DNA from: Klebsormidium nitens | Taxonomy: Eukaryota > Plantae > Klebsormidiophyceae | Assembly: GCA_000708835.1 (NCBI GenBank) | Contig: DF237642.1 | Location: 1-42,901 of the forward strand | DNA: 42,901 bases | Reading direction: 5' to 3' | Shown: positions 1 through 42,901 of the stretch, in pieces | Layout: every line of letters starts with the position of its first letter | Position numbering within the stretch: position 1 is the stretch's first letter | The notes under the pieces: model-generated | Databases searched by the model: none | What the model was told of the DNA's origin: nothing | Seen by the model: only the letters and a program-made list of their open reading frames with translations | Position numbers and translations under genes: made by a program

Positions 1-650
1 TGCGCAAAAAAGGGGTGCATAGAAAGGATGCGCTAAAAACGGGCGCGCAGAAGGGGCGCGCAACTTGAAAAGTAGTGCGCACACAAAAGACGGGTGCGCA
101 AAAGGTGCGCGCAAAAGGAGTGCGCACAAATATTGCGCCAGAAAAGGGGCGCGGAAATAGATTTGCGTAGGAAAGGGGTGCGCAAAAGGGGTGCGCAGAA
201 AGCCTCGGATGCGCCAAAAAAGGGGCGCGCGGAAGGGGTGCAAAGGGATGGTGCGCCAGAAGAGCCAGAAAAGGGGTGCGCAAAAAGGGGTGCAAAAGGA
301 GCGCATAAAAGGGGCGCGCAAAAGGGGTGTGCAGAAAGGGGCGCGCAAAAAGGATGCCCCAAAAAAGGGGCGCGCAAAAAGGGGTGCGCACATCAAGAAG
401 CACGTAGAAAGGGGGTGCGCAGAAACGGGGCGCGCAAAAGGGGTGCGCCATGAAAAAAAGGTGAGCAGAAACTTATGCGCCGGAAAGCCTGCGCGCAAAA
501 GAGGTGCGCGAAAAAGGGTGAGCACAAAAGGGGTGCGTAGAAAGGATGCGCCAAAAACGGGCGCGCAAACGGGGCACGCAAGAAAAGGGGCGCGCAGAAG
601 GGTTGCGCAAAAATGGGCACGCAAAAGGGGCGCGCAAAAATGGGCGCGTT
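1..650. repeat. Satellite 1: degenerate tandem array of ~14-17 bp units, consensus near AAAAGGGGTGCGC(GC)A; runs off the left edge
   Basis: Directly visible; + strand is alternating A-runs and G-runs separated by TGCGC/CGCGC. The K/R/G-rich ORFs in the track here are by-products. Confidence 0.95.
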
Positions 651-3600
651 GAAAAGCGCGATAGGCAATTTGCGGTGCGGAATTGGAACTGTATAGGCCG
701 CCGGACTCACGTCCCTCGAACAGAGGGGCGTGGAACATTGGGGCTAGCGGCCAATGTCCTTCACAACCAACCCGAGAATCCCGGGTTGTTGATTTGGGAC
801 GCTCGACCGCGCTCGAAATCGAGGATTAATAAGCCGATAGCTCGGTCGGGCGATAAGACGGCTGCATATTTATCGTGCAATTTACCGCTGCGGTGATCCA
901 GGCGCGAGAGCGATAAAATTATGCATAAATGCGGCGAGTATCTTAAATTCTAAAATCTGAAGTGGGCAGCCAGGCTCAGCTGTATCAACGTAGAGAAGCA
1001 TGTGGTGCCCATGAGCAGGAAGCATCCATGCTTTCTTCTTGTATGTACAGCATGCGAGATCTACAGTAGTTCGGTTACAATATATTTAGCAGCTGCATGG
1101 GTTCCATACTGTTGTCCTGCTTAAGTTGATCAATGTAGCAGTGCCTGAGCAGGTTGGTCACGCATCAGCTTTGTAGACAATCAGAATTAGAGGACAGTGT
1201 CTGGCGCGCTCCAACATGCGAATCCTCGTACCCAACACTGAAGTACGGCACAATATGTAATTACCATGAACCTGATTGATAGTTTCTCTTTGTTCTGATG
1301 GCCTTGAGAAAGGCCAATTCGCATTCTGTCAAGACTCCTGAAAGTTTCCAATTCAGAGCACGAATATCCTGCACCAAAATGGGGAAACTTGGAAGACCGT
1401 TTTCGCGAATGTGTTACTCACAATTCATTACAAATAACCAACAGTTAAGCTGCTCAGAAGTCATCAACGAAAGAGAATACTGAGATCCTCAATCCACAAA
1501 AGCAGTGCTGCAAAGCAGGTTCATATGCAACATCTTCAGTGGATCACTCTTGGCAAAACCAACAGATCTCAGAGCAGGCCAGAAGCAAACGTCCGACTCA
1601 CTCTGAATGAACCTCAAGTTGTGGCGTGCTTCCACGTTGTACTCTACCCCCAGGACTCAATCCCCTAAGTTGACTTCAAGCTGTAGACCTTGAAAGCAAA
1701 AAGCAGTCAGCCAAGCAGTCGCTATCTGGAGATGAAGTATGCTTGAAAAAGAGACACAACATTCGCTCAGGACATCTCAATCCAACTGCTGAGGTTAAGC
1801 CTTTGCCTCTGCTCCAGATAAGAATCTCCGAAGAGCCCCAGAAAGAAGGCCACTGCCTGAAGAGCCCAAGAAGAAGGCCACCGCCAATTCGGTACACAGT
1901 TTCTGAAAAGTAAATCAAAAACCTCATTGTTGGAGCAAGTAGGATACATCGAGAGCTCATCCTGGAAGACTGAAAGCCCTCACTCGAAGTCGATCGAATC
2001 TCCATACAGATCAATGACGATGAGTAATATCTAACTAGCTGCTAGAACTCTGGCATGCTTCCAAGCGCACTGCTAATTCACTTAGCGGCCCAGCTACAGA
2101 ACACCTGCAATGACTGCTGTCCAATGCCAGATAATCTGATTCAGAAAAACTCTATGCACAATGTCCCCGACTGTAAAGCCTGCAATAATTCTCACAGATA
2201 TATGGGCAAACATTGTACCCGCAGAACAAGTAGAAAAACAAGACCCCATACTCCCATGCCTTTGCCTATTGGGCACCAACTGTCTAACAGGACACCCAGC
2301 TGAACAATCACACTGGCCTCATGCCTTAGGATTGAGTCACCCCGCAGATTGGACACGATCAGGTAAGCTTGCCTCAAGACATACCGTTTCTAACCTGAGA
2401 AGAGGCAACCTGGCAACACACCCTGAACATGCAACCATGTAGCATTTACACATCATACAGAAGCTGGCCCTGGTACTCTTACCTGGCACAGCGAGTTCGC
2501 TCCCTCGCTCAAGAAGCTTCAAGACCCTGAGAAGTAAAAGGCTTCAACACCTCAGACAGTCCGGACCCTATGCGCGCCGCTTAGTATCTCCTCAGATCTG
2601 CTTTGCGTGACAAGTTCGCAGGCTATAGGGAGTGCTCCTGGACTCCTATCAACATTCCACGTAGTGAAAACCTTCCTTGGAGAGGTACCATGGCGGCGCA
2701 CTGCTCAAATTTTCCAACCAAAAATCCTGAAAATGCTACCATGCAAAATGGATTCAGTGGTCCAGTGCCTCAGCAGACTGCTCAGGCTGGGTCACCTTAC
2801 CTTGGTCATGGTGTAGCCTCGGCCACCATTGGTTTCAGCGGCTGTGATCATGCATGGGCCTACATCGGGTGGTGTTGGTCGCGCGTGCGAACTTTCACCT
2901 CGAGCAACTACTGAACGATGCACCTTCCCGGCCAAAAATTCAAAGCTGAAATGGCGCCCTTCGAGCGCCTTCAGTCACCTTCTTCTTCCTCAAATACCTC
3001 CAGGTCTGAATTTTCGATCGTTTACATGAGTCATTTTCATAATCATACAATTTGACGGTCGCGATCGACTGCCGCCGAGCGAATCAATTATCGTACGGTC
3101 GTGCAGCGCCTAGACAACTTAGCCCTAGGTTGATTGTGTTTGCGGGCAATACGTGAATGACTACCGGTCTTCCAGCTGGCCATAGGGCACTTTGCGGTGT
3201 ACTCCGCTTTTTTCATGTTTGAACTTTAGTAGGGCCCATCTCGTAAACCCATGCAGAATATGAGATTACGGTGCTAACATTGAAAGCTTACATGCATATT
3301 AGCAACTGATAACTTAGATCTAGATAGCGCCATGGCCGTATCCCGTCATTCCGTTTATAAGCTTTTGGCTTGTCATATATGAGCTAGGGAGGCCGGGTTA
3401 TGGTCGACGTAATGTTGCGGATGATTTTCTAGAATTTCTCACAAAACAGCTATGATACGGTAAATTCACTAGCCTCTCCGCTATGTTTGCCAAGTTGCAG
3501 TGCGGGTTTGGCGAAGTTCAACAACTTCGGATCGACTCATCAGGCTGTTGCATGGCGGTAGCTGGGAAGATCTAGTAAAACCTTGACAATATTGGATTTG

Positions 3601-3916
3601 CAAACTGAAACAAAATCTAACGTCTGCATACTGGGGATTGTCGTTGCGCGTAGCGCTAAAGTATACGGCGCACGCTAAAATATCATTGAGTGCCTTGGTC
3701 TCTTGCAGTGCTAGTGCGCACTGAAATGACGACCACTCGCGTAATTTTGCGTCAACCGGTGCTTTGCCCGTCATCATAATGAGAACCATCCGATAGATAA
3801 CGTGAGTTCCAATTATTATCCAATGATCTCGAGACGTCGACAGTTGTCACCATCAACTGCAAGAACTTATTATCAGGCCTTCAATTTCCATACACTGTCG
3901 TAGAAACAATCTCCTG

Positions 3917-4157
3917 AAAGGTGCGCCAAATAAGCGGCGCGCAACAGGGGTGCGCAAAAGGGGTGTGCAGAAAGGAGTGCGCAAAAAAGGGGTGCGCAAA
4001 GGGGTGCGCAGAAAAGGGGTGCGCAAGAATGGTGGGCTAAAAAACGGGCGTGCAAAAGGGGTGCGCAGAGGATGCGCCAGAAAAGGGGTGCACAAAAGGG
4101 TGCGCAAAAAGGATGCGCTAGAAAAGGGGTGCGCAAAAGGGGTGCGCCAGAATGGTG
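3917..4157. repeat. Second Satellite 1 array, same orientation as 1-650
   Basis: Same AAAAGGGGTGCGCA units, e.g. 3947-4020; abuts Satellite 2. Confidence 0.95.
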
Positions 4158-5277
4158 TACCGCGAAACTGAGAGGTATGCCGCGAAATCGGAGGTGTTGG
4201 CACGAAACTCAGAGGTATGCCGCGAAACATGCAGATGTGCCATGAAACTGGGAGGTATGTTGCAAAACTTGTAGGTGTGCCACCACAAAACTAAGAGGTG
4301 TGCCGCAAAACATGCAGGTGTGCCACGAAACAGAGAATGATGCCGCAAAACCTGCAGGTGTGCCACAAAACTGGCCCGAAGTAAGCCACAAATCACAGAG
4401 GTATGCCGCGAAACCTGTAGGTGTGCCACGAAACTCCTAGCTAGATACGTTGCGAAACATGCACGTGGGCCTCGAAACCAGAGGTATGTCGCAAAACTTG
4501 CAGGTGTGCCACGAAACTTAGAGGTAATCTGCGAAACCTGCAGATGTCCCACGAAAAAGTATAAGAGATAAGCGGAATTCAGAAATCCAGAAGTATGCCA
4601 CGAAACTGAGAGGTATGGCGCGAAACCTGCAGGTGCCACCGCGACACTGAGAGGTATGCCGCGAATTCTGCAGGTGTGCCGCAACACTGAGAGGTATGCC
4701 GCGAAATTTCAGGTGTGCCACGAAACTTAGAGGTATGCCGCAAAGCATGCAGATGTGCTACAAAACCGTCAAAGGTATGCCGAGCGCAATTTGCAAATTT
4801 GCCACGAAACTCAGAGGTATATGCCGCGAAACATGCAAGTGTGCTACGAAACTACGAGGTATGGGGTAAAATTTGCAAGTGTGCTTCGAAAAGGTCTAAG
4901 AGGTAAGCGACATTCAAAACTCTGGACAGAGGTATGCGACGAAACTTGCAGGTGTGCAACAAAATCCAGAGGTATGCAGCAACAGATGCATGTGTGTGGC
5001 ATATACCTCTGAGTCAGCGATATGCGGCAAAAATTGCGGGTCACTGCCACGAAATTCCGAAACTGAGGCGAAACTTGCAAGTGTGCAACGAACTTCGGAA
5101 ATTCAGAGGGATGCAACGAAATCTGCAGGTGTGCCACGAACTCAAAGGTATGCGATAATATTTGCAAGTATGCGACTGGTCAATCTGGTCAAAGTGAGCG
5201 GTATGCAACGAAACGTGCAAGTGTGCCACGAAACTCCGAGGTAATGTATGCGGCGAAACTTGCAGGTGTGTGCAGCT
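4157..5277. repeat. Satellite 2: ~20 bp monomers arranged as a ~40 bp dimer (GCCACGAAACTGAGAGGTAT + GCCGCGAAACCTGCAGGTGT)
   Basis: Two monomer types alternate visibly (e.g. 4596-4700); frequent CGAAAC to CAAAAC variants. Confidence 0.93.
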
Positions 5278-5336
5278 TTTAAAAGTACGAGGATCACTAA
5301 GCCTCTTGCGCAGCGTATGATGCACATCGCACACAG

Positions 5337-5423
5337 AAGGGCAAGGAGGAAGAGGGCCGACAGTGGGCCGAAAAGCTGCTGGATGCGTGGGAGGAGCGAC
5401 AGCTCAAGCGGCGGGATGAGTAG
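5337..5423 (+). pseudogene. Orphan terminal-exon-like fragment (KGKEEEGRQWAEKLLDAWEERQLKRRDE*)
   Basis: Follows ACACAG acceptor, G/C-ending codons, charged helical peptide ending TAG; no upstream exons found (satellite lies upstream). Not in the ORF track. Confidence 0.3.
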
Positions 5424-6061
5424 GTGCCCAAAATATAGGAGGTGGATAGCTGTGCCAGGGACGGTGCACATGGCGGGTCAGGGGGAAGTGCGAGAATGCA
5501 AAATGAAGTCGCCGATTGCAAGTGCACTATTTGATGGCGTGATGCGACGGGGTATAGGATGTTAGATAGGCGCAACGACAATAAAATGATGCATTCCAGT
5601 AAGTTTTATTGAGCGAGCCTGGCTGCAAGGCTGCGTCACACGACAAACTCTACAATGAACAGCTCTTTACGACGTTGGATGCTGCGATCTACAATTGCTT
5701 CGAAAAAGCTTGGGCCTGCACTAATAACTGCAAAACCTACATCATCGATTTGCTACATAGAACAAGGGGAGCGGCCGGCCTGCTTGTAGTACAAGTGCAT
5801 GCAATAACTGCAACCTACTTAATTCAATGGACCATTGAAGCATATAGGGTTGCGTATAGCAAAAGGTGCATATTTTCGATCCTTGGTAACATTTGGCAGT
5901 CCTTCGAAAATCATAGGAACATTGTAGCTTCATTGCTTTTCACAACATATCACTGAGATGATACTGCTTCTTTTCAATGAATGAACCTAATCACACCTGA
6001 AATCCGGTTGAACCATTGTCGCCACCGCACGCTGCTTACCACTCTTTATTTGGAAGCACGA

Positions 6062-9000
6062 TCAATGTTCTAGGAACAGCGCCTCTTGCTTACTCGTGAG
6101 CCCCACGTCTTGTAAAGTCTTGCCGACACAGGCTTTAGCTTCCAGCACCCGTCGAGGAAAGGAGTTGATCAACCGGTAAGACCCGGGCTTGAAGCTGTTC
6201 TCGACATCAATTGAATCAAAAAGCACCTGCAAAAGTTGCTGACCAGGGTGAATACGAACCAGGGTGAACACGTTTCACAAAACCTAAGTACCGGTTACGG
6301 CTTACCCTGGTCAAAATCAACTTAGATATATTCTGCCTGATGGCTCCTTCAAAAGGTTCTGCCTTACCATTTGCCGATCATTCCAAGAGAGCAAGATTTC
6401 ATCCGCAACCATCTGCACTTGTGACCAATGACTTGTAAAACGATGAAAGAAAATCATGAAGCTCTCAACCGCGGAACCAGGTTGGCATCAATGTCAGCGC
6501 TTCGAACACCTCTTCGGTTTGCATAAGCCAGGAACCCTCAAATCACAATTTAAGCAAGGCAATTGGCGACCATAAAACAGTGAAACTTGTTCTGTCCACA
6601 ATCTGTCCACTCTAAGCTGGTGCCTGCTCTTAAACTGCACAGTGGCCTGTGCCGCGAAGCGGCCACAAAGTAAGGGGAAGCTTTTGCATATTTTGCATAT
6701 CGCCCCACCTGCACGAGGTGATTTATTTTGTATAATTTGCTCACCTTCCCCACTCGCACGGGGAGATACTTTCAAAATCTTGGCATATGTTGCATAAATT
6801 CTGCATATTTTCCTACCTGCACGGGGTCGCTGCTCCTCAGCCGCCGCGCCTTGCGCGATCCGTCCGGCATGCGCACCATCACTGTCACCACCCCGGGCTC
6901 CCCGGCGGGCGGCTCCTCTGGCAGCGTCGACGCCTTTTCCGCCAGGTGCACCTGCAGATGCGTCCTCATTTTACCAGAAACTCTTGTTTCTCCGAATCGT
7001 CAATAAACTTGTCAAGCTAAACTAGGATGACGAGTTGCAATGTACTTTCATTACCCGTATCTCGGTCTGAGGGACGGTGATACAGCCCCACGAAGGAATC
7101 TCGAGTCCATTACCCACACTGCGATGCTTCAGAGCGCAAGGATCGTGCAGAGGATAGAGGCGGACATAAGATGCCTGAATCAAACGCCAGAATAGCTGTG
7201 GAAATTGACAAACCTAGGAATTAATTAATCAACTTAAATCCAGTTACGGCTGGTCACCCTGCCAGAACAATCAACCAGGAAAACCCTCCTAACCAGACCT
7301 ATATACAACATACATATCATCTTTTGGGAAGCGCTGATTCGGAGCCCAGATCCGCTTCCAAAGCCATATTAACCCTTTTCCAAGAACCCACAGACCCACC
7401 CGAAAGTCAGGACAATCACCCCAGATCCAAGCCCCAGGCACCAATTTATGGTTCGTGCACTCTCGCCCACGGTTTCAAAGATTCTCACCTGCAGGGCCTC
7501 CTCCGCCTCAAGCCGCTCCCGCTCCTCCCGCGCCGCCTGCTCTAGTTCCTCCTCGCGTTGCCGCCGCGCCTCGCGATCCGCGCGCGCCTTCTCCTCCGCC
7601 TCGGCGGCCGCTTTGAGCGACTTCTCGCGGTCGGCGGCCAGCGAAGCTAGGTATTCCTCGTCCTGAAGAAAATAGCAAGGTATTTCAGCATAGCGCTCAA
7701 TCAGTAAGTATAAGTGTATCCTCAGCAACTTCGCCAATATTTGCGCTGTCCCGCTCAGCGGCCAGATGGCAATCTTCCACAAAGAGCAAAAAGCACCTTG
7801 CAAGATTGTCAGGGAGGCAAGCGTTTCATTGGAACGAAGCGGGGTGCCGAAGATGCACAGGAAGCGGGCGGAGAGAGGAGGTTGTGAATGTGCGTTTCGA
7901 GTGAGGCGAGGCCTTAGCACGGCACGCAGGTCAGAAGGAGGAACTGGCTGAAACGCACTGGAGACGCTAGAGATCAGCCCTTCAGCTAATGAAAACTCCG
8001 ACTTGGGAGGGGTAGAAGGAGGCGAAGGGAGGATGTAACCAATACAACGGAGAGAGTGCCTGATAATGTGTTGACCAGAACCGCACTCGGATTTCGTCAA
8101 GTTTGGCGGCCGGCTAAGATCGACAAGGTACCGGGCCTAGAAGGTGGCAGCCTTAAATCCCTAACGAACCGAGGAAAGGGATTGGATAATAGCGGCTGGT
8201 ATTAGGCTGGCCGCAAACTCCACAGTATCGTAACGGCGAGGCGAAAGAAGGTCAAAAAGTTAGTGCTTACAGGAAGTGTCTGAGGTATGCAGGATTTGCA
8301 GACGCAATAGCTGGCCGCCTTCGTAACCTTTGCCAAGCGTCCAAGTCGTGAAAGAATAAGAGCCACTCAAAAAGTCGGCGACCGGGACTACATGCTAACA
8401 TTGAAATGAGAAGAGAAAAGACAGCTTCTGGGCTTCTTGAAGAGTCACTGTCACGCTCCAAAGGCAGTTGTGACGGAAACAGCTTCAAAGACTTCGCTAC
8501 CAAGAAAAGAATGATGGACTTCCGTTTGAATCCGGATCCCTGTTCATTCTGCATCTCCAACCCGTCGTCTTCTGTCGACCACTTTAGCTGGAAAGGATGA
8601 CCCCCACGGAAGAAGAGAAACAGATGTTCAAAACGTTTCTGCACCTGGGATTCGAAACTTGCAAGGGCCGCATATCGCCCAGATCACCAGCAATCTTGGT
8701 CGACTGTTCAAGAAGGCAGCTCGGAGTCAAAGCTCCAAACCACAAAATATACCCTCAATACACACCTGCTGGTTCCGGATCTCTCTCTGCGCTTGCACCA
8801 TCGGATCGAGCTCTCGGGGGGGTCGGTACCGTCCGAACTCGTCGTCCAAGTCCATGTCCTCGTACCCCCCCTCCGCAACCGCCGGTCGATAAGCGGGCCC
8901 TGCCGCCGGGTTATACGCTGGGCCCGGGTGGCCCGGCCGAGCCTCATAGGGTATCCCCATCATGGCTGCCTCCAGCATGCGGGCCTCTTCGCGCTCCTCC

Positions 9001-12000
9001 GCGGTGAAGCCCTCCAGCGGGTCTAGCTCCTGCAAAAAGAGTGTGAATACGCCTTTGCCATTGGAGAGAGTCCCGGTAATGTGAATTAGTCTCTGCAAGC
9101 ACACCGGCTGCTCAACGCTGATATGCTAATACTTGTTCAATCAAAAACCAGCGATCTCCAAAACCCTCAGGTGATCCTCTCGAGAAAACTTCACCGGCAG
9201 GTTGCTGAGCCTTATGTGGGGGAAGAGGACAGGGAGGTTTTAGTAAAGTACATCTTACCACGTGGGAAATTGTCCAAAGCTAGCGTATCGAATGAATAGG
9301 ATGCTAATGTCCGAATTCGGGCGTCCCAGCTGTCGTTGTCATCACTCTCTCTCGTCTTAAACCTCGCTGACGTGACCGAAGCCCGGCCGAGAGGGGTAAC
9401 AGAATATCTTACCTCCGCAGGTCCCGCTCCTCCCACCGCTGCCGCTCTAGCTGCCACCACTCTCGCCTCTGCCGGGGTGGGCTCGTCGTTTCCGTCGGAG
9501 TCTCTGGCTGGGAAGCGGTGCGGCCAATTTCCCACAGGCGCCGGCTGCAGTAAACAAAAAGGCCACCTTAACATCTGCTGCAACCGACAGCCTGAGCTGT
9601 GTCTGGATTGGGGAGATTGCGCAAGAACACGTGGCAAGGTTTGGCTCGCGCCAAGGTTGGAAGCATAGAAATCCGAGGGTGCACAGACACACCCGATATT
9701 TGCTACGAACACAGTAGGGGTAATGCAGAGCGGGTCGCTACACTGAGCTCAATCATGTCCCTGGTTGTGTGCGTTTGACACGTGGCTCCAAAAGTTCACA
9801 CTTAGGATGTTGCCGCAACAATCGTCTTCAGAAGAAAAACCCGCTAAACTGAGCCGCAGTCATCGTAAAGCCAGTTACTCTTAGCGCTCCCCTTTTGAAG
9901 TAGAACTCAAAGCACCAAACTCACTAACCTGTCGATTCGGTCCTGGTCGAACGCCGCCTCCAATGCCGCCCGCTGACCCCATGAAAGCCTGAACGTCCTC
10001 CACGAGTTCCGCCGCGTGCTCCTCGGAACTGGGGCGCCGGCGGGAGGAGCGGCTCGCCTGCCGGCCCTCGCGACCGGATGGGGGCTCGGGGGATGGGGAC
10101 GCTCGACGGCTGCCGCGTGAGGGACCGACTCCTGCAGAGAATGAGACCTTGAGCAAGCCGCCTGTTGCTGCAAGCTTTCCTTCTTTCGTTGTGCCTGAAG
10201 CGAACTCCTCGATCCAAGCCGCAGAAAGGAGACATTCCGTTGTGGATCGTATCTCATGAGCCCCTGATTCAGTGTAGGTACTGGTGCAGGTTGTCTAACA
10301 AGAACGTTGACTGAGGACGGACATCGCCAATCCGAAGGCTGGAGCTACGGCGTTTCCAAAAGCTTGGTATGCTAAGGAAAGGTAAAAAGCCTGGATCAAG
10401 CACAGCTTCATGCGGTGTTCTTCCGTGGGTGAATCCAGCAAACGACGACCAGAGGCGGCCGTCTGGCTCGGAAACAAAAGAAAGAGAGGCCCATGCAGAA
10501 AGCAACTAAGAGATGCAGACGCCTGACTAGCGATGTGCGGAAGTTTGCGACCTCATCTCTAGATCAACAGTCGAAACCGACTCGTGTGCTTCAGTTGAGA
10601 CGAAGCGAACTTGGATTATACGAGTCTTTTCAAAAGGGATTGGGAGCTCAGAAACTCACCTGCTACGCGCCCGTTTGGATTCGGAGATCTGCTCTTCTTG
10701 CTGCTTTTGCGCGCTTGGCCGGTCCCTCCCTGATCTTCGTCGTCCTCAAAGCCTTCGATAGGAATGTCCCGCACGCCGCTTCGGGCTGACACCCCATTTC
10801 CGTAGGAGGTTCCGCTGAGGGGGCCGACTCGTGGAGCCGCAGGAGGTGGGAACAGCTCAGCACCGACGTCAGCCAGACGGTCCGGAGGTGGCAGCCGAGT
10901 CTGCTCCTGCTCGGCGGTCTGCGAAGATAGATGACCAACGCGTGAATATCTCAGGGATCAGGAAACTCCTCGAGATAGGATGTCGGACATTCTGCCAGAA
11001 CGCAAGGTGCCCGAACATCCAGGACTGGTCTTTCCAGACTTGCTCTGGGAATATACCAAGATGCAGGACAAATCAGAATATTACATCCAGTCTCTCATCT
11101 TGGTTCAGAGGCTCCAGAACCAGCCATGACTGCTGCACTTCTGCTGCTGCCCAAGGTATCCTCGATGAGCGCACATAACTTTCAACAGAATTGTCCTCAC
11201 CTTTAGTGACTGAGAGATGGCCTTCTCGAGATCTTCGTCATCCGCAGCTGGCCCCCCACCGTGCTCCTTCATCGACGCTTCGAGCGCCGCCCTCATCATC
11301 TCCTCCTCGACATCATTGTGGTCATTGACTGCCCCTCCCGCACCTACAGCTGCATCCCTGCCTGTCGCGCCCCCATCATCTCTCTCCTGAATCGAACTCC
11401 CAAACCTCTGGAAAGCTGGCGGCTCTTCTTCCTCATCGAAGGGCGATTCAAAGCGAGGGACGCCTGCTCCACTAGGCGCAGCTGATCCATGGCCAATGTT
11501 TGGGGGTAGCAAGCCAGGCGCCCCAAAAGGGTCTGTGCTGGGTTCTGCATGCGTGTCAGACGGCCTAGAGCGTCGGTGTCGCACTAGGGGCTCTGATGGC
11601 TCTTCTTCATCCGAGATGGGGTCCGCCAATGCTGGTTGAGGTGGTGGTTGCGCATTGCTGCAAAAGGAATTGTCAACTTTGCCTCGCAAATTGATGACCG
11701 CTAGGTTGCAAAAGCAGTCTGACCAGGCGAAGTTGATGCAGAGTGTTTTCCAATTCTGCTTGGTCACGTTTTGACATTTTGTACATCACTATATTGAACC
11801 CTTAGTGAAGAACCTGCTAGAATAGAACGTCATCTGACACTTAAGAAATGCGTTTTGCCTTAAAAATACTTTTTCTCTTTTATCCAATGCTGGATGATTA
11901 CTTTGAGATTGTGGCTGCTTGCAAGGTTGATCTCTGCCTTCCTTGGCTGAGCATTTCCAGTATTGAAAGCGAGAGACAGCGGTCCACGTGTCTGCTTTTT

Positions 12001-12691
12001 TTTTGACATCTTCCAAAGCAAGAGTTTCCTAGACAGAGTCCTCACATATGAAAGTCACATCCTGAGAGAAAGCACCATACCATCACCTTCACAACTCACT
12101 CGCCTTACATCAGCCATTCGGTTGATCTCTGAACAAATAGAGTTGTTCACACATAGCATGGATCAGCGACAGGGGAACATCAGCAGTTTTGATGCAGCAT
12201 ATGTAACAACCACTTCTGCAATCACTCACGAGGGTGCCGGTACTTGCGCTCCGTGCTCCAGAAAGAAGTTGATTGCGTTGTTGAGGTCGCCATTGTGAGC
12301 CTGTGCATGGACATTATAAAACTTGAGCTTGTAGGCAAGGGTTGCTCCTTCAAGGATCATTGCAAACTCTCTGAACAAAACGCGGAACAGAACACACAAA
12401 AGGGCGGGTATTATGTTTGGCCTGCAGGATTCAACCAAATATCAACATAGAGGACTGATGCAGGGGAGAAGGGTCGTCATGTCAAGAATGTTGCTGATCC
12501 TTCGTCTAAATCACCAGGTGAAACAGCTAGTGCATGTCGCTTCCATCTCACAACCTGCGAGATCAGACATATCCGCCCTCCTTCATGCATGCTTTGGCCG
12601 GAAGGAGGGGGTGGCTCACATTGAGCAGCTGATGTGCCGTCTCCTCGTCTGCGCCAGTCACCCCCATAAACATCTCAACCTGATCACCCAT
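6062..12691 (-). CDS. PUX: Plant UBX domain-containing protein (UBA-like + two UIM-like motifs + coiled coil + UBX; PUX8/9/13-type p97/CDC48 cofactor), 10 exons, ~632 aa
   Basis: Exons: 12691-12620, 12300-12230, 11657-11201, 10918-10660, 10131-9925, 9507-9413, 9029-8766, 7662-7489, 6951-6817, 6226-6062; all GT-AG, phases consistent. N-terminus MGDQVEMFMGVTGADEETAHQLLNAHNGDLNNAINFF (UBA-like); EEEMMRAALEASMKE and DEDLEKAISQSLK (UIM-like); VRMPDGSRKARR...NSFPRR...QEALFLE (UBX with FPR loop). Confidence 0.93.
6695..6830 (-). repeat. Degenerate 3-copy duplication of the PUX exon 9 donor junction
   Basis: Minus strand: CCCCGTGCAG|GTAGGA (real, 6817/6816), CCCCGTGCGA|GTGGGG (~6753), CCTCGTGCAG|GTGGGG (~6708), with recurring TGCATAT words. 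Confidence 0.65.
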
Positions 12692-13222
12692 GGCGCCCGC
12701 TGAAAGGGCGTCCAGACAAAAACGTCTACCTACGTTCGCTTTCTCACTTGTCGCTTCGGCCCTGGCAGAGGCTGTCTTCCAGACCCCCACCGCACCGTCT
12801 GAGCTTGCCAAGCATAGCTTATGGATTTTGTTCATAGACGTCTACATAAGATAGTCAGCGTTCTTAGCGCGCGTGCGCGCGTTGCTCCTCATGCAGAAGG
12901 GACGCACAGGATAAATCTGCACAGACTCGAAGTTGAAGTTGCAGCCTATGCAGCCTCAGGCTCAGGACAGATTTGCAACTTGCGTGGTAGGTGGAACGCT
13001 GCATCAGGCCTCCATTCACAGCCGAAACTGTAGGAACGTCCATTTTTGCTGCACTATAAAGGAAGCAGGCCTTTTCCTCTTTGGCACGGGCAGAATCGAG
13101 CCGAGCGCCGAGATATTGATCGTTGAATCGCGGCTCATTGAGGTTTTCTAATCTGTCTTGAAAGAAGCGCTTGCAACCTCTGGAAGCATTCCTTAAATCT
13201 GCCTAGAAACTGAGTAAGAAGC
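12692..13222. promoter_or_regulatory. Short divergent intergenic region (PUX / GONST), probable bidirectional promoter
   Basis: 531 bp between two outward-facing ATGs; no specific cis-elements identified. Confidence 0.5.
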
Positions 13223-16200
13223 ATGGGGAAGGACGAGCGGAAGCATTCTGATTCAGACTCCTCGCCGCCAAGCCGAGACTATGGAGACCCTGGGGTTTTT
13301 GAAAAAGAGGCCATGATTGGAAACGGGGCGAGGTCAAGTGTGGCGGAGGCGGCAGCCAATCAGAAGGCAGAATCATTAGGAGAGCAGCTTACCAAGGCTG
13401 TCACTGCAAGTACACAAGCTCTGCAGGCATTGAATGCACCTATCGTTCTAGCGATCACATCCTATGCGATCTGCAGCTCCTGTATGCTCGTTGTCAACAA
13501 GGTTAGTGCTTTCTTTGAAGGTGCCTTTGAAGTAGCTTTTTGCTCATTGAGGTCTTTCAAAAACCAATCAACAAAAGTGCAATATATGAAGGATGTTTCA
13601 GCATTCTTTCTGCTAGCAGAGCCTGTTCAACGGATGTGAGCTGAGTCGGGTGGTGCTTTCAGTCAGCTGACAGCAATTTTCAACGGGTACAATTCTGAAT
13701 ACCTAAAGCGAAGATTGCCAGGTTTGATTGCCACATTATGAGCCCAGGGTATCTCCATTTTGAGCATGACAGTTCTTAGCGGTGAATGGCTGGTGTGGAC
13801 TAGGAACTATCGCTGAGGGCCATCACCTGGACCTTCATCTCTTCGGCAGCTACAATCATGGCAACTTCATACGGCTGGCTCGGTTGTTGCACGAGTTCCA
13901 AATTCTGTCCACACTCTATCCGTATAACTTGTCAAGGAGAGGTCGTGAGCTGGTGCGCCAGCGCTCAGTGACCACCTATTTGTTAGACCTGTCCTGGATC
14001 CTTGTTCAGTGCGCACGTTTGCAGGGTCCATTGCTGGCCACTGGACCTTGACTGTAGTATCTACTTATGCAAAGGGAAAGGGGGGGCTGGTCAGCGCTTG
14101 CCCCCCTTGATCTGTATTATGTTCTTTCTTGTCCTTGTGCCGGCTAATTGAGGAGACCAGACGGACAGGGAGCCTGATGTGTCATGGATGAGATACAAAC
14201 AGGTTGCACCAGTGTATCTTGGCTTGGCACCCAAACCGCTTGACATCAATGTATTAGCCAGTGAACTCCTTGAAACTATCTGCATTGAGGGCTGCATCAG
14301 AACTTTGTATTTTTGTCTGCAGGTGACTGTTCACTTGATTCCCGCTCCTTCGATCGTACTGAGCATACAGATGTACTTTTCAGCCCTATTCGTGAAAGCT
14401 CTCAAGGATATGCGGCTCGTAGAGGCAGACGACCTTGAATGGGGCAAGGTGAGGCTCGCTTGAAAACTCGCATTCTTCGAAACGCTTCAGGAAAGTCTCT
14501 ATATTGATGATGACCCTCAGTACTGAAAGCATGAGTCTTGGCACCTACGAATGCTCTCAGCTATGAAGTATACAAAGGACAACAGGAACTGGCAGATACC
14601 ATTTGCTGACAAGCGCGGTTCTTTGTTTGCAGATCAAGCTCTTTTGGCTCGTGGCATTCGCGTTTCTGGCTGGGATCTACGCAAACATGAAGACTCTACA
14701 GTATGCCAACGTAGACACGTGAGTATCCTGCGAGCTCAGTCCTTGTCTTCGCATCCATCCACATTGCAGACCCCCACTACACTTAAGAATCCTGTGCACA
14801 GTCTTTCTGCTGATCCGATTCTTAGTCCGCCTCGAGTCTGGTTCATAGAATGGTCGTTTGTCTAACGCGTGTCGTTAGAATGCTTTTGTAAGCCCTTCTC
14901 ATGTATCTGTTCCCAGTACATCGGCTCTGAGGCATGCTCCCGTGTCAACACGCATTTCTCCTCTTTTACGTTCAGATTCATTGTCATTCGCTCCTCAACA
15001 CCGCTCCTCATCTCCCTGATGGACTTTGTGTTCCTGGGCCGAGAACTCCCGTCTCTGCGGTCGTGCTGTTCCCTCCTCGTCGTGTTGGTGGGAGCAACTG
15101 GGTAAGTCGTGCATTTGGTACAATCCAAAAATGGGTTTCCTCTAGAGCTTTGCGTCTGCTCTTTCAAGCAGAAAGATAAAAGCTGCGCCAACCGTCGGAT
15201 TGAACGATTGAGTAGGACCGATTCCCAAGAAGTCTTCCTTGCGCCCGAAGCTCCAGGCTTGAAGATAGTGGAGCGAAATTTCTGATTGCCAGGGGGAAAC
15301 GGGTTACTGACGAGGTTCTTCCAATTGCAAATTCTTCAGGACAGTCAGCCTTGACCTCCAGAAACTATGGTTTTCTCCTCGTGTTGGAATTTATCGGGGT
15401 CTCCCCAGAAGTTACGCCGAAAAGGACACTTTGAAAGCTGCCTCATTTCCCCAAGGTTGTATTCTTCTTTTCTCCCTTCTGGTCCATTCCAACAAGTCTC
15501 CCCTTTCACGAGTGAGGCTTTGTCTTGAATACGGAAAGAAGACTACTTATCGAGATCTCCAGCGGCTTGAAGGAGCACCACACTGTCAAAGCAGGCACCT
15601 GATCGGAGACAGTTTACTTTCGCAAAGCGGGACTTCTTTGGTCGGGGTCCACTTGAAAGTCTTTCTTTCGATTCAATTTGCACACGCCACTTCTACAATT
15701 AAATGCACCGTCCAAACATTCATTTGAATCCTGCTGGATGCCAAAATGCTTGCGGCACCCCCGCACATGGGGACGGCACCTCAGGTCAGCGTCGTTCAAG
15801 ACCGCTCGACGTTTTGAACCGTTCAGTCAAAATTTCAACCCACATGCTGTCGCTATCTCACCAAGCACGCTTTGGTCATTGCTCCCCCGCAGGTACGTCA
15901 TCACGGACGCCAACTTTCAGATCCGCGCCTACGCGTGGATCGTCGTGTGGCTGTGCGTCTTCACGTTCGACCAAATCTACATCAAGTACGTCGTCGACAC
16001 CGTGCCGATGACCACGTGGGGCCGCGTCATCTACTCGAACGCGATCGCGGCGCTCCCGGTAACGGTCCTGAGCCTGGTGCAGCAGGAGCAGGCGGTGCTC
16101 TTCTCAGCGTCGTGGGGGGGCTACGCGGCGCTGCTGCTCTCGTGTTTGATGGGGCTTGCGATGAACTACAGCGCGTACACGCTGCGGCACATGGTGTCGG

Positions 16201-17006
16201 CGACGTCATTTACGGTGAGCGGCAAAGGCCGTTTGGGTGTTTTGCATTGGGACGCCTCGTGTGGCACCGGAAGAGAAGAAGTGGTTTGTGTCCCGGGGCA
16301 GCTGTAAGTAGAAGCTTGGGGAGATTGGGGAGAGTTGCGGGTCGAACGGTTGTTGTCCGTTATCCCTGCGGCAATACTTCTTTCCTCCTCCTCGACTTTC
16401 CTCCGAAGTCTGATTTCACGGGCCGGACCGGATACAGTAGGATTGCGGAACGATCCGACAAATCGTGCCGTGCAACAGCCAGTAAGGTTGTCGTTGCCAG
16501 AACTCGTCACTGCAGGCGTGTTGGGGACGGGTTTGCTTGCGTTGCCACGTTGAACGGCGTTGCATGGCTCGGTAATGCAGAATCTACATCCGCTTGAGTT
16601 TTTCCTGAGCAGCGAAGCGTTCAATATCTGTTTGGTGGGTTCTCTACAACCGTGTGTCAACGTGGCACAAGTTGATCGGCATATTGCCTTTTGCAAGCGT
16701 TTGGCAAGCTCGCTACGCCTGCTGCTAAGCGGGGAGCGCAGAAGGCCATCCAATTGAGAAGTCTCAGAGGCCGATCAGCCGAGTACCCGTCTACCCCACT
16801 CGCTTTAACTATACTGAAGACTCTCCTTTGCCTCGTTGCAGGTCATTGGCACTCTGTGCAAGATTCTGAGCGTCTTGGTGAACTGCTTGATCTGGGATAA
16901 GCATGCGTCGGCAGTTGGCTTGGCGTACCTGTATGTTTGCTTGGTAGCGGGGAGTTTGTACCAACAAGCCCCAATGAGGCGACAAAAAACCATGCCTACG
17001 AGTTGA
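13223..17006 (+). CDS. GONST: Golgi nucleotide-sugar transporter, GONST3/GONST4(GFT1)-like GDP-sugar transporter, 6 exons, ~367 aa
   Basis: Exons: 13223-13501, 14323-14448, 14633-14718, 14976-15101, 15893-16214, 16842-17006; phases consistent. Motifs YAICSSCMLVVNK, MKTLQYANVDTFIVIRSSTPL, DFVFLGRELPSLRS, GYVITDANF, SATSFTVIG..KILSVLVNCLIWDKHAS match plant GONST3/4. Confidence 0.92.
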
Positions 17007-17988
17007 AAACAAGTTAGATGCTCTCTTTAGTTACTTAGGTCTGAAAGGTACAGCAAGGAACCTGATGACCGATTGCACACCGGCGACTAAGTTATAGGAG
17101 GGAGAGGACTAGTAGGAGTTGCAAGGATGCTATGCGAGCATGGCATTCCGAGTTCATTACGTCCGTTCAAGCGCTCTCCTCGGGAAGGTTTCCGTACCCC
17201 AGATGCTCAATTGTGCCAGTGCTTGAATGTCCTCCGGGATATCAAGCCGATGCCCAGCCTGGCAGAGCTGACAACGGACCCAATATAGACTGCTGCATAA
17301 TGGCAGTAAGCGAGAGAATTGCATGCAGAGTGCTCGGGGGAATATGAGATTCAACTCGATGTTTAAGCCCACTTGTCATTGGATCGCGGCAGGCTCGTAG
17401 CTGTTCTATACATGAACCAGATTCACCAATGGCGGCGCTTGCGGCAGGAGAGGATTGAGTACGCGATTTTGTAGCTGCTCGCATGCGCTGAATGCCATGC
17501 GCATGTGCAGCAACCTGTGGCTTGAAGGCTACATGCCCGTACCGGGGCCAATATATACCATACGCACGACATCTAAGAAGCTGGCGTTCGCGGCCCCTGG
17601 CTGCACGACCAACTTGTTTACCAATACGTTATTCGGGTGAACTGCATATCAGTGCGCCAGGACTAACATAGTTGTCACAATTAACCGGCCGGACTCAGTG
17701 AACAGTATGGATGGCAGAGCCCGAATCAATTTGGTACAGGCATACTAGAGATGCGGCTACTAGAGATGCCAAGCGAGACCGTCTGCATGCAGCTATAGAT
17801 GGATCACTGTGAAATAAATGCACACATTTATAGAAGTAATAATGACGGTCGGACAGGCTTGGATCGTTGATCGGATATGCACATTGTCAAACAATGTGCA
17901 ACTGTCGGGCTATTAGATGGATCGACCGGCCAACTTAATACCAACAAAGCACCCAATCAATGGCAAAGCACGTTACAGCCAAGATTGT

Positions 17989-20900
17989 TCAGGTCCTCCA
18001 GTCATTTGATTCTTCCAGTGAGGAATCGTCTTCCCACCATGTCGATGTCTGCGACAGGGACGAGAGGAGTTCAGAGCATATATTAGTGCTTACCAGCAGA
18101 TTAGAATGCACACGCGCATACATTGGGCAAACTAGCCAGCTCGCGGCTCGGTCTTGCCAGCGCCAGAACAAGAGACGACACTGGCCCATCGCACCCGCAC
18201 GGAACACATTCTTCCGAACAGAGGATTGGACTTGAGCCGATGCTCTGCAGCAGCAAAATCTCTTCTCAACGATTTTGTCATATGACGGGAAACCTCGTCC
18301 GGACACGGAATCCCACTCTCTGCCAAAGGCCTTCACATCCGAGGAAGAGCACGCACGCACCCACAATGCATCCGCACGCTAAAACTGTCCAGACAAACGA
18401 AAACCCCTTCCGGACACGCGATCTCGCTCTCGTCCAAAGGCGTTCGCATCCGAGGACTATCACGTGGAGACCAAAGTATTACCCGCCCGCTGATACTGTC
18501 CAGACAAGGACACTCCATCCCGGAAGCAAAAGTGTGCCCCAAAAAAGAATCACATACGCACCTAAATATTACCCGCTCGCCGCAGTCTGTGCTCACCTTA
18601 TACCCCCGCCGGAGGAACTGCAGCGCGCTGCCCTCCTCCTCCGTGTTGAGCCCGAGCGAGATGAGCAGCTCCTCCTTCACCTGCCCCAGCGTGAAGCGCT
18701 CCGCGTCCTCCGCCACGCACACGTACGTCCCGTCGCCCTGCTTCAGCATCACCTGCCACGGGCCTGCACAAATGCACGCAAAGACCTGTTATTTTTCTGC
18801 CTTTGTCTTCTCTTTATGTTCGTTTCTCTTTAATTGTCTCGATTCTTTCCGAAATCTATTCTGTGTTTCATCGCCCTGCTTCCGCATAACCTGCCACGGG
18901 CCTGCACAAATGCACGCAAAGACCCATTTATTTGTCTGCCTTTGTCTTCTCTTTGTGTTCGTTTCTCTTTAATTGTCTCGATTCTGTCAGAAATTTGTTC
19001 TGCGTTTCGTCGCCCTGCTTCAGCATCACCTGCCACGGGCCTGCGCCAACAACCGTGCATTTGTTTTCCGCTGTATTTGGCTTCTTTCGCCCTTTCCATC
19101 CGCTTCCTTCCCTTGCTTGATTACGCTTTCTGTCAGCAGGTCGCGAATCCTCGGGATGCTCGATTCTGCAGCGCAGCCGCCCAGATTGGGAACAAGGAAT
19201 ACAGTGCAAAATTAGCCCAAATTCGTCAGGACAGTCCTCGTTTCGGCTTCAAGCGTCGACTTTCCGGCAGTCTCAAAGAAGGCAGGAACGAAGCATCAGG
19301 AAGCGTAGAATTCCGACGTCGGAGATTGGACGGCAGCGCTGCGAGTCTTGGTCGTCCACCAGCACTCTCAATACTCCACGGTCCACCCACCAAACGTCGG
19401 CTCGCAGCAAAAGTATTCTGCAAACAACGCCAACACCGGTCCAGCCTTCAAATACCTTACCGGGGTATTGTCTGAGCAACGCGCCGCTGTAATTGATCAG
19501 GAAAGGAGCCACGTTGACGCTCTTGGAGTAGTCCCGTTGCCGGATGTAGAAGACGGGCTTGAAGGTGGATAGGAACCGGTACTGCAGGTCCTTCGGGGGG
19601 AAGCCTAGCAAGCCGAGATCGGACCTGGAGCAAAAAGTTGGCGAAGGTTCCGTTTGTGTGACTTTTTCGTCCTTTATAAGACCGCAAAGCTAACCTTAAG
19701 GAGACGTGTATGGAGAAACAATGGAGAAAGACGGCCTTGCAGAAAGCTAACAAAATACTGACGTGATTTCGGATCAGTGTTCGCGGTCGGACTGGGCGCT
19801 CATGGTGGGGGACCGACGGGACAATGGTACCCTAGTGAATTATCATTCTTCATTCGCATTTCTCGAAGAGGCGAGCTGACGAACCATGAAACTACCCCAA
19901 GTTTCCGAACAAGTCGCACCTCTCCAAACCCCTTTCAGACCGGTGGACCACGAGGTGGACCAGTGTGGGTCCGACCTGGTTGCAGGCACTTACGAAGCAG
20001 CCTTTGCTTTGTGCCATTATCTCGCTCTGCGAGGAGCTTCTATCCTCCCGTCCAAAGATTCCGGCCGTTTTCTCGAAACCATTCCAAAAGGACACAAAGA
20101 AGCCCGTCAGCGGTCAGCCTTTCTGCTCTCGATACTGGCAATCTTTGCTTCGAATCCGGCTCCCGCGCTGCCAAAGGTATCTTGACAGCAGGTTTCGCGT
20201 TTCCTAAAGCCCGACAACTTACCTCAACGTTTCTAACTCCAAGTTGAAGAGGATGACGGGCAGGTCTTTACAAAACGCCGTCTGCACAGAAAACAAACAA
20301 AAGCGGGCAATGTCTTCAGACATGAGAACCGTCGATTGACAAAACCGTCCCCTACCCGCGAAAATCGTTCGGGAGGCCAAAAGATCCCTGACTCAAAATA
20401 GAAACTAACATACAAACAAACAGTAGATTTGGTTCTTACTTCTTTACTTGTTTAGATATTCCTACTTAAAACCATAACAGCATAGATTTTAGCTGGCACT
20501 TCAAAACGCTAAAATTTCATTTGTATCCACCCGCAATTAACACTTCTACAAGGCGACTCACCGCGTAAGCCTCCACCCCTTTCAGCTCCACGGTACTGCA
20601 ATTGAGCACGATCTGCAGCTCCCCCTCCGCGGGGGGCCGCACGAGCGCCGCCACCGACTCGTCGATGTCGCTGAAGTCCAGGTCCAACGCGCTCGTCACT
20701 GCGCCCCAGAAGCCCTTTGAGGCGCCCCCCGGCGCGTCTTCTAGGGTGCCCAAACTTAGGCCAGAAGTCTAGAGAGAGGGAGGAAATTGAGGGTTTGAAT
20801 AGGTATACATTCTGGTTCAATAAGGCAGATGAAAGGCCGTCGAAAGAGCCTTGGAGGCGCCCTGGCGCGTCTTCTAGTGTGCCCGAACCTAGGCCCGACG

Positions 20901-23346
20901 TCGGGAAGAGACGAAAGATTTGGAAGGTTTGAATATCCGCGAGCAAAAAGACTCGTTTTGATAGTAAGAGGCCGTCGAGAGACCCTTTGAGGGCCCCCCC
21001 CGCGCGTCTTCTTGCGTGCCCAGACTCAAGCCCGAAGTCTTGAGAGAGAGGAGGATGTCGAGGATTCGATGGTTCATATGATTGTCTTCACTTTGTTAAA
21101 AGGCCGTCGAAAGACCCTTCGAGGCGCCCCCCCGCACGTCTTCTAGCCTGCTCAAACCTTAAGCCCGACGTCTGGAGGAAGACACGAGTCAAAACTTTGA
21201 AAAGGTTCAAGACTTGGATCTCGATCGCATAGACGAGGCCGTCGAGATATCTGTTCAGTGCATCCTTCGACATGTCCAGGCTCACGTCCGAAGTTTGACG
21301 GAAATGGAAAAAGTTGCGAGGATGTGGAGGGCTTTGACTAGATGGAACACGTTACACGAAACTTCTTTGCAATTTGACGCGCAGGTAATCAAGTGATGAT
21401 TTCGCAAAGATGGCGTTTCGCTGCTTGAAATCTGATTTGCCAATGATTGCGGATCTCGACACAGCAGGCAGCAAAGAAGCAAGGACGACCTTTGTACAAG
21501 CCCGGACTTTTCAAGATCCCAACAAAAGAGCCCTGGCTATATTGACCCAGCCAGTCGTTAGATGCTTCAAGGTTTTGCTTGACACCGAGAGGAAAGGGAG
21601 CCTATCTTACAGGCATAATTACTGCTTGCCTGACCAATCAATCCGGAACTACCTACCGTTGCTAGAGCTGTCTTGAAGTTCCGCACGGCACGCTTCAGCT
21701 CCACTTTATCGGAGAACACCTAAGAGTCGGTATTCACACGCTTGGTTGGGCTGGTTTATCACGTAAACACATACATGCTTTCATTACCAATCATTCAAGC
21801 AGATAAAGGCAGGCGACACTGTTAGAGAGGGGCAAACGATGGACGCTTTAGAGGAGCTACGGAGCCCAGTCTGAGCGCTACACCATTGTGATGCAACTCC
21901 TCCTAGCGGAACTTTCCCAACCCGAAAAGCAGCCGGTCTTGTGCATCTTTACTACGCTCGGCCACTCCTTGATAACAATTGGCATGAGGAAAGTCCATTC
22001 TCAATCTCTCCAGGACGACTTATTATGCGCCAAGCCAAGAAAAAAGTTGACTCCTCACCAGCTTGGCATCTCGACCGGTGCTCTCCTTCAGCTTTCGTGC
22101 CATGACGATGGCCAGCGAAATGTTGGCGTCTGCGAACTCGTCGGAGGCGCCCTGCGAGAGGAACGAAGTGCTTGGATCACACATTGAGACCATTCCATTA
22201 TTTGTGACACTCAGGTGAAACGGATTGCATAAGGGACATACTTGGTACAGGGCATTTGGGGAAATAATATTTTGGTGCTTCTATTACAGGGTCGCTAGAT
22301 TGCCTACCAAGAACGAGAGCCAGAATGTAAACTCGTTGGCTTACCTTGTAACCACTGACCGAGCTTGGAAGAGGCCTGCAAGAGGAAGGCTATCACATCG
22401 CTGAGAGGGGCTTCGTAGAGGGCACAAGAGAAACTGCAAGTGTTTTGCTTTTCAAACACCCGAGAGTCTCCAAACATAAGCACTGATAGATGCTGCAAGG
22501 AACTGATTATGGGAGCTTGTAGTCCACACTGGATCTCAAGCTTGCGAAACTTTCCTGGCCGGATAGAATGACGTTCCACAACCCCCAATAAATAAACGGC
22601 ATGGCAGGAAGCGACACTCACGGAAACTCCACCTCCATCCTTTTGAGTCCATCATCGAGCCCGTACTTGACCGCACGAGCCGCATCTGCAGATTTGTAGA
22701 ATGAACATCTCATGAATTCTGATATGTGAAGTGGCATGCAGCTACTCAGGACTTTTGACCCTATGAAAGAGTTAGTGCAGCATTCCAGAAAGCAGAATGG
22801 GGATAGCCTGAAAGCTTGTCATGCGGATGATGCCCAAACTTAGGAAAGTCGTGTTTTATGGATTGCTTTTAAGTATAAGCCGCATACGAACTATGCTTCT
22901 ATCATATGCCACACTTGCATTCTTTTCGCTTTTGATTCTTTATATTATGCTGCTCTCGTACGCTTTGCGCTTGTTGCTGAAGGCTTTACGAATGTGGGGC
23001 ACTAACCTGAGATCAGAACCTCAAAAGACGCGGGCTTGTACTTCGCAACGCCAGCTTTAGGATCCACGTCTGTTCCGGCAGACGCCCGCACAACGCACCT
23101 TGACCCGCCCCATACTTTCAGCGCAGGCTGCTGAGTGTCACACAACCTAGCACAACCAAGTCTAATTATTTTGATCCCAGAATGTCCTCGTTGGCATGGC
23201 ATATCTGCCCTGGAGGGGAAACAACTTCGGGGCATACAAGGGGCTGGGTATTGCGCAAGAGTATTTTGTGTCAGTTCCACTCGACATGGACTCAACAATC
23301 TGTCAGCAACACAACCTGGTTGTGCGCGGTGCAATGCTGTGGCCAT
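17989..23346 (-). CDS. LPA3: LOW PSII ACCUMULATION 3 (DUF1995 family), chloroplast-targeted, 10 exons, ~415 aa
   Basis: Exons: 23346-23007 (start provisional, transit-peptide-like), 22685-22622, 22375-22345, 22151-22059, 21719-21657, 20768-20562, 20281-20223, 19624-19461, 18763-18597, 18048-17989. Spliced product contains [89 protein letters not shown], recognisable as LPA3. Confidence 0.95.
18290..18510. repeat. Two-copy 111 bp intronic repeat just downstream of LPA3 exon 9
   Basis: CCAAAGGC...CATCCGAGGA at 18323/18434 and ACTGTCCAGACAA at 18384/18495. Confidence 0.75.
18731..19060 (-). repeat. Three-copy ~138 bp tandem duplication spanning the LPA3 exon 9 acceptor
   Basis: GCAG|GCCCGTGGCAGGTGATGCTGAAGCAGGGCGA starts at 19040, 18901 and 18763. 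Confidence 0.95.
20715..21200 (-). repeat. Four-copy ~134 bp tandem duplication spanning the LPA3 exon 6 acceptor
   Basis: AG|AC(T/G)TC(T/G)GGC...AGAAGACG(C/T)GC...AAGGG(C/T) starts at 21171, 21038, 20901 (AG mutated to CG) and 20768. Confidence 0.92.
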
Positions 23347-23997
23347 CGCTGCCAGCGCTGCTTGTCAGCCCCTGTTGTCTTCAACAACACAACAACACGC
23401 TGGCAAAGTGAATATCGTGCTATCGTGAAATCCGCGTTCAGGGCAAGCTGGCAATGCAGGTCTCAATACCAACTGGCCCAGTTGGTCACTAATGAAAAGC
23501 CTCTCCTCTATCCTCCAGGTCCTGCTTCGTAAGGGAGGTGCAAAATGCATTGGCTTCCTGGGACCTGCAGGCTCAGCTTCCTGTTGGCATTCAATTTCAA
23601 GTTGCTGGCACAATGGTGTTGGAAGTCTTGCAGGTCGAGCTCCAAGGAGGCGGAGAGGTTTTACCTTTTTCAGGAATTCCCTTTCCTTCTACGTTACATT
23701 GCAATTGAGAGCTTGCCAAACTGTAGGATTCAGGCGATTGCAACGTGAGAAATGTAACGGGGCCTTGGATACAGGATTCTGAATGTCGCAAATCACCCCA
23801 GCATTGAACTGGTATTACTTACCGTTTTGACGAGAAGGAAGCCAGCAAAGCGGCGCTCTGCTACAGCGACGCGATTGCTGGTGTGCAATGCTGGAATAGT
23901 CAAAGTGTTGGCCCTGAGATTCCGGGAAGAAAGCAACTCTGAGCCGGACCTGGTGCTTTACAAAGTTGCGTTGCGCTCTTTGTGGTGCCAAGAAGCA
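23347..23997. promoter_or_regulatory. Short divergent intergenic region (LPA3 / chorismate synthase), probable bidirectional promoter
   Basis: 651 bp between outward-facing putative start codons of two plastid-targeted genes. Confidence 0.5.
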
Positions 23998-26900
23998 ATG
24001 GCAGCCACTGCGGTAGGACGTATGTGTGGACGTCCCATCTTTGACCTGAATGCAAGGTGCAAGTCAGGGACAAACAGGCCGGAGCAGGGTGCTAGAGAAT
24101 GTGTAGCGTCGGCGATCGCAAGGCCAGGCCCTCAGAGGACTGTGTTAGGGGCCTCCGTGAATATAGGTTCAGAGTCTGGAAGCTGGTTCGGCAACAGCTT
24201 GCGGCTCTCTGTCGTGGAGCGGTGCGCAGAGAAACGGCCTTCAGGTAGCCTTAGCGAAACCCTTTGCACAGCTTTCTTCCCGGGTCAGGTCAACTCTGGC
24301 TCCCTACGGTGGCGTCTGATTCTAGAATGGTCATCTCCGTTAATACATCACTTGTCTATTATGAAGATCATAGCGCTCTTTATCTCTCATAATGTGGGTG
24401 TGGTAAAGACCCAGGATTGACTGTGTGGTCATCTCTCAAAGGATCAAGAATCGCTCATGTCGATGCAGGGGTTACAGATCCAAAATGAGGGTTTTGGCTT
24501 GAGTTTCATGTTGAGTGCCCTGATGAATTTGAGAAACGTTGCACTAAGACAGTAGTTGCAAATGGATTTCAATGCAGGAATCCGAGCGAGCGGCGGAAAC
24601 TCGTTTGGAAGAAACTTTGTCGTCACAACGTTCGGTGAATCCCACGGAGGCGGCGTCGGGTGTGTGATCGATGGCGTCCCTCCAAATCTGCCCCTGACTG
24701 AAGCAGATATCCAGATTGAGCTGGACAGAAGGTATGTTAGGCAGTTTCTGTCACCTTTTCATTCTGATGTCAGTGCAAGGAGAATCTTAGTAGCGAGCTT
24801 CTCGCTGTTATGCAGCGGCACATACAGCATCGATCCTTGATCGAGTATCGTCTGATTAAGGAAGTGGTTAAATAACAAGGGGCCCCATCAAGTCACCAAT
24901 CTTAAGTGATCAAGTCTCCTTGTCTGCAAGCACGCTCTTCATACCCTACCAGCCATTGTGAACTTGATTGTGTTGAGATGGTCTGGGGGCAACCAGGAAG
25001 CAGAGGAATAATGTCATCAATGTCAATAATGTCAAACACTTTGCAGGAAGCCTGGGCAGAGCCGCATTACCACTCCGCGGAAGGAGTCTGACACGGCAGA
25101 GATTGTGTCTGGGATGTCCGATGGGGTGACTCTCGGAGTGCCGCTCACGGTCCTTGTCCGAAACAAAGATCAGCGGGGGCAGGTGAGGGTACTTGTTAGC
25201 CCCTTGCCCAACTCTGGCCCTGACAATCCCAGGGCGACGCATAACAGTGACTTCGGAATGTAACGACCTTTGTTGGTCAAAGTTGCTTGATCAGCTTCGT
25301 CATGACTTGACTCCCTCCAAACCCAGACAACACTTTCTTTGTTTAGATTGCGGTTGTGAGATCTTCCCCCATTTCGTCCAGGCCAGACCTTGAATTTCCC
25401 GTTCTTGCCAGTGTCTGAAAAGTGCTATTCTGTTCTGGCAACCATGAAGAACCAGCTCTTTCTGATCACTAGTGGTAGTGGTGGGCTCTTTCTTGGCTTC
25501 TGGGAGGCATCAAGAGGTAAACTTTGAGTCTCCTACTCATCATGTTTTGCAGGACTACACTGACATGGAAGTGAAGTACCGGCCGTCGCATGCAGATGCA
25601 ACGTACGATTTCAAATACGGCGTGCGGGCAATCCAGGTGAGGCGCAATGATGAGGTAGAGGGCAGTTAAAAGGTTTTGTCGGATTAGGAGCAGTGGAAAC
25701 TGTCCAGAGAGTAATAAAATGGAGTCTCCTCGAACAAGTCAAAATGGTTTCAGTAAACATTTATAGGGAAGTTTCTGCACGTAACATCCCTTCCTGTCCG
25801 CTTAGATGGGAGATATGGACCCTGATCCAGTACACCTAGGAGTCGCTTTCAGTAATGCTCACAGCCATTCAAGAAGAAGACAAACTCTACTTTTATTAGG
25901 ATCATGAAAGGAGAAGGTGGCACCACTGTGGCTCTAAAAGTCTGTCTTTCTGAGGCTCCAGATTTCTTAAGCATCTGGCCACTATGAAAGCGAATTCCCT
26001 GCATTGCAACAGTTTTTCCAGCTTTGGATCGTGTTTCGCCCCTCGTCCAACGACTCTGTCAAACATTGATCTTTATGTTGACCACGAAGGAAAATAAATT
26101 GCAGGATCCATCAATTCTTGTTATCCATTGCCTGCCTCACATTCTTCATGTTATCATCGTTGCAGGGTGGCGGCCGGTCCTCAGCCAGGGAGACCATCGG
26201 CCGCGTTGCTGCGGGAGCGATTGCTAAGAAGCTGCTGCGCCAGATTGCAGGGACGGAGGTGCTGGCGTTTGTGTCGCAAGTGCACAACGAAGTGCTGGAG
26301 GAGGGGACGGTGAACTTCAACACACTCACAATGGACCAGGTGGGGACGTTTTGCATTACTCACTGATTTGATCAGGCTGCAGTTGGGGATCTTGAAGAAT
26401 GTGTCAGACAGCTTCGAGCTTGTTCAAAACGGGGCTTTTTAGATCTAGATGTCAGGAGGGTATACAGGTCAGCCACATCTTGTCGACGATCATAAAACAG
26501 GGTCGGGGAGCTTCGATCCGCAGGGCTCGGATGGGGATCTGAGCCTCAATTCTCTGTTCTTAATCCAGGACGGTTTGGTATTAAGCTGTCTCTGGACCAG
26601 AGTCCCTTCCTATGCCGTTCAGATTCGCGGCTACTGTTTTAAGGTTTTCTTTGAATTCAAAAACGGCGTTGAATCAGGAGCATTGCCAACAAACAAGCGT
26701 GTAAGCCCTCAGTCGTTCCCCCACCTCCACTGCAGATCGAGAGCAACATCGTGCGGTGTCCAGAACCCGAGGCAGCAGAGCGGATGATCAAAGCCATCGA
26801 TGCGGTCAGGACGAGGGGAGACTCGTGTGGAGGTGTGGTGACGTGCATCGCAAGGGGTGTTCCGAAGGTGAGCACCTTTCGTGGAAGGGGAATGCGTTCG

Positions 26901-29083
26901 CCCCGAAGTCTGATTTCAAGCAAAGGAAGCTGGTAGTGTGGTTGAGGGCGGGTCATATGCATCACAAGAAGAAAGAGACCCCTCCTCTGCCGCCCTCCGA
27001 TCCATTGGAAACGCACCGAACGCATCTTTCTGCTCGTACTGGGTAACAGGAGTACCTAAGTCCGTGGCAATCGTGAAATTTTTTATTTTTGGACTGGTCT
27101 GTAACGATTCTGACGACTCTTCTGCAGAGTTCAGTCATCAGTCCGCCCGCCTTGCTGGCCTGGCAAAATGTATTGCCTCACACGGAAGATACCATATCGA
27201 CTCTAAAGCTCCATCAGTCAACCTCCTTTGACTTCGCACCGGAAACTTTCAGCTCGCGCATCCTTGACGTGCAAATATTTAAAAGCTCGCAGGCAACACA
27301 CAACTTCTCCACCTATGCCTGACCCCGGTGTCAATCGATTTATGCATTGCATACAGGGCCTTTAGTCACTCGTTTTCAAGAGAAGGTGCTTGCGTTTAAG
27401 ACCCACGCTTTGATTCCTCGGCCCCATCCCATCTCTGACTGGTTCTCGTGTTCCTCATAGGGCCTCGGCTCGCCCGCTTTCAACTGGATATGCTCGCAGT
27501 CAAGGCGAACGCTTTGGTCTCTATGCCCCATCCCGCATCCGACTGATTTCTGTGTTTTCCACAGGGCCTCGGGTCGCCCGTCTTCACGCAGTCAAGGCGT
27601 ACGCTTTGACCCCTACACCCCATCCCGCTTCTGACTGGTTCTCGTGTTCCCCACACAGGGCCTCGGGTCGCCCGTTTTCAACAAGCTGGAGGCGGAGCTG
27701 GGGCGCGCCTGCCTGTCCCTCCCGGCGACCAAGGGCTTCGAGATCGGGAGCGGCTTCGAGGGCGCCAAGATGACCGGTAGCGAGCACAACGACGAGTTCT
27801 ACCGGGCGGAGGACGGGGAAATCCGGACGCGGACCAACCGGTCGGGCGGCGTCCAGGGCGGCATCAGCAACGGGGAGGTCATCTACGTCAAGGTCGCCTT
27901 CAAGCCGACGTCAACCATTACGGTGAGCGGTTTACGACGTCCTTTTCGGGCGTGCTCGCAGAACGGGGACGAGGAGAAACAGTTGTTGCAGGATTGGGGT
28001 TGGGCGGTTTCAGTATCAAAAGAATGTGCTGCCATCGCAGTGTTCTTAGCCCTTGATGCGTTATTTGTGCCTCGGTATCCGCTAGGCGCAAGCTGTGGCA
28101 GGAATTTATTTCAATCATCAGATCGAAATCCTCGAGACCGTCCCACGGTTGGAACCAGCTCAAAGAAAAGCCGAGCATTACGCAAACACCTTTCCAACAG
28201 TGTCCCCGGCCCCGATCCTGCGAAGACTGCTTTTCCTTGTCGTTGCTCTGTCAAAGAAGGTCTTCTCAGGAGGAGGAGCGGAATGCTTTGAAGTTGCTTT
28301 CAAGCGGACAATAGCCGTCACGGTGGACATTTGGCGAGGAATATAAGAGAATCTTCAGGGGCGGCAGGGTGCGTCAAACTCGGACGTCGAAGTCATCTGC
28401 CTGTTGCAAATGAAGACGGATATGTTGCTCGAGGTCGAGAGACGTAGCAAAATGAATGTCAAGCAGAACCGATCTCTAAACAGCGCTCTCTGCCTGCCTT
28501 TACAGACGAAGCAGAAGACAGTCACTCGTGAAGGAGAGGATACAGAGCTGCGGGCCAAGGGCCGCCACGATCCGTGCGTTGTTCCTAGAGGTGCGTTTGC
28601 TGCTTGTCCAATTTTCGTTTTGTCGCGTGCGCTTCAGCATTTTGTTAAAGCTCTGGTCAGACTGACCGACCAAGTCTTCGATAGTCATGTTCTCTGTATT
28701 GCTCCTTCATGATATTGTGTGAATTTCACGAAAGCCTGATCAGGTCGACCGACCATCCTTTTGAATGTGTGGATTAGTTCCTTACTGTTGTTATCAGCTC
28801 TCTTCTGGGTCAGAGGAAATCTAAAGCACGGAGCTGAACAAGTGCTAGGTTGCCACGTGGTAACGTTTTGGCACACCGCTTCCAAGTCATTGACGCTTTA
28901 ATGGTCCTTGCAGCTGTTCCTATGGTAGAGGCGATGGTGGCTCTAGTGCTCGTAGACCAGCTGATGGCACAGTTCGCGCAGTGCCAGATTCTTCCTCAAG
29001 CGAAGAGCAAGCCGCTCATTCTTGAGAGCATGGAAAGGCAGACTGAAGCAGTGGAGGCTGCTTCTTTAAGACCACATGTGTAA
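23998..29083 (+). CDS. aroC: Chorismate synthase, plastid-targeted, 9 exons, ~481 aa
   Basis: Exons: 23998-24244 (transit peptide, provisional), 24578-24731, 25047-25182, 25553-25636, 26166-26339, 26736-26867, 27659-27922, 28506-28590, 28914-29083. Signatures [87 protein letters not shown]. Confidence 0.97.
27405..27690 (+). repeat. Three-copy ~94-104 bp tandem duplication spanning the chorismate synthase exon 7 acceptor
   Basis: ACGCTTTG..CCCCATCCC..(T)GACTG..GTGTT..AG|GGCCTCGG(G/C)TCGCCCG starts at 27461, 27565 and 27659. Confidence 0.95.
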
Positions 29084-31147
29084 ATCTGACACTTACTAAT
29101 TGGCTCATTGGCAACACCGTCTGCACCAACCTCCACATTGTGAGACGTGCGATTGTGGCCGCCAGGGCGGCCCGGCCACATGAAGCACTTATGGGACTAT
29201 TCTTATCGGATTCCTGTCTTCAATGGACCGATTGGGTATCCTGGCGCAAGTATGTTCGAATCGTTTCAAAATGCGTATGCCATGCCAGATTTATGAGGCC
29301 CTTGATTTGTGATTTCGTGAAATCCGTATTGCCCATATCTCGATCGGAGGAGATAGCTGCAATGTCTGCCTCAGGCCCGTGTGATCCACGCATGCTGCAT
29401 GACGATACGATATCTCGGACGCGCGCGGCCTGCTGCACATGAGCAGCTATGCAAACTCCTTTTTGCACGTTATGACCATAGCGTAACTCTTGACGGTTTT
29501 CGCGTGCAATCTTGAGTGTGCAGTTGAAGAAGTTGCATTGCTTCGTGACGGATCGACTGTAGCTTGCATTAATGAGCATTGCTATATATGGCATCCTCAA
29601 AATGGCAACCCGCGGGCAACTTCAGGGTATGTAAATATCCGAAGCAATGCCATTAGGTTCACCGTTTGATTTCTTGCCCCAATACCTTGAAGCGTGTGAA
29701 TTTGTCGCGCGGCTTAGCGTGGTGAGCAGAATTAGAGTGATGGCACATGCCTCAGATAGAATCTTCTGATGACGCTGGATTTGTGGATGCGTTCGATCCT
29801 TCTACAGAAGCGCTCTGGCGCGAGCGTACCAACTTGAACCCCTGACTCAACGGCTGTCAAAGTGGAAGAGCATGATAGAGTGCCATCAGGACGGTGCATT
29901 TTATCGCGCACCGCCCATTGATATCCATAGGTTATGTCATGTTGACCAGCGCGCAACTTCTGGTCACATTAAGGTTGGATTTGCATAGTGTCAAGGCCTA
30001 TGACGATCCCGTGTACTCGTGCCACCGTACACAGAGAGACCAAGCCACGACATGATTGACGTGACGTTGACGTGACCCGATTTGCGTTTTGAAGACTCGA
30101 GGAGCTACAGAATATAGTACTTAGTACCGGCCCTTTGCATGCTGCGCCAGCAATTGCAGGCTTCATTCTCTTAAGGAGCATTCGCGTAGCGCTTCTCATC
30201 GACCTTCCAGGCGGCAGACCGGGCCACCTCTTGGTTGCCGGGAAGCAGGCTCACTTCAGCAGCGCCAAGCTCCTGCGGGATGCTTTAGGGACAGACAGAT
30301 AGACACTATAAAATTGCGCTAGGTCATGTCATTAGTTGAGTGAAGAGGATCAATCTGCGTCCTAGAATCGAGGTAATCTGGAATTGTTCGTGAGAAGATA
30401 AAGTTGATAGAATCGAGTGGATCAGCCAGAGGAATCAAACCAGGCTGTCCCAAAAGTACTTCAAGTGCACTTTGGTCTCCTTCGAAACGTCATAAGAAAC
30501 TTCAAGTGCCTGCCAGCAAGCGGGGTGGAACGATGAGGAGCAAGGTGAGTTGAGCGGCGAGGTTTCCAGTGCCTGCTAAATCCATCACGGCAGAGCACCC
30601 TCTTGGTACTCAGGTTGAGCAACTTTGAGGATTGTAGCCAAGTAGGAATGGCCGACTCACAAGATGATTTCGCTTGCTTTTGCTCACGTGCTGACAAACG
30701 CGCGCTCCAGCTCTAGGAAGACACACTTTTAAACTACCTGCTCAATAAGATCAGGAGACTTATGTATAAGTAGATGTCATGCAAGTTCTACCGCCTGAGA
30801 AATAGGACCATATGTTCTTCGAACTTGGTGAGAGGGCTTATGGTTTGATTCTTTTAACCAGCATTTTTGAGGAAGAGTTGCTTTTAGTGTCAGAGTGTCC
30901 TGTCCACATTTCCAGCTTCCCAAAGACAGTCTCTTTCTATGTCATGACTTGAGGAGGAATCCTTGCCTCCGTCAATCCCAGGTATGTCTTTCATAGAGAC
31001 AGCATATACAGATAATATTTACTGCTTTCGTATGAACAAAAGATTCAAAGTTCCACCTGTATGACGCTCGTACCAACAGCAAAAGTGCTAGCAATCTGCT
31101 GAGCAAGCTTCATGCTCCATCGTGGTATTTTGGCTTCTTCCATGCAG

Positions 31148-33880
31148 AAAGAATCAAGGACTGGTGCGGAAGACTTGTCGGCCAGATATCTTATGAAGCT
31201 ATCATCTGTCCTGATGCGCCCAACCGTAATCTATGAGTTGAGAAGATTGGTGGAAGAAATCAAGGGCAGCCCGCTACATGGCGGCACCGGAGAGGATCAG
31301 TGGCAGAGACTGCAAATGCACCCCAGTCAGGCATACAAGCAGGCAAGTGCCAATCTCCGCGGCTTGTAGGCTATTGACATCTCCTGACGTCAGCTTGCTA
31401 GCTGCCTCTTGGCCAAGTATCGTGGTCCGTGCGCAATCTTTTTCTCGGGTTTTTCATGCTCGCCTGAAAGCTGCCAAACAAGGTACACTCCAATGTTTAT
31501 GACAGATGCTGAGTAGAGATATAGCTAGCCTCTGGAGTGTGAGATTTCTGCAGTAGTAAGTATAAGAACCTTTTCAGAGCTTCTATATCGGTCGGGTCAT
31601 TGGATCGCCAATGAGATGCGAAGTAACATGCATCAAGAATAATGAACCTCTTCTTTTTCTTTCCGTTCTTCATTTCGTGCTTTCATCTCCGTTGCTCATG
31701 CGCAGCTTTGAGGTTCTCCGAATTGACCAGGTCTTCTGTTTCATCTTTAAGCACAAGAGCTGGGCTAATCTACTGGTCGCAGTCCCTCAACCTCACCTGC
31801 TCGGTCCATTCTGCTTTCGATCCACTCCAAAGAAGTCTTCCTGTATTTGCAGGTGTTGGAACTGACAGCGAACAAGGAAGTGGTGAGAGAGCTGTTCGAG
31901 CTGCTCATCGAAGAAGCCGACACTCTAGACTCCCTTCCAGGAATCGTCGGCTGCTTGGAGCGGCTATACAGTATTCCACCATTCTCCAGACAGGTACACC
32001 TGATTTCTTCAAATTGTACTGCGTCTTGAGGTTGTAAACAAAGTGTTAGAGGACTATAAGTAACGATGTTGCTTTCAAACTCTCCTCTCACAAAATTACC
32101 GTCCCTCGATCTTGTCAACTGCTTCGACGAAACATCAGAAATCTGTTCATAAGATTCTGCAAGACAGCACGCTCCTCGGAATAACGAACTTCTACCAACC
32201 GCAAAGCCAAACGCGTCAGAGGTTTCGGTGCTGATCGCTGCAACTCAGAGGAAGTCGAAAATGAAGATTGAAGGTTCGCGTACGGCGTCATGCCCGACAC
32301 AGGAGCCGTGTCCTGTTGTGCTTTCTGTGATATCCACAACAAATACTTTATGAACACCTTGTGCCCCACTTGTCCATTCTGCCACAGCTTCTCTTGGTTC
32401 TTTGCAGTTCGACGCGTCGGACCTCGCCCCCTTGGTAGCTGAGTTCTTCGAAGACGTGTTTCCGCTGAAGGCCTCTCAGTTCCTCTATGGTGGTACCCCC
32501 CCCGAGAACGACTTCGCAGCAGACCAAAAGCATCGCGCATGGCAACTTTTCCTGTCGCAAACCTTCGATCTCACCAGCCACCTCTTCCGGCACACGCCCG
32601 ACTTCACAACCGAAGCCCTGCACAGCGGGCTGCTCTCCGCCCTCATCAAGTTCATCCCGTTCCGCGATACCGAGCCCTCTTCCGAGATCAAAGATACTCT
32701 TAGCCTCGTACTTTCCATTCTCCTGGTTCAAAACATCTGCAAAGCCGTCGCCGGGTTCTTCCGGGGCGATGCTCCGACCAGAGAATGGGCGTCCGAACAA
32801 GTCGGATCAGCGGAGTGGGCGTCCTGGATCGCGGACGTCCTCAGCTTCTTGCGGCGCGCGGCCGCGGCGGTACACGCGCCGGAGGCAGGGTTTTACTTGT
32901 CGGCCCTCATGGCACTGGTGCACGTCGTTTCCCTCCTCGCACAGGAATCTGTCGGCACAGAGATTTTCACGCCCGCGGTTGTGGCGCACGTTTCCGACGG
33001 TGTGAACGCGCTCTTCGAGGTGGACGTGGCACACCTCGAGGCGTTCAGAAGGATCTGGCATAGCACAGAGTACCGCCTGAAGCATCTCAACTCTCCGACG
33101 GAAACGGAAAACCGTCAGAAAGAGCAGAACCTCGAAGAAAAGAGCCGCGTAGCTTTTCAAGAGGCCATGGACCTGCTGACGAAGCTGAACGCCGGGGCGG
33201 GGGATGCGGAAAGTCTTGGAACTCTCATCACCAACAAGCTGCACGCTCTCATTCTCTCGGAGCTGGCCTTCGCTCAAGTTGACAAGTACAAGCGCGTCAT
33301 TGCGGAGGGAGCCCCGGACGTCATGATGCGCGTGCTGGAGCGCGGCGCGGCCGCGCTGCCGCGCGGCCAGTTGACGACCCAAGCCAGGATGGCTCTGAAC
33401 GTTCTCATGGTCATGATAGGTTGCGGCGGGCCCGCGGACCTGCGCGGCCGCGTCGCGCAATATGACATGCCGTACGCGGAGGGTTTGGAAGAGATCGGCC
33501 CGCGGCTCTTGGCGTGGGCGGCAAGCGACTACGGGGCGCTTGACCGGTACGACCGGGAGAACCTGACGCAGTGTCTGTTCGCGGCGTTTGAGACGGTCCC
33601 CGGGCGGAAGTACCGGCACCGGTACGCACTGGTGGAGCTGGCGGTCCGGACCATCGAGGAGGACGAGGTGCACGGGGGAAGCGTCACCGGGAAGGCCTGG
33701 AACGGCCTCGCGTCGCTCGCGCTCTTCCTCCCGGAGTTTTCCCCCGCTCTCGTTGCAAGATTCGAGGCGTTCGATGCGCTGCCAGAGGAGGAGCGGCTGG
33801 CAGTTGGCGCGACCTTACGTTTCCACCCAACCCAGCCCCGGTCTCTGACCGGCTACCCGGATATCGGCCTTTCGGCATAG
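31148..33880 (+). CDS. Uncharacterised helical (ARM/alpha-solenoid-like) protein; 5' structure only partly resolved
   Basis: Large terminal exon 32408-33880 (TTTGCAG acceptor, 490 sense codons, GC-rich codon bias); upstream exon 31853-31993 in phase; candidate exons 31148-31342 (GC donor), 30916-30981, 30533-30544. Fold guess from Leu/Ala-rich amphipathic pattern only. Confidence 0.7.
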
Positions 33881-33956
33881 CCTATGCGCCATCAGGGACC
33901 CAAAACGTTACCGTACTCCATCTAGGCCGTTACCACTCCGTCCGATTCACTGCACT

Positions 33957-33980
33957 ACACACACACACACACACACACAC
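33957..33980. repeat. (AC)12 microsatellite
   Basis: Directly visible. Confidence 0.97.
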
Positions 33981-35191
33981 AGCAACTTAGCGTGCAGTCT
34001 CCTCAGTCTTGCACGATCCCTTGAAGTTGGTTGCCAGGCTTCAGCAAGCTGGCGATCAGCGTGACCCATGTGGGACACAAGCATGCACGTGTCATCCAAT
34101 GAGTGAAGGGTGACTAGCACGGGGGGGATCGAAACGAAGAGAGCGCTGCATCATAGTGAAGCCGCCTGCGTCGGATGCTGATGCTGCACCATGACCAGGT
34201 AAGCTGCTCGGGCGCATGCCTCTGAGTGTGTGCGGGGTCATGCAATGTGCCGCTGCTGCTGTTGTTCACAGAGTCCAAACTGTCCAATGCGTTTGGAATG
34301 AGCCAGGGGTTCCGTCCTCAGGCTTGCAATTGGCTTTGCTGGGGTGTTTTCTGTGTTTCTTGTGAAACAATCGAATCACTCAGCAACACATCAGAATTCA
34401 GCCTGCTCGACAGTGCCAATCATTGTTAGCTTCCGGTTGACACCTTTGGGTAAGGTAGATGTTTTCAAGGCCTGACAGGTGCTGCAGGCATGAGTGTCAA
34501 TCGATTGAAAATGAGCTGGAAATCGAGTCCAGCACCAAAGCTGCCAGACTTGCGGCAATTCTGTTATGAGGTGATGGGCTTAAACGCATGGCCCCTCAAA
34601 TGGCTTTGAGACTGCCAGTCTTGCCTCCATGCTCGAGTATACTCCAGTCAACTTGGGTGCGTAGCTAGGGCTGCAAGACTTGAGTGTGTTTCTGGGTGCG
34701 CTGTGTTGAAACTGGGACGCCAAACACATAGCGGTGTTGCTGAGCTGGTGCACTGGTAGAGGTTGCCTAATAGTCCGAAGGCAACCTCCCTCCGGTTTTG
34801 CAGGTGCGCGCAAAGCTGGTGCCCACCTTGAACCATCATGGCAAGGAGCCGGCTTTGTGGCCGTAGCAAGTCTGACCATCGCGACTGCCAGGCAGTCCGC
34901 TTTGCACGTGCTGCAGAATACAGGGAAAGGATCCATATTGGTGCTGAAAAGCAAGCAGTTATCATCGCCGCTGTCAATGCTCGGTGCCATTCTGCAGAAC
35001 CTGCCCCTCGACGTCGACGGGGGCAGCAGTCGAAGAAGGAAAAGAAGGAGAGAATTGAGAAGCCCCGTGAGGTACCGCGCCGGTGGTGCTTCACTGCTGC
35101 TGAGCAGAAGGCGAAGCGGCATGATGCTGAAGTACTGACAAGTGCCGTGGAGTGTGGTGCAGAACACGGTGAGTGAAGGGCAGCTCAGGGC

Positions 35192-35815
35192 TGTACCAGA
35201 TTTCAATGTCTTTCTTTCTAAGAACTAAGAGGCCACTTTCTGGTACAGCTCCGTCAACTATAACATCTTCGGAAACTCGGATGGGATGGGTGGGTGTCGG
35301 GTGACATCTTCGGAAACTTGGTGGAATGGTTGGGTGCCCCACAAGCAGTGGTGTACCATGCTCCAATGTCTTTCTTTCTCAGAAGTAAGAGGCCACTTTC
35401 TGGTACATCGCCGTCAACTATAACATCTTCGGGAACTTGGTGGAATGGTTAGGTGCCCCACAAGCAGTGGTGTACCACGTTCCAATGTCTTTCTTTCTAA
35501 GAAGTGAGAGGCCACTTTCTTGTACAGCACCGTCAACTATAATATCTTTGGAAACTTGGTGGAATGGTTGGGTGCCCCACAAGCAGTGGTGTACCGAGAA
35601 TCAATGTCTTTCTTTCTAAGAAGTGAGAGGCCACTTTCTGGTACAGCGCCGTCAACTATAATATCTTCGGAAACTCGGGTAGGATGGACCTCCTTACAAG
35701 CACCGGAGTACCAAGAAAACACGTGTTTCTTTTTTAGAAGTGAGAGGCCACTTTCTGGTACATCGCCATCAACTATAACATCTTCGGAAACTCGGTGGAA
35801 TGGCCGCCCCCACAA
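35192..35815. repeat. Tandem array A: 119 bp unit, ~5 copies
   Basis: AATGTCTTTCTTTCT anchor at 35205, 35365, 35484, 35603 and a degenerate copy ~35721; core AGAGGCCACTTTCTGGTACAGCGCCGTCAACTATAACATCTTCGGAAACT near-invariant; first interval carries ~41 extra bp. Confidence 0.95.
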
Positions 35816-36045
35816 GCCGCGTCTTCCATTCTGCGGCTTCAGCTGAACTATTCGCTCTAAAACCGCATGTTTGGTCTTGGGGTGTGCAGATCGATACCAA
35901 TGAACAGTATTACTTGCTGTGGGCATGTGTGGGTTGAGGCCTTGGGCCGTCATCAGACTGATTTTTGAGGGGCGCAATCAGCCTGTTCTCTAAATCGCTA
36001 TCGACCTGCTTTTAGGGACGTGATTAGGCAGACGTTGGGCACCAC

Positions 36046-36250
36046 TTGCTGGGTTGCCGGAAACTGGCTGGTGTGGCTGGATTGTTGGAAAGTTCCTGGT
36101 ATGGCCGGGTTGCCGGAAAGTGCCTGCTCTGGCCGGGTTGTTGGAAAGTTCGGCCTGGTATGGCCGGGTTTGTGGAAATTGTCTGGTATGGCCAATCTGC
36201 TGGAAATTTCCTGGTATGGCCGGATTGCCGGAAAGTGCCTTGTATGGTTG
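36046..36250. repeat. Tandem array B: ~28 bp unit (TGGCCGGGTTGCCGGAAAGTTCCTGGTA), ~7 copies, plus a detached partial copy near 36405-36425
   Basis: Directly visible. Confidence 0.9.
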
Positions 36251-36499
36251 CCCCCAGCAAGCAGAGGGGTCAATGACGGAGGCGTACCACGAAGCAATGT
36301 GTTTCTTGTAAAACTAAGCGTTTCTTTTGTGGTACTCAGGAGTGGGGTCCCAGGTTGGGGGAGCAGGTGCCCCCACGTAGGGATCAACGGCAAATCCAAG
36401 AGATTGCCCGGAATGGCCGGGTTGCAATGTGTAGTCCGGCTAGCCGTAAGCCAAGCCGGCCGCCCCAATCATTCAGAACCAAGTCATTCAGAGGTATGT

Positions 36500-36860
36500 G
36501 CAAGCACTGTAGTATCACCCTGCTGAACCACACCTTGTCGAAGGTTCCTAGGGAATACACGTTTTCGCCTCTGAAACTTGTTTGCAACATGTGGTCTGGC
36601 CAGCCGTAAAGCATACAGAAAGCATGTGGTCAACACTTTAATGTCATCCTGTTGGACCACACCCTGTTGACGCTTCTCAGGGAATACACGTTTCGCTTCT
36701 TGCAACGTGTGGTCCAGCCAGGCGCAAGCCCGGCCAGCATGTAAAAGCCTATGCGGCAAGCACTGCAGTGTCACTTTGCGTGACCACACCTTGTCAATGG
36801 TTTTCAGAAACCCGGGTTTTGTGCTACGAAGAGCCGTGTGCAAGGTGTGGTCCAGTCATT
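36500..36860. repeat. Tandem array C: ~126-130 bp unit, 3 diverged copies
   Basis: AAGCACTG...ACCACACCTTGTC...GCAACATGTGGTC motifs recur at ~36502, 36632, 36758. Confidence 0.8.
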
Positions 36861-36942
36861 TGTGGGTGGCTCCTTTTGGGATGGCAGGGGAGCAGTGCAA
36901 ACGGGCGATGGTTTTTAATGCAATAGCGCTTCCTCTCCGCAG

Positions 36943-37325
36943 GTGGCAGGAGGGTCGTAACAATGCGGCGCTTTTCAGGAGCCCCATGGGCACTGGGAAG
37001 TCGACAAACAACCGTGCTATCCTCGAGGAGGCGCCCCGTCCGCGCGCTGTCCTCATGACCACGTATTGCCAAACACAAGCCAGCGATGCAGCCGGGAAGA
37101 ACCAGAATCTGCGCGCTACGGCGATCTCAAAACCAGATGCGGGCGCGATGTCGGGGAGCGCTTTGTCGAGCCCCTGGCCGACAGGGAGCTCTACCCGCGT
37201 GTCATCCGCCAGGTCGACAGCCTGCCCGGGCTCCTTGACGAAGATCCGCTCGTCCCGGCCTTTGACCTCGTCATTCTTGACGAGAGCGAGTCAATCCTCC
37301 CGCACCTCTCGGCAGACACCCTCTC
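36943..37325 (+). pseudogene. Frameshifted fragment of a UL9-like / replication origin-binding SF2 helicase (NCLDV-type)
   Basis: Walker A FRSPMGTGKS (AGG at 36977), then RAVLMTTYCQTQA; frameshift at ~37097-37100; second frame gives RVIRQVDSL and Walker B FDLVILDESESILPHLSADTL (GAC at 37279). Motif order and spacing fit the origin-binding-protein family; truncated after motif II. Confidence 0.78.
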
Positions 37326-37614
37326 GAGCGGGTTCGACAGCTGGTCGACCCCTTAATCTTGTGCTTCGTAAGGAAGGGCATCAACCTGCCCACGACGGGG
37401 CCAGAGGAACGCGGGTACAGGATGGCGATGGGGAAGAATGTCGGACGGGTTCCAAGGCTCGGGTTTGAGGAGACGTGACCAGCTCAAAACCGGTTGGGTC
37501 AAGGTCCAGAACCCCCTATGACTGCGTGGAGCGGAGATCGCTTTCTCGCAGAATCCGCGCGCGCACGTGGCCTCTGCATCTGCATCTGCTCTGACTCAGC
37601 CACATCTCCTGCAG

Positions 37615-37764
37615 GATTGTCCCGTTCGTTGCCGGGGGCCCAGCCAACCTCAGCACGGGCAGGATGCTGGACTTCGTCAGTGTGACGTCACCGAACGGCC
37701 CCGATGGTTACCTCACCTATTCCGGTAGCCTAACGCAGCCGCCCTGCACCGAGGGCGTCACCTG
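37615..37764 (+). pseudogene. Orphan exon of an alpha-carbonic anhydrase with its upstream intron end
   Basis: CTGAC...CTCCTGCAG acceptor, then IVPFVAGGPANLSTGRMLDFVSVTSPNGPDGYLTYSGSLTQPPCTEGVT, matching the alpha-CA Y-x-Y-x-GSLT-x-PPC-x-E-x-V-x-W motif; breaks exactly within the Trp codon. Not in the ORF track. Confidence 0.85.
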
Positions 37765-39946
37765 TTCAGCGGAATCGGCCTTCTGATGGAGCGGGACAAG
37801 GAGACTAAGTACTTTTGGACCGGGACCGGACGCAGTAGGAATCAAAGGGAAAGTTGGTCGCTAACCAGGGCAATAACCAGACTTCACCCCTGGTTAGTGG
37901 GCAAGTAACCATGCCAACAAGGCTGGTTATGCCCTGGACCTGGTTGTTGGACATGTAACCAGGCCGTAAACAGCTGTTAACCAGCCCCGTTTATCGGGCG
38001 AAAGCCCCTGTGTCGATAGCTGACGTAGTGCGATTCAGGATTCCAACGGTGTCCCCGGTCCTGATCCAAGAAGTACTGACTCTCCCTGTCCCCGCTCGAA
38101 TAGCTTACGTCAGCGTGTGATATCTAGCACGCGCGCTGACTTTTCTGGTGTCCGCACTAAGCAATGAGCGGCGTTCGTGCATGAAAGGCCAGGTGTGTGA
38201 CGCCTCCGTTGGCTTATTCTGGCTGAAGGATTTGTGTGTGGGTATCCAAACGCTGCAAACAAGTTAGATTCTGGTCTGATATTACTTGCCGTCTTTGTAG
38301 ACTGCCCGAAATCGCATTCCAAAGATCAACACTTTTTGGAACCTGCTTGGGAACGTGCCCCGGTTGAAAGAGCTGGATTTGTAAAGGAACGAGTGGGCTT
38401 GTCTCGCCCTTTTCTCAGCAACAACCATCCTAAATTGCTGCTGCAGTGCCTTCTTACTTTCTTCTATCGTACGTGCTCTCGCAGGTTCATCACGACCAAG
38501 CCCCGGTACGCTTCCCAGGCCCAGATCATCCTTCTTATGAGCGCCACAGCTGGTGTGTCCGGGGCAGCCCGGACGAACAACCGGCCAACTCAGCCTCTGT
38601 ACAGCAGAACCATCTTCAGGATCGGCCTGACATAGAGTGCGAGTTCGAAACGCGAATCCTCCCGTCCCATTGGCCACGGGTCATTAGAGGTATAGCCCCT
38701 ATGGGATACTGGTTGATTGCAGTCCGGAAGACTTATTCTCGTCCAGACCGTCATCCGGGCAACTTGGCAAGGTTTCCAAACGCATATGAATCGTTCTAGA
38801 GAGATTATAACGAGTTTTTTGACGAGAACAAAACCCAAACTGATAATCGAGCTCTTTTCAAGTCAGAGAAAACCCAATCTACTTTCTCTTAAATGCTGTG
38901 ATGCCATTGGACATGATGGATTTGACTGTCAGAGCTTAAGGAATGCATTCGCAGCCCACCATCTTTGGTTGGCGTACACGGCTCGCGGCGAGACAAAAAA
39001 TGGAACTTCCGCGGGCCCCATCTTTGACAGAGCCAAGATACTAGCAAAAGCATGAACTTTGTAAAGTCTTCATATGAATCTCTCTTAAATTGGCCGGCTT
39101 CTTCAGGACCATACTCCCAGCTTGCGTAATGGTTTTCTTATATCCTGGTGTTAGGATACGTACAGCGCCATCAATCGCATGTAAGTAGTACATGGGCTAG
39201 GAGAGAATGTTACTTGCTGATCAGAGCCGGGCGCGTTGAAGGCCGGCTGGCCGCGCTCGGGAATCACGCCTGTTGCAGTTAAACGGATGTACATTCATGC
39301 ATGCACGATAAATGGGCAAGAGGACTTGATAGGAAAGGGCGTGTATGTATATGATCATTCATTGAACTGTAGTATTGTAGAAAACATGCACTGTAGAATT
39401 CTTGTAGAAAACACTGTAGAATTCTTTGAGGTAACCTAGGAGGGGTAGACATTGTGAAAACGTAGCAGCAACGCAACCCTATTGATTCGATAGAGTATTG
39501 GGGCACGAAAGCCTGTTGCGAGAATTAGACCCTCTCTAACCCGCTCTACGCCCGACACATGAACTCGGTCCTTTGAATACAAGCTGATTAAATCAATCAA
39601 CTGTGAACCATGCCGCATGCACGGGCCATGATCTGGGCTGCTTCAAACTGAGTCTCGCCATACTTACAGTCGAAAGTATGGCACTTATCCTTACATCGGT
39701 CGATTCCAAACAATCATGTCATTGCAACTACGCTAAACTGGTCCAGGGCTGGTTACAACGAAGTGCGTTGTTGATGGCTGAGTATGACTGTCTATGTAGA
39801 ACCACGAACATACCCTTCTGTGTTGTGAGATTCCAGGTGCACCCAGTCATGATGACTCCAACTCCTTCAGGACCATGGCGTCACTAGTATTTTGTTGCGT
39901 GTGCAGGCAGGGACCCTAAGTACAGCAACTCAATGCACCGCCAGAT

Positions 39947-42513
39947 CTAAGCGAACCCTGCTGCTTCCACCTTGGCCCACAGCCCCTGTTGCTGCAGAAG
40001 CTCTCGGTGGAACTCCAGCCACCTTCTCAAGGACGCCTCTTGACCAGGGTAGGGCCACTGCTTCCAACCAGCAAGAGAGGGCAAGACGTAATCGACGTAC
40101 AGGCAGACCAGATAAGGCTCATCCTTGCTTACGGCTCTATTGTATACAAATTCCTTCACGTCAAGATTCCCCTGGATGTGAACGCCCTCGAAGCACCCCC
40201 GGTGAGCCATGTTGCCCTCAACGCCCCCACTCATGCCACGCCAGCTGGACGCGCTGGTCTTGTCCTGGCGGCCGTTTGTGAGGACCTTATGGCCGAAGCT
40301 GATGCCCCGGATGTCGGCTTTCATCATGTGCTGCACATAAGCAGCCAACTCTTTCACAAAGTGCTCTGTAGTGGGTCAAGTTGGCCACATGCGATCAGAA
40401 CAACCAATCAGCGCCATGTCTCTTGAAATCCAGCTTCCTGGATCCGGGTGAAGATACAGTGACCATTCAGAGCAGCTGAGGCAACAGAAAGTTGCACAGC
40501 AAGTATGCTCAGAGCCAACCTACAAAGCCGGCCTTTCTGAAGACGCACTGGTAATTAACGACGAACAGCCAGCAAAATCCATCTCTGTCTAGAGACCCGC
40601 AGTCCAGCAGCTTGAGTAGGGAATTAAATCACAAAGGGAACAATCGAGCTCGCCAAATATACACCACAAAACCATCCTCTTCAAAGCAGAGGCGTCACAA
40701 CCACAAAAGAGGCTCAACAAGCTTGTTCTGCTCAAGGGCCACCTACAACAAGCAGCTGCTAAGGCGTTGGGTATCTTGCGAGCTGGATGGCATGATCAAC
40801 ATCTAACCCACCTTGTTGATGGCGTAAGCCAGCACTGGCCGGTCCGCCACTGTCACTGGGTGCCCCAGGCAAATCGGGACATCCTTGAGGTCCACCTCCC
40901 CTGCACAAAGCAAAGACACTGAGCATGTGCAAATCTGGCACAGCCGTCATGGGGAGCTGTTCCCACAATTTACTGCCGGCTGATGCGAAAGGCTAACTAG
41001 GTTGATTGGTCCGATCAAGATCTGCAGGCGCAACCCCAAGCAGAACTGTAGGAGCAGAAACATCTTACTTTATAAGCAGAACTTTTCAAAACGCAGGTCT
41101 TAGAAAGCAACCGAAGAAACAACACCATATGCAGGATTGTAAGGGGTACTGCTATGCAATCAGCAAGCAACTAGAAAGAAGAGAAGAGCTTTTGTCAGAT
41201 ATCAGAAATCTCTGGAAACCCCTCGCATAGAGACCACATGCCAGATGGGTGTCCACCATTTTCCTGCTCACCAGGTGTCCCAGAGAGGAAGATGGGCAGG
41301 TGCTCGTCCAATTCTGTAGAGGGATCGCCTGATGGGACGAAGAATCTGTTCTGGCTGTTCGGCCTGGCTTTGCTGGGGTCAATCTCCACAACGAGAAGTA
41401 GTACATCGACGTGCTTCTCGAACAGCTCTCCATCGGCGGGATTTTTGTAGTAACGGGCTTGGAGGGGATTTCCAGACTTGTCAGGGCTCGAGGGGGGACT
41501 ACGAACTTCGGTATTTAGCAGGTTATACTTGGTGCGATCCTCCTCGCCGTGAACTGCGATCCTGTACCTCATTCCTGAGGCCCGTGTGAGAGCACATCCT
41601 GACAAAATACTGTCGGACCAGAAGCCGCGCTCCAACACCTCATCGCTGGTGCTAGTGTTATGTGCCGCACTCAGGTGGTACTGATAGTACTTGTCACCTG
41701 CAGCAGGATGTACTTCCTCAGAGGTGCAATCTTCCCTTCCTAGTGCAGGGTACAGAAGGCAGTGCTCTTTCTCAATCCCATTTCTGCAAGCCTCAACCTC
41801 AACACCTATGTCCTGGAAATCTGAAGTTTACTGCCTCAAAGAATCTCGACTTCCTGCATTTTCTGCATTGAAATATAGGAAAACATGTCAAGACCAGCTT
41901 AGCCCTTCTTTTATGGTAACAGAATGCCAATAAAGAGCTCCATTGAATGGATGACCATCTTTGACGCTGCCTCATGCTCTGACTACCCATACATATGACC
42001 ACAGACGAGATCCCACATCAGACACAAAAGCATACCTTGTGCCTGGAGGTTGAAGATGGGGATGCTCTTGAGGTATGGGGAGACTGCAAAGGTTGAGCCA
42101 TAGCCAGAGAAAGACCTTATGCACCCAACCGGCAGGTCTCCGAAACCTGTGCTCGTTCCAACCTGCTGCAGAATGTTCCGGTCCAAGTCCGACAGATATG
42201 CAAGTGACGGGGTTCTCAGGCGCCCTAAGTTATCAAAGGTAAGGATCTGGCGGTAGTTCTTCAGGTCGACGGGTCCAGTGAGATCGATGCTTTTGATAGG
42301 CATCAATCGCTCTAGCCCTGTGATCTTATCGTCCTCCTCTTTGAGACCCAATTCCGACCAACTTGCCACCAGACCTTCCACTTGTCCCCTGACCTCTGGA
42401 TTCTCGACAACATCGCTGCTGCATTCATCTGCAGGAAACTCAACCGATCTGAAGCTATCTGCAGCCACCTTGGACACCTTCTGGGGGGTCACCGGCTCCT
42501 GGTCGAAGTCCAT
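39947..42513 (-). CDS. Uncharacterised multi-exon protein (possibly decaying); no family recognised
   Basis: Phase-consistent exons 42513-42036, 41697-41272, 40900-40812, and a last exon 40365-39947. The link between 40812 and 40365 could not be resolved without a stop; the start is provisional. Confidence 0.55.
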
Positions 42514-42901
42514 GGAGTGCCGTCTCAGGCCTGGCGACTCAGTTTTAGTTCCACAGCTGACTCTGAGGAGCTTGCTTGCCCGCAGGCCTCTGTGTAAGGT
42601 ACAGGCCTGAGTTCACAAGGAGTCAGCGACTTTCAGAGAAGATTTGAGGTTGCTCCGATCTCCTCGATCCTAAAACGAGAGAGAAGGCATACTTACCTGT
42701 TATTCAGCTAGGACAGAGAGGACCACCGACACTGACCACACCCCCCGGGACATGTCGCAAAAGTTCACGAACAGTATTACCTATACGACCGGTGGGGATT
42801 CCCACCCAACCCAGCCCCGGACATCGCCGCCCAGCACTTACCATTACCAAACTCTGGTGAACCGTTCCCGTCCCAACGGTTCCTCCTGAAGCACTCCCTT
42901 G

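What the first reader, a model, noticed from the sequence alone, without database searches (positions are those of the whole stretch)
36943..37325. Giant-virus-type UL9-like helicase fragment carrying a spliceosomal acceptor
Seen: RSPMGTGKS, TTYCQTQA, RQVDSL and LVILDESESIL in the correct order, with one frameshift, preceded by CTTCCTCTCCGCAG. Established: this motif set typifies origin-binding SF2 helicases of herpesviruses (UL9) and nucleocytoviruses, not core plant genes. Inference: endogenous viral element whose parent may have gained introns in the host before this piece was copied.
Basis: partly seen in the sequence, partly recalled or inferred. Interest (0 to 1): 0.75.

Follow-up and report, generated by a model that had tools for sequence, protein, structure and literature searches.

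The report
Spliced-in scrap of viral-type primase-helicase
This is a broken 530-base piece of a virus-type DNA-copying gene that the alga splices into a mixed, likely non-coding RNA; the piece itself is dead, but its parent is a many-copy, intron-containing gene family that likely belongs to an undescribed mobile DNA element.

Summary
Observation confirmed and extended. 36943-37476 is three collinear pieces (one frameshift, one ~178-codon deletion) of a UL9-like SF2 helicase, 72-76% identical to Klebsormidium nitens 'replication origin-binding' proteins. The acceptor is used: 6 of 6 RNA-guess runs from 6 studies join 36493 to 36943; the DNA run does not. The piece lies in a four-exon chimeric RNA beside a decayed carbonic anhydrase copy and cannot encode a helicase. 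The intron is inherited: a paralogue keeps it in DNA and splices it in RNA, and 11 of 12 metagenomic relatives stop at that codon. Full-length parents are PrimPol-SF2 fusions at 10 annotated K. nitens loci, one clade, about 30% identical to the nearest intronless virus-like contigs. No viral hallmark gene lies in the window and no close relative is in IMG/VR, so a giant-virus insertion is not shown. Best reading: gene capture from a resident virus-derived mobile family. The parents' neighbourhoods could not be seen. The scan has not noted this family before, though it noted intron-bearing viral genes in this genome.

The parts
34196..35168 (+). Exon 1 of the chimeric transcript (5' end approximate); holds most of a 123-codon ORF (34838-36380 after splicing) with no Pfam match
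   Evidence: RNA-guess contigs X3, X5, X18; ORF; Pfam
35169..36339 (+). Intron 1, GT..AG, with 119-nt and 28-nt tandem repeats
   Evidence: joint in 3 of 3 RNA-guess runs, absent in the DNA run; repeats
36340..36493 (+). Exon 2
36494..36942 (+). Intron 2, GTATGT...CTTCCTCTCCGCAG; its last ~25 nt and the acceptor are shared with a paralogous helicase gene
   Evidence: joint in 6 of 6 RNA-guess runs; paralogue DNA contig matches from 36918
36943..37103 (+). Helicase piece 1: start of the parent's helicase exon, Walker A (RSPMGTGKS) and motif Ia (TTYCQTQA); frameshift near 37101-37104
37104..37326 (+). Helicase piece 2: RQVDSL and Walker B (DESES); ends at an internal deletion of ~178 codons (parent residues 1288-1464 of GAQ86657.1)
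   Evidence: tblastn 75% over 77 aa, E 2e-28; paralogues run on past 37326
37329..37476 (+). Helicase piece 3: tail of motif VI (RVR) and the start of the C-terminal region; truncated
   Evidence: tblastn 80% over 49 aa, E 9e-19; paralogues run on past 37476
37615..37764 (+). Alpha-carbonic anhydrase exon copy (YSGSLTQPPCTEGVT); no joint seen at its acceptor, and its donor reads TT instead of GT
   Evidence: PF00194 E 1.9e-5, below the curated cut-off; paralogue 82% identical in DNA and RNA
38193..38484 (+). Intron 3, from a cryptic GT donor inside the old carbonic anhydrase intron
   Evidence: joint in 3 of 3 RNA-guess runs; junction letters
38485..38961 (+). Exon 4: likely last carbonic anhydrase exon (NNRPTQPLYSRTIF, stop near 38635) and 3' end (approximate)
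   Evidence: one RNA contig of a paralogue joins 37764 to 38490; motif identity recalled; no Pfam hit for this exon alone

Best explanation
The stretch is a frameshifted, internally deleted piece of an intron-containing PrimPol-UL9-like helicase gene, spliced through its inherited acceptor into a four-exon chimeric RNA, and likely copied at DNA level from a virus-derived, multi-copy mobile element resident in the Klebsormidium nucleus. Shown: family, three pieces, use of the acceptor, the same intron in paralogues, multi-copy parents with intact primase motifs, and a second captured scrap (two carbonic anhydrase exons with their intron) downstream. Inferred: both scraps kept intron DNA, so capture was by DNA copying (break repair or template switching, or carriage by a transposon), not retroposition. 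An upstream transcription unit then recruited the orphan acceptor. The RNA makes no helicase and is a likely target of nonsense-mediated decay. Also inferred: the intact parent protein would bind and unwind the element's own origin and prime its synthesis, as the AEP-SF2 proteins of mimivirus R8, ASFV pF1055L and some mriyaviruses are proposed to do, which would explain the copy number.
For: Identity 72-76% to five K. nitens models over 128-174 columns; the window row sits inside the Klebsormidium clade, 100/99. Splice joint in 6 of 6 RNA-guess runs from 6 studies, 0 of 1 DNA run. In the spliced RNA the Walker A frame is open for only 26 codons upstream and has no ATG there; no ORF over 40 aa holds any of three test motifs. 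One paralogue matches from 36918 in DNA but from 36943 in RNA in 3 of 3 runs. 11 of 12 unnamed primase-half ORFs that reach the site stop exactly at residue 1159 (...LNK), as a phase-2 donor followed by a stop predicts. Six have a helicase half on a contig of the same length. Ten annotated K. nitens loci, 6 on scaffolds of 13.3 kb or less. Three AEP motifs present in 15 of 15 clade proteins checked, two with substitutions. K. nitens subfamilies interleave with metagenomic ones. Paralogue contigs are present in all 6 RNA-guess runs. No close relative in IMG/VR in 3 targeted scans.
Against: The neighbours and ends of the full-length copies were never seen: no genome is held, and the one metagenome scan returned only 21-35% relatives. 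No transposase, recombinase, terminal repeat or target-site duplication is tied to the parent, so 'mobile element' rests on copy number, scaffold size and tree shape. No convincing terminal inverted repeat flanks the chimeric locus. Five of the eight K. nitens models that show Walker A have MDTAKS rather than MG[ST]GKS, and several models are split or truncated, which fits decay as well as activity. K. nitens is known to hold several giant-virus inserts (PMC5294986, passages). The runs are only guessed to be RNA and are contigs, so strand and level are not shown.
Confidence: 0.55

Rival explanations
1. The parent is a gene of an intron-bearing, nucleus-replicating virus (nucleocytovirus, mriyavirus-like or Polinton-like) that integrated repeatedly in Klebsormidium. 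The intron arose in the virus lineage, and the window holds a stray piece of such an insert.
For: AEP-SF2 fusions of this kind are viral in the literature (PMC11253617 and 10.64898/2026.08.29.747986, passages). Fold hits are mimivirid, marseillevirus, ASFV and herpes proteins. The sister clade is intronless contigs with D5-like primases and anti-repressor-like genes. Mirusviruses carry many spliceosomal introns (PMC12768974, passages). One intron shared over 30-40% protein divergence fits a viral radiation. K. nitens has multiple distinct NCLDV inserts (PMC5294986).
Against: No close relative in IMG/VR (pattern scans, limited sensitivity). If accession order follows scaffold number (my assumption), none of 9 known parent scaffold numbers matches the 4 NCLDV contigs named in the text of PMC5294986; its Figure S5 was not readable. 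Endogenous NCLDV genes are described as untranscribed (PMC12768974, discussion), while paralogue contigs appear in all 6 RNA-guess runs.
Confidence: 0.27
2. One ancient viral gene transfer was domesticated, gained introns in the host and became an ordinary duplicated host gene family. The window piece is a partial segmental duplicate.
For: Single long-stemmed clade with support 100; conserved intron and primase motifs; host-like GC3 of 0.69-0.79, close to the carbonic anhydrase exons at 0.76-0.80; paralogues in RNA-guess contigs.
Against: Ten loci, many truncated, 6 of 10 on small scaffolds, with a young subfamily at 76-90% identity carrying an altered Walker A. That looks like repeat turnover rather than a stable family.
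Confidence: 0.12
3. The chimeric RNA is kept for a function, for example as a source of small RNAs or a decoy that restrains the parent elements.
For: It is spliced the same way in 6 studies and carries 85%-like sequence of an expressed family.
Against: Both captured scraps are about 15-18% diverged from their paralogues and broken; no Rfam match in 33000-40000; no conservation outside this genome was tested or seen.
Confidence: 0.06

Closest known systems
AEP primase-SF2 helicase fusions: mimivirus R8, ASFV pF1055L, mriyavirus SF2_hel, SmDNAV primase-helicase (PMC11253617; 10.64898/2026.08.29.747986; passages read)
   Same: Same architecture in the full-length parents: AEP motifs (KPYLDLE, SLHLV, DQSVY), human PrimPol hit E 5e-10, then a PF02399 helicase; best fold hits are mimivirid origin-binding proteins, TM 0.66-0.69.
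   Different: Only 18-22% identical to the top named viral proteins. The parent is split by a spliceosomal intron and is multi-copy in an algal genome. The window copy lacks the primase and most helicase motifs.
Herpesvirus origin-binding protein UL9
   Same: Best PDB matches by sequence (E 1e-26) and by fold (HSV-1 OBP, E 7e-16).
   Different: Orthoherpesvirus UL9 lacks an intact AEP domain (PMC11253617); 15-17% identity; origin binding is untested here.
Giant endogenous viral elements of K. nitens (PMC5294986; PMC12344493; passages read)
   Same: Virus-type replication gene in the same algal genome; introns in decaying endogenous nucleocytoviruses are already described (PMC12768974, citing Moniruzzaman et al. 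2020, which I did not read).
   Different: The window is host-like (multi-exon chorismate synthase, DUF1995, UBA) with no viral core gene; the piece is transcribed and spliced; the parent's link to these inserts is not shown.
Gene-fragment capture and exonisation (Helitron and Pack-MULE-type chimeric transcripts; recalled, no call)
   Same: Scraps of two unrelated genes with intron DNA kept, spliced into one likely non-coding RNA.
   Different: No element ends found; one scrap is virus-type.

Membership tests
UL9-like / replication origin-binding SF2 helicases (PF02399) | Profile match above the curated cut-off | tested here: met
   All 11 close-clade proteins scanned score 23-76 bits against a cut-off of 20. 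The window piece alone scores 11 bits but is 72-76% identical to the five nearest.
UL9-like / replication origin-binding SF2 helicases (PF02399) | Closer to origin-binding proteins than to cellular DEAD/DEAH/Ski2 helicases | tested here: met
   Foldseek PDB: HSV-1 OBP E 7e-16 against Brr2-type 3e-8; model of P0040, pLDDT 90.3.
UL9-like / replication origin-binding SF2 helicases (PF02399) | Complete helicase core (motifs I-VI) in the window copy | tested here: not met
   Frameshift, loss of parent residues 1288-1464, truncation at 37476.
AEP-SF2 primase-helicase (R8/pF1055L/mriyavirus SF2_hel type) | N-terminal AEP domain with catalytic motifs in the parent | tested here: met
   Motifs in 15 of 15 clade proteins checked; PrimPol PDB hit. 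Absent from the window itself.
AEP-SF2 primase-helicase (R8/pF1055L/mriyavirus SF2_hel type) | Primase, ATPase and origin-binding activity | not testable with these tools
   Needs an assay.
Giant endogenous viral element (Nucleocytoviricota) | Cluster of viral core genes (MCP, A32 ATPase, polB, D5, VLTF3) at the locus | tested here: not met
   None among 137 Pfam scans of window frames; short exons and the repeat-rich 1-900 and 3800-5400 stretches were not scanned.
Giant endogenous viral element (Nucleocytoviricota) | Full-length parents lie in such clusters | not testable with these tools
   No genome held; close-clade contigs not retrieved.
Giant endogenous viral element (Nucleocytoviricota) | Phylogeny nests within a named nucleocytovirus family | tested here: inconclusive
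   Sister to unclassified intronless high-GC contigs (SH-like 99), apart from most giant-virus-looking contigs; midpoint root, FastTree, no named references.
Polinton-like virus / mriyavirus insert | Capsid and packaging ATPase genes, terminal inverted repeats, integrase or HUH endonuclease | tested here: inconclusive
   Not in the window; parents' context unseen; Pfam is weak for such capsids.
Spliceosomal (GT-AG) intron inherited from the parent | Acceptor used in RNA, and same position in paralogues | tested here: met
Helitron / Pack-type gene-capturing transposon | Element termini and target-site signature around the captured scraps | tested here: inconclusive
   Only short chance-level inverted repeats in 33850-39500; no empty site available.

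The most novel reading that the evidence does not exclude
Klebsormidium algae host an undescribed class of capsid-less, self-copying nuclear DNA elements whose replicase is a spliced, transcribed PrimPol-UL9 fusion taken from large DNA viruses. The class has old subfamilies shared between host strains or species, and it sheds exons that the host splices into new chimeric RNAs.
Probability: 0.3. Interest if true: 0.75.

Novelty: new variant of a known kind. Interest (0 to 1): 0.38.

Why it matters
The piece itself is a dead fragment and matters little, beyond being a clean case of a virus-type exon bringing its own working acceptor into a host transcript. Its parent matters more. In the passages I read, AEP-UL9 primase-helicases are described only from viruses, and introns in endogenous giant-virus genes are read as signs of silent decay. 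Here one intron is shared across copies 25-40% diverged in protein sequence, primase motifs are kept, and paralogues are spliced in RNA. That points either to a new kind of self-replicating mobile element or to an intron-bearing nuclear virus of streptophyte algae. Either is testable at once on the public K. nitens assembly.

Tried and rejected
Cellular DEAD/DEAH origin: rejected. Chance motifs: rejected. Assembly artefact: unlikely; DNA contigs cover 35756-39600 without differences and 6 RNA-guess runs carry the same letters, though the DNA run may be the source. The 37326/37329 deletion as a spliced intron: not supported; it is in the DNA, and the parent's letters at its start are not GT. 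Other parent pieces in the window: none (tblastn). Whole genome: not held. No listed run is on record as RNA; this is no evidence either way. Contig depths were not used to rank expression. Close relatives in viral contigs and genome contigs: none. The broader alignment found 21 viral loci at 22-29% and 80 metagenome loci at 21-35%. Neighbours of the nearest outside relatives: 114 ORFs scanned in Pfam and 21 in PHROGs gave no capsid, so they stay unclassified. Atlas search of the parent's first 300 residues: no usable hit. Link to the earlier KDZ-transposase note: sequence look-ups with P0037 and P0036 found 0 look-alike windows, so no link is shown. Rfam: none. Paper searches that found no description of this family in Klebsormidium. 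The library lacks most subscription journals; Figure S5 of PMC5294986 is not held as text and may list parent scaffolds.

Full report
Observation. The four motifs and the pyrimidine-rich acceptor are at the stated place. Walker A begins at 36977 and motif Ia at 37058 in one frame; RQVDSL (37207) and Walker B (37267) are in a second. tblastn of 14 relatives shows a third collinear piece, 37329-37475, in a third frame. The feature therefore runs 36943-37476, with a frameshift near 37101-37104 and a deletion of parent residues 1288-1464 (numbering of GAQ86657.1). By established SF2 motif order this removes motifs III-V and half of VI. A profile of 10 close relatives gives 108.8, 60.8 and 41.7 bits, against at most 5.8 in 20 shuffled windows.

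Host and setting. The best hits are Klebsormidium nitens proteins at 72-81% identity. The DNA run that holds the locus assembles to 103-104 Mb, the size given for the K. nitens nuclear assembly (PMC4052687, passages). The host is thus most likely K. nitens; no whole genome was held. Pfam scans of 137 window frames found chorismate synthase exons, DUF1995, a UBA domain and carbonic anhydrase, and no viral core gene. Short exons and two repeat-rich stretches near the start were not scanned.

The acceptor works. Six runs guessed to be RNA, from six studies, all join 36493 to 36943 (GT..AG); the one DNA run, laid twice, does not. The three runs laid on the wider stretch also show introns 35169-36339 and 38193-38484. 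The transcript has four exons from about 34200 to 38960. Exon 3 holds the helicase scrap and then a carbonic anhydrase exon (37615-37764; PF00194 E 1.9e-5), whose paralogue is 82% identical in DNA and RNA. No joint was listed at that exon's own acceptor, and its donor reads TT. A cryptic donor at 38193 leads to exon 4, which looks like the last carbonic anhydrase exon (motif recalled; one paralogue contig joins 37764 to 38490). In the spliced RNA the Walker A frame is open for 26 codons upstream with no ATG. Twenty ATGs precede it, and the first ORF over 100 codons (123 codons, no Pfam hit) stops in exon 2. No helicase can be made. Limits: these are contigs, the RNA label is a guess, and strand and level are not shown.

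The intron is inherited. One paralogue matches the window from 36918 in the DNA run but only from 36943 in all three RNA-guess runs. There it continues upstream into sequence that encodes the end of the primase half, as in KFL_005490050. Of 25 hits to the primase half, nine unnamed proteins reach this site; eight stop exactly at ...LNK (residue 1159) and one diverges at 1148. Three more cluster members also stop there: 11 of 12. A phase-2 donor followed by TAA or TGA predicts exactly this. Helicase halves start just after the site, six of them on contigs of the same length as a primase half. P0003 has unrelated sequence before the conserved W that ends like an acceptor. The other 16 hits end earlier or are K. 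nitens gene models; four end at residue 978, which suggests a second intron in a divergent subfamily (inferred).

The parent. Full-length copies are AEP primase-SF2 helicase fusions. AEP motifs are present in 15 of 15 clade proteins checked, PF02399 passes its cut-off in 11 of 11, and PDB sequence hits are replication origin-binding proteins (E 1e-26) and human PrimPol (E 5e-10). A model of P0040 (pLDDT 90.3) matches Indivirus, Bodo saltans virus and Samba virus proteins best (TM 0.66-0.69, 18-22% identity), and HSV-1 OBP ahead of cellular helicases. The same architecture is described for mimivirus R8, ASFV pF1055L, some mriyaviruses and SmDNAV (PMC11253617, 7 passages; 10.64898/2026.08.29.747986, 5 passages). 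Atlas look-alikes include clusters of Nucleocytoviricota, Preplasmiviricota, phages and Mucoromycota, so the family does not mark giant viruses alone. Ten K. nitens loci carry models; six lie on scaffolds of 13.3 kb or less and several are split or cut. Five of the eight that show Walker A have MDTAKS; the window has the canonical form.

Phylogeny. From 94 helicase cores, 73 were kept after removing near-copies at 93%. The Klebsormidium-type proteins form one clade (SH-like 100) on a long stem, sister to 20 intronless or unannotated proteins (99), seven of them on GC-rich contigs. Eight of nine contigs I labelled giant-virus-like by size or gene content lie on the other side of a well-supported branch (FastTree, midpoint root, no named references). 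K. nitens subfamilies interleave with metagenomic ones (P0041 with P0005; P0060 with P0007), and the window row falls inside the clade without a supported nearest copy. The sister contigs carry D5-like primases and anti-repressor-like genes but no recognised capsid, so they are virus-like and unclassified. Scans for close relatives in IMG/VR and prokaryote genomes found none.

Mechanism. Shown: a dead three-piece fragment, an inherited and used acceptor, a chimeric transcript, and a multi-copy spliced parent family. Inferred: DNA-level capture, because both scraps kept intron sequence; similar ages, because both are about 15-18% diverged from the paralogue contigs listed; exonisation by an upstream transcription unit; no protein product. 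For the parent I favour the replicase of a resident virus-derived mobile element (0.55) over a gene of an intron-bearing nuclear virus (0.27) or a domesticated family (0.12). The choice rests on indirect signs only, because the parents' neighbourhoods could not be read.

What is known. K. nitens holds several distinct NCLDV inserts (PMC5294986, 12 of 14 passages, supplement text searched without hits; PMC12344493, 12 of 27 passages; PMC11244446, 8 passages). Introns in decaying endogenous nucleocytoviruses and in active mirusviruses are described (PMC12768974, 12 of 26 passages). Nine searches found no account of this family in Klebsormidium, though the proteins are labelled as origin-binding in NCBI and UniRef. 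Earlier scan notes on this genome describe a KDZ transposase paired with a viral primase-helicase, an intron-laden D5 gene, and introns in giant-virus genes. Sequence look-ups found no overlap with this family, and I did not test their claims.

Verdict. The fragment is ordinary debris; the parent family is the lead. Interest 0.38; new variant of a known kind.

Noticed in passing
window:37615-38635: Decayed duplicate of the 3' half of an alpha-carbonic anhydrase gene: two exons plus a 720-nt intron, donor reading TT, cryptic donor at 38193 used instead; paralogue 82% identical.
   Followed up: yes
window:32354-33880 (+): 508-codon stop-free frame, GC-rich, with no real Pfam match (CDC45 E 0.25); a long single-exon orphan in an intron-rich genome.
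   Followed up: partly
P0001 residues ~14-30 and P0036 residues ~225-240: Two parent models have a 2A-like stretch (LLxxGG[IV]ExNPG followed by W, not P) upstream of a long acidic region; resemblance recalled, function doubtful.
   Followed up: no
P0001, P0035, P0036, P0037, P0038: A young K. nitens subfamily (76-90% identical) has Walker A MDTAKS instead of MG[ST]GKS yet keeps the primase motifs; unexplained.
   Followed up: partly
P0064, P0065, P0066, P0070: Four divergent metagenomic primase ORFs lose homology at parent residue 978, suggesting another intron in that subfamily.
   Followed up: partly
window:36781-36864 and 33800-33900: Short repeats found in several other DNA contigs; the first lies in intron 2 after three ~129-nt repeats at 36505-36820.
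   Followed up: no
window:39430-42612 (-): Multi-exon gene on the minus strand with three frames of 142-210 codons and no Pfam match; a contig in one RNA-guess run begins at 39430.
   Followed up: partly
window:1-660 and 3900-5270: Degenerate 13-15-nt and 20/40-nt tandem arrays; many introns in the window carry 90-140-nt tandem repeats.
   Followed up: no
window:24556-28709 (+): Multi-exon chorismate synthase; DUF1995 exons at 18336-19689 (-); UBA-like exon at 12566-12841 (-).
   Followed up: partly
L001, L002, L003, L004: GC-rich, gene-dense metagenome contigs (12-28 kb) with an intronless AEP-UL9 gene, D5-like primases and mostly unmatched ORFs; nearest outside relatives of the Klebsormidium clade, unclassified.
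   Followed up: partly
L082, L084, L085 (one 526-kb viral contig): Three dispersed copies of the AEP-UL9 gene in a single giant-virus contig, so the gene also multiplies inside viral genomes.
   Followed up: no
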